Positions 1 to 64,000 of a DNA stretch of 64,000 nt are shown in pieces. A model generated the notes under the pieces. It searched no databases, was not told the origin of the DNA, and saw only the letters and a program-made list of their open reading frames with translations. Numbering within the stretch: position 1 is the stretch's first letter; each line of letters opens with the position of its first letter. A program made the position numbers and the translations under genes. This stretch comes from an uncultured delta proteobacterium (lineage in GTDB: Bacteria; Myxococcota_A; Polyangia; Polyangiales; Polyangiaceae), in assembly GCA_963841435.1 (NCBI GenBank), contig CAWJCS010000005.1, forward strand, positions 1,664,001 to 1,728,000. Reading direction: 5' to 3'.

Positions 1-128
1 GTGGGGGCGCCGCCCGGCGCCGGATTGTCGCTGCGATGCTTGCAGGCAAGGAGCAGCGAAAGCGAGAGAACGAGCGACACCACCAGCCGCCCGCGACGAG
101 CCGCGCGTGCGGACGAGCGGGGGGTCAT
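1..128 (-). CDS. Putative lipoprotein, N-terminal part only (runs off the window start)
   Basis: Manual translation from ATG at 128: MTPRSSARAARRGRLVVSLVLSLSLLLACKHRSDNPAP (basic N-region, hydrophobic stretch, LLAC lipobox). ATGA overlap with the upstream gene's stop. Confidence 0.65.
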   Translation of the reverse strand, partial: MTPRSSARAARRGRLVVSLVLSLSLLLACKHRSDNPAPGGAP

Positions 129-3100
129 CGGGGGGTGCCGGGGGCCGGCGTGGCGCTCGCGACGACCTGCCGCACCCGGGCGCGTCGCCCGGCCGAAAGC
201 GTGACTTCCTGGGTCATCGGCGTGCTGCCGCGGATCTCGACGCGATGCTGCCCGGCGACGGCGGGGACGCGCCGCACCGGCCCACTGCCGACGAACTGCC
301 CGTCAACGTAGATGGGGTCCGTGCCGGGCGTCTCGATCTCGATGACGCCGTTGCCCGCCTTCAGCGTCATGTCCGGGGGCGGCTCGAGATCGTCGGTCAT
401 GAGCGCCGGTGCGTTTGCCGAGCTCGCCACCGGGATGATTGACGCAGCCGAGACGGCGGGCGTGGCGGCGGTTGGCTCGTCTCGAGGCTCCTCGGGGGAG
501 ATCAGCGGAAGAACGACGAAATTCGTGACGCCGAACGCGACGCCGAACGCGAGGAGGCCCTTGCCGACCGCGGCAGCCCAGCTGCCGGATGCTTCCGGCG
601 CTTCGGGGCGTCCGCGCCGTGGCTGTGGCGGCTCCGTCTGGGCGTCGCGCGGCGAGGTCCTCACGATGCGCGGTGGCGCGGGGCTGGTCGGCTCCGGGTC
701 CAGCTCGTCGAGCCCCGCGGGCTCGTGGGTTTCGGGTTTGCGCGGAGCGGCTGCCGGAACGGCCTCGGCGGCTTCGTTGCGAGGGGCGGAGCGCGCCGTC
801 TTGGGTGGCGCTGAGCTCACGTCGTTGTCGCCGAGCAGTCCGAGCACGTCCTCGCCCGCGACGACGGCGCCGAGCTCCGGGGTGCTCCGTGCGGGTGGGC
901 GGGCGGCGTCGAGCGGCTCCTCCGGCTCGCCGCTCGCCGCCGCGGCCTCGCTCGACTTCGCCGTCGTGGGCGCCTCGTCCGGCTTGGTCGTCGTGGTCGG
1001 GCCCGCGGAGAGCGGCAAGGTTCTCGCGGCGACCGGGGCGGCGCCGACCCCCTCGAGAGTCCGGGCAGCTTCGCCGCCGAAGTGGAAAAGCGGCGCCGAC
1101 GCCTCCGCGGTGGCCGGGGTCTTGCTCGCGTCGAGCGGCAGCGTCTTCGAAAGGCCGCCGATTCGCAGGCTCGGTCCCGGGGCCACCATCGTGCTCGCGA
1201 AGGCCGCGGCCGTCTCGGGCGCCTCGCGCGCAGGGGTCGTCGGGGGCTCGGGCTCGGTGGCGGCCAGATGATTTGCCGCGACCGGAGCGTTGGTGGGGCC
1301 TGCTTCCGGCGCCCCCGGATCGGAGGGGCGCAATGGATCGGTTCCGGGGGGCGTGGGCTCGCTCGTCGCGTCGGCGAACCAGCCCGCGTCGTGCTCGTCG
1401 AGAGGGCTCACGCCGGGCTTGGTGCCGGCGCCGAGCCGCTCGGGCTCGGGTTCCGGCGGGGGCGCGCTCGGGACGGGGGCGATGCTCGGGGGGTCGAGCT
1501 CGGCCGAGACCACGCCACCACGTCGCGCGATGTCGGAGAGCACGACCTCGAGCAATCGCGACTCGGCGGAGCCACCGAGCACGAGCTCACGCACCGGCTC
1601 CCCGGCGAGGAGCCGCTTCAACAGGGCCGCCGCCGGCGCCGGGGTCGAGGGCAGGTAAGCCTCCACGAGCGGTCGGTCCAGCTCCAGCTTACGCAGGCGC
1701 ACGAGCGCATGCTGCGAGACGGCTCCGAGCCCCGCCCGGGCCCGCCCGAGCGGCGCGGCCATCAGCTCCGCGAGGGTGCCCTTGAGCTCGACGCGGGTGG
1801 AAGAATCGTCAGGCTCCACCACGAAGCGGCCTGCGCTGGCGCCGAGCAGGCTGCCGAGCACGGTTTCTCCCCGGACGAAGCCGCCGTTGACGCTGCTTCG
1901 GCTCAGCGAAACGAGCCGCCCTCGCCGGACCTGGGCTTCGAACAGGAACGCGGCGTCGCGCACCGACACGCGCACGTTGCCGCCGCCGAGGCACACGAGC
2001 TCGAGCACGAGGCGCGGCGTGATCCCGTCCAGGCGTCCGCGGACCTCCCCGCCGGCGAGGATCCGCGCCTCGACGCGCGCCCGTGGCCGCAGGACCTCCC
2101 GCACGCGCTCGACGACGGCCGACGCGGCCGCCTCCTTGCGCAAATAGCCGTCGGCGCTCGCGCCGAGCTCGCGCACGCGCTGCAGCAGATCTTCCTTCCA
2201 GGACAGCAAAATCACGGGCGTGTCCCGCACGGCGACGTCGCGCTTGATCTCGTGGCAGAGCGAGAAGCCGTCGAGCTTCGGCATGAGCACGTCGCTCACG
2301 ACAACGTCAGGCTGTGCGCCGAACGTGAGCTCGAGCGCCCGTTGCCCGTCGTGGGCTTCGAGCACCTCGACCCCCACGGCCTTGAGCAGCCCGCTCATGA
2401 ACCAGACGACGGCCGGATCATCGTCCGCGACGAGGATCTTGCGCCCGTTGAGCGAAACCCCTTCGGGCTCACGGGAAAGCCGTAGTCCGCGCTCGCCCGC
2501 GCGCCGCTCCGAGCGCGTCCAGGGAGCGAGCGGCACGGCGCCCTCGGGTCCGGTCTGCCGGAAGCGCAGAGCGCCGCTAGAATGCAACGTGACGAGCTCG
2601 CGCACGCGCGCGACCGCGCCCCACACGGCCGCGAGCACGTCGTGCCCCTCCCCGAGCGGCACGCTCGCCTGCGGCGAGCCGGCGTCGAGCGCATCGACCA
2701 GACCGCGTTTGAACTCGTGCGCAATGCGCTCCGAGAGCGCCGCCACCGTGACGTCACCGAGCGGGTCGCGCGAGGCGCGCGGCCGCGCCGAGCGCTGGCG
2801 CAGCTCCTCGACCGTGCGCCTGAGGACGTCCGGGCTCGCCGGCTTCGCGAGCACGCGATCGACCCCGAGCTCGACGAAGGCGCGCGTCGCCTCGGGGTTA
2901 TCGAAGCTTCCGACGACGACGACGGGCAAAGGCTCGATCAGGGCGTCGCCGAGCAGCTGGTCGAGCACGTCGCGCGCGCGCGGGTGGTCGCCGTCGATGA
3001 CCGCGGCGTCCGGGCCCACCATGCGCGCGAGCTCGATGGCCCGATCGGCGTCGTCGGTCCGCTCGCACTCGAGCACGGCCTCGCCCGCGCCCTCCGTGAG

Positions 3101-3529
3101 CGCGTCGGCCAGCGCCTTCGAGCCGAGCACGAGCACGCTGATGGGGAACGCGACCGGAGCCGCCCGCTCACGTGACTCGGGGTCGCGCGTCGAGGCGGGC
3201 GCGCCGAGCACGAGGGACGGCAAAAGGTCGAGGGCGCGGGCCACCTCGGCGAAGGGCTTTCTCCCTCGCTGAGGGGCGCTCCGTACGCTCCGCTCGGCCT
3301 CGGCGAGCGCCTCGGCAACGCTCGCGAAGCCGAGCACCCGGGCCGCCGAGCCCACGGCGTGCACGCGCCGCAGCAGGCCGTTCACGCGGTCCGCGTCGTC
3401 GGGGACCTGCTCGGCGACCTCGAGGGCGCCGCGCAGCGCCTCGAGCCTCCGGGGCAGGCTGCCGACGAACTCCGCGCGGGCGCCGATCAATCGGGCGTCG
3501 TCCTCGCGGCTTTCCGGGGCGGGGGCCAT
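125..3529 (-). CDS. Membrane-anchored multidomain response regulator: Hpt-REC-REC-DUF4388-like-Pro/Ala linker-TM-PEGA
   Basis: Hpt-like RRVHAVGSAARVLGF; atypical REC (PDAAVIDGD); canonical REC (ILVADDDP...PDVVVSDVLMPKLDG...GYLRK); DUF4388-like VRGRLDGITPRLVLELV; TM LLAFGVAFGVTNFVVLPLI; PEGA-like IYVDGQFVGSGPVRRVPAVAGQHRVEI. Confidence 0.8.
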   Translation of the reverse strand: MAPAPESREDDARLIGARAEFVGSLPRRLEALRGALEVAEQVPDDADRVNGLLRRVHAVGSAARVLGFASVAEALAEAERSVRSAPQRGRKPFAEVARALDLLPSLVLGAPASTRDPESRERAAPVAFPISVLVLGSKALADALTEGAGEAVLECERTDDADRAIELARMVGPDAAVIDGDHPRARDVLDQLLGDALIEPLPVVVVGSFDNPEATRAFVELGVDRVLAKPASPDVLRRTVEELRQRSARPRASRDPLGDVTVAALSERIAHEFKRGLVDALDAGSPQASVPLGEGHDVLAAVWGAVARVRELVTLHSSGALRFRQTGPEGAVPLAPWTRSERRAGERGLRLSREPEGVSLNGRKILVADDDPAVVWFMSGLLKAVGVEVLEAHDGQRALELTFGAQPDVVVSDVLMPKLDGFSLCHEIKRDVAVRDTPVILLSWKEDLLQRVRELGASADGYLRKEAAASAVVERVREVLRPRARVEARILAGGEVRGRLDGITPRLVLELVCLGGGNVRVSVRDAAFLFEAQVRRGRLVSLSRSSVNGGFVRGETVLGSLLGASAGRFVVEPDDSSTRVELKGTLAELMAAPLGRARAGLGAVSQHALVRLRKLELDRPLVEAYLPSTPAPAAALLKRLLAGEPVRELVLGGSAESRLLEVVLSDIARRGGVVSAELDPPSIAPVPSAPPPEPEPERLGAGTKPGVSPLDEHDAGWFADATSEPTPPGTDPLRPSDPGAPEAGPTNAPVAANHLAATEPEPPTTPAREAPETAAAFASTMVAPGPSLRIGGLSKTLPLDASKTPATAEASAPLFHFGGEAARTLEGVGAAPVAARTLPLSAGPTTTTKPDEAPTTAKSSEAAAASGEPEEPLDAARPPARSTPELGAVVAGEDVLGLLGDNDVSSAPPKTARSAPRNEAAEAVPAAAPRKPETHEPAGLDELDPEPTSPAPPRIVRTSPRDAQTEPPQPRRGRPEAPEASGSWAAAVGKGLLAFGVAFGVTNFVVLPLISPEEPRDEPTAATPAVSAASIIPVASSANAPALMTDDLEPPPDMTLKAGNGVIEIETPGTDPIYVDGQFVGSGPVRRVPAVAGQHRVEIRGSTPMTQEVTLSAGRRARVRQVVASATPAPGTPR

Positions 3530-3656
3530 TGGGGGGCCCTACCACACCGCCTCCGAAACAAGCCAAATATCCGCGGTTGGCGCAGCGGTCCTTCCGCGTG
3601 CGACGAGCACGCGACGAGCGCAGAAAACGAGCCGAAGTCGCTGGCTACCCGGGTGC

Positions 3657-4178
3657 TCAGAGCAGGAACGACACCCCGACGGCCAGCGTGGGCCGGCCGA
3701 TGCGCATGGTCAGCGTGATCCGGTCCGTGAAGTGAAAACGCCCGCCCACCCACAGCGCCAGCCACTCGACGCCCCGGTTCTTGGCGTGTCCGTCGATGCC
3801 CTCACCCACGCGAATCGAAATGCCGGGCTCACCGAACACCGACCAATTCCGGCTCAACCAAAAGTTCCACTGCATGACGACCGGGACCCAGGCGCCATGG
3901 TCCACCCAGTCGAGCCCGAAACCGATGCCGACGCTGTTGTTGATCGAAGAGACGAACCCGTTGTCGACGATCTCGACCGTCCCGCGGAACCCGACTCCGG
4001 GAAGGAACTGGTGAAACGGCGCCAAGAGCCCGTGGGGCTCGGCCTCGAACACGTAATTCGGATGCTGACCGGGAAACTTGATCACCATCTGGTCCGCCGC
4101 GGCCGGTCGCGAGAACGAGGCCGCAGCAGCGAGCGCGAGGGGCCCGAGCCAGCCGAGGTGTCGTGGCATCGCCCGCAA
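3657..4178 (-). CDS. Exported protein, probable small outer-membrane beta-barrel
   Basis: Signal peptide (LALAAAASFSRPAAA), alternating amphipathic beta-strands, C-terminal VGVSFLL. Start may be the ATG at 4169. Confidence 0.6.
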   Translation of the reverse strand: MRAMPRHLGWLGPLALAAAASFSRPAAADQMVIKFPGQHPNYVFEAEPHGLLAPFHQFLPGVGFRGTVEIVDNGFVSSINNSVGIGFGLDWVDHGAWVPVVMQWNFWLSRNWSVFGEPGISIRVGEGIDGHAKNRGVEWLALWVGGRFHFTDRITLTMRIGRPTLAVGVSFLL

Positions 4179-4187
4179 TTAGCCCAG

Positions 4188-5556
4188 TCAGCTGGCCCCG
4201 GCGACTCTTTCGAGGGTGATCCGCACCAGGGCGGCCAGCCGTTCTGGGTTGGTCTCGCCGCCCGCGCCGAGCGTCTCGGCGCCGTCGTAGAGAGGCACCG
4301 ACACCAGCCGGCACGCCGCATCGAGCGCCTCCGCGCCCGTTTGGTCGATGCGGGCAACGGCCGCGCAACCCGGCAGCACGAGCGCCCACAGGGGTGCAAA
4401 CGCATCCACGACGGGGATGCCCACGATCTCGAGCGTCACGCCGTCGGTCAGGCGCAACGTCGACATCGTGTGCGGGACCGGCGCCGCGGGGATCTCGCCG
4501 AGCACGGCGGCGTCCCCGATGCGGCCGAGTGCCGAAAGTGCCGCCGCGAGATTCTGCTGCGACCCCGCGAGCGCGAGACGTGTCGGCCCCTCGAACCCCG
4601 GCCGCGCCACGCGCTGCGCGAGCGCGGCGAGCACGCTGAGGCGTTCGGGGTCGGCGAGGTCGACGCGCAGCGTTCCTCCCGCGAAACGCCGCACGGCGCC
4701 GCGCGCGAGCAGCGCCGCGAGTGCGCTCAAAACGTCGAGGTCGAGCGCCGGCACTTCGTCGAGCAGCTCGCCCAGGCTGTGCGGTGTGACGAGCACGTCG
4801 AGCACGCGCTGCTCCACGTCCGTATGATCGGCCCGCGCGATGACGACGGCGAGCAGGGCGTCGTCGTCGAGGCCGAGCGACTCGATCGCCTTCTTCGCTT
4901 CGTCGAGCTGGCGCACGCCGTCCATCAAGAGCGCGTTCGACGAGCGCTCGATGCGGCGAATCGTGGGCGGCGAGCCACCCGTGAACGCAAACGAGCCCTC
5001 GGACTCACCGAGCAGGCGAATGACGGCCTTTTCGCCGTCGACGCGGCGGTACACGGCGTCCACCACCTCGCCGTCGGTGAGACGCACCTCCCCGGCGCCG
5101 CTCGGCGTCAGGACGCTCAGCGTTCCGCTTCTGCGGTTGGCACCGAGCAGCTGCAAGAGGTCGGCGACGCTCACCTGCTGGAGATCGCCCCGGAAGTCAC
5201 CCCCCGCGGCCGCCGCCGGCGGCACCGAACGTTGCAGGGCATAGACGCGCTTCGCGATGGTCTCCGCGTCCCAACGGGCGAGCTCGCTCGCCTCGCGCTC
5301 ACCAATGCCATCGACGAGCACGAAGCGTGGCAGCCGCGCGAGCGCGGGCTCGCTCGCGACGCGCTCGTCGAAACCCGGCTCGCGCGCGAGGATGCTCGAC
5401 ACCAGCAACACGCTGGCGGCCTGCGAGCGGACGCGCTCGGCGCCGCCTTCGAGGCTGTCCGCGATGCTCACGTCGAGCCCATGCGCCCTGAGCTTCGAAG
5501 CCAGCACGCCGAGCTCGTCCACGTTCGGGCTCGATCAGGAGCACGGTGCGCGACAT
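4188..5556 (-). CDS. REC-like / DUF4388 / degenerate small-GTPase-like protein (apparent +1 frameshift near 5524)
   Basis: ATG at 5556 gives MSRTVLLIEP; removing one base at 5524-5525 continues it into DVDELGVLASKL. DUF4388 motif FRGDLQQVSVADLLQLLGANRRSGTL; C-terminal LEIVGIPVVDAFAPLWALVLPG resembles the G3 region of MglA/ATP_bind_1 GTPases. Confidence 0.75.
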
Positions 5557-7286
5557 CAGTCGGGAAGCCTCGCGCCGGAGACCTGGGAAAGCCGCTGAAC
5601 CAGGAGATCGGCGAGGAGCGGATCGGCGGCGTGGACGGCGCGGATCGAGTGACCTTCCGAGCGTCCCGCGAGCGCGTAGGTGCCGTGCTCGCCGAGCACG
5701 GCGCAGACTTCGACGTTGCGGCAGCCGGGCAGCGCGCCCACGTCCACCGTCAGCACCTGGCGGCCGCTCGCGCCGCGCACGGCCTCGCTGCTCAGCACGC
5801 CGCCGATGCCGACACCCGGGTGCCGGGTCACGGCGACGATCGTCGAGCCGCCGTGAGCCGCCTCGCGCACCGCCGTGAGCACCAGCGCGACCACGTCGGT
5901 CGTCGGCAGCTCGATCACGCGCGGAGCCTCGAGCCAGTCACGCGAGGTGCCGGCCGGCTCGGCAAGCAGCGCGTCGACGATGCCGTCGAGAGGCAGCGCG
6001 CGCAGGCCGAGTCGCGCCACGGGTGACACGCGGCACACCTCCGCGCGGTGCCGCGCGATGCGCAAAAGGCGCGAAAGGTCGCCGCCGTCGTGGGGATAGA
6101 CCGCCACCCCGACGCTCACGTCGTGCCGCTCGGTCTCCCCCGCGGCCGCGAGCTTGTCGAGCACGCGGCGCCGACAGGCGTGCGCACCGAGGCCGTTCGT
6201 CTCGGGCAAAAGCAGGTAAAACTCGTTGGCGTCAACGCGTGCGAGCACGTCCGTGTCGCGCACGACCCCGAGCACGTGCTCGACGCTCGACAGCGTGGGC
6301 TCGGTGGCACCTTGCGCTGCGCCTTCACGCGCGTGCACGCTGATCGTCGTGAGCGCGAAGCGCCGACGGTGGCGCCGCGCCATGTCGATCTCGCGCCCGG
6401 CCACGTCGACGAAGTAAGCGAACGTGTAAGCGCTCGAACGCGGATCCTTGATGCCGCCGCGCTGCGCCTCCTCACGCGCTGCGATCAACGCCAGCGCCGT
6501 CGCGGCCTGCGCTCCGAACGCCGCCAGCAGCGATTCGCGCGCTTGTGGAGCGAGATCTTCGAGCAGCCCCTGCTCGAGCAAGAAACCGCCGAGCTCGCGC
6601 CGCAGCGCGAGGCGTACCACGCCGAGCCCCTCGCTCTCGGCGAAGGCGTCGAGCTCGAGCTCCTCGCAGAACGCGGGTGCTTTGCCGCTCGGATCGCTGC
6701 CGATACGCTGGAGCTGGCGTGAGCCCTCGCCCGCCGGTACGTACAAGATCGCCCGCCGTGCGCCGGCGCGCATCACGAGCGTGGCGAGCCGCTCGGCAGC
6801 CTCGCGGCGCGTTTCGCACTCGGCGAGCCCTGCGACCTCCACGAGCAGCGCCGCCTCGCTGCGCGCCGAAGCGCCCTGCCGCTCGAGCCGCTCGAGCGCG
6901 ACGCGCTCGGCGCGACGCGTTCGCACGCTCGACGTCATCGTGAGCACGGCGTCGCCCGTGAGCGGCGTCAACAGCACGCCCGTCGCACCGAGCGCCATCG
7001 CGTGCGTGCCGAGCTCCAGCCGACTTTCGTGCGTCAGCGCGTAGATCGGCGTGCGCGGTGAAAGAGCGCGCACATGGTGCAAGAGCGCGAGCCCCGCGCC
7101 CTGCCCGAGCGCCACGTCAACCAGCACGACGTCGGGAATGTCCGCCGCCGCGCGCGCGAGACCATCGACGACCGTGTCCGACAGCGACAGGTGGTCGCCC
7201 GCCGCCGACACCACTCGCTCGAGCAGACCCCGGGTCTCGGGATCGGCGACGATCGCAGCGACCTCGAGGGTCGCCTCTTCGCTCAC
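5556..7286 (-). CDS. Response regulator with degenerate GGDEF domain and DICT-like C-terminus
   Basis: GTG at 7286 overlaps the dapF stop (the ORF track's 7466 start is over-extended). REC PDVVLVDV; GGDEF fold KDPRSSAYT...VRDTDVLARVDANEF...VSVGVAVYPHDG. Confidence 0.75.
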   Translation of the reverse strand: MSEEATLEVAAIVADPETRGLLERVVSAAGDHLSLSDTVVDGLARAAADIPDVVLVDVALGQGAGLALLHHVRALSPRTPIYALTHESRLELGTHAMALGATGVLLTPLTGDAVLTMTSSVRTRRAERVALERLERQGASARSEAALLVEVAGLAECETRREAAERLATLVMRAGARRAILYVPAGEGSRQLQRIGSDPSGKAPAFCEELELDAFAESEGLGVVRLALRRELGGFLLEQGLLEDLAPQARESLLAAFGAQAATALALIAAREEAQRGGIKDPRSSAYTFAYFVDVAGREIDMARRHRRRFALTTISVHAREGAAQGATEPTLSSVEHVLGVVRDTDVLARVDANEFYLLLPETNGLGAHACRRRVLDKLAAAGETERHDVSVGVAVYPHDGGDLSRLLRIARHRAEVCRVSPVARLGLRALPLDGIVDALLAEPAGTSRDWLEAPRVIELPTTDVVALVLTAVREAAHGGSTIVAVTRHPGVGIGGVLSSEAVRGASGRQVLTVDVGALPGCRNVEVCAVLGEHGTYALAGRSEGHSIRAVHAADPLLADLLVQRLSQVSGARLPD

Positions 7287-8080
7287 CGAGCCACCTGCCC
7301 CGAGAAGACGTGGCGGGCCGGCCCGCGCAGCGTCACCTCGAGCGTGCCCTGCTCGACGCTGAGCCCGAGCTCGCCGCCGGGCAGCGCCAGGGTGAGCTCC
7401 GCCCCGTACGGCGCGAGCCCACTCGTCACGGCCGCCACCGCGACCGCCGCCGCGCCCGTACCGCAAGCGAGGGTCCGCCCGACGCCGCGTTCCCAGACCA
7501 GCACCGAGAACTCGCGAGGGCCGCGCTGCCGCACGATCTCCACGTTGGTGCCTCCCGCCACGCTCTGCGAAAGCTCGGGCGCGAAGCGGTCGAGCGCCGC
7601 TTCGTCGACGCCGTCGAGGAAGGCCACGGCGTGCGGATTGCCCATGCTCACGCGCTGAAAGGGGACCTCGCGACCCAGCACGACGAAGGTCACGGGCTCG
7701 CCCGGTGTGCCTCGACCCATGCCGAGCGTCACCTCGGCGCGCTCACCCGTGCGCTTCACACTGGCGCGGCGCGGCCCCGCGTCCGTCGCGACGACGTAGT
7801 CGGCGCGGTCGACGCCGTCGCGCTCAGCGAGGAACAATGCCACGCAGCGTAGGCCGTTGCCGCACATTTCCGGCCGAGAGCCGTCCGCGTTCAGCACCAC
7901 CATGCGCGCTCGCGCGTCGTCCGACGGCAGCACCAAAAGCACGCCGTCACCACCGACCCCGTAGTGCCGATCGCAGAGCGCGCGTGCCGCGGCGGCACCC
8001 AGAGCGGCTTCCGAGGCCGCTTCGAGCACGAGAAAGTCGTTCCCGGCTCCCTCGAACTTGGCGAAATCGAGCCGTTGCAT
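7283..8080 (-). CDS. dapF: Diaminopimelate epimerase
   Basis: FAKFEGAGNDF, NADGSRPEMCGNGLRC, SMGNPH, WERGVGRTLACGTG motifs. Confidence 0.97.
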   Translation of the reverse strand: MQRLDFAKFEGAGNDFLVLEAASEAALGAAAARALCDRHYGVGGDGVLLVLPSDDARARMVVLNADGSRPEMCGNGLRCVALFLAERDGVDRADYVVATDAGPRRASVKRTGERAEVTLGMGRGTPGEPVTFVVLGREVPFQRVSMGNPHAVAFLDGVDEAALDRFAPELSQSVAGGTNVEIVRQRGPREFSVLVWERGVGRTLACGTGAAAVAVAAVTSGLAPYGAELTLALPGGELGLSVEQGTLEVTLRGPARHVFSGQVAR

Positions 8081-8168
8081 CGGGCGCTCCGGAGACTTCC
8101 ACCTCTAGCACTCAAGCTCCCCCGGAACGAGTGGGCAGCGAGGGGGCTTCGGGTATGATGCACGCTTC

Positions 8169-9206
8169 GTGCGGCGGGTGGTCTGCATTAGCGTTCAGGC
8201 GCTTTTCCTTTTGGGAGGAACGGCCTGGGCGGCTCCTGAGCCGCGTGTCCATCTCGACCTCGGCGGGTGCGCGCGGCTCGATGCCGCGTCCGTGACGCGC
8301 ATCTTCGCCGCCGACCTCGGCGCGCCCTCCACCGACGAGGAGGGGCCGGACGTGACGACCGTCACCATCGAGTGCGCCGGATCGCGCGTCTTCGTCAGAG
8401 TGGTCGATCCGTTGAGTCGCAAGACGCTCCGCCGAACGTTCGACTCTGCATCGTTCGGCGATCAGGGAGAGTCGCGGCTCGTGGCCATTGCCGCGTCGGA
8501 GCTCGTGCTCGCGAGCTGGGCGGAGCTGGCGAACAACCCTGCGCCGCGCGTCGAGCCCGAAGGTCCCGCGCCGAGCGCCGGCTCACTGACGACGGCGCGT
8601 GCCACCGTTCGACAGCACGCGCGAGTGACGCCCGCGTCGCCGCCCCCGCCGCCGCCCTCCGAGCCCGTAGGTGAGCCAGGCGCGCTGGAGCCCGGCGATG
8701 CGGAAGCCGCGTCCGAGCGGCGTGCCGTGACGCCCGCGACGCCGAAGGTCGGGCCACCCGTCTGGCGCATCGTCGCGCTCGGCTCGGTACGCGGCTTTTT
8801 CCGTGACTATGGCTACCTAACCGGTGGGGTCGCGCGGGTCGGTGAAGACCGTGAAGGACTCATGAGCTGGGCGCTGGATGTGACCGTCGACCAGGGGCGG
8901 ATCCAGGACCAGCAGGTGACGAGCACGTCGCTCGGGGCGCTGCTGTTCGCCCATTTGAAAACCGAGGTCATCGTGTGCCGACTCGGCGCAGGCCTGCGGC
9001 CCGGCATCCTCGCGGCGGGCTCCCTCACGGTTGCGACGTGGGGATGGCCGCTCGGCGCCGCGAACTGCAGCTTGACCCCCGCGCCGTTCGTGCTCGAGCT
9101 CGGGGGTGAGCTCGGCTACGGCGTGCTCGAAAACCACGGTCCGACCCTGCCGAGCCTGCGCGCCGGCTGGTACTCCGTAAACTTCGGGCTCGGGATGATG
9201 CTCTGA
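8169..9206 (+). CDS. Exported hypothetical protein with Pro-rich linker and beta-strand-rich C-terminus, upstream of an ECF sigma factor
   Basis: Signal peptide (LFLLGGTAWA); C-terminal YSVNFGLGMML; first gene of the ECF/anti-sigma unit. Confidence 0.65.
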   Translation: MRRVVCISVQALFLLGGTAWAAPEPRVHLDLGGCARLDAASVTRIFAADLGAPSTDEEGPDVTTVTIECAGSRVFVRVVDPLSRKTLRRTFDSASFGDQGESRLVAIAASELVLASWAELANNPAPRVEPEGPAPSAGSLTTARATVRQHARVTPASPPPPPPSEPVGEPGALEPGDAEAASERRAVTPATPKVGPPVWRIVALGSVRGFFRDYGYLTGGVARVGEDREGLMSWALDVTVDQGRIQDQQVTSTSLGALLFAHLKTEVIVCRLGAGLRPGILAAGSLTVATWGWPLGAANCSLTPAPFVLELGGELGYGVLENHGPTLPSLRAGWYSVNFGLGMML

Positions 9207-9381
9207 GCTACGGTGGGGGGAGCGGCAGAGTCACGACGATGCTTCTTCGGTGCGTTCTCTCGGCGGTGGGGGCTCAGTCCGGCGCGCGGTCGCTGCGGCC
9301 GGGCACACTGCCGAATTCCAGGAGGACTGTCCCGTGAGCCGACCCGAGCCCGGCGCCCCACCTAGTCAAAGGCCCTCCTGC

Positions 9382-9951
9382 ATGCCGCGCGACGAGCCCG
9401 CCATTTCGCTGATCCGGCTGATCCCGCCGGAGCCTCCCCCGCCCGAAGGCGGGGTCGTGCCCGCGCTCGATCTCGACTCGCTCTTCCGCCGCTATTCGTC
9501 CTACGTCGCCGCCATTGCCCACCGCCTGCTCGGTCGCGAGGAGGACGTCGATGACACGATCCAGGAAGTGTTTCTCGCCGCCGTTCGCGGCGTCCACGCC
9601 TTGCGTGACCCGGCGGCCGTCCGCGGCTGGCTGGCGCGCGTCACCGTGCGCACCGCCCGGCTCAAGCTCCGAAAGCGCCGCATGCGCTCGTTCCTCGGCC
9701 TCGACGAGCCATCGACGTACGACGCCGTGATCGACAAGAGCGCGAGCGCCGAGCAGCGGGCGCTCGTCACGCGCGTTTATCGTCTGCTCGACGGCATGCC
9801 GGCCAATCGCCGCATCGCCTGGTCGCTGCGCTACATCGAGGGTGAGCCGCTCGACAACGTCGCGGCGCTTTCCGGCTGCTCGCTCGCGACGGCCAAGCGC
9901 CGCATCGCGGCCGCGGCGCGTGAGCTGGAGGAGGCGTTCGGCGATGCTTGA
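9382..9951 (+). CDS. ECF RNA polymerase sigma-70 factor
   Basis: Region 2 LFRRYSSYVAAIAHRLLG...DDTIQEVFL...GWLARVT; region 4 VAALSGCSLATAKRRI. Start codon uncertain (9334 or 9382). Confidence 0.9.
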   Translation: MPRDEPAISLIRLIPPEPPPPEGGVVPALDLDSLFRRYSSYVAAIAHRLLGREEDVDDTIQEVFLAAVRGVHALRDPAAVRGWLARVTVRTARLKLRKRRMRSFLGLDEPSTYDAVIDKSASAEQRALVTRVYRLLDGMPANRRIAWSLRYIEGEPLDNVAALSGCSLATAKRRIAAAARELEEAFGDA

Positions 9952-11041
9952 CCTGGGCGAACGCCTCGCAGAGTCGCGCGACCTCATCGAGCCGTCGTGG
10001 ACGGCCGCGCGCGAGGTGCGGCTGCGCGCCGCCGTGATCGTGGGCTTGAAGCGGGAGCGTCGCCAGCGCGCCGCGCTCGTCGCCGTGCTCGGCGCGGCCA
10101 TCCTCGTTTTCGGCATCTGGCTCGGCCGGCGCCAGGGTTCCGTGGCGCACGTCGCGGCGCCCGAGCCAGCGGCCCTGGTTCGGCTCGAAGACGGCTCGGT
10201 CGTCACGGCGCGCTCGTCGGAAGCGCGCGTCGAAAGCGTCGCCGTCGCGCCGGACGCCGTGACGTTGCGGCTCGAGCAAGGCAGCGCGCATTTCAGCGTT
10301 ACGCCGAATCCCGAGCGTCCTTTCCGCGTGCTCGCAGGAGACGTGACCGTCAGCGTGCTCGGCACGGTCTTCGATGTCGCGCTCGAGCCGAGCGGTGTGC
10401 GCGTCGCCGTCGAGCGAGGGCGCGTGCGCGTCGGCGGCCCCCGCGGCACACGCGAGCTCGGCGTTGGCGAGAGTGAGCTCTTCGCGGCGGTTCCGGTCAC
10501 CACGCCGAGCGCCCTCGAGCTGGCGCCGCCCGCCCCCACGGCGGACGAAACACCCGAGCCCACGCGCGGTCCGTCGCCGCAGGCCTCCTGGCGCTCGCTC
10601 GCGGTCGATGGCGCGTACGGTCCCGCGCTCGCGCGCCTCACCGCCGAGGGTCCGAATGCCGTACGCGACACGCCCGAGGACCTCCTGCTCGCGGCGGACG
10701 TGGCTCGTCTCGGGGGTCACCCCGAGCGCGCCGTGGCCCCGCTCGAGCGCGTCATCAACGGCCACCCGTTCGACTCGCGCGCCCCCCTCGCGGCGTTCAC
10801 GCTCGGCCGCACGCTGCTCGAGCAGCTCGGCCGTCCCCGGCAGGCGGCGCACGCGTTCGCCACGGCCCGCCAGCTCGATCGCGCCGGGGCGCTCACGCAG
10901 GACGCCCTCGCCCGCGAGGTCGAGGCCTGGTCGCGCGCCGGCGACAGCGAAAAGGCCCGCGAACGCGCTACCGAGTACCTGAAGCGTTACCCGACGGGGC
11001 GGCGCGCGGGAGCCGTGCGGCGCCTCGGCGGCGTCGACTAG
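9944..11041 (+). CDS. FecR-domain anti-sigma factor with C-terminal TPR-like helices
   Basis: ATG 9944 overlaps the sigma-factor stop; single TM; FecR motif LRLEQGSAHFSVTPNPERPFRVLAGDVTVSVLGTVF; C-terminal YLKRYPTGR. Confidence 0.85.
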   Translation: MLDLGERLAESRDLIEPSWTAAREVRLRAAVIVGLKRERRQRAALVAVLGAAILVFGIWLGRRQGSVAHVAAPEPAALVRLEDGSVVTARSSEARVESVAVAPDAVTLRLEQGSAHFSVTPNPERPFRVLAGDVTVSVLGTVFDVALEPSGVRVAVERGRVRVGGPRGTRELGVGESELFAAVPVTTPSALELAPPAPTADETPEPTRGPSPQASWRSLAVDGAYGPALARLTAEGPNAVRDTPEDLLLAADVARLGGHPERAVAPLERVINGHPFDSRAPLAAFTLGRTLLEQLGRPRQAAHAFATARQLDRAGALTQDALAREVEAWSRAGDSEKARERATEYLKRYPTGRRAGAVRRLGGVD

Positions 11042-11059
11042 CGCGCCGTCCCGGCGTCC

Positions 11060-11347
11060 TCAGCGCAGATTGTCCGGTACGGCGGCCAGTCGCACGATCT
11101 TCGTGCGCCCCGAGTGTCCGCTGACGATCGTCACGTCGCGCTGCCTTAGCTCGAAGTGCCGCGCGAGCGTGCGGACGAGCTCGTCGTTCGCCGCGCCGTC
11201 CACGGGCGGCGCTGCCACCTGCACCTCGAGCTCCCCGCCCTTCACGCCGAGCACGCGGCTCTCTCTCGCGCGCGGCTTCACGCGCACGCGCAGCGTCGCT
11301 CCTTCTGCGTCGATCGTCACCGCCTGGGCGCCTTCGGTCCGCGACAC
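11060..11347 (-). CDS. DUF167 (YggU/UPF0235) family protein
   Basis: VRVKPRAR...VAAPPVDGAANDEL...IVSGHSGRTKIV. Confidence 0.92.
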   Translation of the reverse strand: MSRTEGAQAVTIDAEGATLRVRVKPRARESRVLGVKGGELEVQVAAPPVDGAANDELVRTLARHFELRQRDVTIVSGHSGRTKIVRLAAVPDNLR

Positions 11348-11556
11348 GGTCCCGCCGGCAGCCTACCAGGCCGTCCGGTCCCCGGCCGCGACCCCATCCC
11401 TCGAGGGTCGCTCGAGGGTCGTCCGAGGGTCGTCGAGTCTTTTCGAGGCGACCTTTGCGCGGCGGCAGTCAACGGCGCCCGGGCGCCCCGTTCCGCTCGT
11501 TTTTGCCGCGTTCGCGCTGGCGGGGCCCCGGCGGCCCGTGACAAGCTCGGCGCATC

Positions 11557-13134
11557 GTGCGGCGCCCCCTGCTCCTCAGCGGCTTCATGGCGACGGGCAA
11601 GTCCACCGTCGGCCGCCTCGTCGCCGTGCGCACGGGCCGCCCCTTCATCGACCTCGACCTCGCCATCGAGGCCCGGCTCGGCGCGAGCGTGCGCGACCTC
11701 TTCGCTCGCATGGGCGAGGCCGGCTTTCGCGCCGAAGAGCGGCGCGAGCTCGAAGCGCTGCTCGACGCAAGCTCGCCCTCGCCGCCGGTCGTGGCGCTCG
11801 GCGGCGGTGCGCTCTTGCCGCGCGACCTCAGGCTGCGCGCGCTCGACGCCGCGGTCGTCGTCACGCTCGAGAGCTCGCCTGGCGAGATCGCACGGCGTGC
11901 CGGCGATGCCGCTTCGCGCCCGCTGCTCGGCGCCGCGAACCCGGTCGTGCGCGCCGCCGAGCTCATCGGGCAGCGCCAGGTCGCCTACGCCGAGGCCCAC
12001 GCCCGCATCCCGACGGACGAAAAGACGCCCGAGGTCGTGGCTGAAGCCGTTCGCGCCGTCTGGGAGCGGGACGCCATCGCCGTCGCCTCGGGCGCGCGTT
12101 CGTATGCGGTCGAAATCGGCCACGGTCTCGTCGAAGCGCGCCTCGCCGAGCTGGCCAGCGGGGCCTCGCTCGCGCTGCTCGTGACGGACGAAAACGTCGA
12201 TCCTTTGCACGGCGCCGCCGCCCGCGCCGCGCTCGGCAGCACGCGCGTCCCCGCGCTCGTGCTGCCCGCGGGCGAGCGCGAAAAGCACGTCGGCAGCGTC
12301 GAGCGCATCTGGAAGGCGTTGCTCGCCGCCGGGGCCGATCGCAAGAGCGTGCTCGTGGGTCTCGGCGGCGGTGTGGTCACGGACATGACGGGCTTCGCCG
12401 CGGCGACCTACATGCGCGGCGTGCGCTGGCTCGGGCTGCCCTCCACGCTGCTCGCAATGGTCGACGCGTCGGTCGGGGGCAAGACGGGCGTCGACCTCGA
12501 GCAGGCGAAGAACGCCGTCGGCGCCTTTTGGCAGCCGTCCGGCGTGCTCTGCGACACGGCGCTCGAGGCGACCGAGCCCTTGCGCGGCTACACGAGCGCG
12601 CTCGCCGAGGTCGTCAAGACGGCGCTCATCGGCGACCCGGAGCTGTTCGACCTCCTCGAACGGAACGTCGCAGCCATCCGCGCGCGCGACGCCGCGCTCG
12701 TCGCCGAGATGGTGCGCCGCTCCGTGCGAGTGAAGGCGCGCATCGTCGGGCTCGACGAGCGCGAGAGCGGCCTTCGCGCCGTGCTGAATTTCGGGCACAC
12801 GCTTGGACACGCGCTCGAAGCTCAGGCGGGCTTCGAACGGCTGGCCCACGGCGAGGCCGTCAGTCTCGGCATGGTCGGAGCGCTTCGAATCGGCGAGGCC
12901 CTGGGAGACACGCCTGCCGACCTCACCGTGAGGGTCAAGGGGCTGCTCGCCGCGCTCGGGCTGCCCGTGGACCTCGGCGGCGAGCCCGTGACGGCGGCGG
13001 TCAAGCTCATGAGCCTCGACAAGAAACGCTCCGGCAAGACGCTGCGCTTCGTCGTCGCGCTCGCGCCGGGCCGCGTCGAGCTTCGTGATCTACCGCTCAA
13101 CGAGCTCGAGCGGCTCGCGAATGGCCTCGGGTAG
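11557..13134 (+). CDS. aroKB: Bifunctional shikimate kinase / 3-dehydroquinate synthase (AroK-AroB fusion)
   Basis: N-terminal GFMATGKSTVG and GEAGFRAEE; C-terminal GGGVVTD, MVDASVGGKTG, LNFGHTLGHALE, HGEAV, DKK. Confidence 0.95.
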   Translation: MRRPLLLSGFMATGKSTVGRLVAVRTGRPFIDLDLAIEARLGASVRDLFARMGEAGFRAEERRELEALLDASSPSPPVVALGGGALLPRDLRLRALDAAVVVTLESSPGEIARRAGDAASRPLLGAANPVVRAAELIGQRQVAYAEAHARIPTDEKTPEVVAEAVRAVWERDAIAVASGARSYAVEIGHGLVEARLAELASGASLALLVTDENVDPLHGAAARAALGSTRVPALVLPAGEREKHVGSVERIWKALLAAGADRKSVLVGLGGGVVTDMTGFAAATYMRGVRWLGLPSTLLAMVDASVGGKTGVDLEQAKNAVGAFWQPSGVLCDTALEATEPLRGYTSALAEVVKTALIGDPELFDLLERNVAAIRARDAALVAEMVRRSVRVKARIVGLDERESGLRAVLNFGHTLGHALEAQAGFERLAHGEAVSLGMVGALRIGEALGDTPADLTVRVKGLLAALGLPVDLGGEPVTAAVKLMSLDKKRSGKTLRFVVALAPGRVELRDLPLNELERLANGLG

Positions 13135-13252
13135 GTGGCCCTCGCACACGCGCTTCGATAAGCGCGGTTCACCTAATTTTTGCGCGGGTTGGGGGCGGCC
13201 GCTAAGCTTCTAAGTGGCGCGGTCAGGCACCCAATTCCGCCCCAGAGGTTTC

Positions 13253-13997
13253 ATGCCCAGGTTCTCGAAGTCCGTAGCCGCTGGCGCTTTGCTCGCCGGA
13301 GCGGCGCTCGCGATGGGCGGCTGCGCCGACAACGATAGCTCGCTGTTCGTGTACGGCGTCTTCGCGCTCGGGCGCACGCAGTGTCTCGCCCAGCCCGATG
13401 CGACGGCCGTTCTGCTCCCGTCCGGGACGCTCGATCGCGAGGTCGCGAACGGCTACGAGGCTGCGCTCCTTGTCGGCAGCCAGCTCACCCAGCGCGGTAG
13501 CCGCGAAAACCTTCGTACCGAGAACGTCCCGCCTCCACATCGAGGGAGCACACATCACGCTGTACGGGACGGACGGCAGCGTCCAGACGCCCCCCGACGC
13601 CGCCGCCACGGGTCTCGTTCCGCCCGCGAGCGGCACGGACCCCGGTCTGGCTGCCGTGTTCGCACAGCTCATTCGGAGCGAAGATCTCGCGGGGCTCGGC
13701 CCGCCTGGCCAAGCCATCGTTCGCATTCGCCTCTTCGGCACCACGCTGGGTGGCCAAGCAATCGAATCGGGCGACTACGACTATCCCATTCAGGTCTGCG
13801 ACGGCTGCCTGATCAGCTACCCCTCCGAGGCCGCGCTCATGGGCTCGGTGGCGTACATCTGCGATCCGAGGATCGAGGTGAAGCAGGAGGTCGTCCCGTG
13901 CGTTCTGGGGCAGGACGTGCCAGTGCCGTGCACCTATTGTGCGGCGACGAACCCGATCTGTTTGGACCCCGCGAACAACAAGTCGCTCACTCCTTGA
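13253..13997 (+). CDS. Cys-rich lipoprotein (apparent +1 frameshift at 13523-13524)
   Basis: Signal and lipobox (LAMGGC). Removing one A joins ...ENLRTE to TSRLHIEGAHITL..., ending in a Cys-rich tail (CDGC...C...C...CTYC...C). Confidence 0.7.
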
Positions 13998-14539
13998 GCT
14001 GCCGGGTCGCCGTCGGAGCGGCCGCCGTCCTTTTGGTGCCGCTCGCTCCGTTGACGGCCGCCGCGTCGCCACAGGGGCGTGCCGGCGTGCGGCCGGCGGT
14101 CTGCGGCGTCGGGGTCGAGCGCCGCCTCTGGCAAAGCACGCGCTTCTGCGGCGCGCTGACCGGCGACCTACTTCTCGGTCGCTCCCGCAACGCCGACTTC
14201 GGAATCGGTCCTTACGTGGAGCTCGGCACGGCGGGATTCTTCGACGTGCGAGTGGGCGGCGGCGCGTCGCTGCTCGTCCCGGTGAGCCCTGACTTCCCGC
14301 TGGTCGCCTCCATCGGGGTCTACGACCACGCGCTCCGTGAGCCCGCGCTAGCGGCGACCTTGTTCTGGGGAGCGCGCAGCTACAACTTCGGTGGTGCCTA
14401 CAACCTTGGGCTCGGGCTGTTCGCCAGCGCGAGCACCGATCTCGGCGGCGACCGAGCGACCCTCGTCACGCTCGGTGCCGACATCGACGCGTTCTTCCTC
14501 GCCGCGCCGTTCATCCTGCTCGTGAGCGCCTTGCGCTGA
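13994..14539 (+). CDS. Exported/membrane hypothetical protein, beta-strand-rich
   Basis: TTG overlaps the upstream TGA; signal-like AAAVLLVPLAPLTAAA; coherent frame to the stop at 14539. Confidence 0.6.
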   Translation: MSCRVAVGAAAVLLVPLAPLTAAASPQGRAGVRPAVCGVGVERRLWQSTRFCGALTGDLLLGRSRNADFGIGPYVELGTAGFFDVRVGGGASLLVPVSPDFPLVASIGVYDHALREPALAATLFWGARSYNFGGAYNLGLGLFASASTDLGGDRATLVTLGADIDAFFLAAPFILLVSALR

Positions 14540-14552
14540 CGACTCTCGCGGG

Positions 14553-14873
14553 TCAGGGCGAGGGCGCGTCGCCGGCTTCGGCTGGCACCGCCGACGCCTC
14601 GATGGCGGCGTCGAGACGCGACAGGACGGAGCCGAGCATCTCGCGTGAGCGGTGCGCGAGCTTCACGTTGCGCGAGCGCTCCTCCTCGAGGTCGTGCGCG
14701 AGCGACATCGCTGCGAGCAAGAGCGATTGCGCCGAGACGGCCCGCCCTGGTCCCGTGACGGCGCGCAGTCGCGCGTCGACGATCTCGGCGAGGCGCTTCA
14801 GCTCCTGCTCGTCAGCCGACGCAACGACGCGGTAGGTCTGACCACCGACACGTAGCTCGACGGGCACGCTCAT
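14553..14873 (-). CDS. zapA: Cell division protein ZapA
   Basis: VELRVGGQTYRV...LKRLAEIVDARL...LLLAAMSLAHDL followed by a coiled coil. Confidence 0.88.
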   Translation of the reverse strand: MSVPVELRVGGQTYRVVASADEQELKRLAEIVDARLRAVTGPGRAVSAQSLLLAAMSLAHDLEEERSRNVKLAHRSREMLGSVLSRLDAAIEASAVPAEAGDAPSP

Positions 14874-14951
14874 CGCCCCGCTACGCTACCACCCAACTCC
14901 AGGGATGGAAATGGAGCGAGGCGTACACCAGAAGGCGTGGCCTTTGGCCCC

Positions 14952-15026
14952 CGGCCCAGGCGAGCAGCCCGCGCCGAGGTGCGAGTGACCCGGGGACCGC
15001 CGTGTGCACGAGGGCTCACCGGGCCG
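14952..15026 (-). other. Long GC-rich imperfect hairpin right after the tetR stop (terminator/REP-like or small structured RNA)
   Basis: CGGCCCAGGCGAGC (14952-14965) is near-complementary to GCTCACCGGGCCG (15014-15026). Confidence 0.4.
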
Positions 15027-15656
15027 CTACCGCAACAACCGCACGGCAACGTTGACGAGCACTCGTTCTGCGGCGATCCGCACGGCGACAGGCGCGGGAT
15101 CGGCGGCAAGGCAGGCGGTCGCGTAGGGTCGGGCGAAGGCTTCCGCGGCGGCGGCGACGGCGCGCACCCGAAGCGGCTCGCGCGCTGTGCTCACCCCGCT
15201 ACTTGCAACGACCTCGAGCGCCCTCGCGATGGCTCGCTCGAATGCGCTTCCCGCGAGCGACAACGCGTCGCGGTGGGTCACGAGCGCGAGAAGCATCGCC
15301 GCAGGATCGTCTTCGACCTCGGCGAGCCACGCTGCGGCGAGAGCGCGCAGGCGCTCCACCGGTGTGCGCGAGCGCCGCTCTGCCGCGGCGAGCGACTCCT
15401 CGACGCGGTGAGCGACCGCCGCGAGCGCGGCGCGCTGCGCGTGCTCGAGATCGTCGAAGTACTCGTAGAACGTGCTGCGACCAACTCCGGCGAGCGCGAT
15501 CACGCGAGCGACGTTTCGAGGGCCATCGCCGACCAGAATCCGGGCCGTCGCAGCGAGGAGACGATCGCGCTGCTCGGAGAGGCGCTGCTCCCGGGTCTGG
15601 TGCCGGTCGTATTGGCCCCGGCCGGGGGCCGGCGAGAAGGTCTCTGAGTCGCCCAT
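15027..15656 (-). CDS. TetR/AcrR family transcriptional regulator
   Basis: HTH RDRLLAATARIL...NVARVIALAGVGRSTFYEYF; ATG 15656 preferred as start. Confidence 0.9.
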   Translation of the reverse strand: MGDSETFSPAPGRGQYDRHQTREQRLSEQRDRLLAATARILVGDGPRNVARVIALAGVGRSTFYEYFDDLEHAQRAALAAVAHRVEESLAAAERRSRTPVERLRALAAAWLAEVEDDPAAMLLALVTHRDALSLAGSAFERAIARALEVVASSGVSTAREPLRVRAVAAAAEAFARPYATACLAADPAPVAVRIAAERVLVNVAVRLLR

Positions 15657-15754
15657 GAAGACACAGATAGTCTCAATGATACCACGCAGTCGCGTGGACA
15701 CTGAACGATCGCGGACGGCACGCTGGCCCTTAGGTACTTTGGGCGCTCGTCACA

Positions 15755-15877
15755 TTGGTACGATAAGGTATTCATGTAGAGCAGCTCATGGGGCGTTGAG
15801 CCAACGCCGGCTGGACGTTTACTATAAAGAACAATAATTTCAGGTAGTTAAGTATAAAGATACCATCGTATTCATGT
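15755..15877. promoter_or_regulatory. AT-rich divergent control region between tetR and bioF with direct and inverted repeats
   Basis: About 25% GC over 15818-15875; GTT(T/A)A(C/G)TATAAAGA at 15817 and 15847; GTATTCATGT at 15768 and 15868; palindrome GGCGTTG-AGC-CAACGCC at 15792-15808. Confidence 0.6.
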
Positions 15878-16105
15878 CCGGTGGGTCTTGGGGCCCGGAG
15901 TCCGAGACGGGTGGGTTCGTCGGCGAGGCCGGCCCGGTCGCGAGAAGGGCGCGGGCGCTGCGAGGGCGCTGGGGGAGCTGCCCGCCGGGGCTCGGTCCTC
16001 CCCAGGCGACGAGCGCCACGCCTGCCGAGTCGACGGCGCTGGATTCAGCACCGCATGTCGCAACGGCGGCTGCCGCCCGCCTCGTGTGCTGCTAGGCTCG
16101 CGCCC

Positions 16106-17284
16106 GTGTCGGGTCTCGCGGACTCGTTCGCAGCAGGGGAGCTAGCAGCGCTCGAGTCTCGAGGCTTGCTCCGCCACCCCGACGACGGCGCCGCTCGTGC
16201 CGCCTCAGCGGCCGCCGCCAGGGATCTCGGCGTGCCATTCATCGACGCTTCTTCCAACGACTACCTGGGGTTTGCCGCTGGGGGTGTTTCACGTGAAACA
16301 AGTGTTCAGGGAGCGCCGGGCGCCGGCGCCTCGCGGCTGATCCACGGCACGCGCCCCGAGCATGTGGAGCTCGAGCGAGCGCTCGCGGCGTGGATTGGAG
16401 CCCCGGCCGCGCTGCTGTTCTCGTCAGGGTACGCGGCGAACGTCGGGCTCCTTCAGGCGCTCGGCACCGACGGCACGGTGATCGTGTCGGACGCCCTGAA
16501 CCATGCCTCCATCGTCAACGGGTGCCGGCTGGCCCGCGCCCGCGTCGAGGTCGTGCCCCACCTGGACGTCGGAGCCGTTGAAGGCGCGCTGGCGGGCGCC
16601 GGGAGCTCGCGCGCGCGGTGGGTCGTTGTCGAGTCCCTCTTCAGCATGGACGGGGACGGTTCGGACCTCACTTCCCTTCGGGCGATCTGCGACCGCTACC
16701 GGGCCGGCCTCGTCGTCGACGAGGCGCACGCTCTCGGCGTCTTTGGCCCGCGTGGCTCGGGTCGGTGCCGGGCCGATGGCGTGGTGCCGGACGCGCTCGT
16801 GGGCACGCTGGGCAAGGCGGTGGGCGCGCAGGGCGCCTTCGTCGCCGGGTCGGATGCGCTTCGAACGCTGCTCTGGAACCGTGCTCGGCCCTTCGTCTTC
16901 TCCACGGCGCCCTCGCCGCTTCTCGCCGAGCTGGGCCTGTTTCACGTGCAACGTGCCGAGAGCGCCGAACCCGAGCGCACCAGACTTCATGCCTTCGCTG
17001 CAGAGCTTCGCGATCGGCTCGCAGCGCACGGCGTGGTGGTCGCGGACGGTCGCACTTCGGGCGTCGCGTCCCCCATCATTCCCATCATCGTGGGCAGCAA
17101 CGAACGCGCACTCGGAGTTGCTGTACGCCTCGGCTCAAGCGGCATCCTCGCTCAGGCAATCCGCTATCCCACCGTACCGCAGGGCACGGCTCGCCTCCGC
17201 GTCACGGTCAGCGCGGCCTGGCCTGACGGCGCGCCGGCTAGAGTGGCGTCGGCGGTCGCGAGCGCGCTCGCGGAGGTCACGTGA
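16106..17284 (+). CDS. bioF: 8-amino-7-oxononanoate synthase
   Basis: SSNDYLG, GAGASRL, FSSGYAAN, SDALNHASI, ESLFSMDGD, DEAHALG, GTLGKAVG, PTVP...RLR. Directly upstream of bioD; GTG 16106 is the likely start. Confidence 0.93.
   Translation: MSGLADSFAAGELAALESRGLLRHPDDGAARAASAAAARDLGVPFIDASSNDYLGFAAGGVSRETSVQGAPGAGASRLIHGTRPEHVELERALAAWIGAPAALLFSSGYAANVGLLQALGTDGTVIVSDALNHASIVNGCRLARARVEVVPHLDVGAVEGALAGAGSSRARWVVVESLFSMDGDGSDLTSLRAICDRYRAGLVVDEAHALGVFGPRGSGRCRADGVVPDALVGTLGKAVGAQGAFVAGSDALRTLLWNRARPFVFSTAPSPLLAELGLFHVQRAESAEPERTRLHAFAAELRDRLAAHGVVVADGRTSGVASPIIPIIVGSNERALGVAVRLGSSGILAQAIRYPTVPQGTARLRVTVSAAWPDGAPARVASAVASALAEVT
16285..16300. other. parS: parS centromere-like site (perfect palindrome) inside bioF
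   Basis: TGTTTCACGTGAAACA, identical to the widely conserved ParB-binding consensus. Confidence 0.9.
16938..16953. other. parS: Second, imperfect parS site inside bioF
   Basis: TGTTTCACGTGCAACG, 14/16 match to the perfect site. Confidence 0.6.
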
Positions 17285-17949
17285 CCCGACGTGTGTTGAT
17301 CGTGGGGACGGGCACGGGTGTCGGCAAGACTTGGGTCGGGTGCATGCTCGCCAGGGCCGCGGCGAGTCGGGGTGCGCGGGTGGTCGGTCTCAAGCCAGTC
17401 GAGAGCGGGGTCGCCGCGCCCCTGGCTCCGGGATCCGATGCGGCGGCGCTCGCGGCGGCCGCCGGGTTCCGGCCAGGCCCGCCACCGTACGGACTTCTGG
17501 GCGCGATCTCGCCGCACCTTGCGGCGCGCCGCTCGGGTACGCGCATCGAGCTCGAGCAGATCCTCATATACGTCCAGGACAATGAGTCCATCGCCGGAGA
17601 GCCCGCCGCCCTTTGCCTGATCGAGAGCGCCGGGGGTCTCTTCACGCCGCTCGGCCATGGCCTCACGAACTTCGATCTCGTGGCGACCCTCGAGCCCGAG
17701 TGGCTCGTGCTCGTAGCGCCGGACGCGCTCGGGGTGCTCCACGACGTCACGGCGACGCTCGGGCTCGCGCGCGCGCTCGGGCGCGACCCGGACGTGGTCG
17801 TGCTCTCGGCCGGGCGCACGCCCGACGAGAGCACGGGCACCAACGCCGAGGAGCTCGTGGAGCTCGGTATCGCGAAGAGCGTCTTTCGCGTGGAACGCGA
17901 TGCGAAGGAGACCCTGACGCCGCTCGTCGATGCGCTGCTTTCCCCATAA
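17281..17949 (+). CDS. bioD: Dethiobiotin synthase
   Basis: GTGTGVGKT P-loop, LKPVESG, SPHLAA, IESAGGLFTPL. Confidence 0.93.
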   Translation: MTRRVLIVGTGTGVGKTWVGCMLARAAASRGARVVGLKPVESGVAAPLAPGSDAAALAAAAGFRPGPPPYGLLGAISPHLAARRSGTRIELEQILIYVQDNESIAGEPAALCLIESAGGLFTPLGHGLTNFDLVATLEPEWLVLVAPDALGVLHDVTATLGLARALGRDPDVVVLSAGRTPDESTGTNAEELVELGIAKSVFRVERDAKETLTPLVDALLSP

Positions 17950-17961
17950 TTCGGGCTGGGT

Positions 17962-18603
17962 TCAGCGCTTGACGACGCGCCCGCCCGAAAGCGTGATGCG
18001 TCGCGCCCCGAGCCTCTCGGCCTGCTCGGGTGCATGGCTCGAGACGACGACGAGAGTTCCGCGACGGCGCTCCTCGACGAGCGCGCTCTCGAGCAGCTCG
18101 GCACTCGCCGGATCGAGCCCCGTCCAGGGCTCGTCGAGCAGCAGCACGCTGGGTCGATGGGCGAGCGCACGCGCGAGCGCGATGCGTTGTCGCTGCCCGC
18201 GGGACAGCGTGCCGAAGGGTCGCTCCCCGAACGACTTTGCCTGCACGCGATCGGCGGTCGCCTCCCACGCCGCGCGGGGATCCACGCCGTAGAGTCGCGC
18301 GGCGAGCTCCACGTTCTCCCGCCCGGAGAGCTCGCGGTAGCACAGCGAGTCGTGTGAAACCCATCCGAGCTCCGGTCGCACGGCTTCCACGGCTTCGCCG
18401 AGCGGCTCGTAAATGACGCGGCCGAGCGTCGGGCGAATCGCGGTCGCGAGCACGGCCAAGAGCGTGCTCTTGCCGGCGCCGTTCGAGCCCTCGAGCGCGA
18501 CTAGCTGCCCGGACTCGAGGGTCAGGCTCACCGCGCGCAGCGCCGCAATGGCCCCGAACGTCCGGGTCACCGAGTCCACGACGATGCGCTCGATGGCTGG
18601 CAA
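17962..18603 (-). CDS. ABC transporter ATP-binding protein, CcmA (heme exporter)-like
   Basis: GSNGAGKST, LSRGQRQR signature, LLLDEPWTGLD, H-loop SSH. No permease gene is adjacent. Confidence 0.8.
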   Translation of the reverse strand: MPAIERIVVDSVTRTFGAIAALRAVSLTLESGQLVALEGSNGAGKSTLLAVLATAIRPTLGRVIYEPLGEAVEAVRPELGWVSHDSLCYRELSGRENVELAARLYGVDPRAAWEATADRVQAKSFGERPFGTLSRGQRQRIALARALAHRPSVLLLDEPWTGLDPASAELLESALVEERRRGTLVVVSSHAPEQAERLGARRITLSGGRVVKR

Positions 18604-18735
18604 GCTTTGCCGCTTTTATCACCCTTCGTGCCCTGACCCCCGACGGGCCCACGATTTTTCCGGCTCTATTCCCGCTGCGGCGAGGGGCCGGCCCGGGGAC
18701 TTCGGAGCCGGAAGCTCGTGCTAGTATCGACGCGG

Positions 18736-19701
18736 ATGAGTTCCTCCGCCGCCTTACTCGAGCCCCGGCGAGCCGAGCAGCTTGCCGAGCTGCGGTCGGC
18801 CGTCGGCGGAGCGCTGGAAGGCAAGGCCGACGTCGTCGAGCTTTCATTGATCGCCCTCCTCGCGAGAGGCCACGTCCTTTTGGAGGACGTCCCCGGCGTT
18901 GGCAAGACGACCCTCGCCCGTGCGCTCGCGCGAGCCGTTGGCGGCGAGATGCGGCGCGTGCAGTTCACGAGCGACCTCCTACCGAGCGACGTGCTGGGCG
19001 TGTCGATCTACGACCAGCACCGGAGCGATTTCGTGCTTCGGCACGGTCCGATCTTCACGAACGTGCTGCTCGCTGACGAGATCAACCGCGCGAGCCCGCG
19101 CACGCAATCCGCGCTGCTCGAGGCCATGAGTGATGGGCAAGTGTCACTCGACGGGCGCACGCTGCCGCTGCCCGAGCCGTTCTTCGTCGTCGCGACGCAA
19201 AACCCCCACGATTTTGCCGGAACCTATCAGCTGCCCGAGTCGCAGCTCGATCGCTTCATGATGCGCCTGCGCATCGGGTATCCGCCCCCCAGCGTCGAGA
19301 CTCGCTTGATGCTCGATCCCGACTACGACCGTGTCGAGGCGGTGCCCGTCGTGCTCGATCCGAAATCGCTCGTCAGCATGCAGCGCGAGGTCGATCGCAT
19401 CTCCACCGACGGGGCGCTCGGCGCGTACCTGCAGGCGCTCGTCACGGCGACGCGGACGACATCGACGCTGTCGCTGGGCGCGTCCACGCGCGCCGGCATG
19501 AACCTGTCGCGGGCCGCCCGCGCGCGAGCTCTCTTGCATGGGCGCCATTACTGCATCGCAGACGACATCCACAGTCTGGCCGTGCCGTTGCTCGCGCACC
19601 GCGTGCGGCTCGCCTCGCACGCCGAAGGTTATGTTCCGTCGCGCGACGAGGCCGAAACGGCCGTGCGCGAGGTCGTTTCGCGAGTGCCCGTGCCGCTGTG
19701 A
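18736..19701 (+). CDS. moxR: MoxR family AAA+ ATPase
   Basis: LLEDVPGVGKTTLA, RVQFTSDLLPSD, LADEINRASPRTQSALLEAM, ATQNP, LPESQLDRF. Confidence 0.95.
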   Translation: MSSSAALLEPRRAEQLAELRSAVGGALEGKADVVELSLIALLARGHVLLEDVPGVGKTTLARALARAVGGEMRRVQFTSDLLPSDVLGVSIYDQHRSDFVLRHGPIFTNVLLADEINRASPRTQSALLEAMSDGQVSLDGRTLPLPEPFFVVATQNPHDFAGTYQLPESQLDRFMMRLRIGYPPPSVETRLMLDPDYDRVEAVPVVLDPKSLVSMQREVDRISTDGALGAYLQALVTATRTTSTLSLGASTRAGMNLSRAARARALLHGRHYCIADDIHSLAVPLLAHRVRLASHAEGYVPSRDEAETAVREVVSRVPVPL

Positions 19702-20795
19702 ACGCGACGGCGCCTCGCGAGCGGCGACGCCCGCGGCCACCGATCGGTGTGCCCCGCAGGCGCCGCCGGTCCGAGCCCGCCGCGAAGCCCGAGCGACCCG
19801 TCGCCGCGTTCCTCCGCGGGTTTTTCGCGCGCTTCAAGCTGCCCCGCAAGCTCCGCATCACGCGTGAGGGCCGCTACTTCGTGCTCATCACGTTCCTCGT
19901 GGGGTTTGCCGCGATCAACACCGGCAACAACCTCCTCTATCTGCTGTTCGGCATGTTCCTGTCGCTCATCGTCGTCTCGGCGGTGATGAGCGAGCTCAGC
20001 CTGCGCCATCTCACGGTCCTGCGCCGACTCCCCCCGCGCGCTCAGGTGGGACGCGCGCACCTCGTCGAGATCGAGGTGTACAATCACAAGCGCCGCATCC
20101 CGTCCTACGCCATCGAGGTGGAGGATCTCAGGGCAGGCCAGCCAGCCGACAAGCGCTGCTTTTTCCTGAAAATCAGCCCCCGCTCGGCGCAGGTTGCCGC
20201 CTACCGGCGGACGCCCGCGCGGCGAGGCCGCGACCACCACGTCGGCTTTCGCATCGCGACGCGGTTTCCTTTCGGGTTGTTCGAAAAGTCGCGCGACATC
20301 ACCTCGGACGGCGATCTCGTCATTTACCCAGCCGTCGATGCCCTCGCGCTGCCCGTCGACGAGGCGGGCGATCGACAGGGCGGCATGCTGACGCTCGGAC
20401 GCGGCAGCGGCGACGAGACCGCCGGCGTGCGCCCCATGCGCGACGGCGACGACCCGCGTGACATCTACTGGCGTAAGAGCACCGAATCCCACCAGATGAT
20501 CGTGCGCGAGCGCGTGCGTGAGGCGCGGCGCGACGTGACGCTGACGCTCGAGTCCCGGCACGCCGGCGAGCGCCCGACCGACGAATTTTCCACGCGTTTC
20601 GAGCGCCGCATCCGCGAGGTGGCGTCGCGCGCCGTCGCCCACCTGAAACGGGGCGATTCGGTGACGCTCGCGACGACGGCGGGCGAGCGCGCTACGAGCG
20701 TTCCGGCGCGCGGCGCCGACCCCCTGCTGCGATTTCTCGCCCTGCTCGAGTCCGTGCCGCTCGACGATCCGGGCGACCGTCTGGAGGCCCGGTGA
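19698..20795 (+). CDS. DUF58 domain membrane protein
   Basis: N-terminal TMs (AAINTGNNLLYL), TRFPFGLF, RPMRDGDDPRDIYWRKS; canonical position after moxR. Confidence 0.9.
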   Translation: MNATAPRERRRPRPPIGVPRRRRRSEPAAKPERPVAAFLRGFFARFKLPRKLRITREGRYFVLITFLVGFAAINTGNNLLYLLFGMFLSLIVVSAVMSELSLRHLTVLRRLPPRAQVGRAHLVEIEVYNHKRRIPSYAIEVEDLRAGQPADKRCFFLKISPRSAQVAAYRRTPARRGRDHHVGFRIATRFPFGLFEKSRDITSDGDLVIYPAVDALALPVDEAGDRQGGMLTLGRGSGDETAGVRPMRDGDDPRDIYWRKSTESHQMIVRERVREARRDVTLTLESRHAGERPTDEFSTRFERRIREVASRAVAHLKRGDSVTLATTAGERATSVPARGADPLLRFLALLESVPLDDPGDRLEAR

Positions 20796-22951
20796 GGTTC
20801 GGCGTCGTTCACCGCGTGATGACTGACACGCTCGCCGTGCTCGGGCTTCTCGCGTTGCTCTCGAGCGGCGAGGTGGACCGCAGTGTCTCGGTCGTCATCC
20901 TGCTTGGGCTCGTTGCAGCCATCGGCCTGCCCGAGCGCGTGTTCGAGCGGCCGCTCGTGCGGCGGGTCACGGCCGTGCTGCCGCTCGTGCTTTTGGGCGT
21001 GCAGGTGCTGCGGCTGATGGCGGGTGCGAGCCTGCTCGTGACGGCCATCGAGTTTGCCGCGGGTCTCCAGGTCTTGAGGCTCGCGACCCGCCGCGGCGCC
21101 GCTCACGACCAGCAGGTGATCGTGCTGGCGCTCCTGCACCTGATCGCCGGCACGGTGCTCGGCAGTGGTCTCACCTATGCCTTCTGTTTCCTCGGCTTCT
21201 TGATCGTCACGCCGGGGGCGCTCGTCTTGAGCCACCTGCGGCGCGAGGTCGAGGGCAACTACCGGCAGGGCGCGCGCGATCGAACGGGGCTGCCCGTCGA
21301 CGTGCCGCGCATCCTGCGGAGCCGCCGCGTGATCGGTCGGCAGTTCCTGCTGCTCACGTGCCTGCTCTCCGTGCCGATCTTCGTGTTCACGGCCGTGCTC
21401 TTCGTGCTGTTTCCGCGCGTCGGGCTCTCGCTCTTGCTCCTCAACCGGAACCAGCCCGAGCGCATGGTCGGCTTCTCGGAGCGCGTCAACCTCGGCGGTG
21501 TGGGCAAGCTGCGCTCCGACCCGAGCATCGTGATGCGCGTGGAGCCCCCGGGTCTCGGCGCGAAGCCCCCGCCCCGGCTCGCGCTGTACCTGCGCGGCGC
21601 CGCCTTCGATCGCTACGACGGGCGGGCCTGGTCGCGGCAGCGCCGCGAGGACGTGCCCGCCGACCAGGCGGGCAACGCCGTGCGCATCGTCCGATTTCCG
21701 GACCCCGTGCGTGATCGCCTCATGCGTATCGACCTGGAGCCGATCGAGCCGCCCGTGGTGTTTCTGCCTCTCGACGCGGTCGCGCTCAGGATCCTGTCGC
21801 CTGGACCGTCGCTCGATCAGGCCAATCCCGAGCTTTTCAACGCGCCGGAGGGCGTGTTGCGCTACCGCTCGCTCGGCGATCGCGGGCTGCGCTACGAAGT
21901 GTCGCTCGCGGGAAGCGGCGAGCTCAGGCCCCGCGCGCTCTCGCCGACGGAGCGGCTCCGCTACCTCTCGCTGCCGCCGCTCTCCCCGCGCATCCAGGGG
22001 CTCGCGGAGAGCTGGACCGGGGGCGCGACGAGTGACCTCGAGCGCGCGCGGCGGATCGAAGCCAAGCTGAGGACCCTCTACCGCTACGATCTCGATTCGC
22101 CGTCCGGTGCTGCCAAGAAGCCCCTCGAGGACTTTCTCTTCAATTCGCACCGGGGCCACTGTGAGTTTTACTCGACGGCCATGGCCGTCATGCTGCGCTC
22201 CCTCGCGGTGCCGGCCCGCAACGTCACGGGCTTCGTCGGCGGGACCTACAATCGGTTCTCTCGCTCGTACGTGGTGCGGCAGGGTGATGCGCATTCCTGG
22301 GTCGAGGCGTGGGTGGACGGCGTCGGCTGGACGCGCTTCGACCCGACGCCGCCTTCGGACGCCGCGCCGCGCAGCGAGCTCAACGGGGCGCTGGCGCTGA
22401 TTCGCGACCTCGTCGAGGCGCTCGGCCAGCGCTGGAGCCGCCACGTCGTCGGCTACGATCTGCACCAGCAGATCGGCCTTTATCATCAGCTGCGCAATCG
22501 CTACGAACGGCTCGCCCCCCGCTACCCGTGGGCCAAACAGCTGCTCGCGTCCCCGCGCCGGCTCTTGCTCGGGGCGCTCGGGGCGCTCGGCCTGTTCTTC
22601 GGGCTGCGCGAGCTCTGGCGGCGGCGCAAAGCGCCTGCGCGGCGCAGCGAGCGACCCGAGGACGAGCGCCGCGCCCACGAGGCGGCCGAGCTCTACCGGG
22701 CGCTCGAAAGCGTGCTGGCGATGCGCGGCGTGCCACGGCCGGCTGGCATGCCGCCATTTGCCCACGCCAGCGCGCTCGCGGCGCTCGGACATCCGCTCGG
22801 CCCGGACGCCCTCGACCTCACGGAGCGCTATCTGCGCTTCCGCTTCGGCGGCGAGACCCTCGATGCGTCGGCGCGGCGCGCCTACCTCGAGCGGCTACGC
22901 GCTCTGAAGAGCCTGCCACTCGCGCGGCCTAACTCGCAACGCGCCGCTTGA
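20792..22951 (+). CDS. Membrane transglutaminase-like protein (TgpA-type, DUF3488 + transglutaminase core + DUF4129-like)
   Basis: Multiple TMs, YLRGAAFDRYDG, catalytic GHCEFYS...AHSWVE...FDPTP. Confidence 0.92.
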   Translation: MRFGVVHRVMTDTLAVLGLLALLSSGEVDRSVSVVILLGLVAAIGLPERVFERPLVRRVTAVLPLVLLGVQVLRLMAGASLLVTAIEFAAGLQVLRLATRRGAAHDQQVIVLALLHLIAGTVLGSGLTYAFCFLGFLIVTPGALVLSHLRREVEGNYRQGARDRTGLPVDVPRILRSRRVIGRQFLLLTCLLSVPIFVFTAVLFVLFPRVGLSLLLLNRNQPERMVGFSERVNLGGVGKLRSDPSIVMRVEPPGLGAKPPPRLALYLRGAAFDRYDGRAWSRQRREDVPADQAGNAVRIVRFPDPVRDRLMRIDLEPIEPPVVFLPLDAVALRILSPGPSLDQANPELFNAPEGVLRYRSLGDRGLRYEVSLAGSGELRPRALSPTERLRYLSLPPLSPRIQGLAESWTGGATSDLERARRIEAKLRTLYRYDLDSPSGAAKKPLEDFLFNSHRGHCEFYSTAMAVMLRSLAVPARNVTGFVGGTYNRFSRSYVVRQGDAHSWVEAWVDGVGWTRFDPTPPSDAAPRSELNGALALIRDLVEALGQRWSRHVVGYDLHQQIGLYHQLRNRYERLAPRYPWAKQLLASPRRLLLGALGALGLFFGLRELWRRRKAPARRSERPEDERRAHEAAELYRALESVLAMRGVPRPAGMPPFAHASALAALGHPLGPDALDLTERYLRFRFGGETLDASARRAYLERLRALKSLPLARPNSQRAA

Positions 22952-23477
22952 GCACGACCCGCGTCGGCGCGGGCTGATCCGCACCGGCCTTCGCGGGGGC
23001 GACGCCGTAGAACGCGTCCGCCGCGGGACGCGCCTCGAGGCCGTCATAGTCCAGATCCGGACGTCCGCTTTCGACCCAAGCGACAATCACCGGCGCCTCG
23101 TCGCTCGCACCGATGCCGAGCACGTCGACGGCAACGCCCTTCTGGAGCTCGGCCGGCGTGATCGCTCGCTGGGTCGAGGCGAGCGGCTTGCCGCGGCTAC
23201 CGGGCAGCTTGCCGTCGGCGAGGCTGGACGGCGCGTACGACTGCACGATCAGGCGGTATCCGTGCTGAGAATCAGCGAGCTGCCGCGGATCGGCCGAGAC
23301 CGCGGCACGGACGCGGTGAACGGCGCCGATGCCGACCGTCGTCGCGGCGACGAGGGCCACCCACGACGCGCCTGCGACGGGCGCCTTGGCTCGCTTGCGG
23401 TTGGTCTTCGTCGTTGCCACGTCGCTCTCCGGTATGAACGTCCGAGCCCCTCCGAAAGTTTCTGGGCTCTCACCCAA
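22929..23477 (-). CDS. Hypothetical membrane-anchored protein
   Basis: Single hydrophobic segment WVALVAATTVGIGAV followed by a globular-looking region; start uncertain. Confidence 0.55.
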   Translation of the reverse strand: MGESPETFGGARTFIPESDVATTKTNRKRAKAPVAGASWVALVAATTVGIGAVHRVRAAVSADPRQLADSQHGYRLIVQSYAPSSLADGKLPGSRGKPLASTQRAITPAELQKGVAVDVLGIGASDEAPVIVAWVESGRPDLDYDGLEARPAADAFYGVAPAKAGADQPAPTRVVLKRRVAS

Positions 23478-23578
23478 AACAGAAGCACGCGTCGTGCCAA
23501 CCGGGCTAACGAGTCAGGTCGGCTGCGCGGCCGCATGGCGTGCCGCGCACAAGTGCCCATGATCGCGCGGCTTTGGCG

Positions 23579-25006
23579 CTACTTGGCGGCCAGAATGCGA
23601 GCCGCCCAGGCGAGCGCCTGCCGGCAGGTGGCGTCGCTTTCCGTCACACCGCGCTGTCGCCGATACGGACCGAGCGTGACAGCAACGTCGCGCCCGCGGC
23701 GCAAGACGGCAAACGGACCGCGCCGCGCCCGCTCGCGGCAAACGCTTCCGCCACGCGCTGCCTTTTCGGCACCCTGCGCCGTGGGGCTTGCCGCCGTTCC
23801 CGCTCTGCGCTCCTCGGGCTCGCCCGCGAGCGCGCCCCGGACGAGCGCCGTGAACGCGCCGGCGGCGTGCGTCGTGTCGTCGAACGCGAACCTGAGGGCG
23901 AACGCCCGGCGGTCGCCAGTGGCGAACACCACCTGCTGGTCGCCGCCCCAGCCCGCGGCGGCCTCGGCAGCCGTGACCGCCGGCAGCCACTCCTCGAGCG
24001 CGAGGCGGAGCGCCTGTTCGCCGAGCACGTCGGCGACCAGCACGTCGCGCGGGCCCTCCGCTGGCGGCACGGGTTGGGGGACGCGCGCCGCGGCCTCGTG
24101 GGCGAGGTACTTTTCTGGGTGCAGGACCTGCTCGGTCGTCGTCGGCGGGTCCTTCCAGGCCGCGTCCACGGCGGCCCAGCCTCCCAGGCGCCGGAGCGCG
24201 TGGACGAACGCGACGCCGTCCACGTAGGGCGCCACCACCGAGCGCTTGAGAATGGCGGGCACGTCGGCGATCTCGGGCATCGCCTCGATGAGACCCATCC
24301 CGCTCGCCAGCGCGCTCACCGGGACATCGAGCGCGGTGCGACCGTCTCCGGCCAGCATGAGGTCGAGCATCGCGCTCGTGGCATCACCTTCGGCGAGCGA
24401 CTGCACGGCCGCCAGCGCGTCCCCGCGCCCCGGCGACCACTTGAGGCGAGGCGCGAGATCGTAGTGCTGATCTTGCAGTGCGTGGACGAGCTCGTGCCAG
24501 AGCGTCGCTTCTTCGCCGGCCTGGCCGAGGTCGTCGAGCCAGAAAAGGGCCTTTTCGCGCGGGTCGTAGAAGCCTGCGAGCTGACTGCCGAGTAGCTCGA
24601 GGATGCTCTTTTCGTAGTCGAGATCGGCGCTCGCGGCGCCGAGCAGAAAGAGGCTCTCGGACCCACCTTCGAGCAAGGCGGGATCGAGGTCCGAGAGCAC
24701 CTCGCGTCGCATGCGGTCGGCAAGCTCGCGCCGTGGGATGACGTGGCTCGTCACGGGGCCCAAGGCGGCGAGCTGGCGCGCGCGTGCGACCCGGGCGAGT
24801 GCCTCGGCCACGTGCGTCTGGCGCTGCCGGTCCTCGAGCGTGGCGTCGGGGGGCTTCGTGGGGGCTTCCGTGCTCCGTGACCGGGCCGCGTCGATCGCTG
24901 CGCCAGGCGGCGCCGCGGGCGCAGGGTGGGCCTCACCGGACTGGGCGGCGCAGGCGGCGCAGCCGAGCGCCACGAACGCCCAAGCGGTGCGCACACCGAG
25001 CTTCAC
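23579..25006 (-). CDS. Lipoprotein with HEXXH zinc-metallopeptidase motif
   Basis: Lipobox (ALGC/AAC); AGFYDP...LWHELVHALQDQHY...LAEGDAT. Coupled to rpe by a GTGA overlap. Confidence 0.75.
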   Translation of the reverse strand: MKLGVRTAWAFVALGCAACAAQSGEAHPAPAAPPGAAIDAARSRSTEAPTKPPDATLEDRQRQTHVAEALARVARARQLAALGPVTSHVIPRRELADRMRREVLSDLDPALLEGGSESLFLLGAASADLDYEKSILELLGSQLAGFYDPREKALFWLDDLGQAGEEATLWHELVHALQDQHYDLAPRLKWSPGRGDALAAVQSLAEGDATSAMLDLMLAGDGRTALDVPVSALASGMGLIEAMPEIADVPAILKRSVVAPYVDGVAFVHALRRLGGWAAVDAAWKDPPTTTEQVLHPEKYLAHEAAARVPQPVPPAEGPRDVLVADVLGEQALRLALEEWLPAVTAAEAAAGWGGDQQVVFATGDRRAFALRFAFDDTTHAAGAFTALVRGALAGEPEERRAGTAASPTAQGAEKAARGGSVCRERARRGPFAVLRRGRDVAVTLGPYRRQRGVTESDATCRQALAWAARILAAK

Positions 25007-25659
25007 GTGGCTGCCGCGCGCAACGCGGCGATCGCCCGGGCGCGGTCCGGCTGGTCGAAAATCGCATGACCGGCGACGAGCACGCGTGCCCCCGCCTCGA
25101 CGACCCGATGGGCTGTATCGGGTGCAATGCCCCCGTCAACCTCCAGATCGATGGCGCGCCCCGAGGCGTCGATGAGCTCGCGCACGCGCCGGATTTTCGC
25201 GACCATCGCGGGCAGAAACACCTGCCCGCCGAAGCCGGGGTTCACCGTCATCACGAGCACCTGATCGAGATCGTCGAGCACCCAGCGCAGCGTCTCTTCC
25301 GGCGTGTGCGGGTTGAGGACGGCGCCCGATCGCTTGCCGAGCTCGCGGATCTGGTGGAGCGCACGCTGCAAGTGGCGGGCGGCCTCCACGTGCACCATGA
25401 TCGTGTCCGCGCCCGCCGCTGCAAAAGCGGCCACGTGGCGCTCGGGCTCCACGATCATGAGGTGCACGTCGACGGGCAGCGTCGTCGCCTTCCTCACGGC
25501 CGAAACGACCAGCGGACCGAAGGTGATGTTCGGGACGAAACAACCATCCATCACGTCAACGTGGATCCGGTCCGCGCCGGCCGCCTCGACCGCCTTCACT
25601 TCTTCGGCCAGGCGTCCGAGATCGGAGCTGAGGACGGAAGGAGCGATTTCTACCGACAT
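25003..25659 (-). CDS. rpe: Ribulose-phosphate 3-epimerase
   Basis: IAPSVLS, HVDVMDG..VPNITFG, DVHLMI, MTVNPGFGGQ, EVDGGI. Confidence 0.97.
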   Translation of the reverse strand: MSVEIAPSVLSSDLGRLAEEVKAVEAAGADRIHVDVMDGCFVPNITFGPLVVSAVRKATTLPVDVHLMIVEPERHVAAFAAAGADTIMVHVEAARHLQRALHQIRELGKRSGAVLNPHTPEETLRWVLDDLDQVLVMTVNPGFGGQVFLPAMVAKIRRVRELIDASGRAIDLEVDGGIAPDTAHRVVEAGARVLVAGHAIFDQPDRARAIAALRAAAT

Positions 25660-25781
25660 GGTCGCCTATGCGTCCACCTACCCGACGTTCGTGGCGAACG
25701 CCAGCACCCGATCCGAATGCCGGCGAGCGCGTTACTCGCGCGGCGGAGCGTGTTAGGCTCGGGTCGTTCGGCCCAGAAACG

Positions 25782-26219
25782 ATGATCACAAGGCCCCTCG
25801 GTAAGCAGGACTACGACCACATCGTTCAAATCATCGACCGATGGTGGGGCGGTCCGACGACGGCGCTCGCGCATCCGATCTTCTTCTACGAGCTTGGGTC
25901 GATGGCGCGGGTCGTCGAGCACGACGGGATTCTCGTCGGCTTCCTGCTCGGCTTCGTGGCACCGGGTCCGCCGAAGACCGGCTACGTGCACCTGGTCGGG
26001 ATCCACCCCGACTATCGGCGGCGCGGTGTCGGCAAGGTGCTCTACCAGACCTTCGAGGAAGACTCGCGCGCGGCGGGCTGCACGCGGCTCAAGGCGATCA
26101 CCACCGTGGGGAACGAAGGCTCGATCGCGTTCCACAAAGCAACCGGCTGGAGCGTCACCTACGTCGAGGACTACGCTGGCCCCGCGCGCCCGCGTATCGT
26201 TTTTCAGAAGAGCCTGTAG
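25782..26219 (+). CDS. GNAT family N-acetyltransferase
   Basis: VGIHPDYRRRGVGKVLY motif A; NEGSIAFH..GW. ATG at 25782. Confidence 0.9.
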   Translation: MITRPLGKQDYDHIVQIIDRWWGGPTTALAHPIFFYELGSMARVVEHDGILVGFLLGFVAPGPPKTGYVHLVGIHPDYRRRGVGKVLYQTFEEDSRAAGCTRLKAITTVGNEGSIAFHKATGWSVTYVEDYAGPARPRIVFQKSL

Positions 26220-26388
26220 CGCCCGCCATCGTGCGCGGCGCATCGCCCTTGGAAGCTTTCGACGCGAGCGCCGGCTCGCCGGGAGCGAGCGCTCTCGGAC
26301 CGGCGTTCGAGGCATTCTTCACGCGGGCGGGCGCGCGCTCGTCACCGGTAGCGCCGTCGCGCGCGGAGAGTGCTAGGGTCCCGCCGCC

Positions 26389-26895
26389 ATGGCGGGCCCC
26401 GACGAGCTCACCCCGGCCGATTTACGGAACATCGGCTTGTTCGGCGCGCTGAGCGACGAGGTGCTCGGATTCTTCGTCGGGATGCTCACGGTCGTGCGGC
26501 CCGGGATCGGCGAGGCGGTCTTTCGCGAGGGCGACGAAGCCAACGCAATGTACGTCGTCCTTGCCGGCGAGATGGAGGTGACCAAGCGCAGCCGCCAAGG
26601 CGTCGACGCGCGCGTCGCCATGCTGGGGCCCGGGGATTGGTTCGGCGAGATGAGCATCGTTGACATCCAGCCGCGCTCCGCCACGGTGCGCGCGGTCGCG
26701 CCGTGCCGCCTCATCCGCCTGACCGCTTCCGATCTCGACGCGCTCTACCGGCACGACGTGCGGTCGTATGCGATCATCGTGCTCAACATCGCGCGCGAGC
26801 TCAGTCGCAGGCTGCGCGTCGCCGACGGCATCCTCGCCGATCTCATCGCGAACGTGCTCGACGGCTATCTCGGCCAGCGCACGGGCGGCTCCTAG
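26389..26895 (+). CDS. Stand-alone cyclic-nucleotide-binding domain protein
   Basis: VFREGDEANAMYVVLAGEMEV...GDWFGEMSIVDIQPRSATVRA; no C-terminal HTH. Confidence 0.9.
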   Translation: MAGPDELTPADLRNIGLFGALSDEVLGFFVGMLTVVRPGIGEAVFREGDEANAMYVVLAGEMEVTKRSRQGVDARVAMLGPGDWFGEMSIVDIQPRSATVRAVAPCRLIRLTASDLDALYRHDVRSYAIIVLNIARELSRRLRVADGILADLIANVLDGYLGQRTGGS

Positions 26896-26971
26896 AAGGT
26901 CAGCGCTCACCCGCAGCGAAGCGGGAAAGCCGTGGCCTGCCAGGGTTTTTCGCCGCTCGTGGCCGCCGCGA

Positions 26972-27904
26972 TCACGAGCCCGCGGGCGTCCACGTGGCGT
27001 TGGCGATCATCGCGCAAGCCGCCGCGGGGTCGACGATCGTCGTGCCCTGGTAGACGCACTCGCGGTAGGCGGCCGGCGTCGCGTACGCGCAGCAACCGAT
27101 GAGATCGAGGCCCGCGGGGCACGGTGATTCCGACCAGGTGCCGCCGCTGAGCCCGCACGCCATCTGCGACGCCGCGACGCTGGCCGGGCCGTCAGTGATC
27201 TCGAGGCAGCTTGCCTGCGTCGTACGCTGGTCGCAGGTGCCGTGCACGAGCGCGCCGCCGGCGCTTCCTCCCTGGCCGGCGCCACCCGAGCCCGCCACGC
27301 CGCCCGAGCCCGCCACGCCGCCTGAGCCGGCTACGCCGCCCGAGCCGGCCGCGCCGCCCGAGCCCGCTGGCGATCCGCCGGCGGCACCGCCGCTGCCGCC
27401 CGAGCCGGCGGCGGCGCCGCCCATGCCGCCACTCACCCCTGACCCGGCGCCGCCTGCAGCGCCGCCGAAGCCGCTGCCGCCGCTTCCGGCGAAGGGACCG
27501 CTCCCCGCAGAGCTGCCGCCCGTTCCGGCGAAGCTACCAGCGCTGCCCCCAACGCCGACGCCCGCTGCTCCCGCTGTACCAGCGGCAGCGGCACCGGCCG
27601 TACCCCCGGTGGGCGGCGTCGCGCTCGAGCCGCCGTTTCCGCTGCCGCCTGTGCCCGGAGCTGCGCCCGCGCTCGTACCGCCGGAGTCGTTCGCCCCCGA
27701 CGTGCCGCCAGTGCTGGCCGAAATGCTGCCACCTGTTCCCCCCGAGCCTGGCTGTCCGCTGCCTCCGGTCCCGCCGGCACCGATGGCCGGGCCGTTCGGG
27801 TCGTCCTTCTTTCCGCCCGGGAGCTCGGGGAACGGATTGAGAAAGCACCCAGCCGGCCACAAGGCCAGAAGAATGGGTAGGAGGCGCCGATAGTAAGGCG
27901 GCAT
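26972..27904 (-). CDS. Gly-rich-linker lipoprotein with small Cys-rich C-terminal domain
   Basis: LLALWPAGC lipobox, long G/S/A/T linker, tail with about 8 Cys. Confidence 0.75.
   Translation of the reverse strand: MPPYYRRLLPILLALWPAGCFLNPFPELPGGKKDDPNGPAIGAGGTGGSGQPGSGGTGGSISASTGGTSGANDSGGTSAGAAPGTGGSGNGGSSATPPTGGTAGAAAAGTAGAAGVGVGGSAGSFAGTGGSSAGSGPFAGSGGSGFGGAAGGAGSGVSGGMGGAAAGSGGSGGAAGGSPAGSGGAAGSGGVAGSGGVAGSGGVAGSGGAGQGGSAGGALVHGTCDQRTTQASCLEITDGPASVAASQMACGLSGGTWSESPCPAGLDLIGCCAYATPAAYRECVYQGTTIVDPAAACAMIANATWTPAGS
27284..27367 (-). repeat. Coding 18-bp tandem repeat (GSGGVA/GSGGAA units) in the linker
   Basis: CCCGAGCCCGCCACGCCG-like unit repeated about 4 times. Confidence 0.75.
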
Positions 27905-28068
27905 GGCAGGGCCTGTGCCAATGGAAGCACAACTTGGGCCAGTGTCGGTGGAAGATCGACCGCGGCCCATCGACCTTTCCGTGGCCCCTCTGGCGTGCAC
28001 CCGCGCCTTTGCGATTTGGCGCAATTTGGCACAAATTGCGACCGCGGTGTCCCATCCGGCCCACCACG

Positions 28069-28098
28069 GCTCAGCTCAGCTCAGCTCAGTTTAGCTCA
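28069..28098. repeat. Pentanucleotide microsatellite (GCTCA)n
   Basis: GCTCA x4, GTTTA, GCTCA. Confidence 0.9.
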
Positions 28099-28449
28099 AG
28101 CTCCGGCCTCCCCGCCGGCACCTGCCTCGGGACCGTCCAGGTTCCCCGAGCCGCCGGTTCCCTCGGGCGGGACCGCCGGGCTGCCGGCGGTCCCGGAGGT
28201 CGCGCCGCTGTCGACGCCGGCGTCGGGGGCAGAAGAGCCGCCCGTTGCCCCAGACCCGGTCATCCCAGTGCCGCCGGCCCCCGAGTCGGAGAGCCCGGGG
28301 GTCCGCCCCCCGTTCGTCCCGGGCAGGTCCGCGCCGTCGCGCAGCAGGCACGCCCCGGTGAGCAGCAGCCCGGCGAGGGCGGTGAGCAGGAAACGCGGCA
28401 CGCCGCTCCCTGGTGCAATTCTCCCGCCAATCGGCTCACCCTCCGACAT
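28096..28449 (-). CDS. Short Gly-rich lipoprotein (signal and linker only)
   Basis: LLTALAGLLLTGAC lipobox followed only by a G/S/T/A/P low-complexity tail. Confidence 0.6.
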   Translation of the reverse strand: MSEGEPIGGRIAPGSGVPRFLLTALAGLLLTGACLLRDGADLPGTNGGRTPGLSDSGAGGTGMTGSGATGGSSAPDAGVDSGATSGTAGSPAVPPEGTGGSGNLDGPEAGAGGEAGA

Positions 28450-28458
28450 CGGAATCGT

Positions 28459-29295
28459 TCAGCCCCGACCTCGGAGGGCTCGTCGCGCTCGGGCGAGCAG
28501 CGCCATGGCCGGGGCCGTGTCGGGTGGCAATCGGGCGAGGCCCGCGCGGACTCGATCCAGCTCGGCCGTGATCTCGGAGAGCCCCGCTGCCACCGTGTCA
28601 GCGTTCGTCGCCAGGATGTCCTCCCACATTCGTTCCGGGCCGCCGGCAGCGTGCGTCGTGCGCTCGAAGGCAGGGCCCACGGCGCTCTCCGCGCCCGATT
28701 CGAGAGCGACGCCCGCGAGCGCGCTCGCGACGAGCTGAGTCACGTGGCTCGTGAGGGCCACCGCGCGATCGTGCTCGTCCGCGCTCAGACGCACGGGCAC
28801 GGCGCCGAGCCTGGGCACGAGGCTCTCGACGAGCTCGAACGCGTCCGGGTCGACGTTCTCGGGACAGAGGATCCAGCGGCGCCCCTGGAACAGGTCCGCG
28901 CGCGCCAGGTCGATGCCGCCCTCGGGGGCGCCCGCCATGGGGTGACCGGGGACGAAGCGCGCGCGCCGCGGCGAGGCGCCCGCGGCGCGGGCGATCGCGC
29001 GCTTCGTGGAGCCGCAGTCGGTGACCACGCGTGCCGTGGCGAGCAGCTCGGGGACGAGTCGGATGATCGCGCTCACGGGCGTCGCGACCACGACGAGATC
29101 TGCCCGCGCCGCTGCCCCGGCCACCTCGCCATACCGCGCGGCGTCGATGTGCCGCGCGGCCGCCCGCTGTGCCGCCGGGCGGTCGAGGACGGCCGGGAGA
29201 TCCACGGCGGTCACCTCGGCGCCCGGGTCAACCTGGGCGAGGGCGAGCGCGAACGAGCCCCCGAGTAGACCGAAGCCGACGACGACGACGTTCAT
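28459..29295 (-). CDS. tyrA: Prephenate/arogenate dehydrogenase
   Basis: VVGFGLLGGS, VTDCGSTK, FVPGHPMAG, HDRAVALTSH, MWEDILATN. ATG 29295 overlaps the upstream stop. Confidence 0.9.
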   Translation of the reverse strand: MNVVVVGFGLLGGSFALALAQVDPGAEVTAVDLPAVLDRPAAQRAAARHIDAARYGEVAGAAARADLVVVATPVSAIIRLVPELLATARVVTDCGSTKRAIARAAGASPRRARFVPGHPMAGAPEGGIDLARADLFQGRRWILCPENVDPDAFELVESLVPRLGAVPVRLSADEHDRAVALTSHVTQLVASALAGVALESGAESAVGPAFERTTHAAGGPERMWEDILATNADTVAAGLSEITAELDRVRAGLARLPPDTAPAMALLARARRALRGRG

Positions 29296-30191
29296 CGACG
29301 CATGGCCGCGGCGACCGCGCGCACGCGCTCCGCGACGTCGACGGCGTCGCCCCAGCTGAGCGTCGCGGGAACTCGTGCCACCTCGCCGTCGCGCCCCACC
29401 CACACGCGCAGCACGATTCCGTCGGCACCCGCGGCGACCGCCGCGGCGGCAACCGAAGCAACGTAGCGCGAGCGCTCGGCGATGCTCGGCACGTCGACGA
29501 CGATCGGCAGATGCGTGCGCTGTTTGGCCCGGGCGATGGCAGCGACCTCGAGCGTGCGCGCGCCGCTCGGGTATTCACCCCCGCACTCGAACAGCACGAC
29601 CTGCCCTTCCGCGCGCCCGAGCTCGCGCTCGGCCTCCGCGATCCATGCGTTGGCGCCCGCGCTCGGCGCGCGCGCCACGAAGCACACGGGCCAGCGCTGG
29701 CCGCCGGGCTGCGGATGCACCGAGAGGCACGCGAGCGCCCCGACCGCGTCGGGTGCCAGATGCGACCGCGTGATGGCGGCATCGAACGGCCGCCCCGCGA
29801 GCACGGCGTACGGCAGCTCCTGCGAGCGGGGCGCTTCGGCGTCGCTCGGCCGCGACGCAGGCTCGGCGTGGCGCACCGCCGGACCGATCGGCTCGATGGC
29901 GATCCACGGTCGCTCGCCGCCGATCGTCCCCCAGGGTCCTTCGATGACCGTCAACTGCTCGCGGAAGCGTCGCGACGCCAGCCGAAAAGGCTCGCTCACT
30001 CGCACGACCTGAGCGACGCCCTCCAGCTCGCTGACGACGACGACGTCGTTGCCCGTGACGTCGCCGACGACACCGAGGATCGTCCGCTTGGCGCCGCTCG
30101 AGCGGTGCACGTCGAACCCCGCGGAGACCAAGAACGCGATCACGCTCTCGACCGCGCGGTCGGAGGCCCCTTCAACCATGACGACGATCAT
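29292..30191 (-). CDS. DAHP synthase type I-beta homologue with intact N-terminal regulatory domain and degenerate catalytic barrel (probable pseudoenzyme)
   Basis: MIVVMVEGAS...HRSSGAKRTILGVVGD...VVRVSEPFRLASR matches the AroF I-beta N-terminus; RTHLPIVVD and AAVAAGADG are retained; the catalytic motifs are missing. Confidence 0.8.
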   Translation of the reverse strand: MIVVMVEGASDRAVESVIAFLVSAGFDVHRSSGAKRTILGVVGDVTGNDVVVVSELEGVAQVVRVSEPFRLASRRFREQLTVIEGPWGTIGGERPWIAIEPIGPAVRHAEPASRPSDAEAPRSQELPYAVLAGRPFDAAITRSHLAPDAVGALACLSVHPQPGGQRWPVCFVARAPSAGANAWIAEAERELGRAEGQVVLFECGGEYPSGARTLEVAAIARAKQRTHLPIVVDVPSIAERSRYVASVAAAAVAAGADGIVLRVWVGRDGEVARVPATLSWGDAVDVAERVRAVAAAMRR

Positions 30192-30283
30192 CGGAGGCCG
30201 GCCAGACTAGCAGAACCCGGCGCCGTTGACGTTGCCCGGAGCCGCGGGGGCAGCCCCACCGCGGCTTGCAGGGAGCGAGCCTG

Positions 30284-31516
30284 TCACTCGGTGGTGAAGC
30301 GGTGGACCATCGTGTGCTTGTACGTCTGGCCGGGCTTGAGGATCACCTGATCCTTCCAGGCGGGGACGTTGATGGCATTCACGAAAGCCTGGGTTTCCAG
30401 GCAGAACGCGTCGTATTGGTGGTACGTCGCGCCCTTGCCCGTGAGCTTGCCGTCGAGGAAAATGCCCGCGTAAAACTGAAGCCCGGGTTGATCCGCGTCG
30501 AGCGTCAACACCCGCCCGGACTTCGGATCCTTCACGATGGCGGCGGGGCGGAGGGTGTGGGGCTCGCCGTTGACGATCCAGTTGTGGTCGAAGCCAACGG
30601 GCGTCCCGCCTGCGGCTTCGAGATTCTTGCCGATGGGCGTGGGCTGCAGGAAGTCGAAGGGTGTGCCGGCGACGGGCTTGACGGTGCCGTCGGGCACGGG
30701 GTCGGTGCCGGGCTTCGTCGGCTTACCGGGCGTGTACTTGTCCGCGAAGATCTGCAGCACGTGATCGCGAATGGTCCCCGAGTTGTACCCGCCGAGGTTC
30801 CAGTACGAATGGTGAGCCATGTTCACGATCGTGGTCTTGTCGGTCGTGGCGGCCATGTCGACACGGAATGTGTTGTCGTGGGTCAGCGTGTACGTGACCG
30901 TCGCGGTGACCGTGCCGGGGTACCCTTCCTCGCCGTCCTTGGACACGTAGGTGAGCTTGAGCGCCGGGTCCTCGGCGGTGCCCGCGGGCTCCGCCGTCCA
31001 GATCACCTTGTCCCAGCCCTTTTTCCCGCCGTGGAGCGTGTGCGGGCCGTTGTTGGCGAAGAGCTTGTACGTCTTGCCTTCGAGCTTGAACTGGGCGTTC
31101 TTGATGCGGTTGGCGACGCGACCGACGGTCGTGCCCATGTAGGGGCTGCTCTTCACGTACTCGTTGACGGTGTCGAAGCCCGCGACGATGTCGGCGAGCT
31201 TGCCGTTGCGATCGGGAACGAGAAAATTCGTGACGATGGCGCCGTAGTTGCTCACCGTCATCGCGAGCCCCTTCGGGTTCGTGAGCGTGTAGCGAACGAC
31301 GTCCTGGCCGTTGACCTTGCCCCACGGGGCCTTGGTGATGGGCTCCGGCTTGGGAGCGGGCGCGGGCTCCGGCACGGCCGGGGGAGCCGTCACGGCGACG
31401 GGAGCGGGAGCTTCCGGGGGCGGAGGCGCAACGGGCTCGGGCTGCGCGCCGCCGCAGCCGATCATGAGTCCAATCGCAGTGCCCAGGATGGTTTTCGACA
31501 GGCCGAGTCGCGTCAT
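30284..31516 (-). CDS. galM: Aldose 1-epimerase (mutarotase), lipoprotein
   Basis: LMIGC lipobox and Pro-rich linker; GRVANRI, LHGG, GEEGYPG, HHSYWNL, FDHNW, FCLETQ. ATG at 31516. Confidence 0.9.
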   Translation of the reverse strand: MTRLGLSKTILGTAIGLMIGCGGAQPEPVAPPPPEAPAPVAVTAPPAVPEPAPAPKPEPITKAPWGKVNGQDVVRYTLTNPKGLAMTVSNYGAIVTNFLVPDRNGKLADIVAGFDTVNEYVKSSPYMGTTVGRVANRIKNAQFKLEGKTYKLFANNGPHTLHGGKKGWDKVIWTAEPAGTAEDPALKLTYVSKDGEEGYPGTVTATVTYTLTHDNTFRVDMAATTDKTTIVNMAHHSYWNLGGYNSGTIRDHVLQIFADKYTPGKPTKPGTDPVPDGTVKPVAGTPFDFLQPTPIGKNLEAAGGTPVGFDHNWIVNGEPHTLRPAAIVKDPKSGRVLTLDADQPGLQFYAGIFLDGKLTGKGATYHQYDAFCLETQAFVNAINVPAWKDQVILKPGQTYKHTMVHRFTTE

Positions 31517-31672
31517 TGCCGCCTCTTTCGTGCGTGGGGAGAGAGTGGCGCGGGGCTCGAGACTTCGAGCCTGCACCGGGATTGGCTCCGTACCCTGATC
31601 AGGCAGAAATGACAATGCCATTGCGGAGCCGAATCCACGCCAGTGCAGGTCGCCGCAGACCGTCGCGATAGG

Positions 31673-32098
31673 TCACGATTCTCGCCGAGCGGGACCGAGC
31701 CCGGCGGCCATTCGCGCGAGCGCCGTATCCTCGTCTTCACTGAGCCCGCTCACGCCAACGGCGCCGACGACCTCACCCGACGGAGCGAGGACCGGCACGC
31801 CGCCGCCCCAGCTGACGTAGCGAAGCACCCCGAAGTTGGTGAGCGGGAAGCCCTCGCGGCGCGACGCCTCGCCAAGCGCCTTGGACTCGCCCTGCTCTCG
31901 TGCTGCTGTGTACGCTTTGTTGATCGCTACGTCGATGCACGAGAGACGACACCCATCGGTGCGGAGCAGTGCGATGAGCTCACCATGCGTGTCGACGACG
32001 GCGACGGCGGCCCCCTGCCCGTTTCGCTCGAGCTCGCGCTGGACCGCCCCGATCATGGTCATGGCCTCGGCGTGCGAAAGCGTGTGTAGGGTTCGCAT
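31673..32098 (-). CDS. GlcG/HbpS family heme-binding protein
   Basis: AVAVVDTHGELIALLRTDG, AINKAYTA, GGGVPV...VVGAVGVSG..ED. Confidence 0.9.
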   Translation of the reverse strand: MRTLHTLSHAEAMTMIGAVQRELERNGQGAAVAVVDTHGELIALLRTDGCRLSCIDVAINKAYTAAREQGESKALGEASRREGFPLTNFGVLRYVSWGGGVPVLAPSGEVVGAVGVSGLSEDEDTALARMAAGLGPARRES

Positions 32099-32145
32099 GG
32101 CGGGTTCAATGTCGCCGATCGCCCGGATCGCGTAAAGTTAGGAGC

Positions 32146-33690
32146 ATGGGCGCTCGACGGACGCACGGGGCAACGCTCCTCTCGGTCATGGCGCTTGCTT
32201 TGGGGGTGTCGGCAGCATGCGCTCCGGCGGCTGACACCGCGGCTCGGGTGCCTCCCGGCGTCGCCGGCGGCACTGGAGCACCCGAGGACAGCGTCGCGAG
32301 CGGCTTTCCGCCGGACGAAGCGTGGCTGCGTGCGCTCGGGACGGGCCCCACACAGACGGCGCGGGTCTGCAGCCGCCGCAGCGGAGACCGCATCGCGCGC
32401 GCACTGTGTGCCGACCCGGCGGCGCCGATTGCGAGTCTCGTCAACCTTTATCGCCGGCTCGGCCTCGCCAATCCCGACGAGCGCGAGTTTGCGACGACCA
32501 CGCACTCGCTCGGACTGGGCGCGCGCTTCGTTTCGGCGGCGAACCCCCGGACGATCGTGTTTCGCAAGGACGGCACGCCGATTCCCTACGAGCGCTTCGC
32601 CGTCGCCGCGTTCGCGCGTGGGGAGCAGGTCGTCGAGCTCGTTGGGCTCGACCGCGCGACGCTCGACTACAACTTCTACCTACTTCGCTTCGAGCAGCGC
32701 TGCAGCGCGTCACGCTGCACGCCGGCCGACCTGCTCACGAGCGCCGTGGAAGACGCCTGGACGGGCTGGACGCTCTACTCCGACGCCGATCTGGAGGACA
32801 CGCCACTCGATTGTCTCTCGTGTCATCGACCCTTCGGGCCCGGAACTCCAAAGCAGCTCTTGATGCGCCAGACCGCGAGCCCCTGGCTTCACTGGGGGGA
32901 TTTTCGGGGCGCCTACGAGCATCGCATCTGCCCGGCGCCGACCTCTGTCTACCCGGGCCCGTGGATCCCCGGCGACGGACTGAACCTCCTGGTAACGCTC
33001 GAGGGCAAGGCAGGGCGGTACGCCGCGATCCCCGTCGAAGAACTGGCGAAGGCCCCGAGCGGCGAGCGCTTCGGCCTCTTCCTCACCGAGGCCGAGAACA
33101 CCCTGCGTCTCGATCGACAGCCGCGCGACTACCCGTACGGCCAGCTCGACTTCGGCTCCACCGAGGCGCTTTGCGAGCCGCTCGAAACGGGAACGAGCCC
33201 GACCTGGGAGCGGCAGCGACGAGAGTCGTTGAGCCGGGGCCTCCCGGTTCCCTTCTACGGCGCCGATGTGCTCGATCCCGAGAAGCGCGGCGAGCTCGGC
33301 GTTGATCGCGCGGGATTTCTGGCGCGGCACGCCGCTCTTCCGGCTTTCGAGGTGGCGATGGATCTCATCGACAAGGAGGTGCAGGTCGCCGTGGGCTTCA
33401 CCCCCCGTTCGGACGACTCGGCGCCGCAGCTCTTCCGAGAGATGTGCTCGCGTTGTCACGGCAAGAGCACGGAGCCGCGCCTGCGGCGGGCGCGCTTCGA
33501 CGCCGAGTCTCTCGAGTCGGTCGAGCCTGCCGTCGCTCGCTCCGTCCGCAATCGCATTGCGCTGCCCGTGACCTCGCCGGAGCTCATGCCCCCGCTTCGG
33601 GTCGGGACGCTGCCCCCGTGGGCGATCGAACGCATCGAGACCTACCTCGACGAGCACTGCTCCGACGGTCGCCCCAGCGCCTGCCGCTGA
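32146..33690 (+). CDS. Lipoprotein with two c-type heme-binding motifs
   Basis: LGVSAAC lipobox; CLSCH and CSRCH; distal LMPP. Confidence 0.75.
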   Translation: MGARRTHGATLLSVMALALGVSAACAPAADTAARVPPGVAGGTGAPEDSVASGFPPDEAWLRALGTGPTQTARVCSRRSGDRIARALCADPAAPIASLVNLYRRLGLANPDEREFATTTHSLGLGARFVSAANPRTIVFRKDGTPIPYERFAVAAFARGEQVVELVGLDRATLDYNFYLLRFEQRCSASRCTPADLLTSAVEDAWTGWTLYSDADLEDTPLDCLSCHRPFGPGTPKQLLMRQTASPWLHWGDFRGAYEHRICPAPTSVYPGPWIPGDGLNLLVTLEGKAGRYAAIPVEELAKAPSGERFGLFLTEAENTLRLDRQPRDYPYGQLDFGSTEALCEPLETGTSPTWERQRRESLSRGLPVPFYGADVLDPEKRGELGVDRAGFLARHAALPAFEVAMDLIDKEVQVAVGFTPRSDDSAPQLFREMCSRCHGKSTEPRLRRARFDAESLESVEPAVARSVRNRIALPVTSPELMPPLRVGTLPPWAIERIETYLDEHCSDGRPSACR

Positions 33691-33753
33691 TTTTCGTCCG
33701 GCAAGCGTTAGCCGGGACGATCTTTCCGGCGGGCTTGGATCGCCCAGAGAAAA

Positions 33754-33780
33754 TGACCAAGAAAATTAGTGACCATGAAA
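33754..33780 (+). promoter_or_regulatory. 11-bp direct repeat, putative transcription-factor site
   Basis: TGACCAAGAAA (33754) and TGACCATGAAA (33770) in an AT-richer intergenic patch. Confidence 0.4.
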
Positions 33781-33955
33781 TCTTCCAGATCGGCTAGCCT
33801 CGAGGGGCGGTTTAGCCCGTTCGGGGCCGACCGCCGAGGGCACCCGGCGTCATGTCCAGGGTGAATCCCGAGGGAACCCACCCACCCCCCCGGTGGGTTT
33901 GATGATTCGTTTGTCGAGTGCCGGGACTCTTAACCAGTCCAAGGAACTAAAAAAC

Positions 33956-35197
33956 ATGAAGCGTGCTCTCTTTGCATCGGTTGTGGTGGGGTTCGGGGCC
34001 TTCGCCGGCTGTGGCGGTCAAGAGCCCTCCACGGTCGTCAGTACTGGGGGAACCGGGGCTGGGGCAACGGGTGGGAGCAGCGGCGCGAGCGCATCGGGGG
34101 GTAGCGCCGGCACGGTCGCTGGCACCGGTGGCTCGCTGGGTGGCACCGGCGCCACGTCGGGAACGGCAGGAGGAGCCACCGGTGGCACCGCTGGCTCGGT
34201 GACGGGCGGCACGGCCGGTCTCGGCGGCACCGGCAACGGAGCTGGGCTTGGCGGCGGCTCGGGCCTCGGTGGCACGGGCGCCGTGTCCGGCGCGGGCATG
34301 GGCGGCATCGCCGGCACCATGGCCGGCAGCGCGGGTGATACAGGTGGCATCGGCGGCGCGGGTGCTGGCGGCGCGGGTGCCGGTGGCACCTCCGGTTCGG
34401 CGGGAGCAAACGGCGGCGCCGGCACCGGCGGCATGTCCGGCGACGGTGGCACGGGCGGCAGCGCGTGTCCCTCGGTCGCCGAGCTCTTCCCCGCCATGGG
34501 CAACATGGGCTCGCTCGATGGTCGCCTCGTCACGACGCCCTGCGCGACGACGAACAGCGACGACTGCGACGGCGGCGGTTGGATCTACCAGGGCCAGACC
34601 TCGCCGTGCATGAACGGCTCCCTCAACGCCCAGCAAGACTTCACCGTCGCCGGTACGCCTGGCGCAATGTACACCGTGATGATCCACTTCTACGGCGTCG
34701 TCGAGCCGAAGAACTACGGCAACATGGTGACGCGCGAGGCCGGCAACACGCGCCCCACGAACTCGTTGACGGGCGCGAGCCCGGCGCCTTGGGCCCAGGC
34801 CAACGGTGGCGTGACGTATCCGGCGTCGGACTACAACACGTACGAGATCCACGTCCTCGACAACAACAACCAAGAAATTCACGAGTACTTCCTGAACTCG
34901 GACACGCAGGAAGGTCACTGGACGTATCTGTTGAACTACGAGCGTGAGATTACCGTCGTCGGTGGCGGCAAGGTCCGCATGCGCACGTACGACCGTAACT
35001 GCCGCATGATCAAGAACTGCGGCGTCAGGACCGGCGGCATCAGCATCGATGCTTGCCGGGCGGCGACCAAGCAGACGATCAGCACGTCGGCTGCGATGCC
35101 CCAACCCATGGGTCTGACTCAGCCGGGCCTGGGTCAGCCGGACGATCAGTCCGGACAGTGGCTCTTCTTGGATGTCATGAGCGTCACCTGCATGTGA
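33956..35197 (+). CDS. Gly-rich-linker lipoprotein with beta-rich Cys-containing C-terminal domain
   Basis: AAGGA RBS, MKRALFASVVVGFGAFAGC lipobox, about 140-aa Gly linker, about 240-aa globular domain. Confidence 0.85.
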   Translation: MKRALFASVVVGFGAFAGCGGQEPSTVVSTGGTGAGATGGSSGASASGGSAGTVAGTGGSLGGTGATSGTAGGATGGTAGSVTGGTAGLGGTGNGAGLGGGSGLGGTGAVSGAGMGGIAGTMAGSAGDTGGIGGAGAGGAGAGGTSGSAGANGGAGTGGMSGDGGTGGSACPSVAELFPAMGNMGSLDGRLVTTPCATTNSDDCDGGGWIYQGQTSPCMNGSLNAQQDFTVAGTPGAMYTVMIHFYGVVEPKNYGNMVTREAGNTRPTNSLTGASPAPWAQANGGVTYPASDYNTYEIHVLDNNNQEIHEYFLNSDTQEGHWTYLLNYEREITVVGGGKVRMRTYDRNCRMIKNCGVRTGGISIDACRAATKQTISTSAAMPQPMGLTQPGLGQPDDQSGQWLFLDVMSVTCM

Positions 35198-35438
35198 GCT
35201 GGCGCACCGACGAACGTTTGAAAACAAAGGACTCGGGCTTCGATGCCGATCGGTCGCGCGTCCGCGCGCGGCGGCAACGTGCGCCATCACGCGGCCCACG
35301 CGGCCGCGAAGTTGCGCCCAAAACGTGCAGTGATTTCCTTTCGGTTGCGCGGCGTTTTTGGTAGATAGCAGTCCTGTCGCGTTCGCGTGCCGTCGAGAGC
35401 CCTCGCGCGCCATCAAGTAATCCGAAGCAGGAGACACC

Positions 35439-36905
35439 GTGATAGCTCGAAGCACAGTTCGATTGGGCAAGCTCGTCGGCGCCCTCGCGCTCAGCGGATC
35501 GTTCTTCGTCGCGCGTTCCGCGCGCGCCGACGTGACGCTGGTCGACAAGGACGGTTGGACCGTGTTCATCAACGGCCGCATGCAGGCGTTCCTCAACTAC
35601 AACGTCGGTAACGGTTACCCGATCAGCGTGATCGACGGGACGGATCGCACGGTCGTGTTGCAGAGCGGTGGCTACAGCGGGTTGGCGCTCGAGAAGCCGC
35701 CCGTCACCACGACCAACGATCCTGGCAGGATTCAGGAGCTTCGCATCCGAACGGGCTTCGTCGGTAACGTGCTCGGCTTCGGCATCAAGCGCCAGATGAA
35801 CAAGGACACCGAGATCCTCGGTTACACCGCGGTCACGACGTTCATCGAGTTGACCGATCGTCGGAAGTACCTCGGCATCACGCCCGACTGGCGCGAGAGC
35901 TATCTCAAGGTGTCGGCGCCCTGGGGTAGCGTGACGGCCGGTCGCATGCTCACGCTCTACTCGCGTGGTGCGACCGAGATCACGTATCTCTACGGCTTCC
36001 GCTACGGGCTCGGCTGGCCGGGCGACATCAGCAACAACGGCCCGACCGCGGGGCACGTCGGCTTCGGCGTTCTCGGCAACGGCTTCGGCGCCGGCATGGC
36101 CTATGCGACGCCGTCGCTCGGCGGCTTCCAGCTGACCGTCGGCGCGTTCGACGCCAACATCCTGCCGGGCTCGACGTTCTGGGAGCGTGCACGCTGGCCG
36201 CGCGCCGAGGCCGAGGCGACCTTCGAGTCCAAGATTGGCACGCTTGGCATGTTCAAGCTGTTCGGCAACGGCATGTGGCAAAAGATTTACGAGAAGGGCG
36301 GGGATCGCAACTCGACGATGGCGGGTGCCGGCGCCGGCGGGCGCGTCGAGGTCGGGCCCGTGCACCTGGGCGTCGCCGGACACTACGGTCAAGGTGTCGG
36401 CGTGAACTTCGCGCTCGACCCATCGGACTCGTTCTTCAACCCCGAGACACCGGACCGCAAGTTTCGCACGATGGACGGCCTCTACGCGCAGCTGCAGGTC
36501 TCGCCCACCAAGATGTTCGACATCGCGGCGGGTGCCGGCATCAGCCGCGTCAAGCTCCTCAATGAAGACACCGTCAACTGGACGGACGACGACAACGACG
36601 ATCCTGACGCCAACGGCTTCACCGACGGCGACAACGACCCGACGACCCCTGAAACGGCGGCGACTCCGGCGAGCAACGACGACTCGGATCCCACGACCCA
36701 GGACCCCGTTGGCTTCGTCCCGATCAAGAGCCAGCTCGGCTTCTCGGGCGGCGTCACGGTGCACCTCTCGGAGAATCTGCACCTCGCGCTCGAGTACTTC
36801 CGCGCCATCTTCACCTGGTACAAGCCGTCCCCATCGGCGTCGGATGCGCAAGAGCCATCGCAGGCGTTCCACGTCGTCAACGCGGGGGTCACCTATGACT
36901 TCTGA
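35439..36905 (+). CDS. Outer-membrane porin
   Basis: AGGAG RBS, signal peptide (SARA-D), porin-like strands (SYLKVSAPWGSVTAGR), terminal GVTYDF. Confidence 0.85.
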   Translation: MIARSTVRLGKLVGALALSGSFFVARSARADVTLVDKDGWTVFINGRMQAFLNYNVGNGYPISVIDGTDRTVVLQSGGYSGLALEKPPVTTTNDPGRIQELRIRTGFVGNVLGFGIKRQMNKDTEILGYTAVTTFIELTDRRKYLGITPDWRESYLKVSAPWGSVTAGRMLTLYSRGATEITYLYGFRYGLGWPGDISNNGPTAGHVGFGVLGNGFGAGMAYATPSLGGFQLTVGAFDANILPGSTFWERARWPRAEAEATFESKIGTLGMFKLFGNGMWQKIYEKGGDRNSTMAGAGAGGRVEVGPVHLGVAGHYGQGVGVNFALDPSDSFFNPETPDRKFRTMDGLYAQLQVSPTKMFDIAAGAGISRVKLLNEDTVNWTDDDNDDPDANGFTDGDNDPTTPETAATPASNDDSDPTTQDPVGFVPIKSQLGFSGGVTVHLSENLHLALEYFRAIFTWYKPSPSASDAQEPSQAFHVVNAGVTYDF

Positions 36906-36945
36906 GCGCGCACCGCGACATGCAAAAGGAACCCGGAGCGGACCG

Positions 36946-37281
36946 ATGAGCACGCTGACCACCTTCGCCCGATACCTGACCGGTTCGACGATGCTCGTCT
37001 TGGCGTGCCTCGTCGCCTCCGCAAACATCAGCTGCGCCGAGGAAGAGTTCAGCTGCTGCGAGTGCACCTTCCCGAATTGCCTGGACGGCATGGGGGCATC
37101 GGCGTCGCAGCGCTACTGCGTGTGTCCGTCAACGCCCTACACGTACGAGAGCTGCGCGCTCTTCTGTCGCGATCAGGCGCCGCTGGACCTCAAGGCTGCG
37201 GGTTTCCAGATGTGCGGGACGGCGACGACGACGCTCGCCAAGAACTCGTGCAGCATCGGCTCCCCGGTCGGCGCACCCTGA
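36946..37281 (+). CDS. Small Cys-rich exported protein/lipoprotein
   Basis: GGAG upstream of ATG 36946; hydrophobic signal ending ANISC; 10 further Cys in about 80 aa. Confidence 0.65.
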   Translation: MSTLTTFARYLTGSTMLVLACLVASANISCAEEEFSCCECTFPNCLDGMGASASQRYCVCPSTPYTYESCALFCRDQAPLDLKAAGFQMCGTATTTLAKNSCSIGSPVGAP

Positions 37282-37293
37282 GGGCGGCGCGCC

Positions 37294-38502
37294 ATGCTGC
37301 CGTGGATCGGAGCCGCGCTCTGTGCGGCTTTTTCGGCTGGCGGCGCCCGCTCCGCACCCCCGCGTGACGCTTCCGCCCCCGCGCCTTTCGATCCCGCGCT
37401 AGAAGCAGCGCCCGTCATCGCCTCGGCGCTCGCCGCCGCGGCCGCGCCCGAAAAGGCGGGCGGCACCGTCCCGGTACCGGTCGGTCGTGTCAACGGAAAG
37501 GACGCCACGCTGTTCACGCTCACGAATGCTCACGGCCTCCGAGTTTCGGTCACCGAATACGGGACCATCATCACCGAGCTTCACGTTCCCGATCGCTCGG
37601 GCAAGCTCGCTGACATCGTGCTCGGCTTCGCGAGCGTCGCCGAGTACGACGAGCGGAGCCCGTACTTTGGCGCGACCGTGGGGCGCGTCGCAAACCGCAT
37701 CCGGAGCGCCCAGTTCGAGCTCGACGGCAAGCGCTATGACCTCGCTCGGAACGACGGGCCGCACCACCTGCACGGTGGGCCCAAGGGCTGGGACAAGGTC
37801 GTCTGGGAAGCAAAGCCCATGGAAACGCCGGACGGCCCGGCGATCCAATTCACCTACGTCTCGCCAGACGGCGAAGAGGGCTACCCGGGCACGGTCACGG
37901 CCAAGACCAAGTACACACTGACGAACCGTGACGAGCTCTACGTCGAGATGCTGGCGACGACCGACGAGACGACGCTCGTGAACATGGCCCACCACGGCTA
38001 CTGGAACCTCGGAGGCGTCGGGTCGGGCCCGATCACCGATCACGAGCTCACGTTGTTTGCCGACCAGTACACGCCGGGCGACCCGATGGTGCCGACGGGT
38101 GCCATCGAGCTGGTCAAGGGCACGCCCTTCGACTTTACGAAAGCCAAGCCCATCGGTCGCGACCTCGAGGCGGCTGGCGGAAGCCCCGTGGGCTACGATC
38201 ACAACTTCGTCGTGCGCGGCGAGCCGAGCGCGCTCCGCCCCGTTGCTCGCGTGAAGGATCCGAAGTCGGGCCGCGTGATGACGCTCGAGGCCGACCAGCC
38301 CGGCGTGCAGTTTTATTCGGGTAACTTCCTGGACGGCACGCTCGCGGGCAAGGGTGTTTCGTACGGCAAGCACACCGGGTTTTGCCTCGAGACCCAGAAG
38401 TTTCCGAACGCCATCAACGTCCCTTCGTGGCGTGACCAGATGATCCTCGAACCGGGCGAGACGTACTCGCACACCATGATTCATCGTTTCAGCGTGGAGT
38501 GA
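37294..38502 (+). CDS. galM: Aldose 1-epimerase (mutarotase), exported; paralogue of 30284-31516
   Basis: Signal-like N-terminus; GRVANRI, HLHGG, GEEGYPG, HHGYWNL, YDHNF, FCLETQ. Confidence 0.9.
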   Translation: MLPWIGAALCAAFSAGGARSAPPRDASAPAPFDPALEAAPVIASALAAAAAPEKAGGTVPVPVGRVNGKDATLFTLTNAHGLRVSVTEYGTIITELHVPDRSGKLADIVLGFASVAEYDERSPYFGATVGRVANRIRSAQFELDGKRYDLARNDGPHHLHGGPKGWDKVVWEAKPMETPDGPAIQFTYVSPDGEEGYPGTVTAKTKYTLTNRDELYVEMLATTDETTLVNMAHHGYWNLGGVGSGPITDHELTLFADQYTPGDPMVPTGAIELVKGTPFDFTKAKPIGRDLEAAGGSPVGYDHNFVVRGEPSALRPVARVKDPKSGRVMTLEADQPGVQFYSGNFLDGTLAGKGVSYGKHTGFCLETQKFPNAINVPSWRDQMILEPGETYSHTMIHRFSVE

Positions 38503-39524
38503 ACAACATGGCCGATATGCTCGAGTGGGGAGTGATTGGGACGGGAGGAATCGCCGGGGACTTCGCCGAGGCGCTCGGTCGTTCGAAGCGCTGCCGCGTC
38601 GTCAACGTGTGCGGGTCCTCCCCGGAGAAGGCGCGCGGCTTCGCGGAAAAGTTCGGCGTCGCGAACGCCGCGCCGTCACTCGACGCCATGCTCGCCGACC
38701 CGCGCGTGCAGGCGGTCTACGTGGCGACGCCGCACCCGGCACACGAGGCGCAGGCCATCGCGTGCATCGAGGCGGGCAAGCACGTGTTGTGTGAAAAGCC
38801 CATGACGATGGACGCCGTCGGCGCCGAGCGAGTCGTGGCAGCGGCGCGGAAGAAGAACGTCTTCTTGATGGAGGCGTACATGTACCGCTGCCACCCGCTC
38901 TTGCGCGAGATCATCGCCCGGCTGGAGGGTGGCGCCATCGGCGCGATCCAGCACGTGCGCGCGGACTTCTCCTTTCGCGTGCCGCGCAATCCCAAGGGGC
39001 GTCTGTTCGACCTCGCGCTCGGCGGTGGGGCCGTCCTCGACGTCGGCGGGTACCCGATGTCGTTCGCTCGCCTCGTGGCCGGCATGGTCGAGGGCAAGCG
39101 CTTCGCCGAGCCGACGCAGCTCCACGCCGTGGGCTTTCTCGGGCCCACGGGCGCCGACGAGATCACGACGGCGACGCTCCGTTTTGCGTCGGGTTTCACG
39201 GCCGTCGTGAGCTGCGCCGTGCATCAGGAGCTCGGGCGGCGAGTTTCGGTGTGTGGGGAGCTCGGGCGCCTCGAAGTCGAGGATCCTTGGATCCCAGGTG
39301 GCGACCGACAGGGCCGCACGACGAGCTTCACGCTGCACGTCGAGGGGCGCCCCGCCGAAAATGTGCAAATCTCAACGGAGTCGGCAACTTATGCTATCGA
39401 AGCCGAGCTCGTGGCCGCCACGCTGCCGGGTGTGGAAGCTGCATTCCCGGCAATGACTTGGGCTGACACGATCGGTAACATGCGCGCGCTCGACGCCTGG
39501 CGCGCGGCGCTCGCCGCCAAGTAG
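38499..39524 (+). CDS. Gfo/Idh/MocA family oxidoreductase (putative sugar dehydrogenase)
   Basis: WGVIGTGGIA, VYVATPHPAH, HVLCEKP, GGGAVLDVGGYP. Confidence 0.92.
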   Translation: MNNMADMLEWGVIGTGGIAGDFAEALGRSKRCRVVNVCGSSPEKARGFAEKFGVANAAPSLDAMLADPRVQAVYVATPHPAHEAQAIACIEAGKHVLCEKPMTMDAVGAERVVAAARKKNVFLMEAYMYRCHPLLREIIARLEGGAIGAIQHVRADFSFRVPRNPKGRLFDLALGGGAVLDVGGYPMSFARLVAGMVEGKRFAEPTQLHAVGFLGPTGADEITTATLRFASGFTAVVSCAVHQELGRRVSVCGELGRLEVEDPWIPGGDRQGRTTSFTLHVEGRPAENVQISTESATYAIEAELVAATLPGVEAAFPAMTWADTIGNMRALDAWRAALAAK

Positions 39525-39550
39525 AGTCACCACCAACGAGGAGATCCGCT

Positions 39551-40567
39551 GTGACGATTTCGACCAAAAAGCGCGCCTTCATGCTCTGGTGCGGAGCAAC
39601 GTTCGCCTGCGCCCTCGCAGGCTGCAGCAAGAGTGAACCCGCGGGGACGGCTGCCGCCACCGGTAGTGCCGCCGAAGCCCCCGCCCAGAAAGTGTTGAAG
39701 TTCGCGTTCGTGACGAACAACGCGAGCGAGTTCTGGAAGATCGCCCAAGCCGGCGTCAGGAAGTTCGAGCACGAGAGCAAGGTGCAGGTCGACGTGAAGA
39801 TGCCGTCGAACGGCACGACCGAGGAGCAGAACCAGATCCTCGAGAACCTCGCGAGCCAGGGCTACGACGGCATCGCCGTCAGCGCGATCGCTCCGAACGA
39901 TCAGGTGCCCGTGCTCAACAGGGTGGCTGCCAAGACCAAGCTCATCACCTTCGACTCGGACGCGCCGAAGTCGAACCGCCTGCTTTACATCGGCACCAAC
40001 AACTACGAGGCCGGCAAGGCGCTCGGCGGCGAGATCGTGAAAATGCTGCCGAACGGTGGGAAAATGGCGGTCTTCGTCGGTACGCTGTCGGCAGACAACG
40101 CGGCGCAGCGGCTCAAGGGCATCGTCGATGTCGTGACCCCGGCGAAGATCGAGATCGTCGACAAGCGCGAGGACAACACGGACCGCGCGAAGGCGCGCTC
40201 GAACGTCGAGGACATCCTCAACGCCCACAAGGATCTCGACCTCGTGGCCGGCCTCTGGTCGTACAACGGACCCGCGATCGCGGCGGCCGTCGACGCCCTC
40301 GGAAAGAAGGGCAAGGTTCGCGCGGCGGTGTTCGACGAGGAGGACGGGACGCTCACCGGCATCCAGAACGACATCGTCGATTGCACGGTCGTTCAGAAGC
40401 CGTTTCAGTTCGGTTACCTCGCGAGCAAGTGGATGTACGACCTCGCGACGGACCCCGGAGCCATGGCGAAGATCCCGGCCGACAAGGCCATCGACACGGG
40501 CGTCGAAGTGATCAACAAGGCGAACGTGGCTGACTTCAAGCAGAAGCTCGCCGAAATGAAGAAGTGA
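39551..40567 (+). CDS. Monosaccharide ABC transporter substrate-binding lipoprotein
   Basis: LAGC lipobox; FVTNNASEFW, ITFDSDAP, YIGTNNY, VVQKPFQFGY. Confidence 0.92.
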   Translation: MTISTKKRAFMLWCGATFACALAGCSKSEPAGTAAATGSAAEAPAQKVLKFAFVTNNASEFWKIAQAGVRKFEHESKVQVDVKMPSNGTTEEQNQILENLASQGYDGIAVSAIAPNDQVPVLNRVAAKTKLITFDSDAPKSNRLLYIGTNNYEAGKALGGEIVKMLPNGGKMAVFVGTLSADNAAQRLKGIVDVVTPAKIEIVDKREDNTDRAKARSNVEDILNAHKDLDLVAGLWSYNGPAIAAAVDALGKKGKVRAAVFDEEDGTLTGIQNDIVDCTVVQKPFQFGYLASKWMYDLATDPGAMAKIPADKAIDTGVEVINKANVADFKQKLAEMKK

Positions 40568-40568
40568 G

Positions 40569-42090
40569 TTGAGCGACAGGTCCGCCCCGCTGCTCGAAAT
40601 GAGCGCGATCACCAAGCGCTTTCCCGGTGTGATCGCGCTCCGGGGGGTGAAGCTCACCCTCTCGGCGGGAGAGGTGTTGGCGCTGATGGGCGAGAACGGC
40701 GCCGGCAAGAGCACGCTGATGAAGATCCTCGGCGGCGCGCAGCTGCCGGACGAAGGGACGATCACCCTCGACGGCAAGGCCGTCGTGCTCGACAGCGTGA
40801 GGGAGGCCAAGCGTCTCGGTATCGCGCTGATTCATCAGGAGCTGATGCTGGCGCCGAATCTCGACATCACGGCCAACATCTTCCTCGGCGGCGAGCGAGC
40901 GCGCCTCTTCGCGCCCGTGCCGCGCCCCACGCTCCGCGCCGAGGCCCGTCGCCTGCTCGAGCGCGTGGGCCTCGACCGCCCGCCCGCGACGCCCGTGTCG
41001 AGTCTGACGGCGGGCCAGATGCAGATGGTGGAGATCGCGAAGGCGCTCGCCCTGAACGCCCGCATCATCATCATGGACGAGCCGACGTCGTCCTTGACGT
41101 CCGGCGAATCGGAGCATCTTTTCCGCATCATTCGCCAACTTCGGGCCGACGGAATCGGCATCATCTACATCTCGCACCGGATGGAAGAGGTGCTCGAGCT
41201 CGCCGATCGCATCACCGTGATGCGCGACGGGCGCTACGTGGGCGACGTCGTGCGTGCCGAGGCGACGCACGACAAGATCGTCGCGATGATGGTGGGCCGC
41301 GAGCTCAGCGGGCAGTACTTCCCGGCTCGTTCGGAGCGCCCCGAGGGCGAGGTCCTCCTGAGCGTCAAGAACGTGATTGTCCCGGGGGCGCCGGTCGGCG
41401 TGAGCTTCGAGGCGCGGCGCGGCGAGATCTCTGGGCTTCGCCGGGCTCGTCGGCGCGGGGCGCACCGAGCTCATGCAGACGATCTTCGGCGTGACGCCCG
41501 CGCTCGGTGGCACGATGACGCTCGAGGGGAAGCCCTACGCCCCGAAGAGCGCGCGCGACGCCATCCGGCGGGGGGTGCTGCTCGCGCCCGAGGATCGCAA
41601 GCGCCACGGGCTCGTCTTGCCCATGAACATCGCCCAGAATACGTCGCTCCCCGCGATCTCGACCTACGCGCGGTTCGGCTGGCTCGACCGCAAGACCGAG
41701 GCTCGGGTTGCCGAGGCCGAGATCAAGCGCCTGCGCACCAAGACGTTCGGCATCACGCAGCGGGTGGTGAACCTTTCGGGAGGCAACCAGCAGAAGGTGG
41801 TGCTCGGCAAGTGGCTCGCCATGCAGCCGAAGATCCTGATCTTGGACGAGCCGACGCGGGGTATCGACGTGGGGGCCAAGGCCGAAATCTACCGACACAT
41901 GGCCACGCTCGCCGAGGAAGGCATCACCATCATCATGGTGAGCTCCGACATGGAGGAAGTCCTCGGCATGAGCGAGCGTGTGGTCGTGATGCACGAGCGA
42001 CACGTGCGAGGCGCCCTGCCGCGCGCGGGTCTGACGCAGGAGCGGATCGCGATGTTGATGACTGGTGGTCAGAAGGGTGCAGCAGCATGA
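40569..42090 (+). CDS. Sugar ABC transporter ATP-binding protein (RbsA/MglA-type, two ABC domains; apparent +1 frameshift near 41430)
   Basis: GENGAGKST, MDEPTSSL, YISHRMEE. Removing T41430 restores GEILGFAGLVGAGRTE and continues into PEDRK...LSGGNQQK...LDEPTRGIDVGAK. Confidence 0.9.
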
Positions 42091-43181
42091 GACGAGAGCT
42101 CGGCATGAGCGTGGCGCTCGTCCTGATGTGTTTCGCGCTCTGGGTTTCCAACCCCGATTTTCTGGGACAATCGAACGCAATCAACACGGTCCGACAGATC
42201 TCGATGCTCGGCACCTTTGCCATCGGCATCGGCTTCGTGATCATCACGGGCGGCATCGACCTGTCGATCGGCTCGCTGATCGGCCTCACGGGCGTGGTCA
42301 TCGCCAAGCTGTCGTCGCCGGGGCTCGGCGGTCTGCACTACTCGCTCTGGGTCGGCATTCCCGTCGCGCTGGCCATCACGACGACCGTCGGGCTCATCCA
42401 GGGCCTCTTGATCACGCGCCTCAGGCTCCAGCCGTTCATCGTGACGCTGGGAGGCATGCTGCTCATCCGCGGCGTGTCGCAGACCATCGCCGAGGGCGGC
42501 ACGCTGAGCCTCGCCGGCTCGCCCTTGCTCGATCTCGCGAACGGCGGCTATGCGAAGATCGGCGGCTATCCGCTGATTCCGTACCCGTTCGTCATCTTTC
42601 TGGCGGTGGCAGGTGTCGCCACCTACGTGCTCCATTTCACCGTGTACGGCCGCTACGTTTACGCCATCGGCGGCAACCGCGACGCGGCGGAGTACTCCGG
42701 CATCAACGTGCGGCGCATCGAGGCGAGCACGTACGTCATTTCGGCCGCAACGGCCGGCATCGCGGGTGTCTGCTACGCGGCGTACATCGGGCAGATGTCG
42801 CAGCAGGTCGGCGTGGCCTACGAGCTTTACGCCATCGCGGCGGCCGTGCTCGGCGGCTGCTCGCTGCGCGGTGGCGAGGGCACGGTGCTCGGCATCGTCA
42901 TCGGTTCGGCCGTGATGCGCGTCATCGATAACGGCATCAACATGTTCCAGCTCCAGTACCAGGACCAGGACCGCATCGCCCGCATCTGGCGCCTCGATCC
43001 GAACTGGACGTACGTGATCATCGGCGGTGTGATCCTCGCGGCCGTGATCCTCGACCAGACGGTGCACCTCGTGCAGGAACGGAGGCGGATCCGTGCTGCG
43101 GGGGCAGAAGCAGCAGCGGCCGCCAGCGCTCCACCGCCGGCCACACCCGGCCCCGAGGCGCCGAGCGCCGGCGCGTCGTAG
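42087..43181 (+). CDS. Sugar ABC transporter permease (RbsC-type)
   Basis: ATGA overlap; IITGGIDLSIGS, PFIVTLG, YAIGGN..AA..SGI, YELYAIAAAVLGG.SL.GG.G. Confidence 0.92.
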   Translation: MRRELGMSVALVLMCFALWVSNPDFLGQSNAINTVRQISMLGTFAIGIGFVIITGGIDLSIGSLIGLTGVVIAKLSSPGLGGLHYSLWVGIPVALAITTTVGLIQGLLITRLRLQPFIVTLGGMLLIRGVSQTIAEGGTLSLAGSPLLDLANGGYAKIGGYPLIPYPFVIFLAVAGVATYVLHFTVYGRYVYAIGGNRDAAEYSGINVRRIEASTYVISAATAGIAGVCYAAYIGQMSQQVGVAYELYAIAAAVLGGCSLRGGEGTVLGIVIGSAVMRVIDNGINMFQLQYQDQDRIARIWRLDPNWTYVIIGGVILAAVILDQTVHLVQERRRIRAAGAEAAAAASAPPPATPGPEAPSAGAS

Positions 43182-43248
43182 CGACGGCCGGGCGGTCACC
43201 TGAGGGCGGCGCGCGCCGGTCACGCCCTTCTGCTGCCGCTCGGCTCGC

Positions 43249-44241
43249 TCAGCCGGGATACCAGATCTTGCGTGGATCGTCGGGCGCGCGCCGGTAGTCG
43301 AAGGCCGCGTCCGTCATCTTCGCGAGGTCGTACTCGGGACGAAAGCCGAGCAGGAACTTCGCCTTGGCGTTGTCGAGCCAGGTGGACTGGTAGGGGGTCT
43401 GGATGGGCACGCTCGGCAGGCCGCGTGTGCGCTCGAGATAGGCGGCGAGCTCGCCGTAGTCGACGGGCTCGTTCATGCAGATATTGAAGGTTTGCTGGCG
43501 GGCCTTCGGCTCCTCGAGCGCGAGGAGCAGCGCGCTCACGAGGTCGTCGACGTGCACGAAGTTGCGCTTCACGGGTTTGCCGTCGGCACCGAGCATCAGC
43601 GGAACGGCGCCGCTTTTCTGGTATTCGGTCGCCTTCTCGGCGCCGACGAGGTCGCGCCAGCGCGGGCCGCCGAACACGTCGTCGCCGAACGAGAGCTGGT
43701 AGCGAAAGTCGTCCTTTTCCATGATCCACGGCGCCCGGAGGCAAGCGCCGTCGAGGTCGTACTGCACGTAGTACTGCTCGAGCATCACTTCCTCGAGCAC
43801 CTTGGAAAGCGCGTAGCAGCCGGGATACGCGCTGTGCTTCTGCGTCTCGGTGACGGGGATGGGGTGCGGATAGAAGAAGTGGCCCATGCCGGCGTCGCCG
43901 CCCACGAGCAGGAAGCGCTTCAGCGTCTTGCTCTCTCGCGCCGCCTCGAGCAGCCAGAACATTCCCTTCACGGCGACGTCCATGATGGCGTCCGGCGTCT
44001 CTTTGCAGGTGGCAAGGTGCAGCACGTGGCTGACGCCGTCGAGCGCCTGATCGACGACGGAGCGGTGCTCGATCGACCCCTTGACCACGTCGAGGCGCGC
44101 ATGCGTGGCGAGCGTGCGGTGGTGACAGAGGGCGCGCACGGCGTAGCCCTCGAAGCGCGGATCCGCGAGCAGACGCGTGATGAACGCCTGACCGACCTTG
44201 CCCGTGGCGCCCGTGACGAGAATGCGTGCCTTGCCAGCCAT
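43249..44241 (-). CDS. NAD-dependent epimerase/dehydratase (extended SDR)
   Basis: ILVTGATGKVG, YALSK, RNFVHVDDL. Confidence 0.88.
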   Translation of the reverse strand: MAGKARILVTGATGKVGQAFITRLLADPRFEGYAVRALCHHRTLATHARLDVVKGSIEHRSVVDQALDGVSHVLHLATCKETPDAIMDVAVKGMFWLLEAARESKTLKRFLLVGGDAGMGHFFYPHPIPVTETQKHSAYPGCYALSKVLEEVMLEQYYVQYDLDGACLRAPWIMEKDDFRYQLSFGDDVFGGPRWRDLVGAEKATEYQKSGAVPLMLGADGKPVKRNFVHVDDLVSALLLALEEPKARQQTFNICMNEPVDYGELAAYLERTRGLPSVPIQTPYQSTWLDNAKAKFLLGFRPEYDLAKMTDAAFDYRRAPDDPRKIWYPG

Positions 44242-44341
44242 ATCGTGGTTTCCGGAGCGTAGCCTTGGGGGGACCTCGGGCTCAAGTCGCGCGTGACCCG
44301 CCGTGCTTGCCGGTGAAGCAGGACGGAACTAGCGTCGCGCC

Positions 44342-45520
44342 ATGCGCGTCGCCCGCCGGCACCTCTTCGTCGCCCTCGGTTTTTTGGCCCTCGGCATGCT
44401 GGGCGCCTGCAAGAAATCGGGGGGCTCCGGCACGGGGCCGGCGGCCTCTGGCGCCGCCGAAGCGAGCGAGATCGTCGTCGGGCACTACGCTTCGATGACG
44501 GGGAACACCGCGCATTTCGGCCAGGACACCGACAAGGCCGTCCGCCTCGCCGCCGAGGAGGCGAACGCCACGGGCGGGGTGATTGGCAAGAAGGTGCGCG
44601 TGGTCACGTTCGACGATCGGGGCGATTCGGCGGAAGCGGCCAACGCCGTCTCGAGACTGATCGACGTCGAGCACGTGACGGCCGTGCTCGGTGAGGTGGC
44701 CTCGAGTCTCTCGCTCGCGGGCGGTCGCGTCGCGCAGCGCCGAAAGGTGCCGATGATCTCGCCGTCCTCGACGAATCCGAAGGTGACCGAGGTCGGCGAC
44801 TACATCTTCCGCGTGTGCTTTCTGGATCCGTTCCAGGGGCGCGTGATGGCGACGTTCGCGAAGAACACCTTGAAGCTCGACACCGTGGCGATCCTGAAGG
44901 ACGTGAAGAACGACTACTCGATCGGTCTCGCCGAGGCGTTCAAGACCGCCTTCGAGAAGCTCGGAGGGACGATCGCCGTCGAGCAGTCGTATTCTGCGGG
45001 CGACACCGATTTCAGCGCGCAAGTCACCGCCATCAAGGGCACGAAGGCCCGGGCGCTCTACGTGCCGGGCTACTACTCGGAGGTCGGCGCCATCGCCCGT
45101 ACGGCGCAGCGGCTCGGTCTCAAGGTGCCGCTCATGGGCGGCGACGGCTGGGACGCGCCCGACCTCTTCAAAATCGCGGGCGACGCCCTCGACGGCTCGT
45201 ACTTTTCGAATCACTTCGCGCCCGACGCGGCCACGCCCAAAGCGAAGAAGTTCGTCGCCGACTTCTCCAAAAAATACGGCCAGCCGCCGACCGGGCTCGG
45301 CGCCCTCGGCTACGACGCGGCCGCCGTGCTGTTCGACGCCATCAAGCGCGCGGGCAAGCTCGACCATGCCGCCGTGCGAGACGCCATCGCCGCGACCAAG
45401 AACTTCGAAGGCGTTTCGGGCACGATCACCATCGACAAGGACCGCAATGCCGAAAAGAGCGCCGTCATCATCAAGATCGTGAACGGCGAAGGTAAATACG
45501 AGTCGACCGTGGCGCCCTGA
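44342..45520 (+). CDS. livK: Branched-chain amino acid ABC transporter substrate-binding lipoprotein (LivJ/LivK family)
   Basis: LGAC lipobox; STNPKVT, FRVCFLDPFQG, DFSAQVT, GGDGW. Confidence 0.88.
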   Translation: MRVARRHLFVALGFLALGMLGACKKSGGSGTGPAASGAAEASEIVVGHYASMTGNTAHFGQDTDKAVRLAAEEANATGGVIGKKVRVVTFDDRGDSAEAANAVSRLIDVEHVTAVLGEVASSLSLAGGRVAQRRKVPMISPSSTNPKVTEVGDYIFRVCFLDPFQGRVMATFAKNTLKLDTVAILKDVKNDYSIGLAEAFKTAFEKLGGTIAVEQSYSAGDTDFSAQVTAIKGTKARALYVPGYYSEVGAIARTAQRLGLKVPLMGGDGWDAPDLFKIAGDALDGSYFSNHFAPDAATPKAKKFVADFSKKYGQPPTGLGALGYDAAAVLFDAIKRAGKLDHAAVRDAIAATKNFEGVSGTITIDKDRNAEKSAVIIKIVNGEGKYESTVAP

Positions 45521-45555
45521 GCGCGTCGTAGCCCCAGGCGCCCCGAGTTCGATCC

Positions 45556-46473
45556 GTGAGCGAGCTAGTCCAGCAGATCATCAACGGCCTCTCGCTCGGG
45601 TCGATCTACGCGCTCATCGCGCTCGGCTATACGATGGTCTACGGCATCCTCAAGCTCATCAACTTCGCGCACGGCGAGGTCTTCATGATGGGCGCGTACG
45701 CCGGCTACTTTTCGGCCGTTTCGCTGGGCGTGGAGCACTACGAGGCGTCGGGCGAGGGGTTTCCGTTGCCGCTCGCGCTTCTCGTGCTGGTCATCGCGAT
45801 GGCGGCGTCTGCCCTGCTCGGCGTGACGATCGAGGCGCTCGCCTATCGCCCCGTGCGCTCGGCCCCGCGCCTCACGCCACTCATCACGGCCATCGGCGTC
45901 AGCCTCTTCCTGCAGAACGCGGGCATGCTCGCGTTTACACCCGACCCGCGCCGCTACCCCGCGATCTTGCGCGAGGTCCGCTACGAGGTCGGCGGCGTGA
46001 TCCTCACGAACGTGAAGCTCACGATCTTCGTCGTGGCGGTGGGGCTGATGTTCGGCTTGCACCTTTTCGTGCAGCGGACCTGGACGGGGCGCGCGATGCG
46101 CGCGGTCTCGATGAATCTCGACGCGGCGCGCCTCATGGGCATCGACGTGAACCGCGTGATTCGCGCGACGTTTGCGCTCGGTTCGGCGCTCGCCGCGGCC
46201 GCGGGCATCCTGTTCGGTCTCGACCAGGTGCTCATCAACCCGCTGATGGGCGTGCTCACGGGTCTCAAGGCGTTCGTGGCCGCCGTCCTGGGCGGAATTG
46301 GAAACATCCCCGGCGCCGTGCTCGGCGGCATGTTGATTGGGCTCGCCGAGCAGCTCACGGCCGGCTACCTGTCGCCGGACTACCGCGACGCGATTACCTT
46401 CCTGATTCTCATCGTGATCTTGGTGCTAAAGCCCGAGGGGCTCATGGGTGTCGTGCGGCAAGAGAAGGTTTGA
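45556..46473 (+). CDS. livH: Branched-chain amino acid ABC permease
   Basis: QQIINGLSLGSIYALIALGYTMVYGILKLINFAHG; KAFVAAVLGGIG. Confidence 0.95.
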   Translation: MSELVQQIINGLSLGSIYALIALGYTMVYGILKLINFAHGEVFMMGAYAGYFSAVSLGVEHYEASGEGFPLPLALLVLVIAMAASALLGVTIEALAYRPVRSAPRLTPLITAIGVSLFLQNAGMLAFTPDPRRYPAILREVRYEVGGVILTNVKLTIFVVAVGLMFGLHLFVQRTWTGRAMRAVSMNLDAARLMGIDVNRVIRATFALGSALAAAAGILFGLDQVLINPLMGVLTGLKAFVAAVLGGIGNIPGAVLGGMLIGLAEQLTAGYLSPDYRDAITFLILIVILVLKPEGLMGVVRQEKV

Positions 46474-46565
46474 GCGACATCGCCACGCCGTGGGATCACG
46501 GCGCGGAATGTGGCTGAACTGTCGATTCGAACGGGGCTATAGTCGGGGGAAGGACACGATGCTAT

Positions 46566-48848
46566 GTGGGTCGCGTGACCGCGCCAGGTCTGAGAAGGAG
46601 CCTCGACTCCATCGATAGGGAATGGAGCGCACCAGGCCAAGGGCCGTCCGAGCCACCCGATCATCGGACCGGGGCGGCAGTGGGGTCGTCCAGCACCTGG
46701 ATGGTCAAAGCGGAGGGGCAGGACGTCGTCGTGTTGACGGCGGCGGACATCGTGGCCGCACTGCGCAGCGGTCAGCTCACGGGTGACGCGTTCGCCTGGC
46801 GTGATGGCATGGCCGAGTGGGTGGTCCTCGACAGCGTGCCGTCGTTCCAGCTCGCTGCGCCGGCCGCGTCGCGGCCTCTTTCGTCGCCCCCCGCCGAAAG
46901 CGAGGCACGCCCGCGGCGCGCAGCCGAGGACGAGCCCGCTTCCGCCGCCCCGGCCGGCGGCTCGGACGACGAGGCGCTCGCCGAGGCCGACGTGCAGACG
47001 GCGACGCCAGACGACAGCGAGGATCGAACCGCCGTGCGCGTGCTCGCCGACGCGCTGCTCGACGAGGCGACGGTCGTGCACGAGCCCGAGACGTTGCCGC
47101 CGCCGCGCCCCGCCTCGGACCAGCCCGCCTCCGCGGCCGAGGATCCGGACGTTCTTGCCATTTACGAGCGGGCGGTCGCCACGCTGGCGTTCCCCGACCG
47201 CGACCCGCCGCTCGACGAGGAGACCATCGTTTCGCAGCCGCGAAACGAGGTCCCGGCCGCCCGCGACGAGCCCCCCGTGCCCCCGTTGCCGAAGTTGCCG
47301 TCGCGGGCGCTCGTGTCGGCGGCGACGAACGCCTTCGTACCGCCCGGCGCGGGCGGCGCGGCTCGGCCCTCGCGTCCACGCCTGAGCTCGATGACCAATG
47401 AAGGGCGCCGCGACGCGAGCTCGGCGGCGCCGCGCCCAGACGCCGCAGCGAGCGTCCCGCACCGCGACGCAAGCTCGGCGGTGCCGCGTCCGACCGTCAC
47501 CGCGGGCGAGCTGCGCGCTGATGCGGGCTCGGCCGCGACGCGCCGCCCTTACGCCCCGACGACCGAGGCCCCCGAGACGGGAGCCGCGCCGCTCGTCGAA
47601 GCGCTTCGCACGCTCGCTGAATCGGTGCCCGAGCATCCGGCGCCGGCTCGCAAGGGACCTCCCACGCCGCCAGCGCGCACGCGGCCTCCACTTGGACCCG
47701 ACGCGAAGCCTTCTTTGGGTTCGACGGAGCCGAGCCGCAAGAGCGCGCCGCCGTCGGCGCTCGCGACACCCGTTCCCCGCGCTCCCACGCCCCGGCCACC
47801 CTCGGCCGCGCCACCGGCCGATCCGCGGCCGCCATTGTCGGCGTCGCCCGCTTCGGCGTCGCCCACGAGCGAGACGCCGCGCTCGCCCAGGGCGGCCCCT
47901 AGCAGGCCGCCCGTCGACGCGCCGTTCCGCAGACGCGAGACACCGCGCCTTCCCAGCGTGCGCCCTCGCGCGGAGCCCCCGTCCGGCGCGGGCACACCGC
48001 CCGAGGCTCCCGTCCGGCCCGCTTCCGGCGCGGCCCCGGCCATTGCCGCGCCTGCGCCCGCCACCCCTACTGCTGAGCGTGGTGACGCGTCCGCGTCGAC
48101 CCCGCCGGCGACCCCCGCACCCGGTCTGGCGCCGGTCGCAACCGGTCCGGCCGCCGCCGCCGCGTCGCCGGCCGTCCCCGTCCCCGTCCCCGTCCCCGTC
48201 CCCGTCGCCGGCTCGCCGGCGCCCCCCGGCGCTGGTCCGTCGAGCGGTCCGGTCGCACGCCGATCGCCTGGCGCCGATGCCCAGCCACCAGACGCGGTGC
48301 CGCCACCTCCGGCGCTTCCGAAGCGCGCGCCCGTGATGGCTGCCATCGCCGCTCACCTCGCGCCGACCATCATCGTGCGTGAAGACCGTGACGCCGACAC
48401 GCTCATCACGAATCTTCGGCCGTCGCGAAGCATTCCGCTGCGCACGGCCCTCGTCGCGTGCGCCTGCTCGGCCATGTTGGCCTCGTTCGTCACGGCGCTG
48501 ATCTCGCGATCGACTTCGTCCGAGGCGCCAGCCCCCGCCGCCGAGCCCCCGCGGGCCGTCGCGGCGCGCGAGGCACCGCCGCCGCCGCCACCACCCGCGC
48601 CACCCGAGAACGCGGCGCCCGCCGCGCCGGTCGCCGAAGCCGCCCCCGCGGTTGCCGCGGAGCCGGCGAAGCTTGCCCGAAGCTCCGCCAGTCCGGAACG
48701 GAAGGTAGCGCGCGAAAAGGCGGCGACCGCACCGCGTTCGCCCGGGCCGTCGGTGCTCACCGACCCCGAGACCGCGCTGCCCGAAACACCGACCGAGGCC
48801 GAGACGCCCAAGAACCGGGCCACCTGGCAGACGAGCCCGGGGTTTTAG
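46566..48848 (+). CDS. GYF_2 (DUF4339) domain protein with long Pro/Ala-rich region and a C-proximal TM
   Basis: WMVKAEG...LRSGQLTGDAFAWRDGMAEW; about 550 aa of low complexity; TM ALVACACSAMLASFVTALI. Start uncertain. Confidence 0.75.
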   Translation: MGRVTAPGLRRSLDSIDREWSAPGQGPSEPPDHRTGAAVGSSSTWMVKAEGQDVVVLTAADIVAALRSGQLTGDAFAWRDGMAEWVVLDSVPSFQLAAPAASRPLSSPPAESEARPRRAAEDEPASAAPAGGSDDEALAEADVQTATPDDSEDRTAVRVLADALLDEATVVHEPETLPPPRPASDQPASAAEDPDVLAIYERAVATLAFPDRDPPLDEETIVSQPRNEVPAARDEPPVPPLPKLPSRALVSAATNAFVPPGAGGAARPSRPRLSSMTNEGRRDASSAAPRPDAAASVPHRDASSAVPRPTVTAGELRADAGSAATRRPYAPTTEAPETGAAPLVEALRTLAESVPEHPAPARKGPPTPPARTRPPLGPDAKPSLGSTEPSRKSAPPSALATPVPRAPTPRPPSAAPPADPRPPLSASPASASPTSETPRSPRAAPSRPPVDAPFRRRETPRLPSVRPRAEPPSGAGTPPEAPVRPASGAAPAIAAPAPATPTAERGDASASTPPATPAPGLAPVATGPAAAAASPAVPVPVPVPVPVAGSPAPPGAGPSSGPVARRSPGADAQPPDAVPPPPALPKRAPVMAAIAAHLAPTIIVREDRDADTLITNLRPSRSIPLRTALVACACSAMLASFVTALISRSTSSEAPAPAAEPPRAVAAREAPPPPPPPAPPENAAPAAPVAEAAPAVAAEPAKLARSSASPERKVAREKAATAPRSPGPSVLTDPETALPETPTEAETPKNRATWQTSPGF
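48174..48203 (+). repeat. Coding hexanucleotide repeat (GTCCCC)5, encoding (VP)n
   Basis: Five perfect GTCCCC units read directly. Confidence 0.9.
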
Positions 48849-48866
48849 GCCATAAGACCCGAGGAC

Positions 48867-49886
48867 ATGGCCGCCGTCGGCAACCGACCGCGCTGGGCCC
48901 TGCGCCTGCTCGTCGCTTCGATCGTGGTGAGCGGCCTTTATCTGGTTGGCCTCGCCGCGCACGCGACGCTCATCGAGTACGCCGAGCGCGTCGTGATGCT
49001 CGCGGGCATCAACATCATCCTCGCCGTCGGCCTGAACCTCATCAACGGCACTACGGGCCAATTCTCGATCGGCCACGCGGGGTTCATGGCGGTCGGGGCG
49101 TACGGCGCGGCGTATCTCGGCGTCCAGCTTGCGCCGCACGTCGGGGGCCTGCTCGGCGCGGGGCCGATGGCCGACGCCGTGACGTTCAACGTTGCCCTCG
49201 TGCTGGGCGCGATACTCGCCGGCGCGACGGGCCTACTCGTGGGCCTGCCGAGCCTGCGCCTGAAGGGCGACTATCTCGCGATCGTCACGCTCGGCTTCGG
49301 CGAGATCATCCGCATCCTGTTCAACAACGCGTCCGCGCTCGGCGCGGCCACGGGCTACTTCGGTAATTCTCCCGCGGGGCTACCCGCGTACACCACGTTC
49401 TTTTGGGTGTTCCTCTGGGTCGTGATCGTGGTTTCGCTGGTCAAGAACGTCACGTTTTCGCAGACGGGCCGCTCGCTTTCGGCCATTCGCGAGGACGAGA
49501 TCGCCGCCGAGGCCATTGCGACCCCGACGACGCGGCTGAAGGTGCTCGCTTTCAGCATCAGCGCGGCGACGGCCGGCATCGCGGGTGGCTTGTTCGCTCA
49601 CATGCAAGCGGGCATCCGCCCCGAAGATTTCAAGTTCGAAAAGTCCATCGACATGATCGTGATGATCATCGTCGGGGGTCTCGGGTCGATCTCCGGTGCC
49701 GTGCTCGGCGGTGTGTTTCTCGCCGTGAGCCTCGAGGCGATGCGCGATCTGCAGGAGTACCGTCTCGTGCTCTACGCCCTGCTCCTCATCGTGATCATGC
49801 TCGTGCGGCCGCAGGGGCTGCTCGGGTCTCGCGAGATCAGCCCCGCGTTCGTGCGCGGTCTGTTCCGGCGCGCCGGGGGCGCATGA
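48867..49886 (+). CDS. livM: Branched-chain amino acid ABC permease
   Basis: GLNLINGTTGQFSIGHAGF, LRLKGDYLAIVTLGFGEI, AIREDEIAA. Confidence 0.95.
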   Translation: MAAVGNRPRWALRLLVASIVVSGLYLVGLAAHATLIEYAERVVMLAGINIILAVGLNLINGTTGQFSIGHAGFMAVGAYGAAYLGVQLAPHVGGLLGAGPMADAVTFNVALVLGAILAGATGLLVGLPSLRLKGDYLAIVTLGFGEIIRILFNNASALGAATGYFGNSPAGLPAYTTFFWVFLWVVIVVSLVKNVTFSQTGRSLSAIREDEIAAEAIATPTTRLKVLAFSISAATAGIAGGLFAHMQAGIRPEDFKFEKSIDMIVMIIVGGLGSISGAVLGGVFLAVSLEAMRDLQEYRLVLYALLLIVIMLVRPQGLLGSREISPAFVRGLFRRAGGA

Positions 49887-50680
49887 CGCTGCTCGCGCTC
49901 GAGGGCGTCGATAAGGTGTTCGGTGGGCTCCATGCCCTGCGCGGGATCCGCTTCACCGTCGAAAGGGGCGCGATTTTCGGGCTGATCGGTCCGAACGGCG
50001 CTGGCAAGACGACGCTCTTCAACGTCATCACGGGCGTCTACCGTCCCGACGCCGGCCGCGTGCTGTTCGACGGGCAGGACGTGTCCGGTCGCGGCTCGGT
50101 GGAGATTGCGGCGCTCGGCATCGCGCGGACGTTCCAGAACATTCGACTGTTTCGCTCGATGACGGTGCGAGAAAACGTGATGGTGGCCGGGCACCACCTG
50201 CACCGGGCGGGCCTCTTCGGCGAGGTTTTTCGCACTGCTCGCTACCTCGCCGACGAGGCGGCGCTCTTCACGCGTGCGAGCGATCTCCTCGAGCTGATGG
50301 GTCTCTCGGGGAACGCGGGCGACGTCGCCGGCAGCTTGCCGTACGGGTCGCAGCGGCGCCTCGAGATTGCGCGCGCGCTCATGTTGGAGCCGAAGCTCCT
50401 CTTGCTCGACGAGCCGGCCGCGGGCATGAACTCGAGCGAATCGCGCGAGCTCGAACGTCAGATCCGCGCGTTGCGAGACGATTTGGGCGTCACGGTCGTG
50501 CTCGTCGAGCACAACATGTCGGTCGTCATGAGCGTGTGCGAGCGCATCCACGTCGTCGATCACGGCGAGACGATCGCGGAGGGCCCTCCCGAGACCGTGA
50601 AGAGCAACAAGGCAGTCCTCGCGGCGTATCTCGGTGAAGAGGTCGACGCCGACGCGCCGAGCGCCGGGGCGTCGGCATGA
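49883..50680 (+). CDS. livG: Branched-chain amino acid ABC ATP-binding protein
   Basis: ATG 49883; GPNGAGKTT, ARTFQNIRLF, LPYGSQRRLEIARAL, LDEPAAGMN. Confidence 0.95.
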   Translation: MTLLALEGVDKVFGGLHALRGIRFTVERGAIFGLIGPNGAGKTTLFNVITGVYRPDAGRVLFDGQDVSGRGSVEIAALGIARTFQNIRLFRSMTVRENVMVAGHHLHRAGLFGEVFRTARYLADEAALFTRASDLLELMGLSGNAGDVAGSLPYGSQRRLEIARALMLEPKLLLLDEPAAGMNSSESRELERQIRALRDDLGVTVVLVEHNMSVVMSVCERIHVVDHGETIAEGPPETVKSNKAVLAAYLGEEVDADAPSAGASA

Positions 50681-51429
50681 GCGACGTTTCGTCTCGAGCG
50701 GGCGCGGCGGCGGACCTCGAGCTCGAAAAGCTCCAGGTGGCCTACGGCGGCATCGCAGCGGTGAAGGGCATCGACCTCTCGGTCGCGCGGGGGGAGATCG
50801 TGAGCCTCATCGGCGCGAACGGGGCGGGAAAGACCAGCGTGCTAAAGGCGATCGTGGGGCTCGTGCCGCTCGCCGGGGGGCAGGTGCGCCTGTTCGGTCA
50901 GGACCTCGCGGGCGTCCCCACGCACCGGCGCGTGGCGCTCGGTGCGACGCTCGTTCCCGAGGGGCGCGCCGTGTTCGCCGGCCTCACCGTGCGCGAAAAC
51001 CTCGAGCTTGGCGCCTTTCTCAAGCGCGAGCCCAAGGGCCTCGCGGCGCGGCTAAAACGCGTGGTCGAGCTCTTTCCTCGGCTCGGCGAGCGGCTCTTCC
51101 AGTCGGCGGGCACGCTGTCGGGCGGTGAGCAGCAGATGCTCGCCATCGGCCGCGCTCTCATGGGCGAGCCGAAGCTGCTCTTGCTCGACGAGCCGAGCCT
51201 GGGCCTCGCGCCGAAGCTCGTGGCGCAGATTTTCGAGAGCATCCTCGCGATCGCGAAGACGGGCATCACCATCCTGCTCGTCGAGCAAAATACGCGGCTC
51301 GCGCTCGAGACGGCGAGCCGCGCCTACGTGCTTGCGACGGGCGAGATCGTTCTGAGTGGCGCGAGCCGCGAGCTCAAGGAAGACCCGCGCGTGCGGGCGG
51401 CGTACTTCGGCGAGAGCGTCGAGGCGTAG
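50677..51429 (+). CDS. livF: Branched-chain amino acid ABC ATP-binding protein
   Basis: GANGAGKT, VPEGRAVF, LSGGEQQMLAIGRAL, LDEPSLGLAP, LVEQN. Confidence 0.95.
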   Translation: MSDVSSRAGAAADLELEKLQVAYGGIAAVKGIDLSVARGEIVSLIGANGAGKTSVLKAIVGLVPLAGGQVRLFGQDLAGVPTHRRVALGATLVPEGRAVFAGLTVRENLELGAFLKREPKGLAARLKRVVELFPRLGERLFQSAGTLSGGEQQMLAIGRALMGEPKLLLLDEPSLGLAPKLVAQIFESILAIAKTGITILLVEQNTRLALETASRAYVLATGEIVLSGASRELKEDPRVRAAYFGESVEA

Positions 51430-51438
51430 GCCGGGGAC

Positions 51439-52161
51439 TCAGGCCGCGCGCAGCATTCCGAATGCCGCGACGCCTTTTCGGCGCAACGCTCGCCGCAGCG
51501 TTTCGCGCTCGGCGGGGTCGCCGACGAGCGCCGAGAGCAGCTCGGCACCCCACGCGTCGAGCGGCTGGTCACCGCAGGCCGCGAGGTCGTCGCTCTTGCC
51601 GTCGAGCACGGAGCGCCAGACGGCGCCTGCGCTGAGCAAACGCGCGAGCCCCGGTGAGGCGTCGGGCTCGCCGCGCCCGTCAGCGAGCAACCCCGGAAGC
51701 TCGGCGGCGGCGCGCGTTGCGCCACGCTCGAGCAAGACCCGCACGAGCGCCTGCACGAGCGCGTCGGCGGCGCCCATTTCCACGGGAGGCTCGCGCGACG
51801 GCGACGTGACGAGCGAGGGTGCGCGGCCCGCATCCGCGGCGATGGCGGGCGCCGCGGGGGCATCGTCCGGGTGAGCCGGTGCGAGCACGGGCGCGGCGGG
51901 AAGGGCGGGCTCGGGCGCGGGGGTCGATGCGACGGGCGCCCAGCTCGGACCGAGCACCTTCGGTAGCCGCCCCGAAAGCGGCCTCAGCCGCAGTGTGGGC
52001 ACCGGCGCGCCACACGGTGACTCGGAGGTCCAGACCAGCCCGTCATGCAGCTCGGGGTTGTCGTTGGGAAACTCGGAGGCCGCGCGGCGCGAGAACATAC
52101 TCTCGGTCGTAGACCAAGCGCGCCGATCCAGCCAAAATTCCGGCGAAACGCGCGCCGTCAC
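51439..52161 (-). CDS. Hypothetical protein
   Basis: Fills the gap between livF and the cytochrome gene with a GTGA overlap; Pro-rich middle and helical C-terminus; start uncertain. Confidence 0.5.
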   Translation of the reverse strand: MTARVSPEFWLDRRAWSTTESMFSRRAASEFPNDNPELHDGLVWTSESPCGAPVPTLRLRPLSGRLPKVLGPSWAPVASTPAPEPALPAAPVLAPAHPDDAPAAPAIAADAGRAPSLVTSPSREPPVEMGAADALVQALVRVLLERGATRAAAELPGLLADGRGEPDASPGLARLLSAGAVWRSVLDGKSDDLAACGDQPLDAWGAELLSALVGDPAERETLRRALRRKGVAAFGMLRAA

Positions 52162-52691
52162 TCGGCGGGCTTGATGAGCACGCTGTCGGCGTTGGCGGGC
52201 GTCACGCCCCCGGCGGGCAAGGCGCTGCCGTGGCCCGCGAGGATGAAGTTGACGACCGCCCAGTAGTCCTCGGGCGAAAGCGAGCCGCGCTTGCTGAGCG
52301 GCCGCGGCATTTCGCGGCTCACGTACTTGAAGAGGTCGCTGGCGGTCCGGAATGCTCCTCGGGCGTCCGCGCCGGGGGGCAGCGATTGCTTGCGCTGCTG
52401 CTCCGCAATGTCCTGAAAGGCGGGGTTGCTGGTGGTCGAAGGGTCACGCACGTAGAGTGGCAAAGCGCCTGCGCCCATCACCGCGGGCGCCTGAGCGAGC
52501 CCTTCGCCGCGCTGGCCGTGGCAGCTCGCGCAGTTCTGTTCGAAAACCGCTGCCCCGGGCAGACTGGAGGCCTTCGCGTAGTTCGCCTCCGTTGCGCCGA
52601 GCGGCGTCGCACCACAGCCAAGGCTCGCGAGGGCGCCGAGCGCGGCGAGGACGGTGGCCCGAGTGGGGAGCGAAAGCGGGACGAGCTTCAT
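52158..52691 (-). CDS. Monoheme c-type cytochrome lipoprotein
   Basis: SLGC lipobox; CASCHG; distal REMP. ATG at 52691. Confidence 0.85.
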   Translation of the reverse strand: MKLVPLSLPTRATVLAALGALASLGCGATPLGATEANYAKASSLPGAAVFEQNCASCHGQRGEGLAQAPAVMGAGALPLYVRDPSTTSNPAFQDIAEQQRKQSLPPGADARGAFRTASDLFKYVSREMPRPLSKRGSLSPEDYWAVVNFILAGHGSALPAGGVTPANADSVLIKPAE

Positions 52692-52809
52692 GGCGCGAAG
52701 CTTCACGGATCTGCCCTGCGCGCGCCAGTCGAATGGCGGGACCGGCCGACGGGCCGCCCGCGGCGGCGTCCGGGCACCCACGCCCCGCGTGCCGCGCTAT
52801 CTTCCATCC

Positions 52810-53343
52810 GTGCGGTTCGCACCGTTCATCGTCACGGCGTTCGCGCTCTTGGGTTGCACGCCCGCCGAGCCTCCCCGCTGGGCGACGGGGGGCGCGGTGC
52901 TCGTGGTGCCGAACGCGCGCTGGGATCGCCCCGGGGACGAGCCCGTTTCGATCGAGCCCGATGGGCGCGTCCTCGAAGGGGGCACTCTCGTCTTCGTCGT
53001 CGACCGAGTGGGCCGCGTCGCCGACGCCGACTACGAGCCCTTGGCGGTCCTCTTTCCAGAGGGGCGCCTCGCGGGCACGGACCAGCGGGAGCTCGGTCAC
53101 GTCGGCGTTTCGAACGCCGCCCCTCCGGGGCGGGTCGAGGCATGGCTCTCGGTGTCGCCCGACGGCAACGTGATCGCCTTCGCCGACGACGGCGCGCGCG
53201 AGCCCGCCGGTCAGTGGACGGGCTGCGGTGGACCGGCGCTCAGGACTTGCACGCTCGTCACGCACCTTCTGGCGGTGCGAAGCTACGCGCGGCGGGCCGA
53301 CCCTGCGGTTTCCGTCGGTGTCGGGGTGGGCGTCGGTTTCTGA
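52810..53343 (+). CDS. Hypothetical lipoprotein
   Basis: VRFAPFIVTAFALLGC lipobox; ends VSVGVGVGVGF. Confidence 0.7.
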   Translation: MRFAPFIVTAFALLGCTPAEPPRWATGGAVLVVPNARWDRPGDEPVSIEPDGRVLEGGTLVFVVDRVGRVADADYEPLAVLFPEGRLAGTDQRELGHVGVSNAAPPGRVEAWLSVSPDGNVIAFADDGAREPAGQWTGCGGPALRTCTLVTHLLAVRSYARRADPAVSVGVGVGVGF

Positions 53344-53391
53344 GCCTGCCGGCGTTTTGCTTCCCGAACGGAGTCGTCGCAAGGTCCCGCC

Positions 53392-54720
53392 ATGCTCGAT
53401 GCCCGCCACGTTTCCGAACACCTCGACGACGTGCGTGCCGAGCTCTCGCGCCGCTCGGCCGCCGACGCCGCGCTGCTCGACGGCGTCGCGGAGCTCGCGA
53501 AACGACGCCGCGAGCTCGTCGGCAGCACGGAGGCCCTGCAAGCGCAGCGCAACGCGGCGAACGAGTCGATGGCCGCCCTCGCCAAGGCCGGCGACAAGCC
53601 GGCACTCGCGGCTCGTCGCGACGAGCTTCGCAAGCTGAGCGAGGCCATCAAGCAGGCCGAAGGCGAGGTGGCCGAGGTCGAGCGCGCCGTCGAGGAGCGC
53701 TTGCTCGTGATCCCGAACGTGCCGCACGCGAGTGTCCCCGACGGCAGAACCGACGCCGACAATCCCGTGCTCCGAACCTGGGGTGACAAGCCGCGCTTCG
53801 ACTTCACGCCCAAGGCGCACTGGGAGCTCGGCGAGAAGCTCGGGATCCTCGACTTCGAGCGCGCGGCGAAGATCTCGGGCGCGCGTTTCTCCGTGCTCTG
53901 GGGGCTCGGCGCGCGCCTGGAGCGCGCCCTCGCGGCGTTCATGCTCGATCTTCACACGCTCGAGCACGGCTACACCGAGGTTTACCCGCCATTTTTGGTG
54001 AAGGCCGACGCGCTGCGCGGCACGGGCAACCTGCCGAAGTTCGAGGGTGACCTGTTCAAGACCTATCGCGGCGACCCCGCCGACGGCGACGCGCTCTATC
54101 TCGTGCCCACGGCCGAGGTGCCCGTCACCAACCTCCACGCCGACGAGATCCTCGACGGCGAGCGGCTGCCCTTCGGCTACGCCGCGTACTCGCCGTGCTT
54201 CCGCAGCGAGGCCGGGTCCTACGGTAAGGACGTGCGGGGTCTCGTCCGCCAGCACCAGTTCGACAAGGTCGAAATCGTGCGTTTCTGCACGCCCGAGCAA
54301 GGTCCGGCGGAGCTCGAGCGCCTCACGGGTCACGCCGAGGAAGTGCTCAAGCGCCTGGGCCTGCACTACCGCGTCGTCGAGCACGTGACCGGAGACCTCA
54401 CGTTCTCGTCCACTAAGTCGTACGACATCGAGGTCTGGCTGCCCGCGCAGGATGCCTATCGCGAGATCTCGAGCTGCTCCTGGTTCGGTGACTTTCAGGC
54501 TCGCCGCGCCAAGATCCGCTATCGCCCGGCACCTAAGGAAAAGCCGCGCCTCGCGCACACGCTGAACGGGTCGGGCCTCGCGATTGGCCGCACCTGGCTC
54601 GCGATTCTGGAGCAGTTCCAGGAAGCGGACGGCAGCGTGGTCGTGCCGGAGGTGCTGAGGGCGTTCGTGGGGACGGACAGAATCACCGCACCCGGTCGAG
54701 TCGGGAATCTCTCGTTGTGA
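53392..54720 (+). CDS. serS: Serine--tRNA ligase
   Basis: N-terminal coiled coil; [51 protein letters not shown]. Confidence 0.98.
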
Positions 54721-54727
54721 TAACGTC

Positions 54728-55465
54728 GTGAAGATGAGGGCGCCGCTCTGCCTCCTCGCGCTGTCGCTCGTTTCGATCGGGTGCAGCGAGGAGAGTCGGC
54801 GCTGCCGCGCTGAGCGCGATCGGGCCCAGGAGATCGTCAAGGCGATCGATTCGAAATCGCAGGATAGCCTCACGGCCGCCGTCGGCGCGCTTTCCACGGC
54901 GATCGACGCCTGCGACAAGGCCGCCATGGGAGCGGACAAGAGCCAGCTCCTCGAAGCCAGAAACCAGATCGGCGCGCACCTTGCGCTCCTGAAGAGGCGC
55001 GCCGAGCGTAAGAAGGCCAAGCTGACCCCGGCCGATCTCGAGCGCCTCGCGCGCGAGGGCGACCCGACGTGCCCCAAAGGGCAGGGCTACAAGCAGGGCA
55101 AGCACGAGATCCGTTGCACGGGCCCCGAGCTCATCGACATGAGCCTGGACCAGGCGAACGAGTACTTTTCGTCGCGCAAATACCGCATCACGATCAGCAA
55201 AGACCCGCCGACGTTGCGCGCGGAAAAGGGCGCCGAGGTCTACGTCTTCAAGTACGAAAAGCCGGACGACACCGCGGGCCCGAAGTGTCTCGAGCTCTTT
55301 CCGATTCCGGGGATCACGCTGCCGGAGGCCGTGGGGCGCGCGACGGGTGCGCGGCTCGAGAAGCTGAAGAATGGCGGCACCGTGACGGCGGCGCGCGGCG
55401 AGCTCGCGCTCACCCTCGAAGACGGCGCGCAGAAGTTCGTCGCCAAGATCGGCGACTGCGGCTAG
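54728..55465 (+). CDS. Hypothetical lipoprotein
   Basis: LLALSLVSIGC lipobox; several paired Cys. Confidence 0.75.
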   Translation: MKMRAPLCLLALSLVSIGCSEESRRCRAERDRAQEIVKAIDSKSQDSLTAAVGALSTAIDACDKAAMGADKSQLLEARNQIGAHLALLKRRAERKKAKLTPADLERLAREGDPTCPKGQGYKQGKHEIRCTGPELIDMSLDQANEYFSSRKYRITISKDPPTLRAEKGAEVYVFKYEKPDDTAGPKCLELFPIPGITLPEAVGRATGARLEKLKNGGTVTAARGELALTLEDGAQKFVAKIGDCG

Positions 55466-55471
55466 CGCTCC

Positions 55472-56794
55472 TCACGGCAGCGCGTCGAACACCTCGCCGA
55501 GCGCGCCGTAGGCGGGGCGCGTCGCGCGGTCGATGTCAACGATGCCCCACCATTCCTCGTTGAACGTGGAGTCGGGGTAGGGTCCGCCGCCCGGCGCCGT
55601 GCCGCCTGTGTCGTGCGTCGACGGGCTGCCGCCCGCGTCCTTCCACCACTCGTCGGACCACTCGAAAAGGGTGCCGCCGACGCTCACGCCGTCCGCGTGG
55701 AAGGCGACGCCGTGATCGGCGATCTCCTGCGTGAGCGCGGAGACCGCCAGCGCCTGGCTGTCGGGGTCGTAGGCGTCGATGGTGTCGTTGTAGGCGTCGG
55801 CACCGTACTCGGCGAGGAACATGGGCTTCTGACTGCGCGAGGCCCACACCGTGAAGAGGTCGCCGAACGAGATGCCGCGGTAGGCGTTGATGCCCCAGAG
55901 GTCGATGTCCGGCATGGCGTCGATCACGCTCGCGGCGGGCACCTCGCCGTACACGCTCACGATGGGGTGGCGCGTGTCGGCGGCGCGGATCAGCGTGGCG
56001 GCTTCGTTGAGGCGCGCCATGGACTCGCTCGCCGAGAGGCCCACGTACAGGCCGTTGTAGTTCCACTCGTTGCCGAGCACCCAGCCGAGGATCGCGGGAT
56101 GATCGGCGACGGCCTCGACCCGCGCCGTGACGACACTCGCCGCGTCGCCGCCGTACACGTAGGTGCCCATGAGCACGTAGATGCCGTGATCGTGGAGCAC
56201 GTCGAGGACGCTCGTGCTCGTGACGGGCTCGTACGTGCGCACGACGTTGATCCCGATGGCCTCCATCAGCGCGGCGTCGCCGGGCGCGGCGCCGGCAAAG
56301 TCCAGGTCGGCCGGGTGCGTGCCGCCCTTCTTCACCGGGTTCCAGCACACGCCGCGCAGGTGCAGCGGCACGCCGTCAACGAGCAGGCGGCGCCCATCGA
56401 GGCGGATGCCCGTTTCGCCAGCGCCCGCCGAGCCTGCCGTACCCGCGGCGCCCCCTCTGCCGGCCGCTGCGCTCGAGCCTGCCGCACCGCTCTCTCCCGC
56501 CGGGGCGACGCCGGCTGCTCCTGCGATGCCCCCCGCGCCGCCCTGGCCGGCTCCTGACGCGCCCGCGGCCCCCGCGGCGCCCGACCCACCCGACCCACCG
56601 TCGAGGCCACCCGTGGCGCCTCCGCCGCCCGAGGACCCACTCGCGCCGCCCGCGCCGCCGCTCGGTCCGAGGCTACCCGCGACACCCGCGGCCGCTCCGC
56701 CGGCTCCACTCGCCGCGCCGCCGTTGCTCGCCGCATCGCCGCCGCACGCGCCGAGCAACGACGCCGAAAAGACGATGAGAGCAAGCGCGCGCAC
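55472..56794 (-). CDS. Gly-linker lipoprotein with clan GH-A glycoside hydrolase (GH2-like TIM barrel)
   Basis: LLGAC lipobox; GINVVRTY, WVLGNEWN (acid/base), FLAEYGAD (nucleophile), FEWSDEWWK. Confidence 0.85.
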   Translation of the reverse strand: MRALALIVFSASLLGACGGDAASNGGAASGAGGAAAGVAGSLGPSGGAGGASGSSGGGGATGGLDGGSGGSGAAGAAGASGAGQGGAGGIAGAAGVAPAGESGAAGSSAAAGRGGAAGTAGSAGAGETGIRLDGRRLLVDGVPLHLRGVCWNPVKKGGTHPADLDFAGAAPGDAALMEAIGINVVRTYEPVTSTSVLDVLHDHGIYVLMGTYVYGGDAASVVTARVEAVADHPAILGWVLGNEWNYNGLYVGLSASESMARLNEAATLIRAADTRHPIVSVYGEVPAASVIDAMPDIDLWGINAYRGISFGDLFTVWASRSQKPMFLAEYGADAYNDTIDAYDPDSQALAVSALTQEIADHGVAFHADGVSVGGTLFEWSDEWWKDAGGSPSTHDTGGTAPGGGPYPDSTFNEEWWGIVDIDRATRPAYGALGEVFDALP

Positions 56795-56838
56795 GCTGAG
56801 CGTGAAAGCCTAGCCCAACGCGAGAGTAGCGAGCGGCG

Positions 56839-59010
56839 CTAGCGCCCGCCCTTCTTTCGGCCGCCGCGGTCGCCGCGCCGCCCGCCGGCGGCCCCCCGGT
56901 TCGACCCGCCGCGACCCCCCTTGGCAGGGCCGCGCTGCGCCTGCTCTCCCGCGCGGCCCCAGGGTGCCGGGGGCCGTCCGGGCGCGTTGGCGGTGCGCGC
57001 GGCGCCTCGGCCCCGCGGCCGGCTCTCTTCCGCCTTGGCGAGCACCGCCTCGGGCACGACGCGCCGCGCGTAGACGGTGCGCCTGAGCACGGCAACGTCC
57101 TCGATCGTCACGAGCATGCGGTCGCCGAGCGTGACGGCGTCACCCGAGCGCGCGCCGACGACGCTGATCTCGTCCTCGCCCGGCTCGTAGCGGTCGGGGC
57201 CGAGCCCTTCGAAGCGCACGAGCACGTCAACGTACGGCTGATCGAGCGCGACGTACACGCCGCTGCCGACGAGCGCGGACACCGTGCCCTCGAGCGTTTC
57301 ACCCACGCGATCGCGCATGAAGAGCGCGCGGTAGAGATCGACCACCTCGCGCTCGATCTCCATGGCGGCGCGCTCGCGCGTGCTCGCGCGTGTCGCGCTC
57401 GCCGACAGGGACTCGAGCGCCGCGGCGCTCGTGTCGGGCTTGCCGCCGCGCAGAAGGTGCTTCACCTGGCGGTGGATCTCGACGTCGGGATAGCGCCGGA
57501 TCGGCGACGTGAAATGCACGTACGCCTCGGAAGCCAGGCCGAAGTGGCCGATGTTGTTCACGTCGTAAACGGCCTGCTTGAGCGAGCGCAAAAGCAACGA
57601 TTCGAGCACCCAGCGCCGCGGATGCTTCTGGATCTTGGCGAGCCAGCGCGACACACCCCGCGGCTCGTTCAGGGCGTCGAGGTCGATCTCGACGCCGAGC
57701 TTGCGAGCCACGAGCCCGAGGCGCTCGAGCTTCTCGGCGTCGGGCTTGGCGTGCACGCGATACACCGCCGGGCAGCGCCGCTGCCCCAAAAAGCGCGCCA
57801 CGAGCTCGTTGGCGAGCAGCATGAGCTCTTCGATCATGCCGTAGGCGCGCTTGACGCCCGGATCTTGCGCGCGCCGCACGATGTCGACGGGAGCGCCCGT
57901 TTCGGCGTCGAGAACGACCTTGGCCTCGGGCAGGTCGAGGTCGAGCGCGCCGCGCGCCATGCGGCGCTTGCGGAGCTTGCGCGAGAGATCGTCGAGCACG
58001 CGCAGGCCCTTTTTGAGGGCCTCGGCCTGCGTGCTCTGCGGACCTTGCTCCGTGAAGCCGAGCGTGCGCGCGACGCCGCCGTAGGTGAGCATCGCCTGGG
58101 AGCGCATGACGCCCTCCACGATCTCGAAGCTTTCGACGTTGCCGTCGGTGTCGAGGTCGGCGATGACGCACAGCGTGAGGCGCTCCTGCTCGGGAAGGAG
58201 CGAGCAGAGGTCCGCGGCGAGCGCGGCGGGCAGCATGGGGATGGCGCGATCGGGCAGGTAGACGGTGCACCCGCGCGACAGCGCCTCGGCGTCGAGGGCG
58301 CTGCCCGGCTGCACGTACTCGCTCACGTCGGCGATCGCGACCCAGGCGCGGTAGCCGTCGCCCAGCTTTTCGACCCAGACCGCGTCGTCGTGGTCGCGCG
58401 CGTCCTCGGGATCGATGGTCGGCAGGGGCACGTCGCGCAGATCGCGGCGGCCGGTCGCGGCGGCACGCTGCAGCTTCGCGGCCATGGCCTCGGCCTCCCG
58501 CACGGCGGCGTCGGGGTGCTGCTCCTCGACCTCCTCGCGCACGAGGATCTTCTGCACCTCGACGTTGGGGTCGCCCGGCACGCCGAGCACCTCGAGCAGC
58601 TCTCCCTCGGGGTTCTCGTCGGCGAACTCGGGAAAGCGCGTGATGGTGACGACCGCGGCCGCGCCGTCCTCGGCGGTCTTCGGTACGCCCGCGAGCACGA
58701 TGGGGCCGCGCAGGCGCGAGTCGTCGGGCTCGAGCCAGGTGCTCTTGCCCCGACGGCGCAGGACCCCAGCCACGCGCGGGCTGCGGCGCTGCACCACACG
58801 ATCGACGGCGCCTTCGACCCCGCGCGGCGAGCGCCCCGCGATGCGGACGGTGACACGGTCGCCGTGCATCCCGGGGCCGATCCCCTCGGGAGGCACGTAA
58901 ACGTCGTCCCGCCCGGCCGCGGCCACGAAGCCGAAGCCCCGCGGGTTCATCGTAAGGACGCCGTCCCACGCCTCGGTGGAATCGTCCTGCTTCTTTCGGG
59001 CGCGCGCCAT
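56839..59010 (-). CDS. rnr: Ribonuclease R
   Basis: CSD RGFGFV; RNB TIDPEDARDHDDA, AIADVS, HFGLA...HFTSPIRRYPD; S1 domain; basic tail. Confidence 0.95.
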   Translation of the reverse strand: MARARKKQDDSTEAWDGVLTMNPRGFGFVAAAGRDDVYVPPEGIGPGMHGDRVTVRIAGRSPRGVEGAVDRVVQRRSPRVAGVLRRRGKSTWLEPDDSRLRGPIVLAGVPKTAEDGAAAVVTITRFPEFADENPEGELLEVLGVPGDPNVEVQKILVREEVEEQHPDAAVREAEAMAAKLQRAAATGRRDLRDVPLPTIDPEDARDHDDAVWVEKLGDGYRAWVAIADVSEYVQPGSALDAEALSRGCTVYLPDRAIPMLPAALAADLCSLLPEQERLTLCVIADLDTDGNVESFEIVEGVMRSQAMLTYGGVARTLGFTEQGPQSTQAEALKKGLRVLDDLSRKLRKRRMARGALDLDLPEAKVVLDAETGAPVDIVRRAQDPGVKRAYGMIEELMLLANELVARFLGQRRCPAVYRVHAKPDAEKLERLGLVARKLGVEIDLDALNEPRGVSRWLAKIQKHPRRWVLESLLLRSLKQAVYDVNNIGHFGLASEAYVHFTSPIRRYPDVEIHRQVKHLLRGGKPDTSAAALESLSASATRASTRERAAMEIEREVVDLYRALFMRDRVGETLEGTVSALVGSGVYVALDQPYVDVLVRFEGLGPDRYEPGEDEISVVGARSGDAVTLGDRMLVTIEDVAVLRRTVYARRVVPEAVLAKAEESRPRGRGAARTANAPGRPPAPWGRAGEQAQRGPAKGGRGGSNRGAAGGRRGDRGGRKKGGR

Positions 59011-59117
59011 GCGGCCCCGCTCTACCGACGGGCCAGGCGGGGCACAAGGTCAAAGGCCGCGCCCCAGGCCTGGATCTCGCCGAAAGCGCGCGGCGGTAGT
59101 AGTAGTCTCTGCGCTCC

Positions 59118-60248
59118 GTGGCCCGCTTCCCTTGGCTCGCGACGCTCCGCCTGGCCGTGCTCGCCTCGCTTGCGGGCAGCTCGGCACTGGTCGTGGACTA
59201 CCTGAGCCCCGTGGCGAGCTATTGCGGCGCCAACTCGGGCTGCGGCCAGGTCCGGCAGCACGCGCTGTCGCATCTCGGGAGCCTTTTCGTGCCGCTGCCC
59301 GCCGTCGGTCTCATGGCCTTCACGGCCGTCTACACGCTGTCGCTGTTGCCCGGCGAGCGGCGCCGGCTCGCGGCCATCGCGGCCATCGTGGGCGGTGTGG
59401 GCGGCGCGGCGCTGCTCCTGGTTCAAAAGCTGGCGATCGGCGTGTTCTGCAGTCTGTGCACGGTCGTCAACGTCGGGGCCGTCATCGCCGGGATCGCCGG
59501 CGCCCTGTACCTCGCGAGCCTCGACGAGGGCCCCGCGCCCGAGCCGCTGCGCGACTGGGCGTTCATGGCGTTGGGCGCGCTCGCCGTGTCCGCGCCGCTC
59601 GCCTGGCCACAGCTGCGACCGGCGCCCGATCTGCCACCCGGTGTCGCCGCGTACTACGAGCCCGGCAAGATCAACGTCGTCGAGTTCGTCGATTTCGAAT
59701 GTCCGTTCTGCCGTCTCCTCCATCCGAAGCTCAAGGCCGTCGTTCGCGAATATGGCGATCGCGTCAACTTCGTGCGCCTTGACCTGCCGCTCGCCATGCA
59801 CCCGCGCGCGCGCGCGGCGGCGCACGCCCACGCTTGTGCGACAGAACGAGGCAAGGGCGACGCGATGGCGGACGCGCTGTTCACGACGGAAGACCTGAGC
59901 ACGGCGGGGCTGCTCCGCGCCGGCGAGTCGGTGGGGCTCGACCGCAGCTACGTGCAACGTTGTCTGGGCGCCAAAAGGACCGAAGAAGCCGTCGTCGGCA
60001 CGGAGCGCATCCTGCGCGACTCCGGTCGCCTCGAGGGCTTGCCGACGACGTTCGTAGGAACGGCCATGCTCGTCGGGACGCAGGAGGAGGCGACGCTGCG
60101 TGATGCGTTCGACCGCGCCGAGCAGGGGACGCAGGGCGGCGTGCCCGGTCCGGTCTTCGTCGCGGCGGTCGTCATCGCGGCGCTGCTCGTCATGTGGTTC
60201 GGTCGCGCGCGCGGCGCCATGGAGCCTCCACGTGTCACCGCGCCCTGA
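59118..60248 (+). CDS. VKOR-DsbA/thioredoxin fusion membrane protein
   Basis: Loop Cys pair YCGANSGC, TM CxxC FCSLC; DsbA-like EFVDFECPFC and cis-Pro GLPT. Confidence 0.88.
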   Translation: MARFPWLATLRLAVLASLAGSSALVVDYLSPVASYCGANSGCGQVRQHALSHLGSLFVPLPAVGLMAFTAVYTLSLLPGERRRLAAIAAIVGGVGGAALLLVQKLAIGVFCSLCTVVNVGAVIAGIAGALYLASLDEGPAPEPLRDWAFMALGALAVSAPLAWPQLRPAPDLPPGVAAYYEPGKINVVEFVDFECPFCRLLHPKLKAVVREYGDRVNFVRLDLPLAMHPRARAAAHAHACATERGKGDAMADALFTTEDLSTAGLLRAGESVGLDRSYVQRCLGAKRTEEAVVGTERILRDSGRLEGLPTTFVGTAMLVGTQEEATLRDAFDRAEQGTQGGVPGPVFVAAVVIAALLVMWFGRARGAMEPPRVTAP

Positions 60249-60312
60249 GCGCGCCCCCCGGATCTGCTTCGGCCAAAGCCTGGCGACGTAGCGCCATTGG
60301 CACTGCGGCGCC

Positions 60313-60921
60313 CTAGTGGCACTGCGGGAGGAAGCTCGGCGGGCAGCAGTAGCGCGGCACCTGAGTGCCGAGGTCGGTGCAGCCCGCCGTTTGGAACATC
60401 CCGAGATTGGCGCCGGCACCGAAGCAAACCCAGGTGACCTCGTCGGTGGTGCACAAGCCGCCCGTCGACGCTTCGCAGCCCTCGGGGCAAGCCGCCGCCG
60501 CACCACCCTCGCCCCCTTCACCCGCTTGTCCCGCGCCGGGGAGCCCACCAAAGCCAGCGGAGGCGCCGCCCGTCGCGCCCCCGTTGCCCGCGCCGCTGAG
60601 GCCTCCCGCGCCGCTCGAGCTCGCGTTGCCGGCGCCTGCGGTGGCGGAGCCCGCCGTGCCGCCGGAAAACGCGCCACCCGGCGACGCGCCGCCCGTCGCG
60701 CCGGCACCCGTGGAGCCTCCGGTCGTTGCGCCGGAGCCGCCGCCGCTTCCGCCCGTGCTGCTCACCGTGCCGCCCGTGCCCGTGGCGTTGCCCGTGCTGC
60801 CGCCGCTCCCGCCGCTGCCGCCGCTGCCACTCGGATGACTTTGCTGATCGACCGAGCGCCCGCTGCACGCGATGGCGCACACGAGGGCCACGGGCCACGC
60901 GAACCGATGACTTTGCACCAT
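60313..60921 (-). CDS. Gly-rich-linker lipoprotein with small Cys-rich C-terminal domain
   Basis: ATG 60921, VALVCAIAC lipobox, Gly linker, tail CPEGC...C...C...C...CC...C. Confidence 0.7.
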   Translation of the reverse strand: MVQSHRFAWPVALVCAIACSGRSVDQQSHPSGSGGSGGSGGSTGNATGTGGTVSSTGGSGGGSGATTGGSTGAGATGGASPGGAFSGGTAGSATAGAGNASSSGAGGLSGAGNGGATGGASAGFGGLPGAGQAGEGGEGGAAAACPEGCEASTGGLCTTDEVTWVCFGAGANLGMFQTAGCTDLGTQVPRYCCPPSFLPQCH

Positions 60922-61110
60922 CCCGACCACCGGCACGGAGACTATCACACTCCGCCCGCGTCGCCCTGCTCCCGTGACGATGCGGCGAGACGGCTGGCGC
61001 TCGGGCGCACCCTGGGGAGAGGGCGAGCCCGCCGTCGAGACGGAGCCCAAGGTGAAGACCGGGGCGTTCGCCGAGCCGGCGTCGCTCCGAGAAAAGTGGT
61101 AAACTCTTTC

Positions 61111-62256
61111 ATGAGTTCCCCCGAAAGAGCGCCGTCCGTGGTGCCGTTCGAGGTGTTCCAGGCCCTGCCGAAGACGGACCTGCACGTTCACCTCGACGGG
61201 TCGCTCCGGCTCGAGACGATTCTCGACATCGCGCAGAAGGACGGCGTCGAGCTGCCCGCGCGGGACGCCCATGGCCTGCGTGATGCCATCGGTTGCGGCA
61301 AGCACTTCGGCTCGCTCGTCGAATACCTGCGTGGTTTCGACATCACGCTGCGCGTCATGCAAACCGAGGAGGCGCTCGAGCGTATCGCCTTCGAGCTCGC
61401 CGAGGACGCCCATCGCGAGAACGTTCGCTACATGGAGGTGCGCTACGCACCGATGCTGCACACGCGCCACGGGCTCAAGCTCACGCGCGTCGTGGAGGCG
61501 GTGCTCGCGGGGCTCCGGCGCGCGCGAGAGACGTACGGCGTGAAGGCCAACGTCATCATCTGCGGCATCCGCAACATCTCGGCGGAGTCGTCGTATCAGA
61601 TGGCGGAGCTTGCCGTCGCGTACAAGGGGCGCGGCGTCGTCGGCTTCGATCTCGCGGGCGCCGAAGCCGACTTCCCCGCGAAGCACCACCGCCGCGCGTT
61701 CCAGCTCGTGCGCGACAACAACATCAACTGCACGATTCACGCGGGCGAAGCCTACGGCCCCGAGTCGATCGCGCAGGCGATCCACGTCTGCGGCGCGCAC
61801 CGTATCGGCCACGGCTGCCGGCTACGCGAAAACGGCGATCTCTTGCACTACCTGAACGATCACCGGATCCCGCTCGAATGCTGCCCTTCGAGCAACGTGC
61901 AGACGGGCGCCGTCAAGGACCTCGCGACACACCCGCTCAAGCTCTACTTCGATCTCGGGCTTCGCGTGACGATCAACACCGACAATCGTTTGATCACGGA
62001 CACCAGCGTTTCACGGGAGCTTTACCTCGTTCACCGCGAGATGAGCGTGCCGTTCGTCGATATCAAAGCGATGATTCTCGCGGGCTTCAAGTCGAGCTTT
62101 CAGCCGTTTCACGAGAAGCAGGCGATGCTGCGCCGCGTGGCGAGCGAGCTCGAGCGCTACGACGAAACGGGCGGCGCGAGGCCGACCCTCGGTCCCCCGC
62201 CGGCAGCCCCAGCTCGCGCGCGCGCGAGCGCTGAAGTTCGGTCCGAAGCGGAGTAG
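61111..62256 (+). CDS. add: Adenosine deaminase
   Basis: LPKTDLHVHLDGS, GFDLAGAE, TIHAGE, RIGHG, CPSSN, INTDN. ATG at 61111. Confidence 0.95.
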   Translation: MSSPERAPSVVPFEVFQALPKTDLHVHLDGSLRLETILDIAQKDGVELPARDAHGLRDAIGCGKHFGSLVEYLRGFDITLRVMQTEEALERIAFELAEDAHRENVRYMEVRYAPMLHTRHGLKLTRVVEAVLAGLRRARETYGVKANVIICGIRNISAESSYQMAELAVAYKGRGVVGFDLAGAEADFPAKHHRRAFQLVRDNNINCTIHAGEAYGPESIAQAIHVCGAHRIGHGCRLRENGDLLHYLNDHRIPLECCPSSNVQTGAVKDLATHPLKLYFDLGLRVTINTDNRLITDTSVSRELYLVHREMSVPFVDIKAMILAGFKSSFQPFHEKQAMLRRVASELERYDETGGARPTLGPPPAAPARARASAEVRSEAE

Positions 62257-62301
62257 TGCGCGGTCACCAAGGAGTCGGCCGCCGGAGCCGGGCCGCGTGC
62301 G

Positions 62302-63009
62302 TCAGCGCGCCGCGGCGGCGAGCGCGTAGACCCAATCCTCGATGCACGTCTGGGCCTCCGGGCCCCAGCCGTTCGAAGTGGAGTTGCCCGGCGCGAGGGG
62401 CATGAGGTCACCGCAGCCCTCGGCGTCCCGCATTTTGAGGATCATCCAGCTTTGCTCCGGGTGCTGGCTGTCGACGAGCAGCGCACCCTTGGGGCAGGCG
62501 TCGGGCGGGGGGTCGCACGCTCGGAAGACCTCGCCCGGAGCGGCGCAGCTGATGTCTCCGAAGACGGCGCGACGGTCGACCAGGAGGCCACCCGCGCCGG
62601 GATCGGAGAGATCGAGCTCCGAGAAGTGGTCGAGCGCGTTGTGGCAGCCGGTGCGCGAGCAGTTCGCCTTCAAGCGCGTGGTGATGTCGCTATCGCCGCA
62701 GGGCACGTCGATGACCCCCCCGCCGGCACCGTTGGGGTTGCCCGAAAAGCCGCCCGCGCCGCCTCTGGCGCCGCCGCCAGTCGTCGTCCCGGCCGTCGCG
62801 CCACTACCGGTCGCCGTCCCGGCCGCGGCGCCGCTGCCGGTCGCCGTCCCGGCCGCGGCGCCGCTGCCGGCCATCGTCCCCGCCGTCCCACCCGCCCCGC
62901 CGTCGCCCTCCGCTGGTCCCAAGCCGATCAGCGACTCGCCACCACAAGCCCCGGCGGCGCCGGCGAGCAGCGCGATCTGAGCCCATGCCCGCAAGCTCAC
63001 GGTTCGCAT
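62302..63009 (-). CDS. Gly-rich-linker lipoprotein with Cys-rich, cytochrome-c-like C-terminal domain
   Basis: AAGAC lipobox; GTATGSGAAA repeats; CSRTGCH (CX4CH) and later LMP. Start is 63009 or 63060. Confidence 0.7.
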   Translation of the reverse strand: MRTVSLRAWAQIALLAGAAGACGGESLIGLGPAEGDGGAGGTAGTMAGSGAAAGTATGSGAAAGTATGSGATAGTTTGGGARGGAGGFSGNPNGAGGGVIDVPCGDSDITTRLKANCSRTGCHNALDHFSELDLSDPGAGGLLVDRRAVFGDISCAAPGEVFRACDPPPDACPKGALLVDSQHPEQSWMILKMRDAEGCGDLMPLAPGNSTSNGWGPEAQTCIEDWVYALAAAAR

Positions 63010-63056
63010 GCCCGGTAATCCCGAGCGCCTCGCCCGATTGATCACGAAAAGAGCGC

Positions 63057-63845
63057 TCATCGGCCGAGCAGCGCTTTTGCTCGCGCCGACTGAGCGGTGC
63101 GCGGGAAACGGCCGAGCAAACGGCCCGCCCAGAGCCGTGCGGCCGTGGTGTCACCGAGCTTGTCGGCGGCTTCCATGCGCAGCGCGAGCACTTCCGGCAA
63201 CAGGCGTGGCTCCTCGAAGCGCTGCTCGTAGGGCGCGAGCGCCGCGAGCGCGCCGTTTGCGTCACCCCGGGCAAGGGACTGGTGCGCCCGATCGACGAGC
63301 GCGACCTCGGCGGCGAGCGGCGGCGGGGGCGGCGTCTCGTCGAGCGGGAAGGCCTTGGCGCTCGGATCCGACGCCTCGGGCTCCGTTGGCGTGGGGGCTT
63401 CGGGAGCAGCGCTCGGCGCCGTCGCCTGGGCGCGCATGGGCGCCGCAGGTGCCGAGGGCGCGAAAATTGGCGCGGCGTGGCTCGCGGGCGGCGCCTCGTC
63501 GCGCGCGGGAGAGAGACCATGGCTCACACCCCACGCAGCACCGCTCACCGCGACGCCCGCCACGGCGCCCACCGCGAGCAGCTTCACGGTCGCCGCAAGA
63601 CCGAGCGTCGAGGTTGCGGCCGTCGCGCCGGCGGCGCCGGCCGCTGCTGCTCCGGCGGATGCCGCGCTGGCCGCCGTCGCGGCCCCGACCGTACCGGCGG
63701 CAGCGAGCGTCGCCGCGCCGGCGCCGACGGCGAGCAGCGTCTTTTCCATGGCCGTTCGCGCTGGTACCTCGTCGGCGCCCGCGCGCAGGAGCGCCGTTGC
63801 GAGCGACGCTGCCGGCCCATGGAGGAGGCGTTCGGGATCGTTCAT
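63057..63845 (-). CDS. Putative membrane anti-sigma factor (TM, Pro-rich linker, TPR-like C-terminus)
   Basis: LAAEVALVDRA...YEQRF...LLPEVLALRMEA...RFP; coupled to the upstream sigma factor by an ATGA overlap. Confidence 0.75.
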   Translation of the reverse strand: MNDPERLLHGPAASLATALLRAGADEVPARTAMEKTLLAVGAGAATLAAAGTVGAATAASAASAGAAAAGAAGATAATSTLGLAATVKLLAVGAVAGVAVSGAAWGVSHGLSPARDEAPPASHAAPIFAPSAPAAPMRAQATAPSAAPEAPTPTEPEASDPSAKAFPLDETPPPPPLAAEVALVDRAHQSLARGDANGALAALAPYEQRFEEPRLLPEVLALRMEAADKLGDTTAARLWAGRLLGRFPRTAQSARAKALLGR

Positions 63846-64000
63846 TTCGGCTCCTCGTCGATGGGGCGCGCGCGGAAGCGGCGCCGGGCCTCGTGGCGGT
63901 GGACGTGCTCGGTGAACGCCTCGCGCGCGCGTCGCAGGCGCGAGGCGACGGTCCCCGCGGGGAGAGCGGTGATGGCCGCGACCTCCGCGGCCGTCAGCTC
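63842..64000 (-). CDS. ECF sigma-70 factor, C-terminal region 4 (partial, runs off the window end)
   Basis: Manual translation ELTAAEVAAITALPAGTVASRLRRAREAF...EEPK*. Confidence 0.85.
   Translation of the reverse strand, partial: ELTAAEVAAITALPAGTVASRLRRAREAFTEHVHRHEARRRFRARPIDEEPK

Follow-up and report, generated by a model that had tools for sequence, protein, structure and literature searches.

Among described systems, type I-beta DAH7PS of the Thermotoga maritima type (PDB 1RZM, 1VR6, 3PG9) stands closest to the protein analysed here, being its best match in sequence and structure and sharing its two-domain layout and fold. Whereas the T. maritima-type enzyme keeps its metal and substrate ligands, our protein lacks all of them and has about 40-50 fewer barrel residues. 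A second point of comparison is HisZ, a dead HisRS paralogue that serves as the histidine-sensing regulatory subunit of the short-form ATP-phosphoribosyltransferase HisG, and whose complex and allosteric control have been demonstrated by experiment. Both are bacterial pseudoenzymes with an enzymic ancestor that recognises the end product of the pathway, and ours is proposed to act in trans on an enzyme without a regulatory domain. Fold and pathway differ, however, and the HisZ complex is experimental whereas our protein is known from its sequence and genomic coupling.

Other precedents come from the aromatic pathway itself. DAH7PS-chorismate mutase (CM) assemblies, described as a non-covalent complex in M. 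tuberculosis and as fusions in Prevotella nigrescens and Geobacillus (PMC8408635), also make a DAH7PS barrel the allosteric partner of a branch-point enzyme, but there the DAH7PS is active and the partner is CM, whereas here the barrel appears dead and the coupled gene is tyrA. In their account of this pathway, Song, Bonner and Jensen (2005; PMC1173090) describe two pathway remnants: in Shewanella, AroQ-PheA carries a fused aroA(I-beta) 'pseudogene', and in P. syringae TyrA bears a truncated EPSP-synthase domain. They propose that remnants of this sort could evolve a regulatory role. Like our gene, both are decayed parts of the shikimate pathway associated with enzymes of the Phe or Tyr branch; in contrast to it, they are fused, confined to single lineages and without evidence of selection, whereas ours is a gene family of its own, widely conserved and under constraint that was measured here. 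The same source describes TyrA-ACT and TyrA-REG fusions in Bacillus, Actinobacteria and Archaea that carry an ACT-type module for feedback (PMC1173090). That module is a C-terminal domain of TyrA, whereas in our case a second polypeptide, with a barrel as scaffold, would provide the ACT-like domain.

The gene, here called pse, lies in a 64,000-nucleotide stretch of a Polyangiaceae genome (the window), and its features are collected in Table 1. The initial annotation had described an uninterrupted 299-aa open reading frame with a Thermotoga-type N-terminal domain and a stop codon overlapping the tyrA start, and all of this was confirmed. The minus strand at the end of the open frame reads ATG CGT CGA TGA and, because the tyrA ATG lies at 29295-29293, the two genes share the ATGA at 29295-29292. 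A hidden frameshift that would restore the canonical motifs, proposed as a check at the outset, was ruled out, as tblastn of canonical Polyangiaceae DAH7PS against window positions 27000-32000 matched in a single frame. The upstream ORF matches PF01263 (aldose-1-epimerase). Neither a sigma-70-like promoter nor a terminator was found by scanning 27900-30500, and the sole Rfam match within 28000-30700 was a chance-level miRNA (E 0.45).

Table 1. Features of the pse-tyrA locus (positions in the window).
Feature	Coordinates	Strand	Remarks
Spacer between the upstream aldose-1-epimerase gene and pse, 92 nt	30192..30283	-	without recognised signal
pse CDS (DAH7PS-like pseudoenzyme)	29295..30191	-	299 aa, open frame; stop TGA 29292-29294
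FXD (ferredoxin/ACT-like) domain, residues 1-67	29991..30191	-	PF18152; loops GFDVHRSSG and LGVVGD invariant
Degenerate, shortened TIM-barrel remnant, residues ~83-299, without catalytic residues	29295..29945	-	
Variable linker, predicted disordered, residues 109-123, replacing the KPRTS-bearing part of the barrel	29823..29867	-	pLDDT <50
pse/tyrA stop/start overlap ATGA (translational coupling signature)	29292..29295	-	
tyrA, monofunctional prephenate/arogenate dehydrogenase, 278 aa	28462..29295	-	stop 28459-28461

The N-terminal domain of pse matches PF18152 (DAHP_snth_FXD) over the whole profile (61.5 bits against a cut-off of 27; residues 1-67 on profile positions 1-67 of 67), and it is the only PF18152 domain in the genome. 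It aligns one to one with residues 1-85 of T. maritima DAH7PS and keeps His29 and Ser31, which we take to have a role in tyrosine recognition in that enzyme. The loops of the domain, including His29, Ser31 and the GD loop, are invariant in 26 orthologues. We therefore infer from the sequence a ligand-binding domain of the tyrosine-recognising kind, a family whose members bind Tyr or Phe where two such domains dimerise. In DAH7PS, tyrosine is described as driving movement of the regulatory domain (PMC4822156).

The remainder of the protein is a reduced barrel. PF00793 scored below threshold and over residues 198-264 only (23.2 bits, cut-off 25.5), and the NCBIfam DAH7PS models fell far short of theirs (best, PRK08673, 92.8 against 335; TIGR01361, 54.8 against 267.75). 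At 299 aa, compared with 338-351 aa in canonical FXD-DAH7PS, pse lacks about 40-50 barrel residues, and the AlphaFold2 model (pLDDT 87.1, pTM 0.75) predicts disorder at residues 109-123, where strand and helix elements are absent; the initial annotation had already noted the shortening. The same linker region is gapped and unconserved in alignments of the orthologues. Nevertheless, the model retains the (beta/alpha)8 fold, though shortened. Among known structures it most resembles T. maritima DAH7PS (Foldseek E 2e-16; VIA Z 23.1, 279 residues aligned, rmsd 5.0), and the barrel superposes on the T. maritima barrel 3pg8_B with Z 22.2 and an rmsd of 3.0 A over 215 residues.

Alignments with canonical FXD-DAH7PS showed that the active site is gone. 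The metal-binding Cys, His and Glu are lost through the changes AGPC to IEPI, DPSH to DVPS and EVH to RVW, and the Asp of SDG is also lost; KRG has become ARA and CERG has become ECGG; the KPRTS region is deleted or replaced by the variable linker; and QIGAR is not kept, the Arg of GAR being unaligned. The roles of the metal-binding residues are those known from the T. maritima and P. furiosus structures. The four metal-ligand positions (Cys/His/Glu/Asp) read I/E-P, S, R and R/V in pse, and they are non-canonical in 29 of 29 orthologue loci. Taken together, nine catalytic positions that read CKRRKRHED in canonical FXD-DAH7PS are changed or deleted in pse and in all 29 strong loci on genome contigs; a lone Arg stands at the KPR-Arg column, within the gapped linker, in three of the 29. 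By sequence criteria the protein is thus a catalytically dead DAH7PS homologue with altered active-site motifs, as had been claimed at the outset, and it cannot be classified as a DAH7PS enzyme, because its metal and substrate ligands are lost, its barrel is shortened and PF00793 is below threshold. The organism's active DAH7PS comes from two intact genes of type I-alpha, found when the genome was searched as the initial annotation had advised; a third copy is frameshifted, and neither a type II DAH7PS nor a second FXD domain was found in this genome.

Orthologues of pse, full-length or cut by a contig end, are present in 43 of 151 sampled genomes of the GTDB family Polyangiaceae, spread over many genera, and in 21 of 24 other genomes of the same genus. 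One same-genus genome (G064, 96% completeness) gave no match, and the orthologue in genome G130 is interrupted by a TAG in frame. Metagenomes contain hundreds of intact homologues of 281-309 aa; of 805 matches, the best 120 were all full-length, at 68-100% identity. The family is monophyletic with a long stem branch in a quick tree that carries SH-aLRT support only.

Selection was measured by the NG86 method in 325 pairs from 26 genomes. The median dN/dS was 0.19 for pse compared with 0.39 for tyrA, and dN was lower for pse than for the adjacent tyrA in every one of the 325 pairs; mean column identity over the 26 genomes was 76% for pse and 63% for TyrA. Among the closest pairs, dN/dS of pse fell to 0.03-0.09. 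By region, it was 0.14 in the FXD domain, 0.16-0.22 in the barrel remnant and 0.57 in the linker (residues 109-127). Hence, pse is under strong purifying selection as a protein, in its FXD domain and barrel remnant alike. This contradicts neutral decay and bears out the earlier view of a retained pseudoenzyme.

The TyrA encoded downstream consists of PDH_N (88.4 bits) and PDH_C (38.3 bits), both over their cut-offs. Read from the overlapping ATG it has 278 aa with a GxGxxG motif at its N-terminus, and Pfam found no ACT or CM domain in it, in agreement with the original description of a TyrA lacking its own ACT domain. As the genome holds a single PF02153 (PDH_N) match, this is the sole PDH_N gene found. 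The gene directly following pse is tyrA at all 19 same-genus loci whose contigs extend far enough to show it, at 8 of 9 loci in other genera and at 26 of the 29 strong loci; the same 29 loci carry the catalytic losses. Of 27 orthologous loci with sequence beyond pse, 26 have the 4-nt ATGA/GTGA overlap in the tyrA frame, and it persists over divergence down to about 55-60% identity. Three orthologue loci had no tyrA within about 3 kb downstream. In genomes with both pse and an active FXD-DAH7PS, tyrA adjoins pse and not the enzyme gene, and none of five canonical FXD-DAH7PS loci had tyrA within about 3.5 kb.

However, an active FXD-DAH7PS gene followed by tyrA is an old gene order, found in loci of Acidobacteriota, Anaerolineales and Solirubrobacterales, and operons of E. 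coli and Bacteroides are described as further examples of DAH7PS-tyrA order (PMC1173090). Linkage alone is consequently weak evidence, because the synteny is ancestral, and it could be inherited rather than functional. The linkage highlighted in the initial annotation is strict, but less telling than was assumed there. In addition, competitive inhibition at the active site is common among TyrA core enzymes and requires no extra domain (PMC1173090). Complex prediction from TyrA and pse alignments, run without controls, gave scores of 0.00 and 0.00 (mark 0.32), which count neither for nor against binding. Open frames of 571-895 aa had suggested in-frame pse-TyrA fusions, but these were ruled out as high-GC artefacts because the pse and tyrA matches occupy different frames. 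No pse-TyrA fusion was found by a search for longer proteins, itself weak evidence, which returned only a 540-aa protein (P0271, 36% coverage) and a canonical DAH7PS-PDT-ACT fusion.

Since pse is conserved, has lost its catalytic residues and has kept a tyrosine-sensing type of domain, it is probably a sensor or helper and not an enzyme. The explanation that we favour, to which we assign a probability of about 45%, is that it serves the tyrosine branch as a non-catalytic, probably tyrosine-sensing accessory or regulatory subunit whose likeliest partner is TyrA; ligand, partner and direction of regulation are all inferred. In this scheme, a non-catalytic paralogue of type I-beta DAH7PS would use its stripped-down barrel as a scaffold, the ATGA overlap would keep its production in fixed proportion to the cell's only TyrA, and it would sense tyrosine (or a close aromatic metabolite) and relay the signal to TyrA in trans. 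The architecture of TyrA speaks for this reading, as the enzyme linked to pse is the only one and has no further domain, whereas sampled relatives lacking pse have a TyrA joined to CM in one polypeptide. As in HisZ, purifying selection acts on a paralogue without catalysis. Taken as a whole, the interpretation offered by the initial annotation is therefore partly supported.

Alternatively, pse could be the regulatory or activating partner of another aromatic-pathway enzyme, with the AroQ CM as the lead candidate, by analogy to the DAH7PS-CM complex of M. tuberculosis, and the type I-alpha DAH7PS as the second, or a scaffold that holds CM and TyrA together in genomes where the two are not fused. 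The genome has one stand-alone CM_2 gene (AroQ, 98 aa), whose orthologues (E <= 1.5e-19) occur in 42 of the 151 family genomes, 39 of them among the 43 with pse. PDH-CM fusions, on the other hand, occur in 30 of the 151 genomes and in none of the 43, and CM-PDH fusions in all eight further pse-less genomes picked from weak matches, so that the sampled pse-less relatives have CM covalently fused to TyrA. These presence and absence patterns come from related genomes, possibly a single clade, and are not independent events; the co-occurrence of pse and CM may simply reflect inheritance within it. DAH7PS barrels are also documented as allosteric partners of CM (PMC8408635). Nevertheless, the CM gene is unlinked (contig C1, with pse on C5) whereas tyrA overlaps pse, four pse genomes have no CM orthologue by this query, and three genomes with a CM orthologue have no full pse. 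A DAH7PS partner is disfavoured by the differing types of active DAH7PS among the genomes, and type I-alpha enzymes have feedback sites of their own. We regard this alternative as unlikely.

Somewhat less probable still is a neofunctionalised enzyme or ligand-binding protein, in which the remodelled pocket would have acquired a new binding or catalytic role in tyrosine metabolism. Constraint on the barrel remnant (omega 0.16-0.22) equals that on the FXD domain, a change of function would fit the long stem branch and the conservation that follows it, and the family-specific invariant residues W96, E100, F136, D137, R142, F171, R174, W183, E202, D233, R262 and W264 lie at or near the C-terminal ends of predicted strands. 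Residues of these charged and aromatic kinds might just as well pack into and stabilise a pocket that is closed, or belong to an interface, however; about 50 residues have been lost, a disordered linker stands in place of part of the barrel, and no other enzyme family was matched in Pfam or NCBIfam.

We consider it improbable that pse senses aromatic amino acids on its own and acts on a target other than the pathway enzymes, such as gene expression or another protein, owing its position before tyrA to an ancestral DAH7PS-tyrA operon. The ancestral gene order and the three loci that keep pse without an adjacent tyrA would agree with this, but Pfam found no DNA- or RNA-binding domain in pse, and the overlap is maintained in 26 of 27 loci despite the divergence. 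Finally, a decaying pseudogene or a leader ORF that only brings ribosomes to tyrA, which the loss of catalytic residues and part of the barrel might suggest, is contradicted by purifying selection over the full length except the linker, stronger than on tyrA, by the full-length best 120 of 805 metagenome homologues and by the lack of frameshifts.

A regulatory subunit of TyrA may have parallels. In two Bryobacterales loci a truncated FXD-DAH7PS-like gene stands immediately before tyrA, and another adjoins trpE via ATGA in a different Polyangiaceae genus; in the tree, the Bryobacterales tyrA-linked and the Polyangiaceae trpE-linked genes form clades separate from pse. It is conceivable, though on present evidence doubtful, that FXD-DAH7PS repeatedly lost catalysis and gave rise to detachable, end-product-sensing allosteric subunits, for TyrA in a large clade of uncultured Polyangiaceae and independently in Bryobacterales, and for TrpE in the other Polyangiaceae genus. 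If so, these would constitute an undescribed HisZ-like class of trans-acting regulatory pseudoenzymes in the shikimate pathway; our literature searches returned no report of a dead DAH7PS, a DAH7PS-TyrA complex or such a class.

One annotation source names pse-family genes '3-deoxy-7-phosphoheptulonate synthase', a name that is almost certainly incorrect and would lead reconstructions of the pathway astray. The pse and TyrA pairs are small and soluble-looking, and they lend themselves to direct tests in E. coli. The modular build-up of allostery has DAH7PS as its textbook case, and pse, if our reading is true, would represent the reverse process, from enzyme to regulatory subunit, in which the barrel died while the sensor domain survived and became linked to another enzyme. 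The control of a TyrA without a regulatory domain, in a large group of uncultured soil myxobacteria, would then be explained as well.

The ORF directly before tyrA in the window, encoding the DAH7PS-like pseudoenzyme (pse), carries a complete DAH7PS ferredoxin-like/ACT-like regulatory domain (FXD; PF18152, residues 1–67, 61.5 bits) and a sub-threshold barrel fragment (PF00793, 23.2 bits vs a cut-off of 25.5, residues 198–264), and NCBIfam DAH7PS models scored far under their cut-offs (92.8 vs 335). Residues 1–85 paired one-to-one with residues 1–85 of T. maritima DAH7PS (phmmer against PDB), in agreement with the Thermotoga-like N-terminal domain proposed in the initial annotation. In the same search, residues 195–264 aligned to positions 229–300, with DPSH replaced by DVPS and EVH by RVW. 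Alignments with canonical (catalytically intact) FXD-DAH7PS, including two proteins from Polyangiaceae genomes also bearing pse, revealed IEPI for the metal-site motif AGPC, ARA for KRG, ECGG for CERG, loss of the Asp of SDG, and a variable linker where the KPRTS segment is deleted. Across nine catalytic columns, canonical enzymes read CKRRKRHED and the pse family has none of these residues, apart from three loci that have a single Arg where the column is gapped. The motif alterations first claimed were therefore borne out and, since canonical enzyme matched one frame only in 27000–32000 (tblastn), no frameshift hides the motifs. Judged by sequence, pse lies outside the DAH7PS enzyme family by every catalytic criterion tested. 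The AlphaFold2 model (57-sequence alignment; pLDDT 87.1, pTM 0.75) confined disorder to residues 109–123, and its closest structure was T. maritima DAH7PS (Foldseek E 2e-16; VIA Z 23.1 over 279 aligned residues; for the barrel by itself, Z 22.2 and rmsd 3.0 Å over 215 residues), pointing to a still folded, DAH7PS-like protein.

Coordinates of pse, tyrA and the parallel degenerate FXD-DAH7PS genes (window or single-locus numbering)
Feature	Position	Strand	Remark
pse ORF, window	29295-30191, stop 29292-29294	minus	open frame, 299 codons
tyrA, window	28462-29295	minus	278 codons
Four-base ATGA common to pse and tyrA	29295-29292	minus	strand read-out
Two-gene stretch pse + tyrA	28459-30191	minus	
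Bryobacterales locus L108	short ORF 3001-3714, tyrA 3716-4543		
Bryobacterales locus L113	short ORF 3001-3711, tyrA 3712-4563		
trpE-linked locus L040	FXD-DAH7PS-like ORF 3577-4431, trpE 1937-3577, trpG 1353-1937	minus	
trpE-linked locus L051	1498-3305		layout as L040
Rhodothermales MAG loci L091, L096, L097, L099, L114, L118			degenerate paralogues

The overlap between the pse stop and the tyrA start was confirmed, as was the lack of an ACT domain in TyrA, for which Pfam gave PDH_N and PDH_C alone. Upstream of pse by 92 nt on the same strand lies an aldose 1-epimerase gene (30284–31621(-); PF01263, 280 bits) with a ~100-aa N-terminal extension. A 117-aa ORF at 28096–28449(-) had no Pfam match. 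The long ORFs at 26972–28024(-) and 33893–35197(+), with low-complexity, Gly/Ser/Ala/Thr-rich N-terminal halves and Cys in their C-terminal parts, may encode secreted proteins or lipoproteins.

A protein search scored 8000 candidates and gave 805 matches; the 120 best were all 281–309 aa long with 68–100% identity, named, if at all, as Polyangiaceae 'hypothetical protein' or, in one source, 'DAHP synthase'. In a representative library, 14 clusters matched at E < 1e-30. In whole-genome searches, 21 of the 24 other same-genus genomes had a full-length orthologue (the three without a match are 67–88% complete), and 43 of 151 sampled genomes of the GTDB family, from many genera, had an orthologue. 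In this family set, a 96% complete genome of the same genus (G064) had no match, and the orthologue in G130 contains an in-frame TAG. All 29 strong loci of the species-representative collection came from metagenome-assembled genomes, with no cultured strain among them; the labels of these genomes are Polyangiaceae, Polyangiales, Polyangia, Myxococcota or similar. Across 26 genomes, mean column identity was 76% for pse vs 63% for the adjacent TyrA, and by Nei–Gojobori dN was lower for pse in 325/325 pairs, with a median dN/dS (ω) of 0.19 vs 0.39 and pse values of 0.03–0.09 in the closest pairs. By region, ω of pse was 0.14 (FXD), 0.22 (81–108), 0.57 (109–127), 0.22 (128–180) and 0.16 (181–299). 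The orthologues share the catalytic losses and, in nearly all loci, the tyrA linkage, and pse is a conserved family under strong selection rather than one in neutral decay.

In a quick maximum-likelihood tree (57 rows, SH-aLRT support), the pse family came out as monophyletic with an SH-aLRT of 100; its stem measures 2.4 changes per column, and canonical Polyangiaceae enzymes were not its sister. Three further sets of degenerate genes each formed a separate clade. Two Bryobacterales MAG loci, from another phylum, carry independent 236–237-aa ORFs (FXD plus partial barrel; catalytic columns lost; PF00793 68 bits over part of the profile) that stop 1–2 nt short of a monofunctional tyrA. One other Polyangiaceae genus (2/151 genomes) has a truncated 285-aa ORF without the catalytic motifs (PF00793 59 bits, part of the profile) that shares ATGA with trpE, trpG being next. 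Rhodothermales have degenerate full-length paralogues of two origins within the canonical Rhodothermales clade, with several catalytic residues replaced (e.g. TKRRERQHS, NRRHKGHEE) and no tyrA beside them in the six loci.

The gene following pse was tyrA in 19/19 same-genus loci reaching far enough, 8/9 loci of other genera and 26/29 species-representative loci, sets that have genomes in common and are not additive; the 4-nt ATGA/GTGA overlap in the tyrA frame was retained in 26/27 loci. Of the three species-representative loci without a downstream tyrA, a contig edge ended one and two (L070, L083) have none. Genomes with an additional active FXD-DAH7PS keep tyrA beside pse. Active FXD-DAH7PS followed by tyrA also occurs in Acidobacteriota, Anaerolineales and Solirubrobacterales, and PMC1173090 describes operons of DAHP synthase then tyrA in E. 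coli and Bacteroides, so the order was probably inherited from an active ancestor. The linkage seen initially holds in nearly all loci and is a weaker signal than it seemed; its informative part is that order and overlap were retained after catalysis was lost. As a separate observation, a Polyangiaceae genome (G124, locus L148) has an E. coli-like tyr operon layout, a 417-aa PF00793 DAH7PS (1022–2272(+)) followed by a CM-PDH (CM, chorismate mutase) fusion (2253–3383(+)), and another of the family (G085; 97% complete, 3 contigs) had no PDH_N match at E <= 1e-5.

The source genome (7.78 Mb, 95% complete) has active DAH7PS candidates, as the initial annotation had asked: two intact type I-alpha genes. 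Whole-genome search found no type II DAH7PS and, besides pse, no second FXD; the window tyrA is its sole PDH_N gene. A third type I-alpha copy (contig C3:1301280–1302159; L003/L004) has PF00793 in two adjacent frames, with a frameshift near 1301615, so that it is a pseudogene or else the assembly is wrong there. LPS-poor outer membranes have been reported for some Polyangiaceae. The PF00793 search of this genome returned DAH7PS-type genes only, without a KDO8P-synthase-like match, which may fit such a membrane or an assembly gap.

Because pse is under selection, is co-translated with a domain-less TyrA and keeps invariant FXD loops with His29 and Ser31, which help the T. maritima enzyme to recognise tyrosine, we tentatively favour a putative trans-acting, tyrosine-sensing accessory subunit of TyrA (probability about 0.45). 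Tyrosine moves the regulatory domain in DAH7PS, according to PMC4822156. Partnership with stand-alone CM or DAH7PS, or a CM-TyrA scaffold, is unlikely. Stand-alone CM orthologues occur in 42/151 family genomes, 39 of them within the 43 with pse; the source genome has one (AroQ, 98 aa) on a different contig from pse. PDH-CM fusions occur in 30/151, none with pse, and CM-PDH fusions in 8/8 extra genomes chosen from weak matches of the fusion search, not at random. As the sampled genomes are related, this complementary pattern may reflect one ancestral change. Less likely still is a remodelled barrel with a new catalytic or ligand-binding function. A free sensor working elsewhere is improbable. 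Decay or a leader ORF is contradicted by intact full-length matches, invariant columns and dN/dS, and is very improbable.

Our literature search of listings and passages turned up no description of a dead DAH7PS family that is both conserved and free-standing. For Shewanella, Song et al. 2005 (PMC1173090) describe an aroA(I-beta) 'pseudogene' that is part of a fusion, and they propose that remnant domains may turn regulatory. A tyrosine-sensing TyrA subunit would be closest in mode of action to HisZ with HisG. DAH7PS-CM allosteric assemblies, as outlined in PMC8408635, are also close to the role proposed. The data establish that pse is a strongly selected pseudoenzyme, translated together with a TyrA that has no extra domain.
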